From: Naegleria gruberi
Lineage: Eukaryota
Length of the DNA: 64,000 bases
Reading direction: 5' to 3' (one strand)
Assembly (NCBI GenBank): GCA_000004985.1
Contig: GG738857.1
Position 1 is the first letter of the stretch; the number at the start of each line of letters is the position of its first letter. The position numbers and the translations under genes were made by a program. Below the pieces are notes generated by a model. The model worked only from the letters and a program-made list of their open reading frames with translations. It was not told the origin of the DNA and ran no database searches. Positions 1 to 64,000 of this stretch are shown piece by piece.

Positions 1-711
1 CTTTTCATTAGATAACAAGGAAATAAATGAAAAGATATCAAAACCAAGCAAGAGTTGAAGGCACCTCTTTCTATTCTTTTCTAAAAGGAATTTGTTAATA
101 CCAATCACAAATCTCTCATAGTGATAATTGATATAATATGTGTCAATAACAAATGTTGGATGTTCTGTAAAGAAAACCCTCAAAAAGTATTCCGTATGTT
201 GATCCAAACATTCTGATTTCAACCTAATTGACTTGAAAGAATACAATTCATCTAATTCCTTCTTAACAGCTTGTTTCCAACCTTCCATCTGCAAATAATC
301 AAAGAAATTATAAGCAATTACCAAATCTAATCCTCTACAGATCGAAGTACGTTTCGATCCATATAAACATGGAATAATTATCTTCTCAAAAACAGCCAGT
401 TCATTCGGAATCATCAAACCAATGGTTGTAGATTTTTCCATCACATCAGAAAATTCAAAAGCATTTCTAATCAAATCACCAAACAATTCACTATAATTTT
501 TCAAAGCCTCCTGATGAAGATGATAAGTTTTGATCTGCTCTCCTCCGTTCAATACAAAATTAATCTTCCAAAATTGATCAATTGCATCATCCGAAATATT
601 CAAATCACCATTATTAATAGAAAAGGCTTGTTTTAATAATTCGGCAAACTTTGGATCTGTCTCCTCTTGATAGGGATGTGTAAGATCAGCGAGAGGGAGT
701 GTTTCTGTCAT
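1..711 (-). CDS. Hypothetical protein, 3' end truncated by window edge (ATG at 711-709, frame open to position 1)
   Basis: Manual minus-strand translation from ATG at 711 (MTETLPLADLTHPYQEETDPKFAELLKQAF...) has no stop before the window start. Not in the ORF track because it is incomplete. No family recognised. Confidence 0.45.
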   Translation of the reverse strand, partial: MTETLPLADLTHPYQEETDPKFAELLKQAFSINNGDLNISDDAIDQFWKINFVLNGGEQIKTYHLHQEALKNYSELFGDLIRNAFEFSDVMEKSTTIGLMIPNELAVFEKIIIPCLYGSKRTSICRGLDLVIAYNFFDYLQMEGWKQAVKKELDELYSFKSIRLKSECLDQHTEYFLRVFFTEHPTFVIDTYYINYHYERFVIGINKFLLEKNRKRCLQLLLGFDIFSFISLLSNEK

Positions 712-982
712 GTGTTGTTAATTTTTTTTTTGTAAACTGAACTTGCGATAACTTTTAACTTGTAGAAAAACAGTTTTAGGTTCAGTTCAAGGAAGTGCAA
801 TCGGTAGTGTACCGAATTTTCCCTTGATTTTGAGGATTTTCAGAGACTGTGCAGGAAATTTTACAAATTTTGAATATTTGTAATCAATTTTCACTCGATA
901 CGCTAGGAAAGAAAAGGGAGTAAAAACTTGCCATGATTAAGACGAACTAGATCAAACAAAGGATTACAATAATTTATGAAAA

Positions 983-2743
983 ATGGCGCAACACCTTCCT
1001 GCAGAGATTCTGTTTCATATTTTTACTTCCTTCACATCACCCGATCAGTATTTAAATAATTTAATGCTCGTCTGTCGGGATTGGTATCAAACAACTAATT
1101 ATGAAATGTTTTGGTTGGCCTCTTTAAAGCGTATGATGAAACAACAAATACTTGATTGTGCCAGTGAAACATTAGAAAATTGTATTACTTATGCCTATCC
1201 GGAATATCTTGTTATCAAGAAAAATGATATTCTCAAGGAGAGGCAGCACTATGTGTCCAGTTTGAAAAATAGAGAGAAAATTCTGGTGGTGGACATGAAG
1301 CCATTCACAAAAAGGAAAGAAACTAATGATGACATTTATGGAGATTCATACAAGACGAAATGCATTCAGTTTATAAGGGAGAGAAGAAAGAGATTGATTG
1401 CTTTGGAAATGGCAAAATTGGCCATCACTTTTGAACAACCTTCTTTATTTCAAGACAAATCCGAATGGACGCAAATCATGAAACTTATTGAAAATAATCA
1501 ATTTTTCGATAAGAAGGTGGTTGCAAATTTGGGAATTTTCAATACTTCAACAACAATATTTCACATTTTTATCAAACAAGCACTAATTCATCAAGTTATT
1601 GGAGAGGAAGAGTTTTTTGACACAGTTGCGTCATTCTTTATATGTGATTGTGGACTAAATGTCTCCACATATATTGAACCATTAATTGAGTCTAGGAAAA
1701 TAAGATCTTTCTTGAAAGAGCGGAATAATTCTGAGACATTCTTTGAAAAATATAAGAATGAAGTGAAATCTACTGCTAAGTCAGGAGTACCTGCTTATTT
1801 GTTAAAATTAATAGTTTCAAGAGTATCAATGAATAATGAATCACATATTGAATTTGTAGGAAAATGTGTTGAGCTATTCAAGAGTAAGAAATTGATAAAA
1901 TTTAAGGAGAGTATGGTAGAGCCGTACACTAATATTTATATGAATGCTTTATATCCTAATTGGAAAAATATTGAATTATACCTAAAAGATATGAAACTGA
2001 TGGAGTGTAATGGATTTGATCATTATGAATTCATTGATAGTATTATCAGAAAGGGTGTATTTTTTATGAATGAGGATGAGCATGAGGATTTAATTATAGA
2101 ACTTTTACAACGAGCTCACCAAGAGTTTGGACTCAAATTAGACGTTCCTCTTCCCATGTCTCTCACTGATACTAGAACGACAAAAACCCTCAAATTTCTC
2201 GTAGAGAATGGAGTTGATATTAATTATTTATTGCCCAATGGCACATCTCCACTTGCACAATTCATAAGGCATAAATCAAATATTGATGCCATTTTGTACC
2301 TGATTGAGAGAGGAGCCACTATTCCACCAATTGAGACTGCAACTACGATCAACAAATTAGACAAGCTTTTTGATTACATTTCAGACATTGATGAGTCTAA
2401 ATTCATGTCAACATTGAAAATTCTTGTGGAAAAGTTTGGACCAAGATTTTCAGGAGTTGCAATTGAAAATCTCTCTGTTGTGCATTTAAGTATGGATAAT
2501 TTATTTGCATTGTTACTATTGTTGAAACAAAGTACACATTTCAATGAAGATGAATCCACCTCCCTAGCACTCACAAGGTTTTATTGTAAATGGTACAACT
2601 ATAATGGAATTAATTTTGATAAGAAGGAGGAATTCAGAAATTTTGTGGAAAATGAATTGGGTATTCAATTAATTCAAGCAATTATTGATGAGAGCAATAT
2701 TGGTGGCGAAATTGACGAAGAGGATGAAGAATTTTTGTTATGA
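983..2743 (+). CDS. F-box domain protein (586 aa), possible ankyrin-like repeats toward C-terminus
   Basis: N-terminal F-box-like motif LPAEILFHIFTSF...LMLVCRDWYQ. Long single ORF, ATG at 983, TGA stop. C-terminal LVENGVDINYLLPNGTSPLAQF resembles an ankyrin repeat. Confidence 0.6.
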   Translation: MAQHLPAEILFHIFTSFTSPDQYLNNLMLVCRDWYQTTNYEMFWLASLKRMMKQQILDCASETLENCITYAYPEYLVIKKNDILKERQHYVSSLKNREKILVVDMKPFTKRKETNDDIYGDSYKTKCIQFIRERRKRLIALEMAKLAITFEQPSLFQDKSEWTQIMKLIENNQFFDKKVVANLGIFNTSTTIFHIFIKQALIHQVIGEEEFFDTVASFFICDCGLNVSTYIEPLIESRKIRSFLKERNNSETFFEKYKNEVKSTAKSGVPAYLLKLIVSRVSMNNESHIEFVGKCVELFKSKKLIKFKESMVEPYTNIYMNALYPNWKNIELYLKDMKLMECNGFDHYEFIDSIIRKGVFFMNEDEHEDLIIELLQRAHQEFGLKLDVPLPMSLTDTRTTKTLKFLVENGVDINYLLPNGTSPLAQFIRHKSNIDAILYLIERGATIPPIETATTINKLDKLFDYISDIDESKFMSTLKILVEKFGPRFSGVAIENLSVVHLSMDNLFALLLLLKQSTHFNEDESTSLALTRFYCKWYNYNGINFDKKEEFRNFVENELGIQLIQAIIDESNIGGEIDEEDEEFLL

Positions 2744-3607
2744 GCAAGAGAATGAAGAGAACTTAATTGAAGTGTTGAATAGGTGAGATTGTAATATTTG
2801 GATTGGACAATAACTGTATATTAAGAAACAGTGAAACAGGCGGCAATTACACTGCCACAAATACATTGCTTCCACAACTTTGTTGAAACTCTTTTACATC
2901 ACATATTAGGCCAGCTGTTGATAAAATAAATCATGTCCAGGGGTTACAACGACCCACCATTCTTTCTCAAATATGGAAATTTTGAATGGATTAGGATGGT
3001 GCACACAATCCTCCAAATCATTCAACACTTTCCAAGTTGATAATAAAAAACTAGCAAGGAAGGAAAATCTTGAAAAAAATTGAATTGTTTATCAGTCCAA
3101 TCAATTCATTCAAAATTGAGTACCCATGTTTCATCTACTGTTTAGTTTCAATTCATCAACATTGTTCGAAACATAAGAATGACAAGAATCGCCTGCTCTT
3201 CACATTCATGATTGGAGGATCATTGTAAATGTAGAACACTGTTTGATTCTCAATTAAGAATCACGGCATCATGGGTTGTTAGTCGTTACAAATTTGAAAA
3301 TATTTTTGACCCAGACGAATGTGGACGATAACATTTATGTGTTAGAATCTCACATTTCATTGTGATAGCTTCCCCAACAAGGCGATTTTTTTCAAAAACA
3401 AGACACACCACTAAAGAGTGCTCATAATACCATTGTCGAATAATAAATTGCAATCCGAAACTCTCAAAATCTTCTCCGCACACATCCATCTGGAAAATTC
3501 AACACAAAAAATTGAACACACAACACAATATCCAATATCTACTAATATTTCATTCAACTCCACCTTCAAAACTATTCGAAACACAAACAAGAACAAACAA
3601 TAACAAT

Positions 3608-4756
3608 ATGGGCAATCATCATAGCACCAGAAATAACCCGCCAAATTTTCATTCTTCGAAGAATCCAAAAAAACAAAACAACAAACAGCAGCGACACTCT
3701 ACCGGCGATTGTAGTGCAACAATAACAACAAATTCTTGCAAGAATGTAAAAGTTCAAGCAACATCATTATCGGCTGCTTCTGTTGGACAACATCATCCAC
3801 TGGTGAAACCTTTGGCTTTGAATTTACTTCAACAACAACAACAACAAAATGTTGGTTCGGGAGATTGTAAGCAGTCGAGTAGTTGGCAATATCAGCACTT
3901 GATGAGGGAAGATTCGAGAAGATCGACCGTAACAGAGAATGAAGGAAGTTTTTCTCTTGGTAATAATGGTCGTCAATTGTTGGTCGATTTTCATGCTAGT
4001 GCCAAGACTCCACGTCACGTAAGAACTATTATTGATGATGAAGAGGATGATAACATTGAAGAATCGTTTGTAATGATGAGATCTGGAATGATTTATTCAC
4101 ATGATGCTGATAATGGAGAACAATGTGAGAATCCGCAGGCTTCTCCTTCCTCAGTAAGAACTGCCAACATACCAATTCATTCACACATCCACACACAATT
4201 ACCGACCTCTCCTGTTTCACCTCATTCTGATAAGAAAGCTTCCTCCATGCCAAACCTTGGTGTTAATTCTCCATCTCCTAAGAAAAAGCAAGCTCTCAAA
4301 TTGCTTGCCAAAATCAAGAACAAATTCCATCACACCAATAGTGAACGAACAAGTCCTACTGCCTTACAACCTTCCTTGTCAGACAGTGCTCTTTCTTCTC
4401 GTTCTGCTGCCTCTTGTAATAACATTCAACAACAATTATCGAGTTCTTCCCTTTTAAAGATTGATTCCCATCGTTCTATACAATCCTATGCTACAACTAA
4501 TTCCAACAATAATTCATCTGCCACCTTGGTTACTAATGGTCAACCAAACCATAAACCATTGAAAATGAACGAAGATGGTGAGTATGTTGATGAAGATACA
4601 TACTCTAATAGTAGCAGTGAGAGCTTGGACGTCTCTGATAGCGAGCATGGAGACGACGAGGATTACATTGAACAATTTATTCAAGGTACTATGGTACAAA
4701 CCATTGATGATTCCATTTCCTACCTTAAAAATTCAATGAGAAATCAATTGGCTTAA
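3608..4756 (+). CDS. Low-complexity Ser/Asn/Gln-rich protein with acidic C-terminus; N-terminal MGNHHS (possible N-myristoylation)
   Basis: The track ORF 3512-4756 starts on TTG. The first in-frame ATG is 3608 (MGNHHSTRNN...), preceded by an A/C-rich leader. TAA stop at 4754-4756. Function unknown. Confidence 0.4.
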   Translation: MGNHHSTRNNPPNFHSSKNPKKQNNKQQRHSTGDCSATITTNSCKNVKVQATSLSAASVGQHHPLVKPLALNLLQQQQQQNVGSGDCKQSSSWQYQHLMREDSRRSTVTENEGSFSLGNNGRQLLVDFHASAKTPRHVRTIIDDEEDDNIEESFVMMRSGMIYSHDADNGEQCENPQASPSSVRTANIPIHSHIHTQLPTSPVSPHSDKKASSMPNLGVNSPSPKKKQALKLLAKIKNKFHHTNSERTSPTALQPSLSDSALSSRSAASCNNIQQQLSSSSLLKIDSHRSIQSYATTNSNNNSSATLVTNGQPNHKPLKMNEDGEYVDEDTYSNSSSESLDVSDSEHGDDEDYIEQFIQGTMVQTIDDSISYLKNSMRNQLA

Positions 4757-5045
4757 TTTTTTGACTAATTTCCCTAACGTTATAGTTTATCGAGCTAAGC
4801 TGGCGTGAGTAGTGTCAGCGATTTTGAATAAAAACACAATAAAGAGTTATAATTCCATTCTACATCACAACTATTTCAACTGAAGGCTTCTTAACTGCTT
4901 AAGCATGTGATTTACATGATTTAGATCATTAAATCTTGTAATGGACATTATTAAAGTCTGGAAAACTTTCCTTTTATTTTTTTGGGAAAGGTATTGAGGA
5001 ACGAGGATCATTAAAGCCATTCAAAATCTGAAGATTATTAAATTC

Positions 5046-6212
5046 TTAGTAATACGTTCTTGATTCCTCTCTGACGAGTTTAACAATCCTTCCATCCTCC
5101 TCAATGTTGAACATAACATTTACAATATCGTATGAACCTCCTCCAGCATTGTAATAGAGTGGAAAGACATAGTGATCCAAATGTTTCATTTCAGCACTGT
5201 GGTCATCTAGTAATTGCAGTTTGTTCTTGATTGTTTCGATATCTGACAGAGACAACCACCGCAAGTCTACAATCTCAATGTTTGGACATAATTGAATATT
5301 TGATGAGAGTCCATCTCTTCTAATGCTTTCCATGAGAAGAGATGGTGTTACTTGAGATGGAACAGGATGAGGACTCGACTTGACATAAATCACATCAGAT
5401 AGCTTTATCTTGAGTAAGATATCATTCTTGAACCACCTTTCCAAAATTTCATCTCCATTCTCTTGTAATGTACACAACAGAACAGCTGCAATTGATTCTT
5501 CCAAGGTGAAATTATCCAAGCATAGTTCATCAAACGTGTCCGAAGAAGGTATCACTCGTATTATATCATTGTACAAGTTTGGAACGTAATCACCAACAGA
5601 CAATAATTCATAGACAAGGCAAGTAACATAAATTCCTGTCAATTTCTTCCTCACTGTTTCACTATCGTTGTACTTTTCAATAATTTCACTTCTCAAATCG
5701 AATGGAAATTCATAAAACGAGACACTGTGAGGTAATCTCACATCACCAATTTCCATTGAGATTGGATCTGAATCAAATGGAGAATTCCAATCCTTAACCA
5801 AATCAACATTTCCATAATTCTCTCTAGAAAGACTCTTAATTGAAAATTCCTCCTCATTAATTTCTTTAATTCCAGTCTTTATCTTTTTAGGAAGTTTTGC
5901 AAATTGTAATTGGAGAATTCTGAGCCAATCCACTTCTTCCCTCTGTTCTCCCACTCGTAAATATTCATCACTATTGGTACTACTATTATTACTAAACTCT
6001 AGCTCGGTGATAATTGTATTCATCCCGAATATTTGATCAATTTTTAAAAAATCAATCAAGGCTTGTTTGAACAAAAATTGCATAGATTGAATGGCACGGA
6101 ACCAATCGGAACAAACTCTGAGTGATCTTAATTGTTCATCCAGTGGAAGATAACCCATGATCACTGTGATGATATCACCACAGAGTATGTGAGAGGAATT
6201 GCTTTGCTTCAT
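5046..6212 (-). CDS. F-box-like protein (388 aa)
   Basis: N-terminal ILCGDIITVIMGYLPLDEQLRSLRVCSDWFRAI matches the F-box consensus. ATG at 6212-6210, TAA stop. Confidence 0.5.
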   Translation of the reverse strand: MKQSNSSHILCGDIITVIMGYLPLDEQLRSLRVCSDWFRAIQSMQFLFKQALIDFLKIDQIFGMNTIITELEFSNNSSTNSDEYLRVGEQREEVDWLRILQLQFAKLPKKIKTGIKEINEEEFSIKSLSRENYGNVDLVKDWNSPFDSDPISMEIGDVRLPHSVSFYEFPFDLRSEIIEKYNDSETVRKKLTGIYVTCLVYELLSVGDYVPNLYNDIIRVIPSSDTFDELCLDNFTLEESIAAVLLCTLQENGDEILERWFKNDILLKIKLSDVIYVKSSPHPVPSQVTPSLLMESIRRDGLSSNIQLCPNIEIVDLRWLSLSDIETIKNKLQLLDDHSAEMKHLDHYVFPLYYNAGGGSYDIVNVMFNIEEDGRIVKLVREESRTYY

Positions 6213-6278
6213 TTTTTTTGAACTTGTTTTGTAAACAGAATTGACAACTTGCTGAAATAGATTGGTATTGAGAATTGT

Positions 6279-8534
6279 TTATTCAAGATGAGCAATGGAA
6301 TCTGAAATAATCTTTCTTGTCTTTTCCAATTCTTCATCACTCACCTTACAGTTAGTCAACTTGGATCTCTGCAAGAGAATATTTACCAACTTGTTACTCT
6401 CTTTATCATATTCGAACAAGTAAAAATACTTGTTAAAATCTAGCAATGTAATCTGGTGGCAGATATATGGAATGTTTGCTTCCTTAGAGTAGGGTGAGTT
6501 AATCTGACTTGCCAAATATCTCAATAACTGCTGCTTTGGATTGTTCAGTCTTTCTTCGCTAATTGGAACACCATTTCTTTCATCTTCATCTTGATAAATG
6601 GCATCCAACATTGATACATAGTACTCATAAATTGTTCCTTCCTTTCTTCCATAGCAAACTTGTAATGGAATTATATTTTCACTTGGAGGGGTGTATTCTG
6701 GCAATGTAGCATCTCCCTCATCATTCCACATATGTCCAATAGATATTTCATTTGTTTGGGTCTTCAGTCTTTGCCAAACTTCAAAATCATCAAATGGATA
6801 TGCAAAGCACTTTAAAAACTTGTCCTTCAAATCACAAACAAATCCATTGGCCTGCAAATGGAAGTAATTCACACGATCAATCTTTTTCAATTCCTCTCTG
6901 TTCAGATAGAGAACATTTACAAAGGACTGTCTCTCTGAGTCAACACATGAAATGCTCTCCACAAAAATCTTCTTGTACTTTTCCAAAATTTCCAACTTTT
7001 CTGCATAGCTCACATTCTCGTCTCTGTACAAGTGAGCCTTCAATTCTGGATAAAATTCACTAATTTCACTCTTGGAATATAATTCACAACCATATAACAC
7101 TAGGGCAAGTGTTTGACCCAATCTGAAAGCCATAAATTTTAAATCATCTGGATGCAGTTTGCTGGTGAGCTTTGTAAAGTCCATCTCAGCCAAGGATAAT
7201 CGCTTCAATTTGAATGAAGGAACATTGAGTGCCTTGATGCAAAAGCTTCTCACCTCCTTACATCTTCTTACCTTACCAATTAAATTGACAAGTGTCATGC
7301 AAACCTTTAGTGGAACCAATCTTCTGACACGTCCTCTGATTTGACATGGATACTTTTGTTCATGGAGAGGATAAGTTGTGAAAAGAGCATTATTGGCCTC
7401 ATCAACCAATCCCTTAAACACATCAACCAAATATCCCTTATCAGTGTCACTTTTCAATTCGCTATAATCTTCTGATCGAATCAAAACTAAATTTCTATCC
7501 TCAGTTCCAGATGCTCTAATAAACAAATTACAATCATTTTCAGGAGGTAACTTATCCTTGAAAATATAAATGATGTCAACATCAGAGGAATCCTTTGAGC
7601 CATGATGGTAAAATGGCACCTCAACAGCTGTTGGTTGAGCAGAAGAGTTGATAACTTCCTGAGCTGTACTTGTTCCTTCAAACTTGGTAAGAAAATCATT
7701 CAATGAAAATTCCAAATTCCAGCTCTTCTTCCAATCCTTCCATCCCTTCATGACAGAGAAGGTTCTATCTGTATTTCTTGAACTCTCAACTAGTTTGTTC
7801 CATTCCCCAGTCTTGAATAAATCCTGATTGTCAGTTGTCTTGATAATTATAATTTCCTGATTCTTATCTGTAGCATTCAATTCTGAAACAAGTGGATAAC
7901 CCAAAATCAGCAAGTCAGCACAATTCAGAACTGAACTCGTCTCATTGGTTAAATCTTCCTCCAGAAACATAATCTTATTCAACCAATTCTTCTTATGACC
8001 CAATAATTTACAAACCCAATTTATCTTTGTGGTCATTATTCTAATACATTCATCCCTATCAATACTGAGCGAGTACTTTCCATCATCATTTCCACTAACC
8101 TCATCATTAAAGAATGAAATCTGTGGAATTCTCTTAAAATACACTGAACTATTCACAGGATTCAAAGTTGTGAATAATTTAAAATCAATGGTCTTGTACT
8201 TTTCCTCATACTGATAAACTTCCAACAAAATCCCCTTTGTGTTATCCACTGTCAAATCCTCCTTCGAAAAGAAGTCCCGATCCATCAAAATTTGACTCAA
8301 TTTATACTGATCACCCTTTTCCAAATGAAAACCAGCAGGCTTCCTCATCATTTCAAGTGGTGATGGAATTTTCTTTCCGAATTTTTCGCAATATCTTTCA
8401 TAAAGCACCTGATCCAGCCTATATAAACAATTATCCATGTTGATAAATATTTTTCTTCTTTTTGTATTCTTTGTTGTGGAGCCTGATGAGCTGCACGAGT
8501 GGGTGTGATTGCTGTCAGAGGCCATGTTGAGCAT
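6279..8534 (-). CDS. Large hypothetical protein (about 751 aa from first in-frame ATG); contains a GS...DxD motif suggestive of a nucleotidyltransferase fold
   Basis: The track ORF 6279-8732 starts on TTG. The first in-frame ATG is 8534 (MLNMASDSNHTH...), with a poly-A leader just upstream on the coding strand. Motif FYHHGSKDSSDVDIIYIF. No confident family call. Confidence 0.5.
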   Translation of the reverse strand: MLNMASDSNHTHSCSSSGSTTKNTKRRKIFINMDNCLYRLDQVLYERYCEKFGKKIPSPLEMMRKPAGFHLEKGDQYKLSQILMDRDFFSKEDLTVDNTKGILLEVYQYEEKYKTIDFKLFTTLNPVNSSVYFKRIPQISFFNDEVSGNDDGKYSLSIDRDECIRIMTTKINWVCKLLGHKKNWLNKIMFLEEDLTNETSSVLNCADLLILGYPLVSELNATDKNQEIIIIKTTDNQDLFKTGEWNKLVESSRNTDRTFSVMKGWKDWKKSWNLEFSLNDFLTKFEGTSTAQEVINSSAQPTAVEVPFYHHGSKDSSDVDIIYIFKDKLPPENDCNLFIRASGTEDRNLVLIRSEDYSELKSDTDKGYLVDVFKGLVDEANNALFTTYPLHEQKYPCQIRGRVRRLVPLKVCMTLVNLIGKVRRCKEVRSFCIKALNVPSFKLKRLSLAEMDFTKLTSKLHPDDLKFMAFRLGQTLALVLYGCELYSKSEISEFYPELKAHLYRDENVSYAEKLEILEKYKKIFVESISCVDSERQSFVNVLYLNREELKKIDRVNYFHLQANGFVCDLKDKFLKCFAYPFDDFEVWQRLKTQTNEISIGHMWNDEGDATLPEYTPPSENIIPLQVCYGRKEGTIYEYYVSMLDAIYQDEDERNGVPISEERLNNPKQQLLRYLASQINSPYSKEANIPYICHQITLLDFNKYFYLFEYDKESNKLVNILLQRSKLTNCKVSDEELEKTRKIISDSIAHLE

Positions 8535-8760
8535 TTTTTTTTGTAAGGAAATGGTAAAGTTGACAAACGAATGTAATAGATTCGAACTTAACGAGAGATT
8601 GGAAATTGCACTTGATAAAGATAGTTTCAATTGATAATAGCATATCACTAATATAATGAGTGCAACATCAAATAAAAAATGAACTACTGTGGGGAAAAAG
8701 CAAATAATTTGGCGCCAAAAACAATCGACCAAAAATTGGAATTTTTCAAAAACAAAAAAA

Positions 8761-10464
8761 ATGCTTAAAAGGTAGGTTCATAATGTTCGGAACCAACAAG
8801 AACACATTTGTTTTAGAAAATCATGTTTTGACTTTACAGGCGTTTCTGATATTTCCAATTTATTGCCACATTATGTGGTTGCGATCGATAATTTTGAACA
8901 GAGTAAATTGCTTTCATCATCACCAAAACAAAAAGAAAATCACATGAACAATCAATTGCAGCAACATCAATTTAAATATTATCAATATTACTTTTTGAGC
9001 CATTGTCATAGTGATCACTTTAAAGGGCTTGATGATAGATTCTTTCAGAATGCATCGGCAAGTGATGAGACATGCATTGTTTGTCATCCGATAACTAGAA
9101 ATTTGCTTCTTGCACTTTATCCAAAATTAGATAAGGATAGAATATTGGCTATCGATTTATTGCAACCTACTTTATTGACTGTGAGAGGTGCATCTTCTAA
9201 GGAACCAAAACATTTCATGTGCACATTATTAAGCTCTAATCATTGCCCTGGTTCCTGTATGTTTCTATTTGAAATTGCCAAGCCAGGTTCTCCAAATGAA
9301 GTGGAAAGTATATTGTATTGTGGTGACTTTAGGGATCCACCATCAGACACTATACAATATTTGAAATCAAAGAAAATTTCAAAGGTTTATATTGATGACA
9401 CTTTTTGTGACCCTTCTAATTTCCTTAATTTACCAAAGCGATCTGATAGTATCAAGGAGCTTATCAAATTAATAGAAAAGGAAAGAGCAAAACAAAGAGC
9501 TGTTTATATTGCACTTGATTTATTGGGAACGGAAAGAGTTTTATTCGAATTAGTAAGCCATTTCAAGACTAAATTATTTTGTGATTATGAGAATTTGAAT
9601 CCTAAAAGAAGAAAGGAAATTGATTGTATGAAATCACTCAAAGAAAATATTTTCACACGAGATAAGGAGAAAACTTTCATTAGAGTTGTTTCCAAAACCA
9701 CCATCAAATCACTAGCTGAATTACTGAAAAAGGAAGATGACTGCCCACTTTTGATATGTATCTCTACAATGTTTCTCAAATATTTGAATAAGGATACTCG
9801 TGGAATGTCCTCTAGTTTTGATAGAGGATCTAGCACTTATTTCCAGGATGGTATTTTTAAAATATTGTATTCATTCCATTCATCTCACAAGGAAATTCTC
9901 AAATTCTTAGAACAAGTATTTGGATCGAATGTGAAGGAGTATCCTTCCATCATTTCTCTCAATCCTCACCAAACATCCTCTAAAAACAATAAGAATCTTC
10001 TCGATGACATTCGTAAAGGAACCTCTTCCACTAAGGTTGAAGATGATTCCAAAGATTATGGATTCTTTTCAGACACTGAAACCCTTTTCAAGGAGGAACA
10101 TGTTGTCATTAAGGACAACTTTCTTGAGACCCTCATTGAAAAGAGGAGAAGCAGTTCACAGAGAGATGACGAAGAATTATTCTCTTCTCTTGAAACAGAA
10201 CCATACACAGCCATACCAGAGGAAGATCTGGATGCAGAAAAACTCTTCGAAGAATTCAACTCTCAACAGGACGAGCTCGTCACACCAACCACTTCTCATC
10301 CAATAACCTTCTCGCTGATGAGTCCCTTCACTCCTCAGCCACCATCATCACAAAAGAAGAGACTCAACTCATCATCAAACGATGAGTCTTTCAACATGTT
10401 AAATCTCAGTGAAGATGACAATACACCAAAACAATCGGAAAAGAAGAAGAAAAAATTGGAGTGA
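8761..10464 (+). CDS. DNA cross-link repair nuclease, SNM1/PSO2/Artemis family (metallo-beta-lactamase plus beta-CASP); join(8761..8771,8817..10464)
   Basis: YFLSHCHSDHFKGL is the MBL HxHxDH motif characteristic of SNM1. The track ORF begins on TTG at 8863. Proposed 11-nt first exon ATGCTTAAAAG, then a 45-nt GTAGGT...TTTTAG intron (8772-8816), giving a phase-consistent join (MLKRKSCFDFTGVSDISNLLPHYVVAIDNF...). TGA stop. Confidence 0.65.
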
Positions 10465-10550
10465 GCCAAGAAACGATTTTTAGGTCTTGACCGCCAAATT
10501 TTGGAAAGATAACCGTTGCAGGTATGATTGAAAATTTTGAAATTCAAAAA

Positions 10551-11265
10551 ATGGCTTCAAAACTTGCCCTTCTTGAAACACTTCTTATTGAACACATTCC
10601 AGAGGAAAAACTTCTTTCACTTGCCAGCAAATTGGACAAACAGGCCACCACGGTCATGACAAAGGAGCAATGTTGTAAATTATTATTGGCAGGTTGAGTG
10701 TAAAAAAGAAGGAAGCTATTGTTGTTCCGAAGCCAGTGCCAGAACCACAACAGGATGACACAGAAGATGAGGGTTATGAATCTAGAAAGTATCCCATTGT
10801 GAGAGTGATGCCTCCAGAAGTGCACATTAGGTTATCAAGACTTCATGGGTAAGTAATTTATACTTGGAATACAATTTGATGATAATTAACTTCTCAGTAT
10901 GAAATTAATCAAGAGACAACAGATAAGTACATGGTAAATATTGGTACAACCCCTAGCTGTAACTGTCCAGTTTTCACCCATTCATCATTGATTCATATCA
11001 ACATGTTAAAAAGCTCTTTGTCTATCTTAATGTACTGAACATTCCAAAAACCTCCTACATTATCTATCAAGAAGCTCTCTTAAAAAGAGAATGGAAGGGC
11101 ATATTCATGGAAAAATACCTTCCAATGAAGGTGGTGAAATGGATGATGAGTCTGGAGAGTTTGTTTCATACGATCCTGTTGATAACTATCAGGAGGAGTT
11201 AATGAGAGGAAAGAGAAAGAATTATGGAAGATCTGGTTTTTCCTCTTCTAAGAAAAGAAGATAGA
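10551..11265 (+). other. Region with coding potential: possible small multi-exon gene (SWIM-like CNCP motif segment), structure unresolved
   Basis: Plus-strand open segments (MASKLALLETLLIEH...; ...VVPKPVPEPQQDDTEDEGYESRKYPIVRVMPPEVHIRLSRLHG followed by GTAAGT; ...TPSCNCPVFTHSSLIHINML...; MEGHIHGKIPSNEGGEMDDESGEF...). I could not find a phase-consistent join. Confidence 0.2.
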
Positions 11266-11382
11266 GAAATTGAGGCAAACTTTTGAGAGAAGATTTCAAA
11301 AAACCATATTTGTTCTATTATTGGTCAATTTTCATCAACTTTCAGACTAATCCAGTTACACCATCGAATAGTCAAGAAAAAA

Positions 11383-13071
11383 ATGTCTCTTCACTTTCCA
11401 TCTGCTTTGCCTGATAACTTTTCATCACAACACAAAGCATCAACGCCAGACTATCACACTCTCTCGTGGTATCAACAAGAAATACAATCCGAAACTGTTC
11501 GACAACAGAATAAAACAATTCCTACTCTTCCACCAAAAACCTCACCTAGAAGAGTCAACAAACATCCAGTCACTAATCATGGTTGCATAGTATTGGACAA
11601 TGGAACAGAAAATATTAAAATTGGTTTATCAGGAACTGATTTTCCACAATTTATTATACCAACCATCATTGGTAAACATCAGAAATATGCACATTACAAT
11701 ACCTATGGAGAAGATGCACTCCATGCTCAGAGAGAAGCTAGTAGCACCTCTCAGAAACGTAGATCTGAAACCAACCCTTCACCAAATTATCAATTCATTT
11801 GTCCAATTGAGAAGGGAGTTGTAATTTCAATTGAAGAGATGGAAAACTTTTGGAATCACCTTTTTAAAGATAAGATGAGAGTGAATTTGAGAGAAAATGG
11901 GGTGGTCATGAATGAGAATATATCCATTTATCATTCTTTGGAATCTATTGGAGCTGTAGAAAAGTATAGAGAAGATTTGACTCAATTAATGTTTGAGAAA
12001 TTTGAAATTCCATTTTTGTATATGGCCATTCCTCAAGTCATGTCTCTGTATTCGAAAGGAAAAACAAGTGGATTTTGTGTGGATATGGGTCATTCATTGA
12101 CGAGTGGTATTTCTGTGTTGGATGGTATTGCATATTTTCAAGAAAATCAATCGAATAGTTATCCTACCTCTCTGACTCTTTCTCCATCAGAAAAGACCTA
12201 TTTCAATATTAATATAGGAGGCAGGGAACTATCAGAACACTTCTCCAAACTCATTCAAGACAATCCTCTCAACAATAATTTAAGAATTAGCACAAGTGCT
12301 GAAAGAGAATTCATTGAAGGATTGAAGAAACGTTCATGTTACTTGGCCACTGATTTTTCAAAGGAAGTTGCTAAATATCCGTCACCATACGATGACCAAG
12401 CAGCTATCTCTCCCAGAGGTCAATTATTGGAAGATGATGCCTTTCAACTTCCTGATGGAAAAACAATTTGGATTGGAAAGGAAAAATTTGTCTGTTGTGA
12501 AATGTTCTTCCAACCATCTCTGTACAATTTATCAAATGTTCACTCCTCGAGTACAACCTGTGCTCCAATGACAAGGAGAGGCAGATCCAGTTCAATCAAG
12601 AGGAGACTCACTTTAACAAACAGTTCTAAGGAAATGATAACCAAAGGCATGCATGAAATGATTCATGAATCCATATCTAATTTCTCCTCTCCAGATAAGA
12701 ATGAAGAAGATTACATACCTATTCAAGAAACATTATTGGGAAATATTCATGTATTTGGTGGAACCAGTTTGATGAAAGGTCTGGAGAATCGTTTATTGAG
12801 AGATGTCAAGAGAGAGTTAGCTCTTAGAAAGAGAATTTCAGTTTCTCAAACCAAAGTCAAAGTATTTTCACCTGATTCTTCATCAACTTGTGCTTCGACT
12901 TGTGATTTGGAGAATAGTGCATGGATTGGATCATCGATTTTATCAAGCTTTAATGATTTTCTTAATATGGATCAAGATTCAAGTCAATTTTCACATAATT
13001 TTGCCATGACAAGACGAGTTTATGAAGAAGAAGGCGCTCAAGCCATTCACAAGTATTACAATACTTGTTAA
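11383..13071 (+). CDS. Actin-related protein (divergent ARP with long insertions, 562 aa)
   Basis: Actin-fold motifs align with actin: [31 protein letters not shown] vs [50 protein letters not shown] vs [21 protein letters not shown]; C-terminal [13 protein letters not shown]. ATG at 11383, TAA stop. Confidence 0.75.
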   Translation: [562 protein letters not shown]

Positions 13072-13281
13072 ATTATAAGTGATATTCTCATTACAATCAA
13101 TTTTGTAAATATATTTGTACATTTTTCACATGAAACGAGTTCTTTTAAACAATTCATAACATTAAACAATTTGCATTATCATTGTAATGCATCCACTGAG
13201 AATCTTTGAAAATCATGAAAATTCCACAAACAATTTCCATTCAAAATAAAAAAATTAAAATTTCACAACAATTAAAAAAAA

Positions 13282-14796
13282 ATGCAACAAGCTGGAAAGG
13301 GAATTTTTCATCAAATTTTAAAAAAACAATTTGCCTCTCATCATCTCGATCAAATCATCATCGGAGGAGAAGGAGGCCTGAGATGTTTTTCATCATGTCT
13401 CAACAAAACATCAGCAAAGGCTAAAATTTCCAAAAGAGCCACAGCCTTGGAAGAATCCATCTGGTCAACATACACTCCACTAGCTATTCAAACACAAAGT
13501 ATTAATTTGGCTCAAGGTTTTCCTGATTGGCCAGTTGATGATTTTGTTACACAAGCTTTTGCTAATCAAGCTTCTCAACCTTGTCATCAATATGCCAAAG
13601 CTCATGGTGATCCAGTGTTGATTAATGCTTTGCAAAGATTGTACAATGATAGATCATTGTCTGGATTTGAATATGGAAAGTATAGTCCTGATGAAATTTT
13701 GGTTACAAATGGTGCTTCCGATGCTCTTTATATTGCAATCATGTCAATTACAAATCCAGGAGATGAGGTTATTATTATTGAACCATTCTATGATGCTTAC
13801 AAGGTGAGTTTTTTGTGTTTTACATGATTGTGACTTGAATTTGTCAAGTCTGCTGTTGAATTGGCTGGTGCTAAACCAGTTTATATTCCATTGAGAGCTC
13901 CAGAAAAGGTAGGTGAAATAGTGTGGAAATTTAATTGACCATTAATAATATTTAACATGTAATAATTATCATCATCATGACATAAATAGTATTCGGATGA
14001 AAAAAGAAGTTCTCAAGAGTGGAAATTGGATTTGGATGAATTACGTTCCAAGATTACAAAGAAGACAAGAGCTATCATTCTCAATACTCCACACAATCCA
14101 ACTGGTAAAGTTTTTGATAGAAAGGAATTGGAAGAACTCTCACAAGTTGTTCTCCAACATAAGAATCTCTATGTTCTCAGTGATGAAGTTTATGAATTTT
14201 TGACATTTAACAGACCATATTGTGAAAGAATTTCTAATATTGACGGAATGTTTGATAGAACTCTTACCATTAGTTCAGTTGGTAAGACATTCTCAGTTAC
14301 TGGTTGGAAGATTGGTTGGATTTTGGGTAGTAAAAAACTCATGGATGCTTGTTACCTTGTCAACCAATATATCAAGTTCTGTATTTCAACACCACTCCAA
14401 AGATCCACAGCTGAATGTATTAATCATGCCATTGATAATGATTATTTCAATGTTGTTAGAAATAGATTGAGAGAAAGACGTGACTTGCTTTCAAACATGT
14501 TAATTGCCAACAATCTCAAACCACTCACACCTGAAGGAGGTTATTTCTTAATGACTGATGTTTCGAATGTTAAATTCCCATACGATCCAAATAATACTGA
14601 TACTAAGGATGTCCAATTCTGTAAATGGTTGCCCCAATCTGATGTTAGATTGGCTGCTATTCCACCATCTGCTTTCTATGGACCTGAAGACAAGCACTTG
14701 GCTAAGGAATATGCTAGATTCTGTTTCTGTAAGAAGGAAGATACTATTTTGTCTGCTGAAAAGCGTTTTGAAGTTCTCAAGAATTATACTTTATAA
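13282..14796 (+). CDS. Class I aminotransferase, kynurenine aminotransferase / glutamine transaminase K type; join(13282..13803,13849..13908,13990..14796)
   Basis: NLAQGFPDWPVDDF and the PLP-lysine motif SVGKTFSVTGWKIGW match the KAT/CCBL family. Two GT-AG introns (13804-13848, 45 nt, GTGAGT; 13909-13989, 81 nt, GTAGGT) keep the frame and restore conserved sequence. Confidence 0.8.
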
Positions 14797-14839
14797 ATCC
14801 TTGTCAAATATATTTGTTAATTCATTAAAGAATCGAATA

Positions 14840-15800
14840 TTAATCTTCATTCTTTAAATTTGATTCATCTTGTGGTTGTTTCAAATCTGCCACCAACAGA
14901 GAATTATCTGCTTCCTCTCCAATAGTGTCTCCATTGAAACTCTTCATTGCAATTCTATAATGTTCCTTAGCCCACTGAGATACATTCCAAAACACTCCAA
15001 CCAAATTGAAATATAATCCTCTATACAATGGAGGAACCACTTTACAATTTTCATAGAATTTTCAGAATTTCCTCCAAATCAATAATTCACTTACCCAAGA
15101 AATTAATAAAATTTGCAACTGGAACATATTTCATTCCATTCTGATGCACATCTCTAAATTCATTCTCAATTCGTTCCCTTAATTCTTTGGGAAAATTGTC
15201 AAATTTTTGATGGAATGCCTTTCCCTCCTCTTGTTCCTTCTCAAAATCATCAAATAATAAATCCAATGCACTCGTGGCAACAAAGAACATGAACGTAACC
15301 AATACTGAATAAGTAAATTGTTCCAGAACAACTCGTTTGGCACTCCATTTAAGGTGATCTTTTGAAAATTTGTTCATCCAATCCAAATGCAAGACTTTCA
15401 TCCACTTTTTAGAGTTTCCACTATTACCATTCAATGTTTCAGATGCAATATACTTGTTTAGGAAGGGAATTTTTCTGAATGGCAAAGTAATTGTCTGATG
15501 ATTCGTTGTTGAGTTTATCACAATTCTTGGTAGCATTCTATCCAGAGCTCGAAACCAAAAATGCAGAGAAGGACCAAGTAATATCGTCCCATAGGTAAAT
15601 AATTTTATGGAACGCAGTATTTCATGTGTATGGGAATCGACTTGTTTCGTCTCTCTATCCGAAATAAATTGTTTATGTTGAGTGAAAGCATCGGAAGTGG
15701 TAATGCAAACACCACAAGTGAGTCCTTTCGTTGTGATTGGATACTTGATGAGCATTTGTGAGTAGAAATCCCAAGATTTACGAAAGAAAGAGGTGGACAT
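14840..15800 (-). CDS. Mpv17/PMP22 family membrane protein; join(complement(15095..15800),complement(14840..15039))
   Basis: The pattern (W..Y...L...P...T, GPSLHFWF) and C-terminal VGVFWNVSQWAKEH are typical of Mpv17/PMP22. A 55-nt GTAAGT...AAG intron (15040-15094) joins the 237-aa ORF to the downstream 66-aa ORF in phase. Confidence 0.7.
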
Positions 15801-16080
15801 GCTTGTGTGAATTTTTTCTTCTGATTCTTTCGAACCATTTCGTTAACATTCAACTGATTTTCCTCCAATTTTCTCTAAAATGGAAATTTTAAAAAGGAGG
15901 GTCTATTGAAGGAGCAATGGATTAATGTAGCTTTGTTTCCATTACATGTATTTGCAAACATTAGTTTAATTTCCAATAATTTTAAAAAATTAAAAATGAA
16001 TTGATTCGAACTTTAGTTTAATTTCCAATAATTTTTAAATTAATTTATTAATGTCCAATGAATTCATTAAAATTGTGTAC

Positions 16081-16629
16081 TTAATTAGCAAAAGACAAGG
16101 CACAAACTTGATTCCTCATCACATAGTACACCTTTTGATCAACCAAAACTCTATACGAATAATCATCCTTAGCCGAAACATAAATTGGTTCACTCAAAAC
16201 CAAAGCAACTTGTCCAGCACTCAACAAACCTTGAGAAACTTGCACTGCAGCACTTGAAAACAAACTAGCTCCACCATTATTACATGATTTTACAACATCT
16301 CCACTTCTATAAATTCTGTCATATGCATTACAGGCATATTTGACAGATAAATATCCACTGACACCGAATGCATCGACATGATAATAACTCTCTCCACAGG
16401 AACCTTTGATTGGTAAGCTGGTTACATTGACACGAGTGAGAGGAGCTACGGAAATGTGAAAATCTTGGGAGCATGGTGTGTCGAGAATTGGAATGAAATT
16501 GTCCTTGGTTTCGTGTGGACACACTTCAAGGAATGAGAATGGGAGTTGGGCAGTGATGAAGGTAGTGGTGATGAGCAATGTAATGGCCAATAGAATGGAG
16601 AGTTTCATGTTAATGGTGAAGGAATGCAT
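16081..16629 (-). CDS. Secreted cysteine-containing protein (signal peptide MKLSILLAITLLITTTFITAQ)
   Basis: N-terminal hydrophobic signal sequence (second Met at 16608). 182-aa ORF, TAA stop. No family recognised. Confidence 0.45.
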   Translation of the reverse strand: MHSFTINMKLSILLAITLLITTTFITAQLPFSFLEVCPHETKDNFIPILDTPCSQDFHISVAPLTRVNVTSLPIKGSCGESYYHVDAFGVSGYLSVKYACNAYDRIYRSGDVVKSCNNGGASLFSSAAVQVSQGLLSAGQVALVLSEPIYVSAKDDYSYRVLVDQKVYYVMRNQVCALSFAN

Positions 16630-17021
16630 TTTGTGTTGTTTCTTTTTTGTTGTGTGAAAAATTCGAGTTGGGTTTTTGTTGCATCTTTCGAGTTTACTGT
16701 GAGAAAACGATGCTATCGAAGTGGGTACCAGATAAAGATGCGACCTTGAAAGTGGTTTACGGTTGTGTTGTAAGCTAAATGAGTTGCTAAATATGGAAGA
16801 GTGAATAGTTCAGAGATAATTGATGAAGGCGTGCAATATTTAAATGTTGGGTATTTGATTGATATTATGTGTTAAGCATGTTGTAATGCAATAGATTTTT
16901 CATTGATATTTTCACAACCATCTAAAAAGGAAAGAATGAGAGCTGAAGTGCAACTCTGCAACTTTGATATTCTCCGTATTACATATTACAGGTGTATTTG
17001 TAGATGTTAAAACTGTACAAT

Positions 17022-18554
17022 TTATAAACCTAAGAGTTTCTTGACTTCTGTAATCAATTTTGGATCACTGGATTGCAGAGCTTGCATACCTGGTCCAGAA
17101 GTAAATGTCTTGGCATCAGAGATGAGAGCTTGGGCAATTTCCTTAATTTCAGAGGAGCCAGATGTTGATGATTTGGCAATTCTGTACATGCTCAGAAGCA
17201 TCTTGTGGGCGACATCCTTACTCTTCTCTGCTGTAATGTATTCCAACATGGAGGAGAGTAATTGAATTTCTTCATCTGAGTTTTGGTGAGATAAATAGAG
17301 AGTGAGATTGCATGATAAACTGGCAGCAGTTAATCTGACACCTTCCAATTCTGAGCCCAACGATGTCGAAATGATATCAACAACTTTGGCTAATCTTGTT
17401 GAATCCTTGGTAATATATTTTACAGTGTCTGGTGTTAATGATTGTGCACTATAGTACTTGTCAAAAATGTTACAATACAATCTGAGAACCATCAATTGGG
17501 TTGGCATTGAACAGGAAGACCATTTAGAAACAAATCTCTCCTCAATAATATCCATCAATGCCTTGTGTTCACCAATAGTAATGGCCTTGGAAAACTTGCT
17601 TGTCAATACCAACAATCTGACCAAATCCAAAATTGGGAAGACTTCATTTTCCTTAGCTCCTCCAATTAATTTCTTCAACAATTCAAATGTTTCATTATTT
17701 ACAAGTGTGCTCTTGGTATCATCTTGTTGTGGTAATTGCAAGTATTGTTCCAATTGGTTCAAAACTCTAATATCTCCCTTCAATTCATCCAAAAGACTGG
17801 CCTGTGTTGTCTTTAACTTGGCAACAACTTGTGGCACATTGGATTTGTTATATTTGTAAATTTCAGCTGGATCATTATAGGTATCAATAGGTGGTGGAGT
17901 TGCTTGTGGAGTAGAATTAGAACCACCATAAGGATTATAATTTCCAGTATTCATTCCTCCCATGAATTGATTCATCATTTGTGACACCATTGGATTATTC
18001 ATCATTTGAGATAAAAATTGTGGATCCATCATATTGCCCATATTTCCCATATTTCCCAAACCACCAGGTAAACCTCCTTGTTGTTGTTGAGGGCTGGATG
18101 AACCACCCATCATGTTATCAATCATTGGTCTAACCATTTGTCCCAAAGGTGTTTCAAAGAATTCTCTTGGCAATCCTAAAATATCATCTGGAATATTCTT
18201 GCCCAAAAGGAAGTTTGAGCATTCATTGGAGAAATTATTACAATTATTTTCAAATAAATTATATTGATCCATTCTAAATCTCTCTGATCCGATAGCTTGA
18301 ACATATTCTTCAAAAAGTGGTTTTTGAATTTGAGTATCACCCAAATGAATTCTTCTCACAGGTTGTCCATACGGAGTAGTAAGAGGTTGCATCACTTGAA
18401 CACCTCCTCCGAAGAAGTACTCGCTACCATACACGACAATACTTGTATGCCAAATACCTGGAAAATGTTTACCAGTAAATTGTTGAGAAAATGTTGCTGC
18501 AAGACCCATGGAAAGATCATAGACATACAACTCGACTCGGAATGTTTGACTCAT
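17022..18554 (-). CDS. PPPDE (DeSI-type) thiol peptidase domain protein with Q/G/M-rich linker and C-terminal PUL/armadillo-like domain
   Basis: N-terminal PPPDE signature (VELYVYDLS..., HTSIVVYGSEYFFGGG, NNCNNFSN). C-terminal helical-repeat region resembles a PUL domain. ATG at 18554, TAA stop. Confidence 0.7.
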   Translation of the reverse strand: MSQTFRVELYVYDLSMGLAATFSQQFTGKHFPGIWHTSIVVYGSEYFFGGGVQVMQPLTTPYGQPVRRIHLGDTQIQKPLFEEYVQAIGSERFRMDQYNLFENNCNNFSNECSNFLLGKNIPDDILGLPREFFETPLGQMVRPMIDNMMGGSSSPQQQQGGLPGGLGNMGNMGNMMDPQFLSQMMNNPMVSQMMNQFMGGMNTGNYNPYGGSNSTPQATPPPIDTYNDPAEIYKYNKSNVPQVVAKLKTTQASLLDELKGDIRVLNQLEQYLQLPQQDDTKSTLVNNETFELLKKLIGGAKENEVFPILDLVRLLVLTSKFSKAITIGEHKALMDIIEERFVSKWSSCSMPTQLMVLRLYCNIFDKYYSAQSLTPDTVKYITKDSTRLAKVVDIISTSLGSELEGVRLTAASLSCNLTLYLSHQNSDEEIQLLSSMLEYITAEKSKDVAHKMLLSMYRIAKSSTSGSSEIKEIAQALISDAKTFTSGPGMQALQSSDPKLITEVKKLLGL

Positions 18555-18934
18555 TGTTTAACCTTCAATTAATAATAATATACTGTTATTTGATTAAATT
18601 TGAAAAACAAAAATTCGTCGTCGGTAAGATTCGAAGATGTTTTTGCTTTTTTTTTAAAATTTAAATTTAGAAAAGAAATCCGAGTCAAGTTTTGAGGTAA
18701 CAAAGTTTATGCGCTTAATTGTACGCTAGTGAATTTGAAAGAAAGTGGAATGGTTCAAGTCAATTGAATGGTTTTCAATCAAAAACATGGACATTTTGTT
18801 AAGGATTTAAATTTGGTTGTTCCTTTAATCATTAGAAATTTGAAAAACTGTAAATACTCATTTTGTGAGTTTCCTCTCTTGAGTGCCCTATTGATGAGTA
18901 ACCTTCTTAAACTCATACAAGTGATTTCATCATC

Positions 18935-18992
18935 CTCTATATGTACTGGATAGAAATCACTGCTTAGATTCTCTATATGTACTGGACAGGAA
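18935..18992. repeat. 22-bp imperfect direct repeat (ctctatatgtactggaYagRaa) with 36-bp period, in the divergent intergenic region between the PPPDE gene and the 19307 gene
   Basis: Seen directly in the sequence at 18935-18956 and 18971-18992. Confidence 0.5.
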
Positions 18993-19306
18993 TGAAGAAC
19001 TAACACTCAATACATTGTAATTGTCAGTAATATTGTCCTTGCTTTTGTTCGATTTTTGTTCGGGTTGCTTCACATCGATTAAGGACCAACCAACTAACGC
19101 CACTTCCAATTAATTAACCTTCTTAATATCAACGGTCATATAACCTCATAATCATGCGATGTTATTTTTCACCGCGTTTCATTCTTGCTTGTTTTTCAAT
19201 TTGTAAACTCACGTTAAAAAAAATACAATAACATCAACAACACCACATATCAACAACAACAACATGAGCAACAACAAAATCAAAACAAAACAAACAAGTA
19301 TTTTCT

Positions 19307-20068
19307 ATGGTCACCAACAAAACAGAAGTAACGTTTGAAGTATACAGGTTGAGCAAAAGTAAGAGGGTAGCTATGAATAAATCGTTGGAGAAGAATAACA
19401 ATACAAACAAAATACGTTTTGTTGTAGAGAAGGTTGATGATTTGAAAACAGCTAAACGCCAAGTAACAAACATTCTTGAAGGCAGTGAAGAGAGTAAGAA
19501 AGTGAACATACCATTAGAGAAAAGACAACAACTTGAATACTTTTTTGATACTTCCCTACCAACAATAACACTGCGTGAGATAATGGATGAAAAATATTCT
19601 GATGAATATTATGCAACAAGATACCTAAAGGTACTTCCGAGAACTATTGAGGAGGTAGTTATTAGAAATGCTCAGCCAGATACAACCCATAATGTCAAGT
19701 GGCATCATCAACATTATGTTTCTGTAACAGATGATCACGAAGCAAAGCTATTCTTTGATTATCAAATACAAAAGGCGAAACCATATAGCATTTTAAAAGA
19801 AGAGATGTTGATTGAGGGTGGCATTGCAAGGGAAGGAAGAATAGTTCCAAAGATAACATATCATTGGTTGTTTGCTGGAAATTATAGCCTTCCTCCTTTG
19901 TTTAGTGATAAGTGGTATGCATTTAAATGGAAGCATGATGGTATTTTATGGAAATTTGGAATTAATCAATTTAAATTAATTTACAAACCTGAAGAGAAGA
20001 TGATTAGAATTGAATTTGATTATTTCTGCTCTATGCTTGATGAATCTGTTAAATGGAATAAATATTAA
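19307..20068 (+). CDS. Hypothetical protein (253 aa)
   Basis: ATG at 19307, TAA stop. An upstream ATG at 19264 is in another frame and terminates quickly. No family recognised. Confidence 0.4.
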   Translation: MVTNKTEVTFEVYRLSKSKRVAMNKSLEKNNNTNKIRFVVEKVDDLKTAKRQVTNILEGSEESKKVNIPLEKRQQLEYFFDTSLPTITLREIMDEKYSDEYYATRYLKVLPRTIEEVVIRNAQPDTTHNVKWHHQHYVSVTDDHEAKLFFDYQIQKAKPYSILKEEMLIEGGIAREGRIVPKITYHWLFAGNYSLPPLFSDKWYAFKWKHDGILWKFGINQFKLIYKPEEKMIRIEFDYFCSMLDESVKWNKY

Positions 20069-20206
20069 ACAATTATTATAATTTAAATTATTCCTTTTAT
20101 TGTATAAAAAGGAGTTTGGTGATGGATTGGAGGATGAAAAGAATGAAAATGGAGATGTTGGTTGGTTATTGGAATTTTGGGAAGGATTGAATTGTTAAAT
20201 TATTTG

Positions 20207-20608
20207 TTAGTGGAGGTTGAGTTGAAGAGGATGAATATATATAGGAGGTGAGGAGTGTTGATTGTGTAATGCAAGTGAATTAAAATTATCTGGAAGTGGA
20301 GGTTGTAATAGGGAACTTGTAATAATATTAGAAGTCTCAGCAAGGATCTTCAATTCATTAAGAATTCTTTTGCTGTCATAAAGCAAAGAATCATAAGGAT
20401 GTCTTAAGCCACCATTAAATCCAAATGAAACATGACACTTCCTTCTTAAAGAATTTTTAGATTCAGATCCAATGTTTGACGTTGTTATGAATGATTCTTC
20501 TACTTCATCGAACACAATATCTGCATGTTGATGAATATGTAAATGTTCTGATATTCTTCCTAAAATATCTTTTATCCAAACCTTATTTAAATTCTTAAAT
20601 ATTAACAA
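20207..20608 (-). CDS. 3' exon of an unresolved multi-exon minus-strand gene extending toward about 21.5 kb
   Basis: The open frame has no in-frame ATG. It is immediately preceded (in transcript orientation) by the acceptor-like sequence ttttaatggttag. Upstream coding-like segments (for example SLFNGLLYVPLKMKTFFPMTIDVWYPHWF) lie in other frames. Confidence 0.25.
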   Translation of the reverse strand: MLIFKNLNKVWIKDILGRISEHLHIHQHADIVFDEVEESFITTSNIGSESKNSLRRKCHVSFGFNGGLRHPYDSLLYDSKRILNELKILAETSNIITSSLLQPPLPDNFNSLALHNQHSSPPIYIHPLQLNLH

Positions 20609-22499
20609 TGGCTCTTGATATCCAGTTTTCTTCCATTCTAACCATTAAAAGGATTGACAAACTTGTAATTGTTTGTTTTCTCGATGTGAACCAATGAGGA
20701 TACCAAACATCTATTGTCATTGGGAAGAATGTCTTCATCTTCAATGGTACATATAGTAGTCCATTAAACAAACTCTGATGTTTTTTTTAAAATGTTTGAA
20801 GTAGCTCTTTTCTTTTGTTCAATCAGCCAAAGTGTTTGTTAAGCCAATCAACATGAATGTGAAGTTATTAATATTAATACAAAACTGAAAACCAGTTGCC
20901 AAAATGCCCATCCATTGTTGTTTAACCACTATTCAAGCACTAAATCTCTGCCCCAAACGCAAGACATATGCCTCTGCGTTGAAATGGAAAGCATAGTTGT
21001 TTAGCACCTTGTTAGTGATGTTGTTTTAGTACAACTTGGAATAATTAAGCACTGATATAGTGAATGTTGATTGAAATTGTCTTTGTTTGAGTAATTGGAA
21101 CAGTTGATGAAGTAGTATACACTACAACACCTAAGGTAATGTTACTATTACCCCACAAAGATTACCCGCAGAAGCTTTGGACTACAATTTTGCACTCAGC
21201 AGCAATAAGAGTTACAAATGTCCTCCTTGCATCATATTTACGTGAATACTGAAACATAACATCTTAAACCAAATAAGCCCATGATTCTTGAAACGTAAAC
21301 CTAGAAGTTGAATAATAGGGTGGTAGTGTGACAACAAACAAAAAGTATATCTGAAATATCATTAGCCAGCTCAGCACTAGTGAACTTGGCATCTCGTATT
21401 GGATCGAACAAGTAGATTTCACTACTAGTAGCCAACTCTACATAGTAATAATACCCAGTGTCCTCTTTGGAGATATGATTCAATCATGATTGGAATGAAA
21501 ACACTGGTGTTGAATTGCACTCGAAACATTACAGCCTGAACAAAAGCATACAACATATTATTATTAAAAGTGGACAAAAACAACAGATATATGACTCATG
21601 CTACTTGTATAGATGAATTCTTTTTGATAGGGTTTTGGTTAAGGTTTGGTATTGAGAGTGGAATCACCAGCAGCATCTTTTGTTTGGTTATTGGAAATAT
21701 TAAAAAAGCCTCCACATATGCAATTACTGGAGCAACCAATACAAGTAGCCAGAAAAAGATCTATCACATTCAATGTGAAACATCACTGATTTCTAAATGT
21801 GCATTCTTTCAACATTGAATAGGGTGGGTTTGATTGTGGAGAAAGAATTTAATGTTGAGAAATATTTTGAACCCAACAATTACAATGCATGTTAACTTCT
21901 GAATAATTTCCTAATGATTTTTCAATATTGATATAAGTTGATTGCTGTCATGGCATCCTCTTTTTTTGCAAGATGGATAAGAATTATGTTAGTCGTTGAA
22001 AACCATCTGAATCATCAAAGTAAAACAATTACTTTACAATAGCTCCGAATACCTGATGTTGTTGAAAATCAACAGCCTGATCATTAGATATATTCTTCTT
22101 GGGTGAGAGATTGATTATATGAACATTGCCATCAATTATCAAACATTCAAGATAATGAAAAGAATAAATTGTCAATGCATAGTAGTTGAATGATCTTTCC
22201 TGTTGATTAATATGATGTACGGAAGAACAGAGTAAACAGAAAAACTTTGGACAGAAGGAAAAGGAATTAAAATAACGTCATCAACTCACAACAACAACAC
22301 TAATTATACTCCTACAAGAGGATGTATAAGTGTGTTATTATCAAATCAAGCCCACCGAGAGTGCTTTCATCTATTACTGTTGTGCTTCTCGAATAAAATT
22401 CGAGGTTAAAGTGTGGAGACATTTTTTTAATACAATTAAATTATTTATAAAAATTATTTAAAATTTAATGATTTTATTCTTAATACTTTTCTCTCCTCT

Positions 22500-23157
22500 A
22501 TATCATGGTTTTACCCCAAGTCTGCTCTATGAGTAAAGAATACAACGGAATATCTAAGATCATCTTTACCATGAGGTGATTCAACAGCATGTAAATTGTT
22601 CTTACCATCAAACAATAAAACATCTGCTGATTGAAACAATTAAACAATAGTATTGGTAATTGTTTTATTGTTTAATATTTTGTTGTTGGGCAGAATCAAC
22701 ACTGGTAGAATGAAATTCCGTCAAACAAAGTTTTATATCATACTATTGTCCATTTCCACAACAATGCCACATTGACAGTTTTCCAACTTTTCCATTAAAT
22801 CCAACGGTGAAAATTTGACTTGTCCTAATTTAATATATTAATTTCCACAAATAAAATTATTATATTGATATGGAAAACAACAATAATGTTGGTTGGTGAA
22901 ATGTTCTGATGATGATTCATCAACTTGTGATTTTTCATCACGAAAAATAAATTCCAAAATAATGATGAAAATACTCCAATAAAAATTACTATTATTACTA
23001 CTAAATTGATGTCTAGATGATGTGAAAGTTTGGTACTTTCTTGCTGAGAAACCACTTCGAAAATCAGCAAGGTGGCAAAGAGCCATTTTCTCAATTTTTT
23101 TACGAATATTTTGGTGGGGAATAACCTAACTTGAATCTTTCTACAATTCCTTGGCAA
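22500..23157 (-). CDS. Putative 2OG-Fe(II) oxygenase, AlkB-like, multi-exon; exon structure only partly resolved
   Basis: Minus-strand exons encode ...KLSHHLD (an HxD motif), ...PLDLMEKLENCQCGIVVEMDN, then after a GTATGA...CAATCAG intron ...DVLLFDGKNNLHAVESPHGKDDLRYSVVFFTHRADLG* (second His plus R-x-S-x-x-F-x-x-R, typical of AlkB-type dioxygenases). Confidence 0.3.
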
Positions 23158-23314
23158 ACTTGTGAAACATCAATAGTAAAGAAGGCAAAATCATATGCAA
23201 CCTTTTTGATATCTCTACTCATTTCCCTACCATCGACAAGAGCATTGAAATTATAATCCAAACGATTACTGAAACACTATTCACAATTCTCAAAAACACT
23301 GTCTTTGACCAATA

Positions 23315-24470
23315 TTATCCAGTATTAGCCATGACAGAAATTGTACAGGTTGCACTTGTTAACATTTTGAGGGTGTGTGTTACTTCTCCATCCTCACCAA
23401 CTGCAATACTTGTTGGGGCAATAGTTGCATTGAAGTAGGAACAGGAGTTGCAATTATTGCAAGACCATTGACAATCTTGATGTAAAACTTGTAGGCAATG
23501 TATCTGGAATGGTGTTAATTGAAGCATGTTCAGAATTCTGAAAAAAGCAAGTCCTGTTGGTTGAGTAAGAAGAGTATCAGTAATATTGATACCATTTCCA
23601 AAGTTCCTTCTTGTCCACCAATAAGTAATGATAGTCTTATTGGTAATTGATAGCTTTCTAATTCTAAAGTTATGAGTATCTACTATATAGATAAACTCAT
23701 CCATACCTTCCACTGAGTAGACAATTTGACTTGAGTAAAAACTCAAGAGTTGAAAGAACATCATCAGTGCAAACAGAGTCCAAATTGTTGATAGCAAATG
23801 TTGGAAAGTGTAAATCTTTTTGATAAATCAATTGCTTTCTATTGCCTCTTTCTCCTCTGTATGTGTAAGAGAACCATCTATTGTAAATGTCTACACTCAA
23901 ATCAAACGGTAAAATCAGCTTTTAATCAGTGAGAATGAACATAGTTTCCCTTGGAGGATCATATTTCAAAATGAATTCACCTTCAGAGTTGTAAGGATTT
24001 AGATGGCAACAGTTGCTGTTGTGTAGACAACCTTAATACTTGCTAAATCTTCTAAAACAGTTCCATCAACAACAGTTACTATTTCTTGCATCACAGTTTC
24101 TAATTAATGGCAGGACTTTAAGTCTTGATAGAATGTATAGCACCAACCAAATTGAAATGTGAAGAGATTACACTCATAAACATCAAATTCTCTGACATCA
24201 TTTTCCAAAACTGATTATTTCAAATTATTATTTTGGTGAAGATTTCACCTTAAATGTTCCATGGTGTCAATTATGAAATGGAATTAAGGTAAAATTTCAA
24301 ATAAATCGTAGGTACTTACATTTATTACCCTGTTGCTGCTCCCACTCCAACTTATTAATTAAACACATCACAATCATATATAATACCCAACAAGATAGCA
24401 ACGTATTCAGGAGTAAATAACAAAAAGCAACAGCAAGTGATGAGGTAGGAGCCAAACAAGCAGCATACTT
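23315..24470 (-). CDS. Putative NHL-repeat protein, multi-exon, N-terminal hydrophobic leader; structure unresolved
   Basis: ORF 23315-23797 contains FIYIVDTHNFRIRKLS (NHL-repeat-like, compare YVADTGNHRIRKI). A GTAAGT...TTTAAG intron lies near 24243-24313. MLLVWLLPHHLLLLFVIYS-like start near 24470. Confidence 0.25.
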
Positions 24471-25232
24471 TTTCTCCTTTTCAGTACCAGTTGATCTAAA
24501 CTAATACTTCATTCAAATGCGTGCGGAATCATCGTAAAAGCCTGCTGTTGGTTGTTATTTCACAATCCTCCGATATACTTGAAAATAGTCATGATGATTC
24601 ATCAATAGAATTTAGTGATGAAAAAAAGGAGACCCTCTTTGATGAAGTTTTCCATAGACGATTACTTGCTGTTGGTGTTGAAGTGGTGTGTTTGTATGTT
24701 GCAGTATTAAATCATTTTTTGTTTGATCTCTCTAAATTATTGTTGAAAATCATAGGTTCTTCTTCTAAATAAATCATTCCTTACTAGATGTTTTCTGACA
24801 TAATAAGAAACATTACATCCCAAAACACAACATCATCTCCTTGAGAATTTGTTGTGAGTTTACCTCGTAGTAAAACAATTACTTCAATTTTGGAATAATT
24901 ATAAAACACCTCTACATGAAAAGAACTTTCTTATAAAAGAACTCAACCTAAGAGACGAGGTAGGATGTGATGTTACTAATTATTGTTGGGAGGTAATAAT
25001 TTTTGGTCGTTGGTTTGTCAGTTGGTGATGGTATTTTTTTCGATAAAGCTATCCAACGTCATAACTTTACAACTTTTATTACAAAAAGCAAAATGAAACG
25101 CGGTGCTTATTATGTAACGTACTACCGGTTGCTCAACTCTAGAAATAGAGTGTTGCACTTATCTTTAATTTAAAAAAACTACTAGGTCATAACCACACGG
25201 AGCACAAAAAAAACAGCAAGAGTGGAAAACAG

Positions 25233-28200
25233 ATGAAACACCACAACAAGGTCCTATTCACCACGATTTTATTGTGTTGCTTCTACTTTTATTGGAAATC
25301 ATCATTTGTTTCATCATCAATATTATCAACTGTATCACCTTCTTCTGGTTTTAATCCTCATCACCAAACACCCATTAACAGTAAAATACTAATACCAGAT
25401 ATTTATCGAGAATTTAGTGATGCACATAGAGAAGCTGCTGTAGCGGATTCACAATTTCCTTCTACTTTTGAATATTATCAAGAAGAACAACATTATGTAA
25501 ATAGTACCCTTGTAGATAACTTAAAGAAACGTTATGAACAGTTGGCACATGATCATGGCAGAAGAAGATCTTTGGAAGGTTCTAATGATGAAAGTAATTA
25601 TCTGGCATCAGAAGAATTGTGGACAGAATATATCAAGACGACTATTTATTTGAATTATACCTTCTACATGTCAGCGAATGGGGGTGGTAGTGCCGATCAA
25701 CCAAATTGTACAATGGAATTTCCTTGTGCAAGCATTGCTGATTTAATGAAAGGAATTGATAAGAGAGTGTTTGTCAAGTCGAATGAATACTTTCTCTACT
25801 TGTTCTCAATGAAGAGATTTATCATTGTTAATGTAGTTTTCATGGATGACATGCTGCAGTTGGAATGTGATTCTCCAAAAAACTCATTCCTTCGATTGCC
25901 AATTATGAATGTCATGTTCATGTTTAGATTTAGTAGTTTTAGTAATTTAGAGAGGAGGACAATTTCATGTGGTGAGAAACAGGGACTTTTATTCGATAGT
26001 ACTAGAAGAGACATTTTAATGATCTTGGTTTCAAACCTTAATTTACGATTTGTCTATTTTAGAAATGATTACTTTCTCAATTTTGGAATTCATCATAGCT
26101 CAAGTTTTGTACTTTTTGTTGTCAACGTGGATATACAAAACCCAAAACATCTAATTGTGGAATATTGTGATCTTGAGCAGTCAGCATTTGCTTACAGAAA
26201 ATCAGATCTTGCAGTATTTTCCTTTTCCAAATTCACATACTACAATACTATTAGTCTGTATGCAGCAGCAGATATTCAGATGGCTGTTTTGGAAGTGAGT
26301 GGTATTTTGAAAACTGACTTTTTGAATGTGCAACAATTCTTGCTTTATAGATCCAATTTCAAACGTCATTCAATCATTTTCTTTATTACAGGTAGTGGAA
26401 TTATTCATGTTGAAGATTGCCGTTTTGAAGATCAATCAGTTCAGAGTGTCATGTTTGATGTCACTAAAGGGCAAACTTTCCAATTTTTCAATAACTATGT
26501 GAAAGGAAATATTGTTGTCTTGGATGTTAAGGCTCAGACTCTTATATCAATTATTAATTCTACCTTCATTGAGAATGATATACCAACACTAAATAATTCA
26601 AAACGGTTCCAACTGTATCAGTCTTACAATTCTCCTGTAAATTTTAAAAGTAGTTTAATTCTTTCCATTCAAAATTCAACATTTGACAATAATTTTGGAG
26701 AGAAAGGAGCACATGCTTATGTACAAGATGTAATAGAAATACGTGTTGAAGGATCCAAGTTCTTGAATGGAAGAGGCAGTGCTTTGGTAATTGACACAAT
26801 GCCATCTTCTGACTTGTATAGATATTTAATCTTTGTTTCCAACTCTTTATTCGAAAATAATGAATCACCAGATTATGGTGGTGCTTTTAGAATCTTATAC
26901 TCAATTCAAGCAAACTTCATGAATTGTATCTTTAGAAATAATGTGGCTTATTATGCTGGTGGTGCTCTCAATTTTTTGTTGGCAAATGTGATTACTCTTA
27001 ATGGAACAATATTTGAAAGAAATAGGGCCTTATTTGGAGAAGAAACACCTGACAATGAGCTTTTTTATCGAGGTTCTGGTGGCGCAATTTCTATCTCTCG
27101 ATCACCTCAACCACTTAATATTAATGGTGCAACTTTCATTGAAAATGAAGCATATGCAGGAGGTGCCTTATTTTTCACTGGTGTTGGAGTTGATACTGTC
27201 TCAAATTGTTTATTCAGAAAGAATAGAGCTACGAATACAGGAGGGGCAATTTTCCATTTTGCACAACTCAATATGACACAGCCCAAGTTCAGTAATGTGA
27301 TATTTGATCAAAACAGTGCTGCAGTTTATGGTAATGACTTTTTCGCATCAGTCAATGAAATGATGAAGGAAGAAACTTACCTTTCCATCTATCCAGGACA
27401 AACAATTTTCATACCAATGACCACTTTTACAAATAATGTACAGGTGCCTTGCAATGTAGATCGTTTCGTTGTTGCTTCTGCAGAGTATCCAGATCTTTAT
27501 TTCCATGTTAAGGAATTGGCTGAGGGTTTAAATATTACCCTTTTAATTTTAAATGGTACACTGCCAGAGTATGCTGGAATAGCTTTGAATACCACAGTTA
27601 AAGTGGAACAAACCTATGAAAGTGGATGGTTTTCAGAGTTTACCATTCTTCCTTGTCCAGATGGATACGAGTACAAGTTCAGTAACAATTTTGGAGTTGC
27701 TGCCTATATGTGTGTATCTGGTAATGCCCTAACTTGGAAGGAAATTGTTGCTATTACTGTTCCAGCAGGTTTTGCATTCTTTATTATGGGAACTTTTTCT
27801 GGAATTTTTGTTCTTTTTATGTTTATGAAAATTGTGAGACGATTGAGAATTTTGTCAAGCAAAGAAAAAGCAGAAAAGGCAGTAGCTCAAAGAATTATTG
27901 ACAAGAGAATTGTTTTTGGAAGTGATTATGAGCCATCCAAATCTAATGACACCAATTATTTTGATACTCTTTCTGCACCATTGTTGGCTTCAAATGAAGT
28001 TGAACTGAAAATCAGCAGACGAGTACGAGATTTCCTTATTCCTATCGAAGCCATAGAAATCATCTCAAAGGTTGCTGAAGGTGGACAAGGTGTAGTTTAT
28101 GTTGCCCTCTTGTATGGAAAGACAAAGGTTGCTGTGAAATCTTTGAAAAAACTAATGAGTGATGGAAATGATGTTAATGATACAGATGACGAGTTTGAGA

Positions 28201-29018
28201 AGGAAGTCTCAATTTTATACAGTCTTAGACATCAAAATATTTTAAAGTTTTTTGGAATTGCATTGACAGAGGATAGCAAATACATGATTACTGAATATTT
28301 GGAGAATGGTTCACTGGAAAGAATGATTTATAAATTAAGAATTGGAAAGGCATCTCTCACATTAAAGCAAAAGCTAATCATCTTGCAAGATATTTGCTCT
28401 GGATTGGAATATTTACACTCTCTTGAACCACCAATAGTTCACAGAGATTTGAAACCAGGCAATGTCCTTTTTGATTCAGATTATAGATGTAAGATTTGTG
28501 ATTTTGGATTGAGTAGAGCTGTTGGTAATTTAAACACTAACAATTCAATGACCAGAGGAATAGGTACATTACTTTATTCAAGTCCAGAGAGTTGGACCTC
28601 TTCGACGAGTGATATTGGAAATTCACAGGACAAGATACTGAAAGCTACCAAGGGAGATGTCTACAGCTTTGGAATAATGATGCACGAGCTATTCTTTGAA
28701 TTATCTCCCTATTCACAATCTTCAAAAATTGGTAGCAATCTTACGGATGACCAAAACATGATTAATGTCCTAGCTCATGTTGCTAGAGGAAACAGACCTC
28801 TCATTCCATTCAAAAACGCAGATCAAGTTAGAGAATGGTTACAACTCTATCCTTTACAACCGTACACAGTGAGTATGAGTCTTTGTCAAATAGTATTGGA
28901 CTATTTCAAATTGACTGCTCAATGTTGGGATGAAAAGCCAGAAATGAGACCTTCAATCAAGGAAGTGGGTGATGAACTTAAAAGACTTTTATTTGAATTA
29001 TCAGCAAATTGTGAATAA
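25233..29018 (+). CDS. Receptor-like protein kinase: signal peptide, extracellular parallel beta-helix (Pmp-type GGA[ILV]/FxxN repeats), one TM helix, cytoplasmic Ser/Thr (TKL-like) kinase domain
   Basis: Repeated GGAFRI/GGALNF/GGAISI/GGALFF/GGAIFHF with FENN/FRNN/FERN/FIEN/FRKN/FDQN motifs. TM helix ITVPAGFAFFIMGTFSGIFVLFMFM. Kinase motifs VAVK, HRDLKPGNVLF, DFGLSR, SPE. 1261-aa intronless ORF, TAA stop. Confidence 0.8.
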   Translation: MKHHNKVLFTTILLCCFYFYWKSSFVSSSILSTVSPSSGFNPHHQTPINSKILIPDIYREFSDAHREAAVADSQFPSTFEYYQEEQHYVNSTLVDNLKKRYEQLAHDHGRRRSLEGSNDESNYLASEELWTEYIKTTIYLNYTFYMSANGGGSADQPNCTMEFPCASIADLMKGIDKRVFVKSNEYFLYLFSMKRFIIVNVVFMDDMLQLECDSPKNSFLRLPIMNVMFMFRFSSFSNLERRTISCGEKQGLLFDSTRRDILMILVSNLNLRFVYFRNDYFLNFGIHHSSSFVLFVVNVDIQNPKHLIVEYCDLEQSAFAYRKSDLAVFSFSKFTYYNTISLYAAADIQMAVLEVSGILKTDFLNVQQFLLYRSNFKRHSIIFFITGSGIIHVEDCRFEDQSVQSVMFDVTKGQTFQFFNNYVKGNIVVLDVKAQTLISIINSTFIENDIPTLNNSKRFQLYQSYNSPVNFKSSLILSIQNSTFDNNFGEKGAHAYVQDVIEIRVEGSKFLNGRGSALVIDTMPSSDLYRYLIFVSNSLFENNESPDYGGAFRILYSIQANFMNCIFRNNVAYYAGGALNFLLANVITLNGTIFERNRALFGEETPDNELFYRGSGGAISISRSPQPLNINGATFIENEAYAGGALFFTGVGVDTVSNCLFRKNRATNTGGAIFHFAQLNMTQPKFSNVIFDQNSAAVYGNDFFASVNEMMKEETYLSIYPGQTIFIPMTTFTNNVQVPCNVDRFVVASAEYPDLYFHVKELAEGLNITLLILNGTLPEYAGIALNTTVKVEQTYESGWFSEFTILPCPDGYEYKFSNNFGVAAYMCVSGNALTWKEIVAITVPAGFAFFIMGTFSGIFVLFMFMKIVRRLRILSSKEKAEKAVAQRIIDKRIVFGSDYEPSKSNDTNYFDTLSAPLLASNEVELKISRRVRDFLIPIEAIEIISKVAEGGQGVVYVALLYGKTKVAVKSLKKLMSDGNDVNDTDDEFEKEVSILYSLRHQNILKFFGIALTEDSKYMITEYLENGSLERMIYKLRIGKASLTLKQKLIILQDICSGLEYLHSLEPPIVHRDLKPGNVLFDSDYRCKICDFGLSRAVGNLNTNNSMTRGIGTLLYSSPESWTSSTSDIGNSQDKILKATKGDVYSFGIMMHELFFELSPYSQSSKIGSNLTDDQNMINVLAHVARGNRPLIPFKNADQVREWLQLYPLQPYTVSMSLCQIVLDYFKLTAQCWDEKPEMRPSIKEVGDELKRLLFELSANCE

Positions 29019-29096
29019 GGTCATTACGTATTTCTAATGGAATCAATACAATTAAACAATTTAATTGATAAAAACAAGATTCAATTATTTCTTGAA

Positions 29097-30782
29097 TTAT
29101 TTTGAGGTTAGTTTGCCCATTAGATATTCTAATGTGTGAGGAGAGAAGGTTTCTTCGTGAGAGTTTGGTTCAATGTACTCTGAATACATATTCTCTAGAA
29201 GATTGTAAATTTTTTGAACTGTTACATTATGCTTTTCACAAAATTCCAAAAAGTCTTTGAATTTTCTTGCCAGTTCAGTATTTTTGAAGGTATAATAATA
29301 CATTGGTTTTTCGCAATGGCAAGTGACAATTAATTGAATGATAAACTTGAGTTCGTGATCACTATTGAATGCTCCACCTCCCCAGTTACCTGTAGAAATA
29401 TTCGAATAGAAATTCAATCCATAATTCTTTCTAATAGAACAGAATGCAGAATAGGCCTTGATAATTTCTCTATCTATACAATCAATCTTCCACTGTTTCA
29501 ATTTTTCATTCGTATAGTAATATTTAGAATCGAATGCAACAATTTGTGATTTGAAGCAAAATAGATGTTCGCTTTCCTTCTCATAATTTCCATCAATAAA
29601 GTCTCCCTTATAGAGGAGTGATTTGGCATATCCTTGATGTGAACTAAACTGCTCTGTTCCACAAATTAATAATGACTCATTATTCGAAAGCTTTTCAACA
29701 ATCAACCTAGAGATGATACATTCAGGACTGAGTGCAAATCTAATTTCCTCCTGAACGGCTCCTCCTCTTAAAACTCCTCCTCCAATGTACTTGTTTGCAA
29801 AGTCACTGTGAATGGCATTTTCACAATCCTCAATTGATCCTTCTGGAAGAACAATCACTTGATTGTTTGATATTTCAACAGTTGATTGTTGAATTTGACA
29901 AATGACTTGATATGGCTCTACTTTCTTTCTAATAAATGTCACATAGCCAAATCTTTTAATTTCCTCAATTCCTCTCTCACATAATCTCTCAAAATAATGG
30001 ATAATCATCAAGAGTTTGGAGCTACTTGCAATGTATGGATTGATAAACAGAGTATCCATGTTAATACTTGTAATTTTCAAGGTTCCTTCCTTTACATCTC
30101 CCAATCTTGAAAATGTACAAAAGAAACTATTTGCCAATATACAAGCACATTCCAATTTAGTCAATTTCACAGCTCTTGATTCATTATTAATTGATGACTT
30201 GTTCAATTCCTCCAATATTGGCAGTAATCCTTCATTCAACACTATAGTTGACTGTCTCTGACATTCATGTTCATACAAATCACCAGCATACGATCCAAGA
30301 ATGCTCTCAGATTTCAAAACCAACTCAATGATGAATGGCAATGTTTCAGTAAAAAACTTTGGACGTCCTTCCCACTTTGCACTACTCTTCTCATCCAATA
30401 ACATACTCAATAGATTAATATCTTGAACTAGAACTGATTCCACTTGTTTCTTATCATGTGATTGATAGGAAATTTTCTGAATTTTCCTCACAATTGCAGC
30501 AAATTCAGCACTTGATGAAATTTCGCTCTCTTTCAAAATATTTGCAATTTCCGTCCATGAATTCTTCATCATGAAGGGAAATACAACATGTGCTGAAGAG
30601 GAAAAATTGTATTTCCCTTCCGAATTTGTAAATTTTTGTTTGGTAAATTGTGAATTATATTTCCTAGAATTTGCTTTGAATTTTTCTGATTTTTCTTCAT
30701 GTTCTTCTTGCTGTGTTGTGATCAAATCTGACAAATCGCGTTTCTTCTCCGAAGCATGATGCAACGACCTGAATAACGGCAT
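29097..30782 (-). CDS. Poly(ADP-ribose) glycohydrolase (PARG)
   Basis: PARG catalytic signature GGGVLRGGAVQEEIRF and TGNWGGGAFNSDHELKFIIQ. The track start at 30818 is GTG; the first ATG is 30782 (MPLFRSLHH...). TAA stop. Confidence 0.8.
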   Translation of the reverse strand: MPLFRSLHHASEKKRDLSDLITTQQEEHEEKSEKFKANSRKYNSQFTKQKFTNSEGKYNFSSSAHVVFPFMMKNSWTEIANILKESEISSSAEFAAIVRKIQKISYQSHDKKQVESVLVQDINLLSMLLDEKSSAKWEGRPKFFTETLPFIIELVLKSESILGSYAGDLYEHECQRQSTIVLNEGLLPILEELNKSSINNESRAVKLTKLECACILANSFFCTFSRLGDVKEGTLKITSINMDTLFINPYIASSSKLLMIIHYFERLCERGIEEIKRFGYVTFIRKKVEPYQVICQIQQSTVEISNNQVIVLPEGSIEDCENAIHSDFANKYIGGGVLRGGAVQEEIRFALSPECIISRLIVEKLSNNESLLICGTEQFSSHQGYAKSLLYKGDFIDGNYEKESEHLFCFKSQIVAFDSKYYYTNEKLKQWKIDCIDREIIKAYSAFCSIRKNYGLNFYSNISTGNWGGGAFNSDHELKFIIQLIVTCHCEKPMYYYTFKNTELARKFKDFLEFCEKHNVTVQKIYNLLENMYSEYIEPNSHEETFSPHTLEYLMGKLTSK

Positions 30783-30872
30783 TTTTTTTATATAGAGTTT
30801 ACAATCAAATTTACACACAACCTAGTTCAATATTTGTTTCCTCCTTAAATACATGATAAAAATTGATTCTCT

Positions 30873-32891
30873 TTATTTATCCCTATTCAATTTCAACAAT
30901 TCCAACTCTTTCAACTCAGAATCAATTTCCTCTCTCTTTGTATCAATCACTTTTTGCCTCATGAGAATTCTTCCCTTCTCATAATGTTGATCGTCACATC
31001 TTTTCAATTCATAGGTCCAACCAAACAATGACAATGAATAGATAATCCATTTGCCAGGATCGAAATGATACCAACGAACTCCATTTCTATAATCGTATGC
31101 AAATGTGTGATGGAAATTGTGATATCCCTCACCAAATGTTAACAAGCTCACAAAATATGAGTCACGAGCTGTGTGATCGTCGTTGAATGTGGCATCTCCC
31201 CATGAGTGAGCTAAACTATTGATAAAGAAGGTACAATGTTGGAGAATGGTTTTGGATAAAACTCCGGCAATGAGGAAACCACCTTTCCAATCTCCCCAAA
31301 AGTATCCTGCAACGAAAGTTGGACAAACGTAGCCAAAGAAGATGGCCAAATAGGGATAGTATTTGTGTTGGAAGACACAGTATGGATCACTTGTTAAATC
31401 GGGAATATTTGAGTGGTCAACTGGACGATTTTTCATTAACCAACCCATGTGAGCATGAAAGAATGAATTCTTGATATTGTAAGGATCTCTTTCAGTATCA
31501 ATGAACTTGTGATGTCTTCTGTGATCACTATATGAAATTTAGAAATAGTTTCGAATAGAATAAACTTACCTAGACCAACTAATGGCACTTCCTTGAAAGG
31601 CAGCACTTCCAATCAAGAGAAACGCCAAGCGAACAGGAAGATTAGCCTTACACGACAAGTGAGCAAAGAATCTATGATAACCAGTTGAAATTCCAATACC
31701 AGACGAATACATGGAAACAAAGCTCAATAAATATGTTTTCCAATTGAATGGACATGTGAAAATTCCATAAATGGAAACAATGATAGAGCCAATCAAGTAG
31801 ATGGAAATGATATAGTCAATATTACGTAAATCTAAATAATCGACAATATCTGAATAATCGTATTCATGTTGGTTTCCATTAAATGAGACGAAATCTAACC
31901 ATGTAATAGAATCAGATTTTCTACCACCAATCAATTCCAATTGCTTTCCAAACTTTTCTTCCAAAACCTTAACGCTTTCTCTCCATTTAGTTTGTGGAAC
32001 AGCAGCTGAGAGTTTACAAAGCAATTGATCTTTAACTTCAATTGTTTTGTAAAAGTGTCCATACCATTTAAAGGCAATTTTGTAATTATTCAAAGAATAA
32101 CTAGTCAAGAATTCGATAATCAAAGGAAGAGAAACAACACCAGTGAATTCTTCACCCTTCTTCTTATTGGCCTCGTTCATCTTCATCATGATTGAGTTGA
32201 TCAAATGGAAAGCCATCAATGGAGCCAAGTAATATTTAAACAAAGTCCAGAATCCACCAAACCAAACCATGAAATAGGTAAAGAAAGATGCGAATAGAAT
32301 CAAGACAATGGAATTGGTAATCTTATTGAAAGTATTTCCTTTTGTGTCAAAGTAAATATTGGTAACAATGCATTCCCAAATTGAGGTAAAGAACCAGAGA
32401 GGACTCTTTGCTAATTTGAGCATGGCACCAAACATGAAGTGTGGTTGTGAACTTTCTTGTGGATAGGTCTTGAGATATTTCACATTTTCGAATGGATACA
32501 ACAATGGCAACATGCAAACTAAACCAACCAATTGGTTAAGCCATTCAGGAAGTGTCTTGACATTGAAGAATTGATTAGTGGAACAACCATACGCAACAGA
32601 AACCAATCGACAAGCACAAAATCCCAAGAAAATCCAACAAATTGGAAGTAAATACCAAGGAATGTTTACAACAAACAAAACACCAATGAGAATTAAGAGT
32701 AAAGTCATGGACAATTGGATGGCAGCTTTGAAATTTGAAGGGGTAAAGCTACCTTCTACATGTTTCAGAGCTTCATTATGAAGAATGGAATCTTCACTAT
32801 TGGCAGCAAACTCAGTTTTTACACTGGCAGCTGTCAGAGAGGTAACAGATGACATTTTTTTGGGATGATATTGAGGATAATAATCACTCAT
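30873..32891 (-). CDS. Acyl-CoA delta-9 desaturase (stearoyl-CoA desaturase family) fused to a ~330-aa multi-TM N-terminal domain of unknown family; join(complement(31570..32891),complement(30873..31527))
   Basis: Three histidine boxes in SCD order: GYHRFFAH, WSSDHRRHHKF (restored by removing a 42-nt GTAAGT...TATAG intron at 31528-31569), HNFHHTFAYDY. The N-terminal ~330 aa upstream of desaturase TM1/TM2 form one continuous frame from ATG 32891. Confidence 0.75.
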
Positions 32892-33356
32892 TGATGTTAT
32901 AACAGCAAGATATGCCTTTTCAATTGCAAATTGCTCTTATTCTTCAACATTGTGTTTGGAAGTTTGAAGATTGTTGAATGTTTTTTGTGCGATAAAGTGT
33001 CCACAAAATTTTGTAAAGTTTTGAGACATCAATTTTATTGTAATGCGTGTATTTACAGTCTGTAGAAATTATTTGGGTAAATATTGAATGAGTCATTGAG
33101 GGTTTATTACAATTATGAATTGGTTCTAAAAAGGACACATGTTAAATTTCATTAAAGCTAAAGTTTATTCTGATTCAGAATTATAAAACTGAAAACAATG
33201 AGTATGGATATATTAGTTCGTGATCAAGGTTACTGGAAAGATCCTTCATCATTACTGAATAACAGTCGTTTCATTTCTGTTTACGAAATTCTCAATGAAA
33301 CAGTTTCGAATGACGATTTGAATAATTACAATAACGATAGACACATTCTAATTTCC

Positions 33357-33406
33357 NNNNNNNNNNNNNNNNNNNNNNNNNNNNNNNNNNNNNNNNNNNN
33401 NNNNNN
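33357..33406. other. Assembly gap (50 N)
   Basis: Run of N in the sequence. Confidence 0.99.
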
Positions 33407-33478
33407 CGTTATTTTATATGAACATGTTAAACTCAATTATTTCACTCTTCTGAAAAATGTAAAGATTTTACATTTAGA

Positions 33479-34531
33479 ATGGAAAGACCCCAATGTGGAG
33501 GGTTTATAAATTTTGAAAATGTAAGCAATTTAACAAAACTAGAAGCAAAGAGTATTCCCAAATATATATATGCAAAATTCAACTCTTCTCTAAGGGAATT
33601 GCACCTGTCAATGTCATCTTTCAATCTAGACAATAATTTTGATAATTTGAAAAAATTGGAACTCATCAATGTTGGAAATTTATTAAGAGCCACCAGCACT
33701 ACATTTCCCTCCTTGGAATATGCCTATTGTACGAATTGTAATTTTTCCTTTAATGGAATTGAGTTTTTTTCCCAAAGCAAAAATTTGAAGAATTTGATTT
33801 TGAGGTGGTGTGATCTAGGAAAGGTGGAAACAGCCGAATTTCATTGTAGAGAATTGGAAGAATTGGATCTGACTACTGAGAATCCAATTAATCTTGATCT
33901 TTCGACATTGAGAGGACTAAACTTGAAGAAGCTCACAATTTATCCGAAATATATCAATAACCAAATAGATCTTTCCGTAATTGAGCAAATGGCAAGTTTG
34001 GAATATCTGAATTTAGGCGAATATTATGAAAATCTATCATTTTCCCAATTGACCAAATTGAATTATTTAGAATTTCGAAAAATTCGCATTTCAAAAAAGA
34101 ATCTAAAGGTAGAAAATTTGCTTTATGAAAATTTACTAAGAAATTGCGTCATTTACTTTAATAGTATAACCATTGAAGAGCATTGCATGCCATTTCCAAT
34201 TTTATTCGAAAGTGGAACTTTGGAAGGATCATTATTCGAATTAATTGCTTTGAAATTGAGAGAGCTCTGTATTGGTGTGAAAGGTGTGAAATTTGCCTTA
34301 ATGTCAGAGAAATTTATCTATGTTTCGTTTAATAGACAATCAAAGAATAAGCTATATTCGTATCCAAGTTTTATTCTATTCGAAACTGAAAGTCCGAACA
34401 GAATTTTGGAGCACAGAAGAAGTTTGGAAAAGAAACAAGAATTTTTTAATTTTACATCAAGTATCGAATATTTAATGCAACTGAAAAATTATTCTACTGT
34501 ACGAAATGGACGAAAGTGTGAAATTCAGTGA
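33479..34531 (+). CDS. LRR-like protein, paralog of the 35361-36497 gene
   Basis: Shares LELINVGN...FPSLEYAYCTNCNFSFNGIEFFSQSKNLKNLILRWCDL and the C-terminal ...RKCEIQ* with its paralog. Leucine-rich periodicity. The 5' end may be affected by the upstream gap. Confidence 0.5.
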   Translation: MERPQCGGFINFENVSNLTKLEAKSIPKYIYAKFNSSLRELHLSMSSFNLDNNFDNLKKLELINVGNLLRATSTTFPSLEYAYCTNCNFSFNGIEFFSQSKNLKNLILRWCDLGKVETAEFHCRELEELDLTTENPINLDLSTLRGLNLKKLTIYPKYINNQIDLSVIEQMASLEYLNLGEYYENLSFSQLTKLNYLEFRKIRISKKNLKVENLLYENLLRNCVIYFNSITIEEHCMPFPILFESGTLEGSLFELIALKLRELCIGVKGVKFALMSEKFIYVSFNRQSKNKLYSYPSFILFETESPNRILEHRRSLEKKQEFFNFTSSIEYLMQLKNYSTVRNGRKCEIQ

Positions 34532-34597
34532 ACTAGTGAACATTCGAATATAATTTTCATTTAATATTTAAAATAATTAAAAACTAAACTAAAAAAA

Positions 34598-35302
34598 ATG
34601 TCCCTTCTCGATCTTCCCAGAGAAATTTTCGTTCTCATCCATTCATATACCGATTTTCAAACTATTCTAAACCTCCGAACCATTTGTAAATATTTATCCC
34701 TCACTTCCAAATATTATCAATCAGAAGTTGTGGATTTTACAAAAGATTATTCTGATTATTATTCATTGGGCGAAACTATATTCGATTTTAAAGGAAAGGA
34801 AAATTTGAATAGTTACATTGAGCCGACAGTTTTGTTTCTCGGTGAAAATATTGGAAAAATTGAATCGGTTCAGGTTCAGATGGACGAATGTGGAGAACCA
34901 AGTTTCGGATTTATTGAAAATATATTCGAAAGTTGTTTACAGTCAATTTCAGAGCTGAAATTTGATTTGTGGTTTCCTAGAAAAAGTAGCAAAGCACAAG
35001 TCAACACAGAACATGGATTAGAATCAAGTCAGTCAAGATTCCTGTCAAAATTCATGAGATTGAGAGCACTGTCATTGATTTTAACACATACAAGTCATGA
35101 ATATTTTAATTTGATTTTAGATGAAATAGAAAGAGGAAATTTCAAAGAATTGAAGAAATTTGAATTGTGCATTCGATGTACAACTCTTTCAGATTCGAAT
35201 ATTCAACAACTGGAGAGAATAATCAATCGAATGAAGACATTGACGCATTTGACATTGGAAATATATCACACTCATGAGCAACAAGAGTTGGTGAATCAAT
35301 AA
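34598..35302 (+). CDS. F-box protein (234 aa)
   Basis: LLDLPREIFVLIHSYTDFQTILNLRTICKYL is an F-box motif. ATG at 34598, TAA stop. Confidence 0.5.
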   Translation: MSLLDLPREIFVLIHSYTDFQTILNLRTICKYLSLTSKYYQSEVVDFTKDYSDYYSLGETIFDFKGKENLNSYIEPTVLFLGENIGKIESVQVQMDECGEPSFGFIENIFESCLQSISELKFDLWFPRKSSKAQVNTEHGLESSQSRFLSKFMRLRALSLILTHTSHEYFNLILDEIERGNFKELKKFELCIRCTTLSDSNIQQLERIINRMKTLTHLTLEIYHTHEQQELVNQ

Positions 35303-35360
35303 AGAAATCAATGTCATATATTCCATTCCTTAAATTGAGTTTAAATTGAATAGTAATCTT

Positions 35361-36497
35361 ATGATGGATTGTTTGGAAAGTATTTCCCAAAATTCGAAGG
35401 ATTTATCTTTGATATTGGAAGATGGAAATCTCATGTCCGATCAATTGAAATTGGATCAATTGAGGAATTTGTCAAAGTTAGAGATTGATTACCTGCCTTC
35501 CTTTGTTACCGTGATGAATCCGCATCTAGTTGAGTTGCAAGTTGGAAGTCTTTTGAACAACAATTTCTTTAACAGAACATTGACCAATACGTTGCTTTTG
35601 AAAAGTACATTTTATAATTTGAAAAGATTGGAACTAACCAACGTTGGAAATATGTCAGAAGCTCCTACCTATGTATTTCCCTCTTTAGAATATGTCTATT
35701 GTTTGGATTGTGATTTTGGTAGTGGAATTGATTTCTTTTCGAATAGTACAAAATTGAAGAGTTTAATTTTGATATGGTGTAAATTTAAGATTCTATCAAA
35801 AACTAAATTTCAATGTCAAGGATTGGAAGAATTGAATATTTCCACAACTAGTCCACACAAATTCTTCGATGTTTCCACATTGAAAGGACTACAACTAAGG
35901 AAACTAAATATTTATCCTGTAGGTATCACTGGCGTTAGTCCAGTAACAACAGCTGATCTTTCAGCAATCGAAGAAATGACGAGTTTGGAACATTTAACAT
36001 TTGGAGAATATATTGAGAAATTTTCATTTGCCAAATTGACCAATTTGAAATACCTACAGTTTCGTAAAAGTTTTGCATTTGTAGGAATTCTATCATTAAG
36101 CTCATATGAACACTTACTTCATAATTGTGTCATTTACTTTGACGTTGCAGCATCTGATGTTCCTGTACCTGCTTTTTCAGAAAATGGAAGAGTTATTGTT
36201 AATTCATCCACTTGTCGATTAATTGCTTCCAAATTGAAAGAGCTCAATATTAGTGTGAATGGTGTGAAATTTGTAATAATGACACCAACGTACATTTACG
36301 TTACTTTCAATATGCAATCAAGGAAACAATCTCATTATTCCTATCCTAGTTTTATTCTATTCGAAAGCAAACAACCACACACAATTGTAGCCAGCGGAAG
36401 AAGTTTGGAAAAGAAGATGGAAGTACCAAAAATCACCATTGATTATTTAATGAATTTAAAGTTTGAAACTAATGAAAAAAAATGTGAAATTCAATAA
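35361..36497 (+). CDS. LRR-like protein, paralog of 33479-34531
   Basis: The track ORF starts on TTG at 35346; the first ATG is 35361 (MMDCLESISQ...). Conserved blocks LELTNVGN...FPSLEYVYCLDCDFGSGIDFFSNSTKLKSLILIWCKF and C-terminal KKCEIQ*. Confidence 0.5.
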   Translation: MMDCLESISQNSKDLSLILEDGNLMSDQLKLDQLRNLSKLEIDYLPSFVTVMNPHLVELQVGSLLNNNFFNRTLTNTLLLKSTFYNLKRLELTNVGNMSEAPTYVFPSLEYVYCLDCDFGSGIDFFSNSTKLKSLILIWCKFKILSKTKFQCQGLEELNISTTSPHKFFDVSTLKGLQLRKLNIYPVGITGVSPVTTADLSAIEEMTSLEHLTFGEYIEKFSFAKLTNLKYLQFRKSFAFVGILSLSSYEHLLHNCVIYFDVAASDVPVPAFSENGRVIVNSSTCRLIASKLKELNISVNGVKFVIMTPTYIYVTFNMQSRKQSHYSYPSFILFESKQPHTIVASGRSLEKKMEVPKITIDYLMNLKFETNEKKCEIQ

Positions 36498-36510
36498 ATT
36501 ACAATGAATA

Positions 36511-38343
36511 TTAATTTTGGAATGGTTGTGGAACAAATCCTGGTTGTTGAGTTTGTACTGGTTGTAAAGTAGAAACTGGAATTGCTTGGAGATAACCACC
36601 TCTACCTCTTCCACCCCTAATAGATAAGCCACCTCTGCCACCCCTAATAGGTAATCCACCTCTTCCACCCCTAATAGGTAATCCACTACCTCTACCACTG
36701 TAAGAATAAGTGCTACAGGTTATTCCTCTTGGCATTGTTCCTTTCGGTTGTTTTGTCCTTTCTGTGTTGGGATCTTTAAATTTTCCATTCTTTCTAGATC
36801 GTGGTCGTGCTTCCTCCAACAAATCATCAACATGTTGTTCATTAAATTCGAATTGAGGAAACTCTGCCCTTACAGAATCAATAATCTTTGCTTTGAACAT
36901 TAGCAAGGCATTGGTGAAAGACTTTCTTGGACCATCACTAAGGAACATGTGAAAAATCTCCTCCTCTGTTAAGGTTGAGTTTGGAAATTTCCACATGTGA
37001 AATTCTTTCCACTTTTGAATCATGAATACTGTAAAATTGGTAAAGATCTCGAGATTTGGTTTGCTCAAATCCAATGCACGTCTCTTCATAATTCTTCCTA
37101 GAACATGTTGATACAAGCTCATAAAATCATTTGTTCTTGGTGTCATTAATTTTGGGTTATTTTTGGTCTGTTTCAGTAATCTGAATTCTCCATGAGCGTA
37201 ATTTCTTTCAAACAGATGGAAGAATAAATTCTTTTCGTCCATTTTGGTTGCCAATCGTATCATTTCTTCCAAAGGTTTGCAGTCAATTTGCAAAGATTTT
37301 TCACTATGCTTAGGGGAGGTCTCGTTGAGTAAATAAAACTTTGTCCATTTGAAAACTTGTTCTGTAAAATCAAGATGAAGACGTTTTTCCATTTGTTTTT
37401 CAAACATTAGTTTCCAGTTTCTAACTTTAGATTTGGAGAGTCTCAATCTGTTGGAATCAAATAATAGAGAGTTCAATTTCATATCTAAACTCTCGAAAAA
37501 TTCAAACTCTTCATCTCCAAATGAAACTACTGGAATTCCTACCTTCTTTACATTAAGCAATGTTTCGTATAATCTCTCAACATTTCTGTGTTGCTTAATG
37601 TAGGAATGCATTGAGGTAGTGTCACCAAATTCCTCCTTTGAAGATAACCAGTGAGGGAAATACTTATTAAGGTCTCTAATAGAATTCTCCAATCTAAAGA
37701 AAACTTTTGATGCAGTAAATTCTGACTTGGGGTTTCGAATTTGTTTCTTCATTTCGCTTTTTTTAGCATAATAGTAAAAATAAACTTGCTCCTTATATTG
37801 TAATTGATTCCATTTCGTTTTCAATTCCTTACTTGTAGATACCAAATCATTCTTCCTATTAACAAACTTTTCCTTTCCATTCGCGTAATTCGAAAACCTT
37901 TCAATTTCATTTCGAATAGCCAAGAAGGTCAACAATTCATAATAAGGACTCGATCTCACCTTCTCCACTTCCATCTCTTTCAAACTAGAAACACCCAACA
38001 TTTTACAACTAATCTCTGAACTGATCAACAATAATTTCTTCACCACTCGATCATTCAAATCCAAAAACAAACAAATGTGAAAATAAATTTCCCAAGGCAA
38101 ATGCGCAAAATCTTCATCATGATCTCCTCGTTTCATAGGAATACTTGTATTTCGTCTGCTCCTGTGTGTAGTTTCAACATTATTCGAATCTTGAAGACCA
38201 AAGAGAATGAAATCCTTCTCTTTCCATTGATTCTTTCTAATATTCTTTCTTTTTTGCTTGTTTTTAATGCCCTGTTCTGAAAGACCAACAAGCCTTCGTT
38301 TAACACCTTTGGGGAGTGAATGGGGAAGGAAGTTTTGAGACAT
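36511..38343 (-). CDS. F-box-like protein with C-terminal RGG/RG repeat tail (610 aa)
   Basis: LPWEIYFHICLFLDLNDRVVKKLLLISSEI is F-box-like. C-terminus GRGSGLPIRGGRGGLPIRGGRGGLSIRGGRGRGG. ATG at 38343, TAA stop. Confidence 0.55.
   Translation of the reverse strand: MSQNFLPHSLPKGVKRRLVGLSEQGIKNKQKRKNIRKNQWKEKDFILFGLQDSNNVETTHRSRRNTSIPMKRGDHDEDFAHLPWEIYFHICLFLDLNDRVVKKLLLISSEISCKMLGVSSLKEMEVEKVRSSPYYELLTFLAIRNEIERFSNYANGKEKFVNRKNDLVSTSKELKTKWNQLQYKEQVYFYYYAKKSEMKKQIRNPKSEFTASKVFFRLENSIRDLNKYFPHWLSSKEEFGDTTSMHSYIKQHRNVERLYETLLNVKKVGIPVVSFGDEEFEFFESLDMKLNSLLFDSNRLRLSKSKVRNWKLMFEKQMEKRLHLDFTEQVFKWTKFYLLNETSPKHSEKSLQIDCKPLEEMIRLATKMDEKNLFFHLFERNYAHGEFRLLKQTKNNPKLMTPRTNDFMSLYQHVLGRIMKRRALDLSKPNLEIFTNFTVFMIQKWKEFHMWKFPNSTLTEEEIFHMFLSDGPRKSFTNALLMFKAKIIDSVRAEFPQFEFNEQHVDDLLEEARPRSRKNGKFKDPNTERTKQPKGTMPRGITCSTYSYSGRGSGLPIRGGRGGLPIRGGRGGLSIRGGRGRGGYLQAIPVSTLQPVQTQQPGFVPQPFQN
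36596..36700. repeat. Tandem 27-bp coding repeat (about 3.5 units) encoding LPIRGGRGG
   Basis: Direct tandem copies cctaatag(g/a)taa(t/g)ccacctct(t/g)ccacc are visible in the sequence. The antisense track ORF 36456-36698 is an artefact of this repeat. Confidence 0.7.
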
Positions 38344-38508
38344 TTTTTTTTCTAGTATTTACGGTCAAATATTTCGGAACTACTTCCGTAAGAAATCATC
38401 TCAAAGGAAGGACAATGATTGAAGTTCTGTTCGTGTTCCGCTTTACAACAAGGAGTATCTCAAAATATATTGTTAAGGTGGTGGGTGTGTGTATTAATAA
38501 TAGTTAGT

Positions 38509-38940
38509 TTACAATTTATTCTTGTCGGCAGTTGCTGCAAGAATGTAAATTCTACAATTTGCATTTCTTTGTCTATTCTCTTTCAAAATATCAAAGTATG
38601 TACTGTTTCTACTTTGTAACAAGTTAATATTATTCACAATGATGGTATTAAAGTGATTAATTTTGGCTTGTCCTGGATAATCACCTAAAACATCATTAAA
38701 AGCATCCCAATTATTTCCAAAATAATCCACAAATTGTAAAGTTTCATTAAAAGTTGTGAATAATGCTTGAGCCGAGTCCAGTTTATCTCCTCTCACATTG
38801 ATAATGGCCACATTTTGATTGGTATTCAATTTGTCCTTGCAACCTTGTTCGATTTGAGCAAGTTTACTTCTCTCTAAAAAGATAATTTCATCTTGTTGGT
38901 TATTCAAGATATCTTGAATCAATGTATTAAAATCTGACAT
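38509..38940 (-). CDS. Barstar-like (barnase-inhibitor fold) protein, 143 aa
   Basis: Core aligns with the barstar family signature: AIINVRGDKLDSAQALFTTFNETLQFVDYFGNNWDAFNDVL vs barstar [39 protein letters not shown]; C-terminal RIYILAA vs ITIILS. ATG at 38940, TAA stop. Confidence 0.55.
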   Translation of the reverse strand: MSDFNTLIQDILNNQQDEIIFLERSKLAQIEQGCKDKLNTNQNVAIINVRGDKLDSAQALFTTFNETLQFVDYFGNNWDAFNDVLGDYPGQAKINHFNTIIVNNINLLQSRNSTYFDILKENRQRNANCRIYILAATADKNKL

Positions 38941-39112
38941 TTTTTTCTATTGTTTTTGACCTCACCAAAGCTATGCTTTTAATCATGCTTTTAATTAGCA
39001 AGCGGAGTCATGATTTTATAAAAATAGCAAGTAACCTTCTAAATTTTCGATTATCCTTATTCATATTGGTGACTTGATTTTCTTTGAATTATTGTAATAA
39101 TGAAGAATCAAA

Positions 39113-39493
39113 TTATTGTAAAATCATTTTCAATTCTTGTCTTCTCTCCTCAAATCTCTGCACAATTTCCAAATAATCATTCATAACACAATTCTGACAT
39201 CCATTTCCACAGCACACTATTGTATAACTCTCCATATCTGGATATAATTTTTCCAAATCTTTAATATTATCCACTCGATTAATCTTTTCCAAAACTTGAT
39301 CCTTTTGCTCAAAGGTAAAACTCTTCAGCGATTGATGAAATGATGATTTGGTCAAAGTAGTCCACCCAAAACTAATACTATTATTCGGATTAGAATTACT
39401 ATTTATCAGCAACATCTTCTTTATATTGTTGCTCTTTGGAAAATTAATTCTTCCTCTTCCGAATGAAAAAAGACTTCCTAGATGATGAAACAT
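39113..39493 (-). CDS. Oxidoreductase-like domain protein (OXLD1-like, CCxxGCxxCV motif), probably mitochondrial
   Basis: CCGNGCQNCVMNDY matches the oxidoreductase-like N-terminal domain motif. The basic N-terminus MFHHLGSLFSFGRGR looks like a presequence. Confidence 0.5.
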   Translation of the reverse strand: MFHHLGSLFSFGRGRINFPKSNNIKKMLLINSNSNPNNSISFGWTTLTKSSFHQSLKSFTFEQKDQVLEKINRVDNIKDLEKLYPDMESYTIVCCGNGCQNCVMNDYLEIVQRFEERRQELKMILQ

Positions 39494-39681
39494 TTTTTAT
39501 ATTTCAAAATTCAATCAAAATTAATCATTGCTTATTTAAATATTAAAACATTGATATCCAAGACATGCTGATGTTATCTTCTTTCAACATTCTAATTTCA
39601 ATTCTAGTTGATACCATACCAATTAGATGATGTTGATGAACATTATCTTTCAAAAGTTTTAACAGAAAAAATTGAGAGAAC

Positions 39682-41145
39682 ATGAAGCGGAGGTTATTGA
39701 GCATGATTCCTCAGCATCAGAGAGTGGTGGGATTGCTTGTGCTGATCGTGATGATGATGATAATAACATTAAATATTGTCGAGTCCGCATCAAACTCTAG
39801 AAATATTAAACTTGTTGATCAAAAAGGCTATATAGATAGCGATTGTACAAATTGTATAAAAAGTAATAAGGGTATGAAATCTTGATCAATTAATTGGATA
39901 TTCATTATAATTATATTATTAATTAATTAATTAATTAATTAATTGGAAATTTATTTCATTGTATTTGGAAAATATAGTTTGGTGTGCTTTGGAACATGTA
40001 TGCACCAATACTATCGCGGAATGCCAATCAAGACAGCCATTCAATGCTACATGGTTTGTTTCTCCATCTGTGAAGGATGGTTCATTAGAAAGTGTGGAAG
40101 CAATACCTCTTCATTGTCAGACAGGTATTATAACATCATTGGATCAATGTCCAAGTTTTAGATGTAAGTAATATTCCTCTAATACTATTGGAACTGATTA
40201 ACAAATATATTTACTATTGAATATTAAATATTATTAAATATTAATATGATGTAAATATTTTGGATTGAAATGTAAATAGTTGATGTTATACGTTCTTCGG
40301 AAAGTATTCTGAGAAACTTTGTGGTACCAATGACACAACAACCAATTCTTAGTTTACTATCAAAGAATTTGGAGCCATTCGAGTATCAATATGATCAAAC
40401 TAATGGAGAGAATAGGAATTTTGCTGTTGGAGCTTATTATGTATCGACACTTTCTTCATTAAAGGAAGGAAAACCAAAAGTCTCAGATAGACCTGGGCTC
40501 TACTTTTCATACAATTTTCACACAGATCATGTTTCACCAATTATTTATCAACCTGCTGTGAGTGTACAAGATTACAGACTTGTAAAGTTTGCTGATCTTT
40601 CTGTTGCAGTTCAACAACCTAATAATTATTATAGATTGGGATATTCTATCATTAGAAGAGTGGACATTGCTAATTCTTCATTCTCCTATCAATGTTCGTT
40701 CAATTCTACTAACTATGATGTTTGGATTGATCCGGATTACAAATTTACATACACTGGATTCCATGTTGTTGCTGGTATTCCATTGTTGGTTATTTCTGTT
40801 ACCTTACTCTCGGTTCTTTCCTTATGTTGTGTCAACAAGTTTGCCATCACCAAACACAACAGATCTCTCTTATTGAAGGATGAAGAGGAAGAACAATACT
40901 TTGATGAAATTCACACAGAAATGTGCATGACCTCAAAGGAAAAGGAAGGTTTCAAACAAAAAAAGAAGGATTATCAAGATTTTATCATTTACAAACACAG
41001 AAGAAACTTCTTTGGGGAGACACTATTCAAAAAACCAATACCTAACTCTGAAACTAATTCATTTGATCAAGCTGATGATGAGGAAAAGTTTACTGATCTC
41101 AAGAGCAAATTGAAGCATGTTTCAAGATTTTATAATCCATTTTAG
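39682..41145 (+). CDS. Type I membrane protein with signal peptide and Cys-rich ectodomain; join(39682..39871,39978..40163,40280..41145). May be the N-terminal part of the downstream OSCA-like gene
   Basis: Signal peptide MKRRLLSMIPQHQRVVGLLVLIVMMMIITLNIVESA. Two phase-consistent introns: 39872-39977 (GTATGA...ATATAG, contains the (TTAA)n run) and 40164-40279 (GTAAGT...AAATAG). TM helix VVAGIPLLVISVTLLSVLSLCCV, acidic cytoplasmic tail, TAG stop at 41143-41145. Confidence 0.5.
39917..39944. repeat. (TTAA)n / (AATT)n microsatellite, about 7 units, inside intron 1 of the 39682 gene
   Basis: attaattaattaattaattaattaatt, seen directly. Confidence 0.8.
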
Positions 41146-41214
41146 AATTTTACCATCTCTCTTCTTTTTGATACTCAATTGGTTAATCAATGTGGTACAG
41201 ATGTATACTATTAT

Positions 41215-43313
41215 ATGTGGTTCAGCAAGTATTTGATTGTTTATGTGGTTGTTTGTGGATTGGTTGCTTGTGGCTCTCTTTTGCCAACCTATTTGACCAC
41301 CACTGATTACAATGTCTCATTTGGTGACTTTTCTTCAACTAGTATTGCCAACATGAGTATCAAGACCAATGATAAGATTTACGTCTTTTTCCTTGTTACT
41401 ATTGCATTCCCAATCCTTGGTCTTGTCTTTATTTATGGTTTGAATAGATTGTCTAGACAGTTAATCAAGTCAAGAACCAACATTGGTTCCTTGTACACTG
41501 TCATGGTTAATGGAATTTCAAGAAGTGTAAGAGATAGGAAGAAATTATTGGAGGACTTTAAGCAAAGATATGGAGATTGTGTTGTTGATGCCCATTTAGC
41601 TCTTGATCTCAATAATTTGAGTGAATTGGATGAAAAGAGAGAGGATTTGGAGAGGATGTTGAGAGGAGCTGAACGTGAATATGAAAAGAGTGGCCGTAGA
41701 CCACAAATCAAAGTTAAGGGTCTGATGGGATTTTTCGGAAAGAAGGTTGATGCTATTGAAGAATACAGCAAGGCCTTGGAAAGTGTCAATAAGGAGATTA
41801 ACATTCTCAGACTCAATCCAAACAAGACTATTCACGGTACCGGATATGGATTTGTGACCTTCTCAACAATGGATGACGCACAAAGATGTCTCAATGAACA
41901 CAAGGATATCAATTGTTGTTGTGGTATTTCTATTCCTTGGTGGTTATGCTCTCCAAGTGGATGGGGATACGGAGGTATTGAAAGAGCTCCAGAACCAGAT
42001 GATGTTCTCTTTGAAAATTTGAGTATTGGATCAACCAATCGTTGGGTTAGATCATTGATCTCATCTGCTGTTATTACATCCTTCTTGCTTTTGATCTATG
42101 CCATCTCAACAACAGTTTCCTGGTACTATTGGTATAAGGGTCAAAACTATAGCTCTGTAAAAGATTACTTTATAGATACTGATGCTTCCGTTATTGGAGT
42201 TGATACTTTGGCCTTAGTTTTGATGGTTCTGGCCGAGTTGTTGCCTGAAGCCGTCTCACTCACCAATGAAATTGTTAAACCAGTCATTGAAGTTTTGAGT
42301 GACTATGAAAAGCATCCATCAAGAACATCCAGAAGAAAAACCATCCTCAGAAAGACAATTTTCTTTATTACCTTGTCTATTATGATCTTCCCATTCTTTA
42401 TCAGATGGATTAAGGCTGTGTGGGGTGTTAGTATGAATGCAGATTTTCCATTCAACAATTATGCCTATTTTTTCAACTTTATTGGCACTGAAGTGGCTAC
42501 ACTTATTATGGCTTTGTGTACAATTGCCAAATCTTTGGAATATACATTCATGTTTATCATTATAATGGTCAAGTATAGATTCAGTGACAATGGTAATGGA
42601 AATAGGGAATTAGAAAGACTTCCTTTCGATTATGAAGCCAACATTGGAGTCAAGATTGCAATTCTCATGCTAACCCTTCTTTACGGAAGTGCTGTCCCAT
42701 GCATGTTTGCATTCTCCTTAATTTACTATGTGGTTACTTATTATTTGGACAAGTATTTGATTTTATACTTTTTCGAGAAGGCCCCAGACAGTGATGGTAC
42801 TCTAATGAGAACTACTTCAGACACATTGGCTTACTATCTTTCCATCTATCCAATTTTGGTTATTTTCATGATTCCTTCATTGGCTAGCTTATGGTCAACT
42901 TGGCTTATTTACTTGCCAACTATTTTTGTTTTCTACATGGTTGTTCGTATTGTTAGAAATAGAATGTCAAGATCAGAGATGGACATGTTGGTAGTTTCCT
43001 TGAGTAGTATGCCTCATGATGATATTGAAAAACAAGAGGAAGTGGATATTAATGCAGGAGATAGTTTGGAAATGGAGGTTACCGATTCAGCTAGTCCATC
43101 TTCACCAATTTCCATTCCTCAAAGAATTCCAGTCAAGAATGGCATTGCCACATCCTCTATTAGGTCCTTGATGAGCTTTGTTGCTGGTGAGGAACAAGTA
43201 GTTTCCATCTATGATAAGGAAGTTGAGAAACGTCTTGATGTCGATCAAAGAGTATTGGCCTCTCGTTACAGACATCCATACTTGAAAAAGGATAAGAGAA
43301 GAGCTGCATCAGC
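41215..43313 (+). CDS. OSCA/TMEM63/CSC1-like stress-gated cation channel, 3' end lost in gap (partial)
   Basis: TM pair followed by the cytosolic RRM-like domain (TVMVNGISRSVRDRKKLLEDFKQRYG..., NPNKTIHGTGYGFVTFSTMDDAQRCL) and multiple C-terminal TM helices typical of the family. The track start at 41179 is TTG; the first in-frame ATG is 41215. The frame runs into the N-run at 43314. Confidence 0.7.
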
Positions 43314-44236
43314 NNNNNNNNNNNNNNNNNNNNNNNNNNNNNNNNNNNNNNNNNNNNNNNNNNNNNNNNNNNNNNNNNNNNNNNNNNNNNNNNNNNNNNN
43401 NNNNNNNNNNNNNNNNNNNNNNNNNNNNNNNNNNNNNNNNNNNNNNNNNNNNNNNNNNNNNNNNNNNNNNNNNNNNNNNNNNNNNNNNNNNNNNNNNNNN
43501 NNNNNNNNNNNNNNNNNNNNNNNNNNNNNNNNNNNNNNNNNNNNNNNNNNNNNNNNNNNNNNNNNNNNNNNNNNNNNNNNNNNNNNNNNNNNNNNNNNNN
43601 NNNNNNNNNNNNNNNNNNNNNNNNNNNNNNNNNNNNNNNNNNNNNNNNNNNNNNNNNNNNNNNNNNNNNNNNNNNNNNNNNNNNNNNNNNNNNNNNNNNN
43701 NNNNNNNNNNNNNNNNNNNNNNNNNNNNNNNNNNNNNNNNNNNNNNNNNNNNNNNNNNNNNNNNNNNNNNNNNNNNNNNNNNNNNNNNNNNNNNNNNNNN
43801 NNNNNNNNNNNNNNNNNNNNNNNNNNNNNNNNNNNNNNNNNNNNNNNNNNNNNNNNNNNNNNNNNNNNNNNNNNNNNNNNNNNNNNNNNNNNNNNNNNNN
43901 NNNNNNNNNNNNNNNNNNNNNNNNNNNNNNNNNNNNNNNNNNNNNNNNNNNNNNNNNNNNNNNNNNNNNNNNNNNNNNNNNNNNNNNNNNNNNNNNNNNN
44001 NNNNNNNNNNNNNNNNNNNNNNNNNNNNNNNNNNNNNNNNNNNNNNNNNNNNNNNNNNNNNNNNNNNNNNNNNNNNNNNNNNNNNNNNNNNNNNNNNNNN
44101 NNNNNNNNNNNNNNNNNNNNNNNNNNNNNNNNNNNNNNNNNNNNNNNNNNNNNNNNNNNNNNNNNNNNNNNNNNNNNNNNNNNNNNNNNNNNNNNNNNNN
44201 NNNNNNNNNNNNNNNNNNNNNNNNNNNNNNNNNNNN
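43314..44236. other. Assembly gap (923 N)
   Basis: Run of N. The track ORF 43309-44256 and the X-stretches are gap artefacts. Confidence 0.99.
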
Positions 44237-46174
44237 CTCATCATTATCCTCTCCATCTGAAGATCGATTCGTATTTTTCACAAATAAACAGCAATAAATT
44301 GAACAACTCGAGAAACAGAGCAAAACTAAAAAGGTCAACCCTAACACTCCAACCATTCCATATCCAACCTCAATTGGGAATGTGTTAAAAATTGGAATCT
44401 TTGGACTTCTACTATAAATAAGTGGGAAGAATAAACAAATGGCAGAGAAGAGTAGAAAGATGAGTACAATAATCAATGTGCATAGCCCTCCAAAAGCACA
44501 GCACAGAGAATACCAAATATTATCACCTGGTGTTGAAGTTTGCTCAATCACTGCTGCAGGAATATAAATCCCAGAATTGTTACTTGTTGAAAAGGATGAA
44601 AAGTAGCTCGGTATCTTCTTAATTTGAACAATATTCTGATTCAAATCTTGTTGGTGAACTGCTTGTTGCTGCTGCTGACCTTCTTGATTGCCGATTGCTG
44701 CTGCTGTTGCATTAGTGTTAGCTCCATTTCCCTCTTCAAGTTTGTGTTGTTGGTTTGGATTTTCCATTGTATTGACATTCTGGTGTTCATTCTCGTCCTT
44801 TGTGTGAAGTTTGAAAAGTGTTTTAATTCCCTCAAAGTTTTCAGCACTCGTTATATGCAAATAACACAGCAATTGTTCACTCGTATACTTGGACAGCAAT
44901 CTCTTACTTCTATAATAGTCATAGTAACGATAGTTTTGTCTGAGCTTTCTTCTCTTTGATTCCAATTCTTCAACTTCTTGATTATCTATGATATTGTGAT
45001 AATCAAATTCAATTTCAAAATTTGGGAAAAACTTGACTCCAATATCATAAATTGCTTCCTCAAATACCTCGTGATAATGTGCCAGAGTTGACTTTCTAAA
45101 TTTGTGTTTTGGTCTATTCTTAATATTAAATACTATACAAAGGAGAATGCATCCAACAAGTGTAATTGTGAAAATTGCACTCAAAACTATTGAAAAAGTT
45201 CCTTCAGCAACTGCATCTTTTAAAACTACAAAGTAAATGAGAGCTAGTGCCAAAGTACCGACAGCAGCTGCCAAAGTTGAAACACACAAAATGAAAAGGT
45301 AGACATTGACAGATTCGAATATTGAACATTTCATCAATTCATCTTGAGTAATTCGTTTCATCACATTTCCCAATAGCATTAATTCCTTTCTCTGTTTATC
45401 AGTCAAATTCAATGAATGAAGTGAATAAATTATTTGTTGTTGTTGCAAAATGGTCAATCGTGTTCTCAAATGTGCTGGAATTTGTGGAATTTCAGAAAGT
45501 AAATCAAACGAAATTGGTGGAGGATCTTGACTTTTCAACAATTCCAATTCATCAGGTGTAAAATCAAGATCATTATCTAACAAATCATTTTCTGTATCGT
45601 CATCATCATAATCTTCCTTTCGTTTCTTTTTCTTCTTTTTTCCTGAATTTTCTTGTTTTTGATCTACTGCACCTTGTTGCTCAACTGTTGTTGCTGTTGC
45701 TGTTGCCACTACTACACCTGCTAATTGTTGTTGTTGTTGTGGTTGTTGTGGTGATTGAGGCACAGTGGAAGGAGAGGCAACTCTATTTGGTTGTAAAGGA
45801 TGATCATTGGTTGTAATGGGTGGTGAACAGGCAATATTTCCATCATTGTGAATGTTATTGTTGTTGGTACTGCTGTTGTTCGGAATATTGTTCAATTGTA
45901 CTGTCATTTCCTGTTGTTGTTGTTGTTGTTGCAAATTCAAATTCAAATTCAAATTATTAATAGTATTATTATTAGTATTGGAATTAATTTGATTTGGTGG
46001 TAATGAGACAAGTGTTGGTTGATCGAAATTTCTAGTGATGGTTTTTTCGGGAGAGTTATTGTTTATATCTGGTAGGACAACAATAATTTGAGAAGCATCA
46101 TGGTTAGTCGTGGCCACCTCCTCCAATTTGGACTTGTCACTTGCTTGTTCGTTATTGGGATGGAGTTGTGACAT
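44237..46174 (-). CDS. Hypothetical multi-pass membrane protein with Q/N-rich N-terminal region (partial, C-terminus in gap)
   Basis: ATG at 46174 (MSQLHPNNEQASDKSKLEEV...). Several predicted TM segments (LFILCVSTLAAAVGTLALALIYFVVL, SIVLSAIFTITLVGCILLCIVFNI, WYSLCCAFGGLCTLIIVLIFLLFSAICLFF). The frame is open into the N-run. Confidence 0.5.
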
Positions 46175-46510
46175 TTTTTTACAGTTGTTGCGATGGCATT
46201 GATGAGTTTTCGTTGTTTATTTTGAAGCATTGTCTTCATTATCAGAAAAAGGAAGGTGGAGACTTTATGAATCAGGTGAGTATCACTTTCGGCGTTATCA
46301 TGTTTGTATTGTGGACGTCGTTGCTTGATATCATCATGTGTGCCTTGATTTTCAATGCAATTGATGAATGGGATTCTCTCTCTTTATGAAGGGAGGATGT
46401 TTTGTTGAGGAGAACAATAATTACAGTTCCTTATTAGCATTTGAAATATACGTACGAAATGAAGGAAGTTGGAAATGGAACTGCTTTAGAACAGTAGTAG
46501 TTCAGGATTT

Positions 46511-48721
46511 TTACATGACCAAACACTTGTCCTTATTATTTGGTCCTGTGGCTACGTGAAGTGTATCACCAAAGTTGAAGACATACTTGACGAAACTGTT
46601 CCAATCGATGGTTCTGGCTACTTTTCCAAATTTGTTGCACTTGTGGTACTGTTGGACAATGGCTTGTTCTAGTGCCTTATTATTGGTAATGTTTTCTCCA
46701 GTTTCACTGCTCACTTCAACATAGATTGGAGGAACAGAGCTGTAGATAAATTTGTTCTTGATGATATCTTCCACTTGTTCCTTAATATAAATGTGTTCAG
46801 CAACATCGTCCATAATATCTAACTTGTTACCACAAATAATGATAGGTATTTGTGAGAGTTCGAGAAAATGTTTCCTGTTGAGAATTTGATCAATAATCTT
46901 TTGAGTGTATGGGAGAGTTTGTTCTGAATTAGTCAAATCAAAAAGAAGGATGAATAAATCAAAATGACTAATATTGTAATCTAAAAGTATATCAGATACA
47001 TCTTGTCCAGGTGTATCAAAAATATCAATACTATAAGTTTCATTATCAATAGTTATCAAATCATCCTCTGGGTTATGCTCAAAGAATTCGTCATAGTTTC
47101 TGTGAGCAAATTTCATTGAGAGCATACTTTTACCTGTTGTCTTGTCTCCCATGATTGCTACCCTGATGATTCGAGATTGAGATTCTGTTGAGAACTTGTC
47201 ATTTTCCAAATATTCCTCTTCCTCAATTTGTTCCTCACTTTTTCTGAATGTTTTGTACATGGTTTCATAATCGAGAGTATTATTGGAGCTGTATGTACGT
47301 CTGTGAGATACTCGTGAAGGAGTGGCAGTTAAGCCGCCTGCACCACCTCTTTGTGGTGTAGTTGGAATGGAGCCCATTGATGTATTATGAGAGGGAGTTG
47401 GTGGAAAATTAAAGCTGTCATGAGGGAGCAATAGTAAATTTGAATTTGATGATGAATTGCTCAATCCTCGGTCTCTTGTAGTATCTGATAATTGATCAAG
47501 TGATACTCTGCCTGAATATTCTGTAAGTTCTTCGTTACTATTGCAATCGGTAGAAGTAAGGTTAGTGAGTGTGTTGGTATTATTATTTACAAAACTTCCA
47601 TTTCTTGATGGAGTTCTTGGAGAAGCTAAAGAACCAAAATTGGCACTACTTGGATAATCGAAACTATTCGTCACATTGAATGATTGAGATCTGCCGTGGC
47701 GTACTCTGGATGGATGTTTCCTCTTTCCTTTTTCAATTTCTGTATTTCTGTACAAATACCATGCGTGATTAATTTTTGAAAACAAACCCTTATAGTCTGT
47801 TGGATTGGATTGTGAAATATTGTCACTGATTGATTGTCTGTGGAAGTAATCAGTGTTTTTCAGAGCTGTCAGTGAGATTGCTTTATCAGGTTTCTTATCT
47901 GGCATTTGCTCACTTATGTGTTTCAGCTCGGTAACGTAATTTCTAATATCTCTGAGAATGAGCCTATTGGTATCCTCTGATGTCATCCACAAAAACTTTA
48001 AATGTAAAACATCTGCATAAAAGATTGGTGAAAAGTGCCTTCTCACAACAAAAAAGAAATCCTTATTGACAAGCTCCAAGCTATGAATGACATCTCTCAT
48101 AACAGTCACACAGTCAATCAATCCTATCATACCCTTTCCATATATTTTAGAAGGACGACGAGCTCTTCTACTGGAAGAATGCGACGTAGTATTTACACTA
48201 AGCAAATTCATTGCTGATTGAAAAATGTTATTCACCATACCCTTGCTTTCTGCAACATCCACTCTATCCGAAATGATTGGAATTAAAAACAAGAGAATGT
48301 GTTTAGTAATTTCTCTATTCCACATGATTTTTGTACTATGTCCAAATCCAAAATTAAATAAATTCTTCCTAACTGATCCTCCTTGAACATTTCCACGATC
48401 AATAGAAGTTCTTATATCGGATGAACGATCAATACTCGTTCTAGAAACTGCATTAGGTGGTGTTTTTAAAGGTGATGCTCCTTTTAAATTAGGTGTTGCT
48501 GGTGATATATTTTCATTAATATTATTGTTGGCCGTAGTGGCAAAAGTTATTGATGTTGTAGAAGGAAGAATTGATGATGATTTTGATGGTGTTTTACTCT
48601 CCTTTTCGGGTGGCGAAGCAATACTAACTGTTATCAGTGTATTAGAAGAATCGGATGTATTCTTGTTCTTATTTGTGTCCGACACTGATGATGATGAGGA
48701 TGTTGTTGATTGTTTACTCAT
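46511..48721 (-). CDS. Ras-superfamily small GTPase with about 500-aa S/T/N-rich N-terminal extension and C-terminal CAAX box (CLVM)
   Basis: G1 GDKTTGKS, G3 DTPGQD, G4 GNKLD in the C-terminal third. The protein ends ...KDKCLVM*. The track start at 48724 is GTG; the first ATG is 48721. Confidence 0.7.
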   Translation of the reverse strand: MSKQSTTSSSSSVSDTNKNKNTSDSSNTLITVSIASPPEKESKTPSKSSSILPSTTSITFATTANNNINENISPATPNLKGASPLKTPPNAVSRTSIDRSSDIRTSIDRGNVQGGSVRKNLFNFGFGHSTKIMWNREITKHILLFLIPIISDRVDVAESKGMVNNIFQSAMNLLSVNTTSHSSSRRARRPSKIYGKGMIGLIDCVTVMRDVIHSLELVNKDFFFVVRRHFSPIFYADVLHLKFLWMTSEDTNRLILRDIRNYVTELKHISEQMPDKKPDKAISLTALKNTDYFHRQSISDNISQSNPTDYKGLFSKINHAWYLYRNTEIEKGKRKHPSRVRHGRSQSFNVTNSFDYPSSANFGSLASPRTPSRNGSFVNNNTNTLTNLTSTDCNSNEELTEYSGRVSLDQLSDTTRDRGLSNSSSNSNLLLLPHDSFNFPPTPSHNTSMGSIPTTPQRGGAGGLTATPSRVSHRRTYSSNNTLDYETMYKTFRKSEEQIEEEEYLENDKFSTESQSRIIRVAIMGDKTTGKSMLSMKFAHRNYDEFFEHNPEDDLITIDNETYSIDIFDTPGQDVSDILLDYNISHFDLFILLFDLTNSEQTLPYTQKIIDQILNRKHFLELSQIPIIICGNKLDIMDDVAEHIYIKEQVEDIIKNKFIYSSVPPIYVEVSSETGENITNNKALEQAIVQQYHKCNKFGKVARTIDWNSFVKYVFNFGDTLHVATGPNNKDKCLVM

Positions 48722-48955
48722 CACGAATTTTTTTTTTAATTTAATTCAAAAAGACCATTTTTACTTTTAGTTAACGGTACAATTTTTGCGAGACAGGCAA
48801 CGTTTGCTTGCTTGAAAAAACAATATTAAGGGCGGGAAATCTTGAATAACTTTGCAAAACCAATTCATTTATTTAAAATTAAGGAATAGGCAAGCTTTTA
48901 AAAAAAAATCAACAATATCCCCGTGCGGATTTTTTCATTTTCGTTGAACGAGGAT

Positions 48956-49878
48956 ATGAAGAACGTTAATACAGCAATTGTGTTACGAGGACTCCTTCAT
49001 AATAATTGTTTCGGAGTGCTGAAGGGAAGGAATAGAATGGGAATCACGAGGAGAGGAGGATATAATCCCTTCGGAATTCAATTTTTGGTAGTATTCTTAA
49101 TAATTACGATTTATGTTACCTCGACTTGGAAGGAAACAGTTTTCTGCAGAGAACAAGTTAATTACCCTGCCCAGCAACATCAAAAGCTTGTGGAAAGTTT
49201 GTTGAATATTGTAACCTCTCCCAGAGAGAGAAACATATCGGAGACATTTTCCCTCTTGTCTCACAATTATTATTTAAAGGTTTACGGTTCTGTGAAGGAT
49301 TCATCAATTAGCTTTTCAGGCTCGTACAAAGGACCAAAAGCTTGGGAATTGTTTTACAAACAGTTGAGTAAGGTTTTCAATTTGAATAAGTATGAATTTA
49401 AGGAATACACATTCATGGCTGGTCCTACTGGTCAAGTGAATCAATCGAGCGTTGTTCAGTTATACGATATTCATCATACAATTTATCAGAGCCTTAAGGT
49501 TTCAATAAGTGAGATGATTTATTTCGAAAGTGATCCTCTCAATAATGTAATCACTGAAACTCATTTGTTTTGTGACACCAATCACTTGGCAAACGTTCTT
49601 TCAGTTGACAGTGGAAAGACAGACACTGAAACTTTCTTTGTTGTTGGAGCTGGATTAATTGGCATGCTAATCGGATCAGGTAGGTCAATTTCACGTATTT
49701 TATTTCCTAACTGGATCTATTATTGCTTTAAATGATCTTGTCAAAAGCCATTGCAACAACTGCCATTCTTCTTTGTCAAGATTTGAGAAGGAGAATAAAA
49801 CAAGCGGAAAAGGATAGGATGAGAAAGGTTACCCTCATGAACAATTCATTTACCGAGCCGCCAATGTTATTGAGATGA
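48956..49878 (+). CDS. Hypothetical membrane protein; join(48956..49679,49748..49878)
   Basis: The track start at 48923 is GTG; the first ATG is 48956. A 68-nt GTAGGT...AAAAG intron (49680-49747) joins ...VVGAGLIGMLIGS to AIATTAILLCQDLRRRIKQAEKDRMRK..., completing a TM helix in phase. Confidence 0.45.
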
Positions 49879-50316
49879 AGCTCAAGTAATTTGATTTACA
49901 GTTTCGTTTTCAAAAGAGGATCTTGAAAAAACGGACTTATTTCTTCTGTGTTAGAATACAACTTGGAAATCGTCTCATATTGCTTTGGTAAATTGGAAAC
50001 AAACCAAGAAGACCGTTATTTTTAAAACGGCCGTACATTTACATAAGGTCCGCTAATGATTTTTTTAACAAGACGGTCAACCAGCAAGTCTCAATCAATT
50101 TGCTTCAACTCCAACTCAAATATTAGCGCACGATTAATTATAGCTTCCTACGCAGTATTGTGCACGTGTTGAAAATGTTGTTTTCCTTGATAACGCAATT
50201 ACGTAATGAAATGCATTACTCTCAACCAAAAAAAACAAATTGACAGCTCTCGACAGCAATCATTACAGCATAAAACATTCTCTAAACAACCATTTTACTA
50301 ACAGACTCAAATAAAA

Positions 50317-50828
50317 ATGGTTTCCGATAGTCACTTCCACTCCTCATCCTCCCAGCAGGATTTCCAACAAGTTGTGCAACAATACAAGTTTACCATAGAA
50401 GCAATTTTCGATAACCAAGAAGCAAGAGCTTTGTTTAGAAGCTTTTTGAAGAAGGATTTGAATGAAGGTATGTTGTGATGTTTAGTTTTATTGTTTATTA
50501 ATTACAAATTCTTTACAAATAGAACCATTCCTTTTCTATGAATCTGTTGAAAAGTATAACAAGACAAGACTTGATAAGAATAGATTCGAATTGGCTAGTG
50601 AAATAATAGACAAGTTTATGGTTGTGGGAGCTCAACACGAATTGAATTTGTCAACTACACTGAGGAATGACATTTTGAAATCATGGAAACAAATATACGA
50701 AAAGAATAAGGATTTACCTGACTCTGATTTGATAACGTGTCCAAAAGATTTATTCACTAAGGCCCAAGACATAATTTTCATTGAACTCAAACAAGATAAT
50801 TTCCCAAGATTTGTAAATTCAGAAACTT
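50317..50828 (+). CDS. RGS (regulator of G-protein signalling) domain protein, 3' end in gap (partial); join(50317..50467,50523..50828)
   Basis: FRSFLKKDLNEEPFLFYESVEKY (RGS N-terminal core, restored across a 55-nt GTATGT...AATAG intron at 50468-50522) and IFIELKQDNFPRFVNSE (RGS C-terminal helix). The frame runs into the N-run at 50829. Confidence 0.65.
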
Positions 50829-51993
50829 NNNNNNNNNNNNNNNNNNNNNNNNNNNNNNNNNNNNNNNNNNNNNNNNNNNNNNNNNNNNNNNNNNNNNNNN
50901 NNNNNNNNNNNNNNNNNNNNNNNNNNNNNNNNNNNNNNNNNNNNNNNNNNNNNNNNNNNNNNNNNNNNNNNNNNNNNNNNNNNNNNNNNNNNNNNNNNNN
51001 NNNNNNNNNNNNNNNNNNNNNNNNNNNNNNNNNNNNNNNNNNNNNNNNNNNNNNNNNNNNNNNNNNNNNNNNNNNNNNNNNNNNNNNNNNNNNNNNNNNN
51101 NNNNNNNNNNNNNNNNNNNNNNNNNNNNNNNNNNNNNNNNNNNNNNNNNNNNNNNNNNNNNNNNNNNNNNNNNNNNNNNNNNNNNNNNNNNNNNNNNNNN
51201 NNNNNNNNNNNNNNNNNNNNNNNNNNNNNNNNNNNNNNNNNNNNNNNNNNNNNNNNNNNNNNNNNNNNNNNNNNNNNNNNNNNNNNNNNNNNNNNNNNNN
51301 NNNNNNNNNNNNNNNNNNNNNNNNNNNNNNNNNNNNNNNNNNNNNNNNNNNNNNNNNNNNNNNNNNNNNNNNNNNNNNNNNNNNNNNNNNNNNNNNNNNN
51401 NNNNNNNNNNNNNNNNNNNNNNNNNNNNNNNNNNNNNNNNNNNNNNNNNNNNNNNNNNNNNNNNNNNNNNNNNNNNNNNNNNNNNNNNNNNNNNNNNNNN
51501 NNNNNNNNNNNNNNNNNNNNNNNNNNNNNNNNNNNNNNNNNNNNNNNNNNNNNNNNNNNNNNNNNNNNNNNNNNNNNNNNNNNNNNNNNNNNNNNNNNNN
51601 NNNNNNNNNNNNNNNNNNNNNNNNNNNNNNNNNNNNNNNNNNNNNNNNNNNNNNNNNNNNNNNNNNNNNNNNNNNNNNNNNNNNNNNNNNNNNNNNNNNN
51701 NNNNNNNNNNNNNNNNNNNNNNNNNNNNNNNNNNNNNNNNNNNNNNNNNNNNNNNNNNNNNNNNNNNNNNNNNNNNNNNNNNNNNNNNNNNNNNNNNNNN
51801 NNNNNNNNNNNNNNNNNNNNNNNNNNNNNNNNNNNNNNNNNNNNNNNNNNNNNNNNNNNNNNNNNNNNNNNNNNNNNNNNNNNNNNNNNNNNNNNNNNNN
51901 NNNNNNNNNNNNNNNNNNNNNNNNNNNNNNNNNNNNNNNNNNNNNNNNNNNNNNNNNNNNNNNNNNNNNNNNNNNNNNNNNNNNNNNNNNNNN
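50829..51993. other. Assembly gap (1165 N)
   Basis: Run of N. Track ORFs 50591-51997 and 50819-52015 are extended through N and are artefactual beyond the gap edges. Confidence 0.99.
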
Positions 51994-52008
51994 TTGAATT
52001 ATTGTAAT

Positions 52009-52908
52009 TTACCACATTTCAGCCAGTCTGAAATTGCTTGCAAAGTAAGTTGTAATAAGACCTCCCCAAACATGTGGACCATAATAAGTAGATTGAATGT
52101 ACCACCTATCTGGATTCTTATAAGCAGCAGGAATATTATTTGCAGTGTCAGCAACAACTTGACGAAGTCTTGGCTTGACATCCTTAGAAAAGACAAGAGT
52201 TTGTCCCACAGTTGGATAGGTCAATTCATAGGAAGCAATCACATCATCATAACCCCATGTATTTGTAGTATTAGTGGCAGCTCCATTGAAAAACCAATTC
52301 TTATTTGGAACACGTGATGGACTAACTGAGGCATAATGCAAATTGAGTTGATAGAAAAGTGTCAAACTTGGAGCATCATAATTCTTCAACACAAATGAGG
52401 TAATGAAAGTAGCTTGAGTAATACATGAAGAAGCAACTTGTTGAATGTAATAGGGTCTTACATTTATGGTATGTAATAATTGCTTTCCATTATTGGCAAG
52501 TGGACCTTCAATTGCTGGAACGAAAGGGGCAGTATCATACGTATTGGAAGTGGTTGGTTCAGCAAATAAATTGGCTTCCACACCACAACCTAACAAATTA
52601 CCATTCAGGGCTAGCTCAATAGTATCATTTCCTGGAGTGAAAACAACACGAGAGCTTGGATTAGCTACAGAATATTGATTATTGAAAGCATTGAGTTCGT
52701 AAGCATTTTCCCATTGAGCAACATGCCAATTTGAAACACCAGGGGTTCCAGGAGTTTTCAAATTTCTATTGTAAACTTTGGCGCCCATCTTGTAACCTGT
52801 GGCTTTAGGTACAAGGTCATTGTAAGTGACAGCCAAAACCAAGACAACTTGATAGAGGAACACTGTTGTAAAGATTAAGAGAAATCTTGATGAATATTTG
52901 GATAACAT
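52009..52908 (-). CDS. Secreted protein (signal peptide MLSKYSSRFLLIFTTVFLYQVVLVLA), family unknown
   Basis: The 326-aa track ORF starts at 52989, but the hydrophobic signal follows the second Met (ATG 52908), which is preceded by an A-run leader on the coding strand. TAA stop at 52009-52011. Confidence 0.5.
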   Translation of the reverse strand: MLSKYSSRFLLIFTTVFLYQVVLVLAVTYNDLVPKATGYKMGAKVYNRNLKTPGTPGVSNWHVAQWENAYELNAFNNQYSVANPSSRVVFTPGNDTIELALNGNLLGCGVEANLFAEPTTSNTYDTAPFVPAIEGPLANNGKQLLHTINVRPYYIQQVASSCITQATFITSFVLKNYDAPSLTLFYQLNLHYASVSPSRVPNKNWFFNGAATNTTNTWGYDDVIASYELTYPTVGQTLVFSKDVKPRLRQVVADTANNIPAAYKNPDRWYIQSTYYGPHVWGGLITTYFASNFRLAEMW

Positions 52909-53216
52909 TTTTTTTTTGAATGGAAATTTAGAGATCTTTAAAGCTGATGTTAAATAGCTTTTCGAAACTTGCCGAATCGTTCGTGTCATTTGTTTACAAT
53001 GTGGAAATGTGATATTAATGAACGAGCTAGAAGTTCGATAGAGAACTCGTTATTTCTTTCTTATAAGGAAATGGAATATTAACATCTTCTAATAAAATAC
53101 CCTCCAATTTCAACTACAATTTGTTTATTAGAAACCTTTCTAACTTATTTTACAACCATATAAATTTCATTGTTATTCATCAATGAAAACAGTTGAAATT
53201 ATTCATTGCCAGTAAA

Positions 53217-53458
53217 TTAGATTGTTCTATTGGAAATAGAACAGAAGAGATTTGTAAAATAAGGAATTATTTGATTGGTTAAATGATTAATTTCTATTGG
53301 TTGAACATGTTGTAAATATTGTGATGGAGCAATTCAATTTAGTATAAATTGAACGTTGACAACACTCAATAACACTCAAGAGCTCCAAAGAAAATGTCTC
53401 AACAACAACAATCACAACAAAATCAACAAACTCTACAATCCTACCAACCAACCAACAG
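53217..53458 (+). repeat. Left terminal direct repeat A1 (242 bp) of the DIRS/Ngaro-like element; contains the start codon of ORF1 and a 19-bp palindrome
   Basis: Identical to 57141-57374 except for an 8-bp insertion (taaaataa). Palindrome gttctattggaaatagaac at 53224-53242. Confidence 0.85.
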
Positions 53459-54122
53459 TTTTGATGCTTTCTCTACTAGAGATATGAATATTCCACAACA
53501 AAATCAACAACCTACTCAACAAACAACCCCACAAACAACTCAACAACCTAATCTCCAACCAAATCTTCAACCTAATCTCCAACCTCCTCAAGATGAAGAG
53601 GATGAAGAAGATGTTATCTTCAATGATAAAGAAGAAATTGATAATTTAACAGACCAACTCATGGAATTGTTTTACAAAGCAAAGCATAACAATATCAAGT
53701 TTGGTTCATTGCAAGATTTAGTTCTAATGACTTCATTTGAAAAACCAGTCATCAGTAAAGAGAAGGGTAAAGAATTACAACAGGAACTCAATTCCATTAC
53801 TGCTGGTCATTCAGTTCTGTTTGGTAATAATAGATCCAACGAGTTGACCAATGAGAAGTTGAGAAATGATTATAACTTTGTACTCATGGTTGGTAAAATG
53901 AGCGAAAGAATGTTCAAAGTTAGTTCTGCCCAAGAAATGTCTAACATTATGAACCTATTAATTAATGTTGCTACCTTTAGAAAGACAATTTATGATGTAG
54001 CATTATCCACCAATTCTGTAGATAAGATTGCAAATGTCGAAAATACGATGTCAGTTTCTGCTAATCCCTACACTAATGAGGTTATGAAGGAATTAAAAAA
54101 AAGAAAAGAAGAAAGAAACTGA
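53394..54122 (+). CDS. ORF1, Gag-like Q-rich protein of the DIRS/Ngaro-like element (242 aa)
   Basis: ATG lies inside repeat A1 (MSQQQQSQQNQQTLQSYQPTNS...). The same start is present in A2, where it terminates after 25 codons. TGA stop. Confidence 0.6.
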   Translation: MSQQQQSQQNQQTLQSYQPTNSFDAFSTRDMNIPQQNQQPTQQTTPQTTQQPNLQPNLQPNLQPPQDEEDEEDVIFNDKEEIDNLTDQLMELFYKAKHNNIKFGSLQDLVLMTSFEKPVISKEKGKELQQELNSITAGHSVLFGNNRSNELTNEKLRNDYNFVLMVGKMSERMFKVSSAQEMSNIMNLLINVATFRKTIYDVALSTNSVDKIANVENTMSVSANPYTNEVMKELKKRKEERN

Positions 54123-54220
54123 AACTAACATTTTCCAAATGGTAAAGAATAGAAATAATAATTACAGACACGACTATAACAAAAGGAAAAGAGACAGTAG
54201 TAGTTACAACCAAAAACAAT

Positions 54221-56176
54221 ATGATTACCAAAACAGAAGAGGTGGTAAACGGTATGACTATAATAACTCCAACAAAAATGGAGGAAAAAATGGAACCTCA
54301 AATTCCAAGTGACCCCATAATAGGGGGAAGGTTATCCAAATTTTCAAAGGAGTGGGAAAAGATAACCTCCAACAAAACAATATTAGATTGGGTAAAGAAT
54401 GGTCTAACAATCAACCACAACCCCCAACTAATCCATCCACTTCCACAGAGAGAACCAACGAAAGAGAAAGAGAAAATTTGGTTCCAAGAACACATAGAAC
54501 AACTGAAACAACAAGAAATGATTATAGAAGTTTCCAACAAAGAAGAAGTATTAATTCACCCAATCTACCTCATACCAAAGCGAAATTCAACAGAGCCATT
54601 CAGACCAATTTTAGATATGAGAGGGGCAAACTCTGGAATAGAAACGCTTCACTTCAAACAAGAAACGTTGAAGACAATAATGAAATTGTTAAAAAGAGGT
54701 CAATGGTGTGGAAAAATAGATCTGAAATCTGGTTACAATCACCTAAAAATAGAACGCAATTCACAGCATCTTCTAGCCTTCCAATTCAACAACAAAAGGT
54801 ACAAATACACAACTCTTCCATTTGGGCTAAATATCGCACCAAGAACATTTCACAAGATTATGAAAACAGCAATCACTCAATTAAGAAAAGAAAGTATAGT
54901 CATATTCTTCTATCTGGACGATATTTTAATAATAGGAAATTCCTTTCAAGAATGTCAGAAAAACATAGAAAGAACGAGACAATTATTAGAAAGTCTTGGC
55001 TTTGTAATTCAGATGAAAAAGTCAGTACTGTCTCCTGTTCAAGAAATAGATTTTTTAGGATCAACAATCAACACAAAACTAGGAACACTTTGTCTTCAGA
55101 AAGAAAAAATCAACACAGCCCAAAAGATCCTCAAGAAACTAGAATTGAAACATTTAAGTCAACGAAGAATCAAGATCAGAAAGTTCCAATCAATAATAGG
55201 GAAATTGATGTTCCTAAGTACAATAGACAAGAACTTAAGACCTTTTCTAATTCGACCTCAACATCACATTTCAAATATGGTAACAAAGAAAGGATGGTTA
55301 GGAGAAATGCATATCTTACGAAGCGATTTTCAAGATTTAAAGACAATCTCTGCAATCCTAAAACAATCAAAAGGAACAACGTTCGAACTAGAAACAACAT
55401 TACAAATCCTAACAACGGACTCATCGACGACAGGTTTTGGTGGAGTATCCAAAAACCTAATAATGCATGGCAGATGGAGCCATCAAATTCAAGAATACCA
55501 TATCAATTTAAAAGAATTACTAGCAGTCGAACAAATGATATTGGCAATTCAAAAGAACAAGTCTTTTTCAAAAGGAACACAATTTCACGTACGAACAGAC
55601 AATCAAGTAATCATGACTTACCTCAAGAATGGAGGAGGAAAAGTAGATTACTTAGCAACAGTAGCAAGAAGAATATGGAAAATATGTATCAACAACAATT
55701 GGCTAATCAGAAAAGTAACGTACCTTCCTTCCAAAGAAAATTTCTTTGCAGACAAGCTCTCAAGATTGGGAGAATGGGAAATAATCAATTCAACTTTCAA
55801 TCAACTCCAGCAAAAATTTGGTCCTTTCAGCATAGACCAATTTGCAAGCCAAACAAATTGCAAAGTAAGAAGGTTCGGTCAAAGAAACTTCTATCAGGAT
55901 GCTTTTTTGAACAATTGGGAACAGGAGAACAATTATTTGGTTCCTCCCTTAGGCTTAATCCTCCCAACAGTAACACACTTACTAAAAAGCAAAGCAAAGG
56001 CTCTTCTAATCGTTCCAAAATGGGAAAGCGCAGTTTGGTGGCCAGTTCTAATGAAGATAACACAAGAAACATTATTCTTAACGAAAGAGGACATGATCTT
56101 CAATCAAGACATGGAACTATCCAGAAACTCAGAATGGAACTTTGTAGCACTAAAGGTTCAAGCAACCACCTACTAA
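54221..56176 (+). CDS. ORF2, reverse transcriptase plus RNase H of the DIRS/Ngaro-like element (651 aa)
   Basis: RT motifs (IPKRNSTEPFRPILDMRGAN, FQFNNKRYKYTTLPFGLNIAPRTF, IFFYLDDILIIG). RNase H (TDNQVIMTYLKNGGGK...ENFFADKLSR). The DIRS-typical downstream block FSIDQFASQTNCKVRRF...LVPPLGLILPTV...ALLIVPKWESAVWWPVL. Confidence 0.8.
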   Translation: MITKTEEVVNGMTIITPTKMEEKMEPQIPSDPIIGGRLSKFSKEWEKITSNKTILDWVKNGLTINHNPQLIHPLPQREPTKEKEKIWFQEHIEQLKQQEMIIEVSNKEEVLIHPIYLIPKRNSTEPFRPILDMRGANSGIETLHFKQETLKTIMKLLKRGQWCGKIDLKSGYNHLKIERNSQHLLAFQFNNKRYKYTTLPFGLNIAPRTFHKIMKTAITQLRKESIVIFFYLDDILIIGNSFQECQKNIERTRQLLESLGFVIQMKKSVLSPVQEIDFLGSTINTKLGTLCLQKEKINTAQKILKKLELKHLSQRRIKIRKFQSIIGKLMFLSTIDKNLRPFLIRPQHHISNMVTKKGWLGEMHILRSDFQDLKTISAILKQSKGTTFELETTLQILTTDSSTTGFGGVSKNLIMHGRWSHQIQEYHINLKELLAVEQMILAIQKNKSFSKGTQFHVRTDNQVIMTYLKNGGGKVDYLATVARRIWKICINNNWLIRKVTYLPSKENFFADKLSRLGEWEIINSTFNQLQQKFGPFSIDQFASQTNCKVRRFGQRNFYQDAFLNNWEQENNYLVPPLGLILPTVTHLLKSKAKALLIVPKWESAVWWPVLMKITQETLFLTKEDMIFNQDMELSRNSEWNFVALKVQATTY

Positions 56177-57099
56177 CATTATTCAAAGCAAGAGATGTTA
56201 TCCTCAAATACAAGTTAGCTGATTCGACAATCAGAACATACAGAAACCACGTTAACAAATTTAAAGATTTTTGTTTCTGGTATAACATTGAAAGATGTTG
56301 GAATCTGAATTCCATTTCCCTTTATCTCACAAACATGTTATTGAAAGGCTCAGGTGGGTCAGTGAAACAAGCATGTGCCGCCCTTCAACATGAAACCAAA
56401 TGTTTGGGCATTGTGGTTGATTGGAAAAATTCAATAATTTCCGATATCAGATCATCTACAACAAAGATATGGTCTCTCTTTGATAGAGAAAAACTAATTA
56501 GAGAACCATTTGATTTAGCTAACCTAAAATATTGGTTAGAAAACCCACCAAACATTGACCCTTGGTCATTCAAACTCTATGCTGCAGTAATTGCTGTTGG
56601 TGTTCGTGCATTAATGAGACCTGGAGAGTTAGCGGATTTGTCATTCGGTGATGTGTCTTACAATAAGGATGGTCATTTAGTTTTCACTTTAGGACAAACA
56701 AAAACAGATCAACAAGGAAAAGGTGAAAAAATTACTATTGAACCTTCCTATTCCGAAATATGTCCTGTCAAAATATTCCAAACCTATTATGATCACTGTA
56801 AGCAATTTAAATCTCCTAAGTGCCCATTATTTAGCAACCCTAGATCCAACACATTCTTTAGAACTGCAGATATTTCTAATATAGTGAAATATGTATCACA
56901 ACATAATCCAAACAACACTTCAATTGTCTCTGGACATTCACTTAGAAAAAGAGGTGCTACACATCTTGCAAAATCTGGTTACACATCTTCTCAACTAAAA
57001 GTTGCTGGACGATGGAGATCTGATTGTTACTTAACATACATATCAGAAGAAATCTTACCTTCCTTAGGTACTTCAAATACTTTATTCTCGGGACAATAA
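56134..57099 (+). CDS. ORF3, tyrosine recombinase (YR) of the DIRS/Ngaro-like element; part of a 915-codon open frame (54352-57099) overlapping ORF2 in the +1 frame
   Basis: YR catalytic residues in order: VRALMRPGELADL (Arg), HSLRKRGATHLAKSGY (His-x-x-Arg), GRWRSDCYLTYI (Tyr). First ATG after the ORF2 stop region is at 56134. The stop at 57097-57099 abuts repeat B1. Confidence 0.75.
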   Translation: MELCSTKGSSNHLLTLFKARDVILKYKLADSTIRTYRNHVNKFKDFCFWYNIERCWNLNSISLYLTNMLLKGSGGSVKQACAALQHETKCLGIVVDWKNSIISDIRSSTTKIWSLFDREKLIREPFDLANLKYWLENPPNIDPWSFKLYAAVIAVGVRALMRPGELADLSFGDVSYNKDGHLVFTLGQTKTDQQGKGEKITIEPSYSEICPVKIFQTYYDHCKQFKSPKCPLFSNPRSNTFFRTADISNIVKYVSQHNPNNTSIVSGHSLRKRGATHLAKSGYTSSQLKVAGRWRSDCYLTYISEEILPSLGTSNTLFSGQ

Positions 57100-57140
57100 C
57101 CCAATTAGTATTTAAAATAATTTATTATTTGTAGAAATCT

Positions 57141-57374
57141 TTAGATTGTTCTATTGGAAATAGAACAGAAGAGATTTGGGAATTATTTGATTGGTTAAAT
57201 GATTAATTTCTATTGGTTGAACATGTTGTAAATATTGTGATGGAGCAATTCAATTTAGTATAAATTGAACGTTGACAACACTCAATAACACTCAAGAGCT
57301 CCAAAGAAAATGTCTCAACAACAACAATCACAACAAAATCAACAAACTCTACAATCCTACCAACCAACCAACAG
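57141..57374 (+). repeat. Right direct repeat A2 (234 bp) of the DIRS/Ngaro-like element
   Basis: Matches A1. Palindrome copy at 57148-57166. Confidence 0.85.
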
Positions 57375-57881
57375 CCCACCCATTTAACCAATTCCTTAAC
57401 GGAATTAGTTAAATTCCCACCCTTTATACATATTATTGTAAGCAGTAACAAATAAGCACATTTGTTCACTTACCTCAGTAAGCTAGAGTTAGCAGACTTC
57501 TCTACAACTGAGTACACATCATTCTTAATTATAAATAGAATGAGTGAGTTCTCTGGAACAATTGGCCATAACGGTTGAATTTCAACTTCTAGGTCAAATT
57601 TATTAGAAAACTGCATTGTAATTTTAGATTCTCCAAAAAGTCTGTACAAGAAGGGACAAGAGAAAAGATCTTTAGCACTAAAGAGACAGACCTTTGAAAT
57701 GTGTATCTTCAAAGTAATACTTGTGCTTTAGTTTATTAAATCTCGATTTCTCGGGACCAAAGCTAAAATCTATCTCAAATTCCACTTTACTTGTAAAGCA
57801 AAATTTTGTGAGACATCTTATAGGAGTAATAAAACCCAATTAGTATTTAAAATAATTTATTATTTGTAGAAATCTTAATAA

Positions 57882-58895
57882 ATGTTTAAAAGAAATTACA
57901 AAAAAATGCAAGAAATCAACGAGCACCCATTCGACGATTTGATCATTAGTAAAATATTAGAATATCTATCCTCATCCACATTAGAAATCATCAATTTAGG
58001 ACAAGTTTGCAAATCATTCCGAAGAATTTGTCTTCATCCTTCCACAAAATTATCATTTTCCAATTATTTATCCAAAAATCGTGATGAAAATTGTGATGAA
58101 TACAATGATCATGATACAGTGAAGGAATATTTACCATTTAATTGGGAAGCATGTTTCGATTTTTTACAATATTTCACAACGATTGATTTGGGATGTCAAT
58201 TTGGGATGCCAGATGCAATGGATTATATTGTTAATGTGGCACTTGCATCGACGAAAATTGAAGAATTATATTTGAAAAATTGTGAAATTTATGCATTGAC
58301 TAATGTAAATTGTAAAATATCGAGATTGGAATGTTGTCAAGTTGTCGTTCCATTACAATTTGAAAGTATTATTCAATATTTTCCTTATTTGAAACATTTA
58401 AAAGTTGAAGATTGTCATGTCCAGTTGGAATGTTCACCAAAATTGCAAATGATATGCGAATGCTTGGAAAGTTTAGTTGCAATTGATTCGTTGAAAGATT
58501 TATTTACAATTAATATTCAATTTGGTCAATTAACAGAATTGACATTTATTTCAACGTTTGAACAGGAAATGTATTTTGAGAAAATTGATTATTGTATGAA
58601 TTATGAAAATTTTCCAAAATTGAAAAAGTTAACTTTGAAAGTTCCATCGAAATGCATTCAATTAGATTTACCAATTTTGGAAGAATTAGTATTGGAAGCA
58701 GAAATAGATTATTATGATTTTCGATCAATGCACACAATGCTTAAATTAGAAAATTTAAAAAAATTGGAAACTACTTCTTTCGATGTATGCAAAGCCAATT
58801 TAATTGCTCCAAATTTGGAAACTTTGATCATTAGAGACGAATTTAACATTGTAAAATCGTGGAATATTAATCCGATTCCCCAAATCGATAAATAA
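57882..58895 (+). CDS. F-box protein (337 aa); start codon lies 5 bp downstream of transposon repeat B2
   Basis: DDLIISKILEYLSSSTLEIINLGQVCKSFRRI is an F-box motif. ATG at 57882, TAA stop. Confidence 0.55.
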   Translation: MFKRNYKKMQEINEHPFDDLIISKILEYLSSSTLEIINLGQVCKSFRRICLHPSTKLSFSNYLSKNRDENCDEYNDHDTVKEYLPFNWEACFDFLQYFTTIDLGCQFGMPDAMDYIVNVALASTKIEELYLKNCEIYALTNVNCKISRLECCQVVVPLQFESIIQYFPYLKHLKVEDCHVQLECSPKLQMICECLESLVAIDSLKDLFTINIQFGQLTELTFISTFEQEMYFEKIDYCMNYENFPKLKKLTLKVPSKCIQLDLPILEELVLEAEIDYYDFRSMHTMLKLENLKKLETTSFDVCKANLIAPNLETLIIRDEFNIVKSWNINPIPQIDK

Positions 58896-59181
58896 TTTTA
58901 TTGTAGTTTCTTTCCCTGGGGAACCCCTTTAATTTCTTAGAGTTCAACTATTACTAGAGCTAAACCTAATATCATACCAATGATTGATCTATTCGATTGT
59001 GTGTTTAATTGTTACATGTAAACTTGATCACTTTCCACTTTCTTTCCATTACAACATGCATTTTAGAAGAATATTTGATTTATCAATTTTCAATGAAACA
59101 TTGAGTTTTACGAGGTTTCACACATTCTGAGAAATAAATAGAGTGCCTCTTCCTAATTGGGAATGAGACAAGAGAAAAAAA

Positions 59182-62100
59182 ATGCAACAATTTGTAAAGC
59201 GAGCAAAGAGTAGGGAGAATGGAAGGGATGGCCAACTGTAAGTGTTTTGGTGTGTTTAGAATAATAATTATTGATGTTTCGAATAGTGGTCAAAGAGGTG
59301 AAAATGGTCATGTAAGTTAAAACTAAAGATATTCATCATACATTATTGATGTGCATAGACTGGAAGACACGGTGCTCACGGATATGGTCATGGAGGGAAT
59401 GGCTATCACGGAGAAAGGTAAATTAAACTAATATTTAACTAAAATATCTTCAAAAAGAGGAGGCAATGGATTTAACGCAACCAATGCTTGGCATGGTGAG
59501 AATGGTGAAGATGCAAAACACGGCAAAGATATTCACATTCTATTGGAAGGTGATGTCATGTCAACTGTTGTTGTGAGTGGTGACTTTAGTTATGGAGGAG
59601 GTGTTTGTGAGATGGTTTGTGTATCAGAGGGAGGAAAGTAAGTTTAGCTTTAAATGCACATGTATTGAAATTAATATTCGAAAGTGGTGGAAATGGTGGA
59701 AAGTAAGTTTGGTTTTGTGAATAATGTTATTAATTTACAAAAAAAATAGTGGTGGAAAGGGAGGCGAGTAAGTAGAAGAATTCCTATAGTTCTGTATTCT
59801 AATTTCGAATAGTGGTGGAGCTGGTGGTCAGTAAGTTTTACTTTAATTTCTATTCGAAATGAACATTTGAAAAAGAGGTGGAATAGGAGGTGCTGGTTCA
59901 CAAGGTAAAAGAGGTGCACCAGGTCAAAATGGAGAAAGGTAAGCAATTATTCTTAACATTAGATTCTAATATTAATATTCGAAATGTAGAGGTGGAAATG
60001 GTGGCAAGTAAGTTTTACATTTTGCAATTATACGAATCAATTCAGTGGTGGAGAGTAAGTTTTTCAAAATTTCATTAAAATTCACTTTTCAAGTGGTGGA
60101 GAGTAAGTAAGAAAGTCTTTTTTAAACTTTATTCGAAACTAATTAGTGGTGGCCATGGAGGAAAGTAAGTTGTTCCTTAATTTTGTAAACAATTTTTACA
60201 CAAACAAGTGGAGGAAATGGTGGCAGGTAAGTTGAAAAAAGGAAATTTCATATTCAAATAACCTTTCGAATAGAGGAGGAAATGGTGGAAATGGAGGATC
60301 AGTCTATATTGACACCACCAATCCATATTTATTGAATTATATTGAAGGAACGAGTATTTCAGGAAGAGGAGGATCTGGTGGTAGAGGTGGAAATGGAGGA
60401 ATTGGTGGCAGTGGTGGAAGGTAAGTGAACTTTCGAATATGTTGAAATTGCAACCTGTTTAAAAGTCCTGGAGAGGGTGGACATGCTGGAAAGGGAGGTG
60501 ATCCAGGTGATCCAATCACCATTACTAGAACTCTTCCAGATAATAGAGTTCACACAGAAATTAAGAGATTTCATCATGGACCAGATGGATCAAAAGGTTA
60601 CAGAGGAAAACAAGGAAAATCTGGAACTAATGGTCAATCAGGACAATCAGGACAACAAGGAACTGATGGAGTTTGTGGAGCTGTCATGTACAGAGTTCTT
60701 GATCCATTCACTAAAATGGTCATTGAACAATCAGCTAAAAAGTACAAACTCAAAGTTATTGATTTTTCATTTGTTCCATTAATTGATGATGGAATTTTGG
60801 AACCAGGAGAACAAGCCAAGATTACAAATTTTGTAATTAAGAATGAAGGTGGATTGACTGCTCCTGCAGGTGCTGAGGTTTCATTGACTGGTGATGGATT
60901 TACTGTTTGTAATATTCCAAAATTCATTCTTCCACAACCAATCGTGCCAGGTCAAGTAATTACTATCACTGATCAGGAATTTCTTGTCCGAGTTGAAGAA
61001 AGAATGAATAAGGAACCAAGAAATTTTGGATCTTTTGCTGCCAATGTCAGATTGAATACTCCAACTAAATATTATGATAAGAAACATGCTAAGGGATGTG
61101 AGAAGAATTTCACAGCAAGACTTCCATTGGCAATTGAATATGCCAACTGTACAAAGGCAATGGATAAACTTCAAAGAGGAATAATGAAGGTTGGTGTGAA
61201 GAATTTGGCAACATTACCTTATGGATCTATGAGTCAATCGATGGTTTGTCAAGTTGGATTGAAAATTGATTTTGATCCAAGAATGGTTGTTTTCCCAGAG
61301 TTGATTCCTAATGCAACAATGGTTGAACCAACCAGTCTCTATATTGAAATTCCAAATTTAATGGCTCTTTCATGTTTGGAACATAATATTGAGTTTGCAT
61401 TCACTGATAGAGTTAATTATTTCGACACCTTGTACTATTCCATTTCTCTTATTTATAAGGGAGAACAAATTGAAAAGCATCTGATGGATGTGAGAATGGC
61501 TCCTTCCTATATGCCTTCACCTCAAGGAGAAAATACATACGATGTCATTTTCTTTACTAATTCTCATATTAATAATGTGGAATTTATGAATTATATGAGA
61601 ATATTTGATGGATTAGCATTGAGAGTTAATTTCTGGGATATTCAAATTAATCAAGGATTGAGTTTCTTCAATAATGATGGAAGAACCAGACATCCAATTA
61701 CTTGGACCAATGATAATCAAGGAAAGGTAATTGTTTATCCAATGGCAAATGATATGGAATATCAACTCATGTTCTCCCATGATATTGTCAATATTGTAAA
61801 GCCAAATCCAGAAAACAAATTATTAGAAGGTGGAATAATTCTAGTTGGTAATGTAACCAATCAACAATTTATTGCCCATTTGAGAACTGCTTCAACAGAA
61901 GTCAAAATTCCAGACGATTCCATCTCTGACAGCTATGTCATTTCAAAGCCAGTTCGTGATCATTTAACTCAAAAATCCAATGAATACATTAAGAAGGTTG
62001 CAGTTACCAAACCAGCTCAGAATTTAGTACTTGGCAGAACTGTTTTCAATCCAAAGAAAATTGGTTCATTCAAAACGCTTTTAGGAGAAGCTTATTATTT

Positions 62101-62833
62101 GGAATTTGGTTTGTTGGCCAATGCCAATTGTTATGCCATCAATTCCAACTCTGCAAACTTCCTCTCACAACAAAGATCAGCCACTCTGTCCACACTCTCC
62201 GGTGTAGGTCAAATGACCATGTCAATCTTGTTGGCTCTTCCACTTCCAAAATTGTTGTACATTTTGAGAAATCCAACAGAATGGCTCAAGACAACAAGAT
62301 TTTACAATGAGTACAAATCTACTGAACAAGGATATTACGAATTGATTGCCTGTGCCTTGTATTGTAAGATTTATCATTCCATTATTTTGAATAGCAAATT
62401 GGAAGAGAATTTGAATTATATTTTACAAGAGTTTGAAAAGCAAACCTCCAATTATGAGAAGAATCCTGAAAAGATTGCCATTTGTGAAGCTCTCTTGTTG
62501 GCTTTCCATCATTTGGGTTCTCAAATCAAGTGGAAAGTTTCACTTTTTAAGAGCTTACCACAAAAAGATTCGTTTGACAAGTTTATGGAATCATTTTCAC
62601 AAGTTTTATCAAAGATTATTGGAGATCCTAATCATGTTAAGAATTTAAAGAAGAATCTTCCAACTATGATTAAGGATTTGGGAAGAGAAAATTATCTTCA
62701 CATTTTGGCAAGTATTCACAGACTTGTCTATGATCAATATCATAAGGCCATTGAGGATGAAATAAGATTGAAGGAAAAGACAGGTCTATTCGCATCAGTT
62801 TCGACTGATTCTCCTGTTAATTATTTAGATTAG
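59182..62833 (+). CDS. Collagen-like / glycine-rich protein with large C-terminal domain of unknown family; 15 exons including nine micro-exons of 9-18 nt; join(59182..59237,59287..59311,59359..59417,59458..59637,59695..59712,59750..59767,59813..59830,59876..59938,59990..60007,60046..60054,60094..60102,60147..60164,60209..60226,60274..60420,60466..62833)
   Basis: Every proposed exon is flanked by AG| and |GTAAGT (or GTAAGC/GTAAAT). All intron phases are mutually consistent across the array. The spliced frame enters the 715-aa ORF 60686-62833 in the correct phase. Exons encode GxGGxGG / G-X-Y units (GQRGENGH, GRHGAHGYGHGGNGYHGE, NGGNGGK, GGKGGE, GGAGGQ, GGIGGAGSQGKRGAPGQNGE, PGEGGHAGKGGDPGDP, GSKGYRGKQGKSGTNGQSGQSGQQGTDG). 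TAG stop at 62831-62833. Confidence 0.65.
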
Positions 62834-62886
62834 TTTTATAAATTCCCATTCCAATTTTATAGACGAAAGAATTTCATTGCATTATT

Positions 62887-63696
62887 TTACTTTCTCTTAT
62901 AAAGAATCATAAAGTTCTTTCTCAATTTAGCTTGTTCAACCTGTTTCTTAAACTCAACTCTTCTCTTTCTCCAATCAAATTCGTATTTGAGATTCTCTGA
63001 TTGCATATTGAGCTTGGCAGTTTCCAATTGAAGTAAATCTCTCTCGGAAAGAATGTACTTTAACTTGATGTTTCCACAAACTCTATCATGATATTTCATA
63101 TACTTGTTTTTAAAGTGTTTGTGGCATTTTGGACATTCTTCCAAACAATCGGCAGTTTTCTTCTTGTTTACACTCTTCTTTAGGAAGATTTTCTTTGGAA
63201 TGCACTCAGTTGAGTGAGATTTCTTGCAGGTTACTTGTTCTTCTCCTTTAGAATAGGCCTTCTTCAATTGCTCCTTGTAAAAGTTTCTTGATTCATAGTA
63301 CATTTCTTCCAATTGAGCAACTCTTCCTTTCATCATCATTAGTTCACTTTCTAATTGTTTCTTCTCCCTTAATAAAGCTTGAATAAACTCCATTTGCTTC
63401 ATTTCAGAGCTTTCACATTTTGTAACTGTTGGTTCTTGAATTTGAGGAACTTTTTCAACATTTTCATTAATTTCATTCTTGAAAATCTTTTTTTCTCTTT
63501 TCTTTTCGGAAGCTTTCAATGCCAAATCAACACGAATTGACTTTCTCTTCAAATAGGGTTGTTTCTTAACCCAAACCTTCTTTTGGATGACAACATTATC
63601 AAAATCATGACAATTTTCTTCATTAAAATGTTGACAATTGACTTGTTCTGGTTGACAAACTTCCAATTCTCCTTCCGTTGATTCAATAAAAGTCAT
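62887..63696 (-). CDS. Coiled-coil protein with C-terminal CCHC (UBZ-like) zinc finger (269 aa)
   Basis: Heptad-rich K/E-rich middle region. CPKCHKHFKNKYMKYHDRVC fits a C-x2-C...H...C zinc finger. ATG at 63696, TAA stop. Confidence 0.5.
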   Translation of the reverse strand: MTFIESTEGELEVCQPEQVNCQHFNEENCHDFDNVVIQKKVWVKKQPYLKRKSIRVDLALKASEKKREKKIFKNEINENVEKVPQIQEPTVTKCESSEMKQMEFIQALLREKKQLESELMMMKGRVAQLEEMYYESRNFYKEQLKKAYSKGEEQVTCKKSHSTECIPKKIFLKKSVNKKKTADCLEECPKCHKHFKNKYMKYHDRVCGNIKLKYILSERDLLQLETAKLNMQSENLKYEFDWRKRRVEFKKQVEQAKLRKNFMILYKRK

Positions 63697-64000
63697 TTTT
63701 CAAATATTATACAATTTTTCACGTTAATTTCCTGCTCGTTAGTTGTTGCAGATTGGCGGCAATTGTTTTTTTTGTTTTTTTCATCTCCTTAACAAAATAC
63801 TGCCTTAAATTGCTGCTCAGCAAGTGAAATGAGAACTCAGTAAATATCTCAGCAATGAATTGTTGTTGATGTTACTTGGCGCGCTTAATATTAAATTTGG
63901 TATTTGTTTTACTAAGAACAAAGGAAGTTGGAACTCTGGAGATGTACAGCGTAATACTGTTGTGTTGATATTATTTCGAGGAGAAAATTAAGGATTCAAA

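What the first reader, a model, noticed from the sequence alone, without database searches (positions are those of the whole stretch)
59182..62833. Gene whose collagen-like region is built from a tandem array of 9-18 nt micro-exons
Between 59.2 and 60.5 kb I can place 14 GT-AG introns (about 38-60 nt, nearly all GTAAGT donors). They delimit exons as small as 9 nt (TGGTGGAGA, twice), several of exactly 18 nt (GGNGGK-type), and a few longer G-X-Y exons. Every junction is phase-compatible with its neighbours, and the last exon enters the 2.4-kb ORF 60686-62833 in frame. I regard that as very unlikely by chance. The spliced product is a Gly-rich / collagen-like N-terminal region (about 150 aa of GxGGxGG and G-X-Y triplets) fused to a 715-aa intronless C-terminal domain I cannot assign. 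Everywhere else in the window introns are sparse, so nine consecutive micro-exons in one gene is exceptional and would defeat standard gene predictors. Because repeat expansion needs only whole exon-intron units, it may reflect a length-polymorphic or rapidly evolving surface or matrix protein.
Basis: seen in the sequence. Interest (0 to 1): 0.85.

Follow-up and report, generated by a model that had tools for sequence, protein, structure and literature searches.

The report
Micro-exon array in Naegleria glycine-repeat gene
A real Naegleria gruberi gene has the glycine-repeat part of its protein cut into exons as short as 9 bases by ten very closely spaced introns that its relatives in other organisms lack, which makes it a clear natural example of clustered intron gain, although the protein's function is still unknown.

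Summary
Removing 14 GT-AG introns (38-51 nt, 12 with GTAAGT donors) between 59182 and 60465 gives one open frame of 1007 codons ending at 62833, with two 9-nt and six 18-nt exons. The window is Naegleria gruberi. The gene is already annotated (NAEGRDRAFT_79042, 'predicted protein', 1001 aa), and that model lacks only one 18-nt exon. A second strain (98.4% identical) keeps all 28 splice sites, has indels only in introns, and shows 21 synonymous against 3 non-synonymous changes. The N. lovaniensis orthologue has a matching array: 8 of the array introns sit at identical positions and the repeat segment is 88 residues in both species. The 'collagen-like' region is a conserved, fixed-length GGX module found in about 170 homologues (Pfam DUF7932 family, eukaryotes plus a few bacteria). 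AlphaFold models it confidently as non-alpha, non-beta, and its closest fold matches are polyproline-II bundle antifreeze proteins. It has no signal peptide and no length variation. Homologues in a sponge and two uncultured eukaryotes have no introns, and Willaertia has three, so the array is an intron gain specific to Naegleria. All array introns lie in the same codon phase. I think they most likely spread between repeats by recombination.

The parts
59182..62833 (+). Whole coding region of the gene (N. gruberi NAEGRDRAFT_79042): 15 exons, 14 introns, 1007 codons plus stop
   Evidence: Spliced translation is open throughout. It is identical to public protein P0002 except for 6 extra residues. 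21 synonymous against 3 non-synonymous differences to strain contig L001.
59182..59237 (+). Exon 1 (56 nt), start codon at 59182
   Evidence: same start as the public model
59287..59311 (+). Exon 2 (25 nt), G-X-Y triplets
   Evidence: synonymous change at 59308 in the second strain
59359..59417 (+). Exon 3 (59 nt), G-X-Y triplets
59458..59637 (+). Exon 4 (180 nt): end of the first G-X-Y run, a small beta element, and the start of the first GGX run
   Evidence: strands at residues 72-104 of the model
59685..59702 (+). Micro-exon 5 (18 nt, TGGTGGAAATGGTGGAAA). The public annotation skips it.
   Evidence: Including it makes the GGX segment 88 aa, equal to N. lovaniensis and to homologues P0004 and P0005.
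59750..59767 (+). Micro-exon 6 (18 nt)
59813..59830 (+). Micro-exon 7 (18 nt)
59876..59938 (+). Exon 8 (63 nt, 7 Gly-X-Y triplets). The N. lovaniensis orthologue has a 63-nt exon at the same place.
59990..60007 (+). Micro-exon 9 (18 nt)
60046..60054 (+). Micro-exon 10 (9 nt, TGGTGGAGA)
   Evidence: N. lovaniensis has introns at the same positions on both sides
60094..60102 (+). Micro-exon 11 (9 nt, TGGTGGAGA)
   Evidence: N. lovaniensis has introns at the same positions on both sides
60147..60164 (+). Micro-exon 12 (18 nt)
60209..60226 (+). Micro-exon 13 (18 nt)
60274..60420 (+). Exon 14 (147 nt): end of the second GGX run, the conserved SVYIDTTNPYLLNYIE strand-helix element, and a third GGX run
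60466..62833 (+). Exon 15 (2368 nt): last G-X-Y run, three Ig-like beta-sandwiches, an alpha/beta domain, a helical domain, and the stop codon
60746..61015 (+). Pfam DUF7932 domain (residues 313-402 of the 1007-aa product)
   Evidence: E 5.6e-10, 40.1 bits against a cut-off of 27
59238..60465 (+). Span holding the 14 introns. 13 of the 14 are phase 2. Retaining any of the 12 phase-2 GTAAGT or GTAAGC introns gives an immediate in-frame TAA. TTCGAA occurs in 8 of the 14 introns.
   Evidence: All 28 splice sites are conserved and all 5 indel events fall in introns in strain contig L001.

Best explanation
This is a functional Naegleria gruberi gene for a 1007-aa, probably intracellular protein of the uncharacterised DUF7932 family.

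Its first roughly 290 residues are a conserved glycine-repeat module: G-X-Y runs flanking two long GGX runs. I infer that this module folds within one chain into a bundle of polyproline-II/polyglycine-II helices and is not a collagen triple helix.

In the Naegleria lineage, the DNA for the GGX runs acquired a dense set of short introns. Every one lies after the second base of the X codon (GG-NN^N-GG). The coding sequence is therefore cut into symmetric exons of 9 or 18 nt, each encoding one or two whole GGX units.

The coding length did not change: it is 88 residues in both Naegleria species and in the closest intron-free homologues. So the introns were inserted into an existing repeat and did not arrive through duplication of exon-intron units.

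The mechanism I think most likely (an inference) is that one or a few founder introns were copied to equivalent positions in neighbouring, near-identical GGTGGNAAN repeats. Intragenic gene conversion or unequal recombination under selection for fixed length would do this. The intron interiors then diverged to saturation.

The micro-exons can be spliced because recognition is across the short introns (38-51 nt, near-consensus GTAAGT donors), not across the exons (established knowledge of intron definition; not tested here).

The confidence given is for the whole statement. The gene model and the Naegleria-specific intron gain are about 0.9. The polyproline-II fold is about 0.6. Copying between repeats as the mechanism is about 0.45.
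For: Gene model and purifying selection:
- The spliced frame is open for 1007 codons.
- The second strain has indels only in introns, 21 synonymous against 3 non-synonymous changes, and all splice sites intact.

Identity:
- Exact look-up gives N. gruberi XP_002679508.1.
- DUF7932 is above threshold.
- HMMER against 1.8 billion representatives finds 172 homologues. All 14 examined carry a GGxGG-rich region upstream of DUF7932.
- The spliced N-terminus is collinear with the module in homologues (133 bits against at most -50 for shuffles).

Fold:
- AlphaFold2 gives mean pLDDT 88.9 for the whole protein and 86.8 for the N-terminal module. The glycine runs have pLDDT 85-97 but no DSSP helix or strand.
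- The top four Foldseek PDB hits are springtail/snow-flea polyproline-II bundle antifreeze proteins (7JJV, E 2.9e-6; 2PNE and 3BOG).

Lineage-specific gain:
- The N. lovaniensis orthologue has 16 annotated introns plus one hidden exon. 8 array introns are at identical positions, 2 are specific to N. gruberi and 3 to N. lovaniensis.
- The Willaertia magna homologue has only 3 introns, in phases 1, 1 and 0.
- Homologues in the sponge Oopsacas minuta and in two uncultured eukaryotes have none.
- A full-length bacterial homologue exists.

Fixed length: the segment is 88 aa in N. gruberi, N. lovaniensis, P0004 and P0005.

Same phase and context for all 10 array introns.
Against: - I could reach no transcript data, so splicing of each micro-exon, and of exon 5 in particular, is inferred and not observed.
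- Intron interiors show only marginal similarity to one another (z about 2). Orthologous intron pairs are no more alike than non-orthologous pairs. The copying mechanism therefore has no direct sequence trace apart from the shared TTCGAA motif in N. gruberi.
- Orthology of the Willaertia gene is not established.
- No N. fowleri orthologue was found to show the direction of the species-specific differences.
- The protein's function remains unknown.
Confidence: 0.55

Rival explanations
1. The array grew by tandem duplication of whole exon-intron units and is a length-variable, fast-evolving surface or matrix protein region.
For: All array introns share phase and flanking sequence (A|TGGTGG), and exon sizes are multiples of 9. 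Short stretches covering an exon plus its splice sites are about 89% alike between units. TTCGAA recurs in 8 of 14 introns.
Against: The two strains have identical unit numbers. The repeat segment is exactly 88 aa in two species and in the intron-free homologues P0004 and P0005, whereas duplication of units would lengthen it. Tandem Repeats Finder finds no array. Intron interiors cannot be aligned. There is no signal peptide (sequence). The module is conserved in about 170 homologues.
Confidence: 0.08
2. The introns are ancestral to the eukaryotic family and were lost everywhere except Naegleria.
For: Intron loss is common, and retroposed or horizontally moved copies are intron-free. Only a handful of homologous loci were examined.
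Against: Three of three non-heterolobosean loci have no introns. The nearest genus examined (Willaertia) has 3 introns in other phases. Bacterial homologues have the same architecture. Ten same-phase introns in 264 nt of coding sequence would be an unprecedented ancestral state.
Confidence: 0.07
3. Each intron was gained independently by an insertion mechanism with a sequence preference (reverse splicing, introner-like element or break repair), with no copying between repeats. Every GGX repeat unit offers the preferred site.
For: Same phase and context at every site. Species-specific introns exist in both Naegleria species (2 and 3 respectively), which shows continuing turnover. Interiors are unrelated.
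Against: The flanks (AAA|T, CGA|T, TCA|A, AGA|T) fit the canonical MAG|R proto-splice site poorly. No terminal repeats or target-site duplications are evident. GTAAGT-led introns are rare elsewhere in the window, so there is no sign of an active intron-spreading element.
Confidence: 0.25
4. The upstream exons are an annotation artefact or a decaying pseudogene, and only the 715-aa ORF is functional.
For: No transcript evidence was available to me.
Against: In the second strain 7 of the 8 substitutions in the spliced frame upstream of 60686 are synonymous, and there are no frame-breaking indels in exons. The spliced product is collinear with the homologues. The array is orthologous in N. lovaniensis.
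Confidence: 0.03

Closest known systems
Pfam DUF7932 (PF25560) family of uncharacterised proteins, e.g. N. lovaniensis XP_044550565.1, Oopsacas minuta KAI6661803.1, Lineus longissimus XP_064649595.1, Willaertia magna KAL9656185.1
   Same: Same overall architecture: glycine-repeat N-terminal module, DUF7932 beta-sandwich, then a large C-terminal region of beta-sandwiches, an alpha/beta domain and helices. The match is above the Pfam threshold and the proteins are collinear over the full length.
   Different: Only the Naegleria genes have the repeat module broken into micro-exons. The sponge gene and two environmental eukaryotic genes have no introns. Animal members carry an extra N-terminal domain.
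Glycine-rich polyproline-II helix bundle domains (snow-flea and Granisotoma antifreeze proteins 2PNE/7JJV, Obg N-terminal domain, ALK glycine-rich domain), reviewed in bioRxiv 10.1101/2023.11.25.568672
   Same: GGX/GXX three-residue periodicity. The model is confident but has no alpha or beta structure. The top Foldseek hits are exactly these antifreeze proteins.
Vertebrate fibrillar collagen genes (54-bp exon rule; from my own knowledge)
   Same: A Gly-X-Y coding region divided into short exons whose lengths are multiples of 9 nt (18, 18, 18, 63, 18, 9, 9, 18, 18 here).
   Different: Here the exons split the X codon (phase 2) and do not start with a whole Gly codon. The units are 9 or 18 nt, not 54. 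The Pfam Collagen match is below threshold (23.5 against 27.2 bits). Proline is nearly absent from the GGX runs. The array did not arise by unit duplication (the length is conserved).
Schistosoma micro-exon genes (MEGs; from my own knowledge)
   Same: A tandem run of symmetric micro-exons (multiples of 3, same phase on both sides), so any subset could be skipped without breaking the frame.
   Different: MEG products are small secreted proteins encoded mostly by micro-exons and diversified by exon skipping. Here only 126 of the 3024 coding nt lie in exons of 18 nt or less, there is no signal peptide, the length is conserved, and alternative splicing is untested.
Spider flagelliform silk gene (iterated exon-intron units with concerted evolution; from my own knowledge)
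   Same: A glycine-rich repetitive protein whose repeats and introns appear to evolve together through recombination between repeats.
   Different: Silk introns are highly similar to one another and the repeats are large. Here the intron interiors are saturated and the exons are 9-18 nt.

Membership tests
Pfam DUF7932 family | Match to PF25560 above the gathering score | tested here: met
   40.1 bits against a cut-off of 27, E 5.6e-10, residues 313-402
Pfam DUF7932 family | Shared full-length architecture (glycine-repeat module upstream, conserved C-terminal region downstream) | tested here: met
   172 HMMER homologues, many aligned over 350-650 residues of the C-terminal part. GGxGG-rich region upstream in all 14 checked. 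N-terminal module scores 133 bits against the family HMM.
Collagen (triple-helix repeat, PF01391) | Match to PF01391 above the gathering score | tested here: not met
   23.5 bits against a cut-off of 27.2. The homologues are also below threshold.
Collagen (triple-helix repeat, PF01391) | Uninterrupted Gly-X-Y periodicity | tested here: met
   25 consecutive Gly-x-x triplets from GGN... to ...GGS in the spliced product. A profile of the module hits collagen chains through periodicity and composition.
Collagen (triple-helix repeat, PF01391) | Pro/Hyp-rich X and Y positions and assembly of three chains | tested here: inconclusive
   X is Gly in most triplets and there is one Pro in the 75-residue run (sequence). 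AlphaFold monomer models pack the runs within a single chain with pLDDT 85-97. Trimerisation itself cannot be tested with these tools.
Glycine-rich polyproline-II helix bundle domains | Several GGX/GXX segments adopting PPII conformation and packing side by side | tested here: inconclusive
Schistosome-type micro-exon genes | Tandem symmetric micro-exons of 36 nt or less, in multiples of 3 | tested here: met
   Eight exons of 9 or 18 nt, all entered and left in phase 2
Schistosome-type micro-exon genes | Secreted product with a signal peptide, with most of the CDS in micro-exons | tested here: not met
   N-terminus MQQFVKRAKSRENGRDG has no hydrophobic core. 126 of 3024 coding nt are in micro-exons.
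Schistosome-type micro-exon genes | Protein variation generated by alternative micro-exon skipping | not testable with these tools
   No transcript data. Each of the two public models omits one 18-nt exon, which could reflect either skipping or predictor error.
Fibrillar-collagen-type exon organisation | Exon lengths are multiples of 9 nt | tested here: met
   Exons 5-13 are 18, 18, 18, 63, 18, 9, 9, 18 and 18 nt
Fibrillar-collagen-type exon organisation | Each exon begins with an intact Gly codon | tested here: not met
   All array introns split the X codon after its second base

The most novel reading that the evidence does not exclude
About ten introns were gained in a single burst in one short GGX-repeat segment of an otherwise intron-free (possibly horizontally acquired) gene. 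They were copied from repeat to repeat by recombination, so that each landed at the same codon position. The resulting 9- and 18-nt symmetric exons each encode whole turns of polyproline-II helices, so regulated exon skipping could shorten or lengthen individual helices of the bundle without breaking the frame. This would be a new way of tuning a protein fold by splicing, and a dated, dissectable example of how introns multiply.
Probability: 0.2. Interest if true: 0.8.

Novelty: new variant of a known kind. Interest (0 to 1): 0.55.

Why it matters
How new spliceosomal introns arise is still poorly understood, and clear recent cases are rare. This locus offers one.

- It has at least ten introns in 264 nt of coding sequence, roughly one per 26 nt, in a genome where introns are sparse.
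- All are in the same codon phase and sequence context.
- They are absent from homologues in other lineages, and their positions partly differ between two Naegleria species.
- The encoded length is strictly conserved.

Together these features separate 'insertion into an existing repeat' from 'duplication of exon-intron units'. The mechanism could be tested with more Naegleria genomes.

The locus also shows 9-nt exons being handled by a protist spliceosome. It shows that both public annotations probably miss one micro-exon each. And it draws attention to a widespread, unstudied protein family with what may be one of the largest glycine-rich polyproline-II bundle domains.

Tried and rejected
- Word-indexed homologue searches with the C-terminal domain, with an 11-sequence alignment and with the N. 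lovaniensis protein returned almost nothing beyond self. Only the exhaustive HMMER search worked.
- BLASTP of the spliced N-terminus against P0004 gave no significant score after composition adjustment, although a collinear alignment with 44% identity was visible. I replaced it with the HMM-against-shuffles test.
- Foldseek of the full-length model against PDB returned only generic tandem Ig-like matches such as integrin legs and transglutaminase barrels.
- The afdb50 library was unavailable.
- Profile searches of the C-terminal region against PDB sequences, Pfam and NCBIfam added nothing beyond DUF7932.
- The PDB profile search with the N-terminal module gave only periodicity and composition hits to collagens.
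- Intron-to-intron alignments gave no usable signal, whether within a species, between orthologous introns or between non-orthologous ones.
- Literature searches for the gene identifiers, DUF7932, and Naegleria micro-exons or intron gain found nothing specific.
- The Lineus locus could not be retrieved.
- The very low GC at 50-52 kb turned out to be an assembly gap.
Full report
**1. The observation**

I read 58600-61000, listed every GTAAG-type donor and the acceptors that could pair with it, and assembled the model.

- With ATG at 59182 and 14 GT-AG introns, the spliced CDS is 3024 nt, a multiple of three. It has no internal stop and ends at the stop of ORF 60686-62833.
- The introns are 38-51 nt long. 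Donors are 12x GTAAGT, 1x GTAAAT and 1x GTAAGC.
- Exon sizes are 56, 25, 59, 180, 18, 18, 18, 63, 18, 9, 9, 18, 18, 147 and 2368 nt.
- Both 9-nt exons read TGGTGGAGA.
- From exon 4 onward every intron lies after the second base of a codon (phase 2). If such an intron were retained, the frame would read NNG-TAA and stop at once.
- Of the 17 plus-strand GTAAGT copies in the 64-kb window, 12 lie in this 1.3 kb.

Two details differ: the glycine-rich part is about 290 aa, not 150, and one of the 'nine micro-exons' is 63 nt.

**2. Identity of the locus**

An exact look-up of the encoded protein shows that the window is Naegleria gruberi. The gene is already in GenBank and UniProt as EFC46764.1 / XP_002679508.1 / D2V8W8, NAEGRDRAFT_79042, 'predicted protein', 1001 aa. 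That public model equals mine except that it skips the 18-nt exon 59685-59702. So it already contains 13 of the 14 introns, including both 9-nt exons. I found no paper that mentions the gene, the protein or DUF7932.

**3. Independent support from a second strain**

A 4.3-kb metagenome contig (L001, ENA ERZ929261) covers the whole gene at 98.4% identity.

- All five indel events inside the gene (+5, -1, +1, -1, +1 nt) fall in predicted introns (628 nt). None falls in the 3024 nt of exons.
- In the spliced frame there are 21 synonymous and 3 non-synonymous differences. Eight of them lie upstream of the ATG at 60686, and seven of those eight are synonymous.
- All 28 splice-site dinucleotides are intact.
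- The number of exon-intron units is the same.

The upstream exons are therefore coding and under purifying selection, and there is no copy-number variation between these two strains.

**4. The protein family**

Pfam finds DUF7932 at residues 313-402 (40.1 bits against a cut-off of 27). The collagen repeat scores only 23.5 bits, below its cut-off of 27.2.

An exhaustive HMMER search with the C-terminal 721 residues finds 172 homologues. Named members are:

- Naegleria lovaniensis
- Willaertia magna
- the sponge Oopsacas minuta
- the nemertean Lineus longissimus
- the rotifer Adineta steineri
- the amoebozoan Vannella

.

A scan of prokaryotic genomes adds three bacterial loci: a proteobacterial MAG and two Bdellovibrio-like MAGs. 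One of them encodes a full-length 1067-aa homologue with a signal peptide.

All 14 homologues I inspected have a GGxGG-rich region just upstream of DUF7932. An HMM built only from non-Naegleria N-terminal modules scores the spliced N. gruberi N-terminus at 133 bits, whereas 500 residue shuffles reach at most -50. The 'collagen-like region' is therefore a conserved structured module, not a free-running low-complexity expansion.

**5. Predicted fold**

AlphaFold2 with a 78-sequence alignment gives mean pLDDT 88.9 and pTM 0.70 for the whole protein. A separate run on residues 1-292 gives mean pLDDT 86.8.

- The glycine runs are modelled with pLDDT 85-97, yet DSSP assigns neither helix nor strand. 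That is what polyproline-II/polyglycine-II helices look like to DSSP.

I therefore treat 'single-chain polyproline-II bundle' as the best-supported inference, not a demonstrated fact. The background on such domains comes from bioRxiv 10.1101/2023.11.25.568672.

Downstream, the model shows three Ig-like beta-sandwiches (the first is DUF7932), an alpha/beta domain and a helical domain. Nothing I could run assigns a function to these. The N-terminus has no hydrophobic signal sequence, unlike the bacterial homologue.

**6. The array in a second species, and the length argument**

I mapped the N. lovaniensis protein back onto its locus (L002). The annotated gene has 16 introns, with micro-exons of 9, 27, 63, 9, 9, 9, 9, 18 and 5 nt. 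Inside its one long intron (180 nt) sits an unannotated 18-nt exon, cacag|TGGGGGCTCAGGTGGCGA|gtaggt.

With that exon included, and with exon 5 included in N. gruberi, the segment from the strand before the first GGX run to the NPYLL motif is exactly 88 residues in both species. When the two are laid side by side:

- eight array introns occupy identical positions;
- two are specific to N. gruberi;
- three are specific to N. lovaniensis.

The two closest intron-free homologues, P0004 and P0005, also have 88 residues in this segment. The range across the family is 70-89.

Two conclusions follow. Second, the coding length is conserved, so the array is not a length-variable repeat.

**7. Where the introns came from**

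- The homologous genes in Oopsacas (L006), in an environmental eukaryote with a dictyostelid-like sequence (L003) and in a HiFi metagenome eukaryote (L004) are single uninterrupted ORFs.
- The Willaertia homologue has three introns, in phases 1, 1 and 0.
- Bacterial homologues exist.

The parsimonious reading is that the introns were gained within the Naegleria lineage, most of them before N. gruberi and N. lovaniensis separated, with some turnover afterwards.

Because the coding length equals that of intron-free relatives, duplication of exon-intron units is not the source. The introns entered an existing repeat. All ten array introns sit at the same position of the 9-nt unit (GG-NN^N-GG). 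The flanks do not match the canonical MAG|R proto-splice site well.

Copying of an intron between near-identical repeats by gene conversion or compensated unequal crossing-over would place each copy at exactly the same position. This is my preferred mechanism, but it is an inference. Intron interiors are now saturated, and orthologous pairs are no more similar than non-orthologous ones. Tandem Repeats Finder sees no array.

One possible remnant is the palindrome TTCGAA, usually as TTCGAA(T)AG at the acceptor. It is present in 8 of 14 N. gruberi introns, in 0 of 15 N. lovaniensis introns, and in 1 of 13 other GTAAGT-led stretches in the window. I could not decide whether it is a remnant or a local splicing signal.

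**8. How the micro-exons are spliced**

This part is inferred. With introns of 38-51 nt and near-perfect donors, splice sites would be paired across introns (intron definition), so exon length is not limiting. Adjacent introns separated by 9 nt probably have to be removed one after the other. Every micro-exon is symmetric, so skipping any of them keeps the frame. Whether this is used is unknown.

**9. Comparison with known systems and verdict**

- The gene is a member of the DUF7932 family (tested, met).
- It resembles collagen genes in Gly-X-Y periodicity and in exon sizes that are multiples of 9 nt. It fails the Pfam collagen threshold, lacks proline, splits the X codon where collagen exons begin with a Gly codon, and is predicted to fold within one chain.
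- It resembles schistosome micro-exon genes in having tandem symmetric micro-exons, but it is not secreted and is not mostly made of micro-exons.
- It resembles glycine-rich polyproline-II bundles in predicted fold (inconclusive).

The gene itself is already known and annotated. What appears undescribed is the lineage-specific, same-phase, length-neutral intron array inside a conserved structural repeat. I rate it a new variant of a known kind, of moderate to good interest for intron evolution and for annotation practice. The protein's function is still open.

Noticed in passing
window 59278, 59677, 59804, 59853, 59978, 60132, 60265, 60432: The palindrome TTCGAA, mostly as TTCGAA(T)AG at the 3' splice site, is in 8 of this gene's 14 introns. 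It is in none of the 15 N. lovaniensis introns examined and in only 1 of 13 other GTAAGT-led stretches of the window. It could be a remnant of intron copying or a local splicing signal; unresolved.
   Followed up: partly
L002 7227-7244 (N. lovaniensis PYSW02000015.1): An unannotated 18-nt exon, TGGGGGCTCAGGTGGCGA (cacag|...|gtaggt), lies inside the annotated 180-nt intron. Including it makes the GGX segment 88 aa, as in N. gruberi, so the public N. lovaniensis protein is probably 6 residues short.
   Followed up: yes
window 54352-57099 (+): A 915-aa ORF whose C-terminal part matches the tyrosine recombinase family (Pfam Phage_integrase, E 5e-8). It is a candidate DIRS- or Crypton-like mobile element about 2 kb upstream of the gene.
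   Followed up: partly
window 57882-58895 (+): The gene immediately upstream encodes an F-box-like plus leucine-rich-repeat protein of 337 aa (Pfam F-box-like, E 1.4e-5).
   Followed up: partly
window 33357-33406, 43314-44236, 50829-51993: Runs of N (assembly gaps). They explain the apparently very AT-rich rows of the composition profile. None touches the gene.
   Followed up: yes
L004 3001-6723 and from 9654 (ENA ERZ19433661 HiFi contig): Two intron-free DUF7932 paralogues of about 1240 aa lie in tandem in an unidentified eukaryote. The family may expand locally in some lineages.
   Followed up: no
L007 2158-5361 (MAG Proteobacteria JAIXQO010000004.1); also L008, L009 (Bdellovibrio-like MAGs): There are bacterial full-length homologues with a signal peptide and the same glycine-repeat + DUF7932 + C-terminal architecture. 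Together with the patchy, mostly intron-free eukaryotic distribution, this hints at horizontal transfer.
   Followed up: partly
protein searches: A search with the N. lovaniensis protein returned no N. fowleri orthologue, although N. fowleri is its closest sequenced relative. This could mean loss, a missing annotation, or the limited sensitivity of the word-indexed search.
   Followed up: no
window 62887-63696 (-): A convergent downstream ORF of 269 aa, lysine- and glutamate-rich, has no Pfam match. Its stop lies about 50 nt from the stop of the gene studied.
   Followed up: no
window 50468-50522 (+): A likely short intron with a GTATGT donor (gaaggtatgttg...caaatag) in another gene. N. gruberi introns in this window are therefore not all GTAAGT-led, and my GTAAGT count underestimates the number of introns elsewhere.
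   Followed up: no

Follow-up and report, generated by a model that had tools for sequence, protein, structure and literature searches.

A predicted array of micro-exons and short phase-2 introns in the conserved glycine-rich block of a Naegleria gruberi DUF7932-family gene

Fibrillar collagen genes are organized in exons of 45-162 nt, each beginning with an intact Gly codon (phase 0), that encode a Pro-rich Gly-X-Y repeat, and the 54-bp exons of the collagen gene are reportedly built from 9-bp Gly-X-Y units. The spider flagelliform silk gene (Flag) is said to be the classic case of tandem exon-plus-intron modules. SRRM4-dependent neuronal micro-exons are accompanied by UGC-type intronic enhancers adjoining the 3' splice site. 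Schistosoma micro-exon genes (MEGs) contain runs of very small symmetrical exons, which are multiples of 3 nt and share one flanking phase (PMC4350168), and aphid bicycle genes contain many micro-exons, the internal exons being almost all phase 2, within a gene structure that is conserved better than the sequence (PMC9168663).

The gene NAEGRDRAFT_79042 of Naegleria gruberi NEG-M was analysed within a 64-kb stretch of DNA, the whole of which is referred to as the window; positions 59638-60273 represent the intron-dense 5' part of this gene. Three ORFs of the window are identical to NEG-M proteins. The spliced translation from ATG at 59182 to the stop codon at 62831-62833 is open throughout, and the 15-exon model is the public model P0006/XP_002679508.1 plus one extra 18-nt exon. 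All 14 introns are located in Gly-rich coding sequence and 13 of them are in the same phase. Most genes in the window contain few or no introns, and about 11 putative introns were found in the other ~60 kb, against 14 in the first 1.3 kb of NAEGRDRAFT_79042. Among the genes of N. lovaniensis, only 47% contain an intron (PMC6125883).

The count of ten introns within 59638-60273, as given in the original prediction, was exactly confirmed; all are GTAAG[T/C]...AG introns of 38-51 nt in phase 2. The exons between them are 18, 18, 18, 63, 18, 9, 9, 18 and 18 nt in length, all multiples of 3, and the view of each exon-intron unit as an in-frame module thus holds for all nine exons and ten introns. 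The further description of every unit as a micro-exon followed by a gtaagt intron is correct for the introns (GTAAG[T/C] in all ten) but not for exon 59876..59938, which is not a micro-exon because of its length of 63 nt. The donor-to-donor spacing is 65, 65, 63, 108, 69, 47, 48, 62 and 62 nt. Since the array introns follow the second base of the X codon of Gly-Gly-X, the exons of the block each comprise one, two or seven triplets (9, 18 or 63 nt); eight of them are micro-exons of 9 or 18 nt, each with phase-2 introns on both sides. The features are listed below, together with the positions of a TTCGAA-containing 9-mer, TATTCGAAA or its reverse complement TTTCGAATA.

59182..62833, + strand: gene NAEGRDRAFT_79042 (XP_002679508.1), DUF7932-family protein; 15 exons, 14 introns, 1007 aa
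59238..59286, + strand: intron 1, 49 nt, phase 2; ends TTTCGAATAG; reverse-orientation 9-mer at 59277-59285
59312..59358, + strand: intron 2, 47 nt, phase 0; no motif
59418..59457, + strand: intron 3, 40 nt, phase 2, GTAAAT donor; no motif
59638..59684, + strand: intron 4, 47 nt, phase 2; TATTCGAAA at 59675-59683, abutting the 3' splice site; no intron here in N. lovaniensis
59685..59702, + strand: 18-nt micro-exon GGNGGN; skipped by the public JGI model
59703..59749, + strand: intron 5, 47 nt, phase 2; no motif; position common to N. lovaniensis
59750..59767, + strand: 18-nt micro-exon GGKGGD
59768..59812, + strand: intron 6, 45 nt, phase 2; TTTCGAATA at 59803-59811, followed by G to give TAG; no intron here in N. 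lovaniensis
59813..59830, + strand: 18-nt micro-exon GGAGGQ
59831..59875, + strand: intron 7, 45 nt, phase 2; TATTCGAAA at 59851-59859, mid-intron; position common to N. lovaniensis
59876..59938, + strand: 63-nt exon of 7 triplets with central linker GGIGGAGSQGKRGAPGQNGER; equal-sized exon in N. lovaniensis
59939..59989, + strand: intron 8, 51 nt, phase 2, GTAAGC donor; TATTCGAAA at 59976-59984; position common to N. lovaniensis
59990..60007, + strand: 18-nt micro-exon GGNGGN
60008..60045, + strand: intron 9, 38 nt, phase 2; degenerate motif TACGAAT at 60031-60037; position common to N. lovaniensis
60046..60054, + strand: 9-nt micro-exon TGGTGGAGA (GGD)
60055..60093, + strand: intron 10, 39 nt, phase 2; no motif; position common to N. 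lovaniensis
60094..60102, + strand: 9-nt micro-exon TGGTGGAGA (GGD)
60103..60146, + strand: intron 11, 44 nt, phase 2; TATTCGAAA at 60130-60138; position common to N. lovaniensis
60147..60164, + strand: 18-nt micro-exon GGHGGN
60165..60208, + strand: intron 12, 44 nt, phase 2; no motif; position common to N. lovaniensis only if the putative exon L004 4227-4244 is real
60209..60226, + strand: 18-nt micro-exon GGNGGR
60227..60273, + strand: intron 13, 47 nt, phase 2; TTTCGAATA at 60264-60272; position common to N. lovaniensis
60421..60465, + strand: intron 14, 45 nt, phase 2; TTTCGAATA at 60431-60439, near the 5' end; position common to N. lovaniensis
31528..31569, - strand: putative 42-nt intron of an unrelated gene; the sole other putative intron of the window with TATTCGAAA

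The micro-exon at 59685..59702 has canonical splice sites and is unaltered in the strain contig L001, and when it is counted in, the block aligns without gaps over 75 residues with homologues. The public gene models of N. gruberi and N. lovaniensis are predictions, the annotation pipeline of the latter having used RNA-seq, and each probably misses one 18-nt exon (the JGI model in N. gruberi and the NCBI model in N. lovaniensis). Each intron of NAEGRDRAFT_79042, if read through, brings a stop into frame within 1-2 codons; as GTAAGT in phase 2 supplies an in-frame TAA, intron retention would be caught immediately. Contig L001 shows 98.4% identity to NAEGRDRAFT_79042 (1.6% diverged), and its exon changes consist of 21 synonymous and three nonsynonymous (conservative) substitutions without any exon indel, all five indel events being in introns. 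A search of the array region for a competing ORF or Rfam match gave none. As judged from these sequence comparisons, the predicted model is well supported, the micro-exon architecture is real, and the pattern of inter-strain changes shows it to be under purifying selection.

The encoded protein matched Pfam DUF7932 (PF25560) at residues 313-402 with 40.1 bits (cut-off 27; E = 5.6e-10), and HMMER yielded 779 relatives at E up to 0.001, many of which align over approximately residues 10-810. The Gly-rich block consists of 75 residues, (Gly-Gly-X)25. Pfam Collagen gave 23.5 bits, under the cut-off of 27.2, and the DUF7932-family profile matches collagen chains through the periodicity of Gly at every third residue. 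By inspection, the protein has no obvious signal peptide. The AlphaFold2 model has a mean pLDDT of 84.7; within the Gly block the pLDDT is 78-95, mostly about 90, and DSSP assigned neither helix nor strand. The block is thus modelled with high confidence as ordered without helix or strand, and it may adopt a polyglycine-II-like fold. Foldseek search with this model gave only generic tandem beta-sandwich matches (transglutaminase, integrin), none informative on the Gly block. A literature search on DUF7932, Naegleria intron motifs, Naegleria micro-exons and TTCGAA in Naegleria gave nothing relevant.

The length of the Gly block was compared with that of intronless homologues, including those of a eukaryotic metagenome contig (P0133/L005), Adineta vaga and a TARA contig. 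A length of 74-76 residues was the commonest among those measured (about half), being found in P0133, P0134, P0137, P0142, P0151, P0007 and A. vaga P0012, and the remaining homologues have 57-71 residues; invariant Gly columns occur all along the homologue alignment of the block. Residues 1-648 of the A. vaga homologue are within one exon, and P0133 and P0135 are each encoded by one ORF, the neighbouring genes on their contigs being eukaryotic (for example cofilin, Frizzled and MATH). Many homologues of the protein are bacterial. The intronless state of the eukaryotic relatives measured, together with the named bacterial relatives, shows that the coding repeat came first. Horizontal transfer from bacteria, considered as an explanation of 'young' introns, was dropped, the closest non-Naegleria relatives being on eukaryotic contigs. 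Queries of JGI metagenomes with the protein and then with the two-species alignment found no related loci.

The best homologue is P0132, N. lovaniensis XP_044550565. The N. lovaniensis gene includes five 9-nt exons and exons of 18, 27 and 63 nt, all split by phase-2 introns, and its Gly block is 25 triplets long, counting one unannotated putative 18-nt exon (L004 4227-4244). In a gap-free alignment of the 25 triplets, eight of the ten intron positions coincide between the two species (P = 0.002 if 24 sites are taken as candidates, 0.03 if 18 are), a count that depends on the gap-free alignment of a repetitive region and on the putative exon; in the alignment produced by MAFFT itself, the register is moved by one triplet. 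Coincident positions are also expected from parallel insertion at favoured sites (P only 0.03 with 18 sites). Upon alignment of intron interiors, orthologous pairs scored 8.8 and non-orthologous pairs 8.6; by this measure the interiors cannot be aligned, even between orthologues. A comparison of synteny between the two loci gave no match beyond the gene itself. Because the predicted architecture is largely common to both species, the array is shown by these gene models to be old, predating the split of N. gruberi and N. lovaniensis.

The TTCGAA hexamer is present in six of the ten array introns and in introns 1 and 14, or eight of all 14 introns, versus about 0.15 expected (maximum of three in 20,000 shuffles; experiment-wide P < 0.0005 for 8-mers). 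All eight copies fit the strand-collapsed 9-mer: the flanks are ATTCGAAA in four introns and TTTCGAAT in four, which are mutual reverse complements, so that the 9-mer occurs in both orientations, and fully palindromic forms never occur. Eight of the nine intronic CpGs of the gene are inside the 9-mer, the ninth being in TACGAAT of intron 9. The presence of the 9-mer does not follow which introns precede micro-exons. The endings ttcgaa(a)tag first ascribed to the introns were partly borne out: the shared TTCGAA is real and extends, as was claimed, to intron 1, but no intron ends in ttcgaaatag and intron 4 ends in ttcgaaag.

A lineage-wide branch point or 3' splice-site signal is not supported as the role of the motif. 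The distance from the 9-mer to the 3' splice site is 2, 3, 3, 3, 6, 9, 17 or 28 nt, and the spacing of 2-3 nt in four introns is too close for a branch point. Within the window, the 9-mer was present in one of the 11 other putative introns and absent from ten (a small control set of heuristic calls, 994 nt in total), and no TTCGAA was found in the introns of the orthologous N. lovaniensis gene. With no fixed place and rare elsewhere in the window, the 9-mer does not behave as a general branch-point or 3' splice-site signal would and is not one; its absence from N. lovaniensis introns at common positions indicates that it was not inherited with the units. An N. lovaniensis motif, TTGGAAT/ATTCCAA (seven of 17 introns), was rejected as marginal (P = 0.04), TTGGAA being a common hexamer.

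From these observations altogether, we consider it probable that introns colonised a pre-existing Gly block of fixed length in the Naegleria lineage and that the 9-mer is a separate, younger layer specific to N. gruberi. Short spliceosomal introns would have entered the (Gly-Gly-X)25 block; one or a few would have been gained, and ectopic gene conversion or balanced unequal exchange would then have copied them to adjacent repeats, leaving the repeat number without net change, and the intron interiors would afterwards have diverged to saturation. Copying of intron-bearing repeat units is a reasonable explanation for ten introns at one codon position; no sequence trace of spread by gene conversion remains. 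Splicing of 9-nt exons would be feasible if introns of 38-51 nt are recognised by intron definition. The TTCGAA 9-mer, present in eight of 14 introns, would have been added later than the introns.

The alternative that the introns arose when a short introner-like element bearing TATTCGAAA inserted repeatedly and independently, in either orientation, at a target ...RA^TGGTGG, possibly in parallel in both Naegleria lineages, is unlikely, if not negligibly so. The occurrence of the 9-mer in both orientations and the single sequence context of all insertion sites are as such an element would produce, the inter-species overlap becomes only modestly significant (P = 0.03) with 18 eligible sites, and the 9-mer in the unrelated-gene intron 31569-31528 is part of 11-12-mers in common with introns 7 and 11. 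This was, however, the one other putative intron with a common 9-12-mer when the 64-kb window was examined for an introner-like family, and ten of the 11 lacked the motif. The similarity between introns is limited to 9-14 nt, and introns 7, 8, 11, 13 and 14, which carry the motif, are at positions common to N. lovaniensis, whose introns lack it. Inspection of the intron borders by eye for terminal inverted repeats or target-site duplications gave no consistent pattern.

Under the preferred reading of the 9-mer as a later layer, it is most likely a cis-element specific to this gene. It might work in RNA, as an intronic element (pairing between introns included), or in DNA, as clustered binding sites, and it may be a gene-specific splicing enhancer; we know of no trans-acting factor for it. 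Pairing of motif copies in the pre-mRNA was predicted between introns 6 and 7 (p = 0.63) and between introns 11 and 13 (p = 0.91), but is not evidence of function because complementary 9-mers pair by construction. The more specific proposal that TATTCGAAA and its reverse complement form an N. gruberi-specific element of this gene, coordinating or regulating the removal of closely packed introns via 9-bp intron-intron duplexes or clustered DNA binding, is quite doubtful. If it is true, control by the 9-mer could include in-frame skipping of micro-exon cassettes, tuning the length of the Gly block.

On the model of the original prediction, the units form a tandem repeat with a 45-65 bp period, which would have grown, and may still grow, by unequal crossing-over, with TTCGAA inherited in each unit as a branch point or splice enhancer; this model as a whole we regard as very improbable. 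It accommodates ten introns with the same phase and codon context, exon lengths in multiples of 9, the 14-mer common to introns 4 and 8, and introns 1 and 5 as the most similar pair. Similarity also reaches a few bases into both intron ends: a repeat-family search detected families spanning ~21-40 nt (the last ~9 nt of the intron, the micro-exon and GTAAGTTT) at 60-86% identity. The similarity is thus that of exons and splice-site-proximal bases, and Tandem Repeats Finder reported 9- and 27-nt coding periodicities only, without a period of 45-65 nt. When the intron cores were aligned, they were little more alike than shuffles (marginal excess, z 2.1-2.8). The block of 75 residues has the commonest length of intronless homologues, N. 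lovaniensis has 25 triplets with the putative exon counted and mostly the same intron positions, and the unit number is identical in strain L001. With a fixed block length and unalignable intron interiors, growth by unequal crossing-over is not supported, and the growth part of the model is largely refuted; on the sequences compared, the exon-intron array is not a growing tandem repeat and the Gly block has not grown. The motif part is opposed by the lack of the motif in N. lovaniensis introns at common positions and by its varying place, which in four introns is 2-3 nt short of the 3' splice site.

An annotation artefact, with unspliced 'introns' in a pseudogene or in a low-complexity region that was modelled wrongly, is barely credible: the gene structure is a prediction from sequence, and one 18-nt exon is passed over in the JGI model and one in the NCBI model, but 14 consecutive canonical GT..AG introns restore one 1007-codon frame, the spliced Gly block aligns gap-free with homologues, N. 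lovaniensis has the same architecture, the AlphaFold2 model is confident, and inter-strain indels are confined to introns with exon changes of 21 synonymous to three nonsynonymous.

The array offers a clean natural case for how introns multiply in a repeat, whether they are copied from one repeat to another or inserted at a target, and shows that exons of 9 nt between introns of ~40 nt can be stably kept across species. The conserved, CpG-containing 9-mer stands out in a CpG-depleted genome. That each of the two public models probably misses an 18-nt exon is a lesson for annotation.

Comparison with the known systems places the array as follows. As in collagen, exon length goes in steps of 9 nt, matching a triplet repeat in the protein that has Gly at every third residue, but unlike in fibrillar collagen, the introns are in phase 2 within the X codon, the exons are 9-18 nt and the repeat, Gly-Gly-X, lacks Pro. 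The introns of Flag have been homogenised and resemble one another even more than the exons do, whereas the intron interiors of NAEGRDRAFT_79042 are unalignable; unlike in arrays of the Flag type, the unit number is constant in strain L001 and, with the putative exon counted, in N. lovaniensis. The 9-mer resembles SRRM4 enhancers as a short motif just upstream of micro-exon 3' splice sites (six of nine copies at 9 nt or less), but differs in its palindromic core, its reverse-complement flanks and its occurrence also in mid-intron and near the 5' end. With bicycle genes the array shares many phase-2 micro-exons and a structure kept better than the sequence; those genes, however, form a large family of insect salivary effectors with long introns, whereas NAEGRDRAFT_79042 is a single protist gene with introns of 38-51 nt and intronless homologues elsewhere. 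As in MEGs, the micro-exons are symmetrical with the same flanking phase, and in both an exon can be skipped without a break of frame because its length is a multiple of 3 in one phase. Micro-exons account for the greater part of the coding region in MEGs but for only about 135 of 3024 coding nt in NAEGRDRAFT_79042, of which the last exon alone occupies 2368 nt. MEG products are secreted, fast-evolving parasite proteins with demonstrated variation by alternative splicing, for which the sole hint in the Naegleria gene is the omission of one 18-nt exon from each of the two public models, whereas the micro-exons of NAEGRDRAFT_79042 subdivide a conserved structural block of fixed length in a large protein.

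The interval 59638-60273 falls within the gene NAEGRDRAFT_79042 (XP_002679508.1, a public 'predicted protein' of 1001 aa), which lies in an AT-rich window (GC 32.7%) with many genes and with assembly gaps (2138 N, noted at about 33.35 kb and 50-52 kb; GC in the latter segment is very low, 0.139). Three ORFs of the window are identical to N. gruberi NEG-M proteins encoded on a 573-kb scaffold. Removal of 14 GT..AG introns, with donors GTAAG[T/C] in 13 and GTAAAT in one, restores a single open frame that starts at the ATG at 59182, runs for 1007 codons and ends at 62833. Ten introns of 38-51 nt are located within the interval, all ten in phase 2, and the exons between them are, in order, 18, 18, 18, 63, 18, 9, 9, 18 and 18 nt; the original prediction of phase-2 units with exon lengths in multiples of three was borne out by these values (9, 18 and 63 nt). 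Counting both strands, the 64-kb window has 25 GTAAGT sequences, of which 12 are donors of this gene; by this count, the micro-exon array is exceptional for the N. gruberi genome. No rival ORF was found on either strand at the interval, and an Rfam search of the interval gave no match.

The present model differs from the JGI model in a single respect, the addition of an 18-nt exon (59685-59702, GGNGGN), which has canonical splice sites and upon inclusion gives a gap-free protein alignment with relatives. The model has independent support. Retention of any of the 14 introns would lead to an in-frame stop in one or two codons; in phase 2 the GTAAGT is read as xxG TAA. A second strain is represented by an ENA metagenome contig, L001, which is 98.4% identical to the N. 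gruberi locus. All indels of L001 are located in predicted introns or intergenic DNA and its exons are free of them; the substitutions within exons number 21 synonymous versus three nonsynonymous, the three being conservative.

In the AlphaFold2 model of the protein, which was built on 28 homologues and is confident (mean pLDDT 84.7), the glycine block (pLDDT 78-95, mostly about 90) is predicted to have no DSSP helix or strand and to be placed between beta strands, followed downstream by tandem beta-sandwich domains and then a helical C-terminal domain; Foldseek gave generic beta-sandwich matches only. DUF7932 (Pfam) was detected at residues 313-402 (40.1 bits versus a cut-off of 27), the Pfam Collagen model scored under threshold against this protein, and the family profile matches collagens through Gly periodicity only. 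The composition of the block presumably resembles that of polyglycine-II bundle proteins such as the snow-flea antifreeze protein.

With the N-terminal 397 residues as query, 136 relatives were identified, including many bacterial 'collagen-like' proteins with DUF7932 and also Adineta vaga and marine contigs, and a full HMMER scan yielded 779. The block in relatives has a hydrophobic strand (..CRGG) on one side and, on the other, a strand that is conserved (..IxxxDPxLL). Its length is 75 residues in N. gruberi, and among 28 homologues measured, 74-76 residues in about half, the commonest class, and 57-71 in the others. The A. vaga homologue carries residues 1-648 within one exon and has no block intron, and three further homologues (P0007, P0133 and P0135) are single ORFs with a block free of introns. 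P0133 and P0135 are the closest non-Naegleria relatives (33-34% identity), many remoter relatives being bacterial, and their contigs (L005 and L006) carry eukaryotic neighbours such as cofilin, Frizzled/7tm_2-type receptors and MATH/TRAF proteins. As judged from these sequences, the family spans bacteria and several eukaryotic groups, and horizontal transfer in its history is possible. Since these homologues are free of introns in the block and blocks of 74-76 residues are the commonest, the coding repeat, already at today's count of Gly-Gly-X triplets, should be older than the introns, and therefore the array did not grow by addition of intron-bearing units; the original prediction of growth by unequal crossing-over of such units is not supported.

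The closest relative, N. lovaniensis XP_044550565 (38% identity, full length), was mapped back to its own locus (L004). Its gene, with 16-17 introns, follows the same design, including five micro-exons of 9 nt and exons of 18, 27 and 63 nt with phase-2 introns between all, and its array exons begin TGGTGG or AGGAGG. The N. lovaniensis annotation was made by BRAKER1 with RNA-seq, and only 47% of the genes have any intron (PMC6125883). An annotated 180-nt 'intron' holds a perfect candidate 18-nt exon TGGGGGCTCAGGTGGCGA (L004 4227-4244) with a GTAGGT donor, and with this putative exon the block becomes 75 residues, gap-free against N. gruberi. An 18-nt GGXGGX micro-exon is apparently skipped in each public model (N. 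gruberi JGI, 59685-59702; N. lovaniensis NCBI, L004 4227-4244); the homologue alignments favour inclusion of both, and their omission could be predictor error or cassette skipping. The N. lovaniensis model also has a 5-nt exon TGGAG (L004 4412-4416) between phase-2 and phase-1 introns, which may be a very small exon, if real, or a modelling artefact.

Along the 25-triplet alignment, the introns follow triplets 1, 3, 5, 7, 14, 16, 17, 18, 20 and 22 in N. gruberi and triplets 3, 4, 7, 14, 15, 16, 17, 18, 20 and 22 in N. lovaniensis, the latter with one extra phase-1 intron inside triplet 23. The positions coincide in eight of ten cases (P = 0.002 for 24 candidate sites; P = 0.03 if 18 GGX boundaries alone are eligible), a count that takes in the exon TGGGGGCTCAGGTGGCGA proposed here and a gap-free alignment lying in a repeat, for which MAFFT's own solution is one triplet off. 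The position of intron 14 is likewise common to both species. Based on this coincidence, the micro-exon architecture most likely predates the split of the two species, with probably a few intron gains, losses or one-triplet shifts since divergence.

The array was originally described as a tandem repeat with a 45-65 bp unit. The donor-to-donor spacing is 47-69 nt, with the sole exception of 108 nt spanning the 63-nt exon. Tandem Repeats Finder detected no 45-65 nt period at the array, only 9- and 27-nt coding periodicities. A repeat-family search gave families of 21-40 nt with 60-86% identity, in which the micro-exon is accompanied by the final ~9 nt of an intron and by GTAAGTTT. The similarity thus covers exon plus splice-proximal bases. 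The intron cores without splice sites were barely above shuffled sequences (z = 2.1 for the mean pair and 2.8 for best partners). The array is a tandem repeat in a limited sense only.

Between the two species, the mean local score of introns was 8.8 for same-position pairs versus 8.6 for non-orthologous pairs; since same-position introns are no more alike than other pairs, intron sequence is saturated at this depth. The dissimilarity of the N. gruberi introns rules out recent duplication; ancient copying of an intron-bearing unit would be compatible with it, given such saturation. The phase and the codon context (..RA^TGGTGG) are the same in all ten introns, and copying between adjacent repeats is considered a more likely origin than ten independent insertions. 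The mechanism of such a spread would be either balanced unequal exchange or ectopic gene conversion, both of which leave the repeat number unchanged. A third glycine-rich run (60362-60420, GRGGSGGRGGNGGIGGSGGS), a 27-nt repeat in Tandem Repeats Finder, has no internal intron and only intron 14 at its end, and therefore intron colonisation was mainly limited to the 75-residue block.

The sharing of TTCGAA by several introns was confirmed: it is present in eight of the 14 versus about 0.15 expected (maximum three in 20,000 shuffles), and strand-collapsed 8-mers gave the same 8/14 with experiment-wide P < 0.0005. All eight copies match one 9-mer in either orientation.

9-mer TATTCGAAA: introns 4, 7, 8 and 11
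Reverse complement TTTCGAATA of the 9-mer: introns 1, 6, 13 and 14

None of the introns of this gene has either of the fully palindromic flank forms, ATTCGAAT and TTTCGAAA, although both are frequent in the rest of the window. The TAG acceptor of introns 1, 6 and 13 takes in the 'TA' flank of the motif, so that part of the apparent symmetry may be splice-site-derived. Eight of nine intronic CpGs (in 628 nt of intron) are inside the motif and the ninth is in a degenerate copy, TACGAAT, of intron 9; the window is CpG-depleted (751 CG versus 1407 GC dinucleotides). TTCGAA is all the same over-represented window-wide (48 copies, where 17-21 would be expected), and 14 of the copies fall within 34.0-38.2 kb.

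The distance from motif end to acceptor is 2-3 nt in four introns, too close for the branch point originally suggested, and 6, 9, 17 and 28 nt in the other four; ordinary yTnAy-like branch candidates were found upstream of the motif by inspection. The motif is not a general splicing signal, as judged from this variable distance, from occurrence in one of 11 other putative introns of the window (31569-31528, minus strand) and from absence in the N. lovaniensis introns of the orthologous gene; its reading as a lineage-wide enhancer is likewise not supported. Since introns are saturated between the species and the motif-bearing introns are at shared old positions, the motif must have been acquired or maintained in the N. 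gruberi lineage. This suggests selection or some active process as the probable cause, in preference to descent from a founding unit. No copy differs between the two strains, of which the ~2% divergence makes the comparison uninformative. Pre-mRNA pairing of complementary copies is predicted (introns 6-7, p = 0.63; introns 11-13, p = 0.91), but complementary 9-mers would be expected to pair in any case, and the prediction is no more than a lead.

The putative 42-nt intron 31528-31569 (minus strand), in an unrelated gene, has an exact 18-mer TTTATTCTATTCGAAACT in common with the coding sequence of one ORF, and a 16-mer in common with the tandem paralogue of that ORF (ORFs 33479-34531 and 35346-36497; blastn-short E = 2.6e-5).

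34370-34387: 18-mer match, in the first ORF of the pair
36351-36366: 16-mer match to the same intron, in the tandem paralogue

The original observation was altogether largely correct, and what the locus shows is a glycine repeat of fixed length that same-phase introns colonised long ago, in an arrangement since conserved; the N. gruberi-specific 9-mer is superimposed on it as a younger layer. No description of such micro-exon architecture was found in the literature on Naegleria. Schistosome MEGs have symmetrical micro-exons, each skippable in frame (PMC4350168), as is any micro-exon of NAEGRDRAFT_79042, and aphid bicycle genes have phase-2 micro-exons, again each skippable in frame (PMC9168663), the phase being the same here. 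NAEGRDRAFT_79042 is, however, outside both families with respect to its small micro-exonic share, conserved protein and intronless homologues. There is also a likeness to the 9-bp logic of collagen exons, yet with another phase and another repeat. In the spider Flag gene the introns themselves are homogenised, and NAEGRDRAFT_79042, with introns that are not homogenised, is different in this respect.
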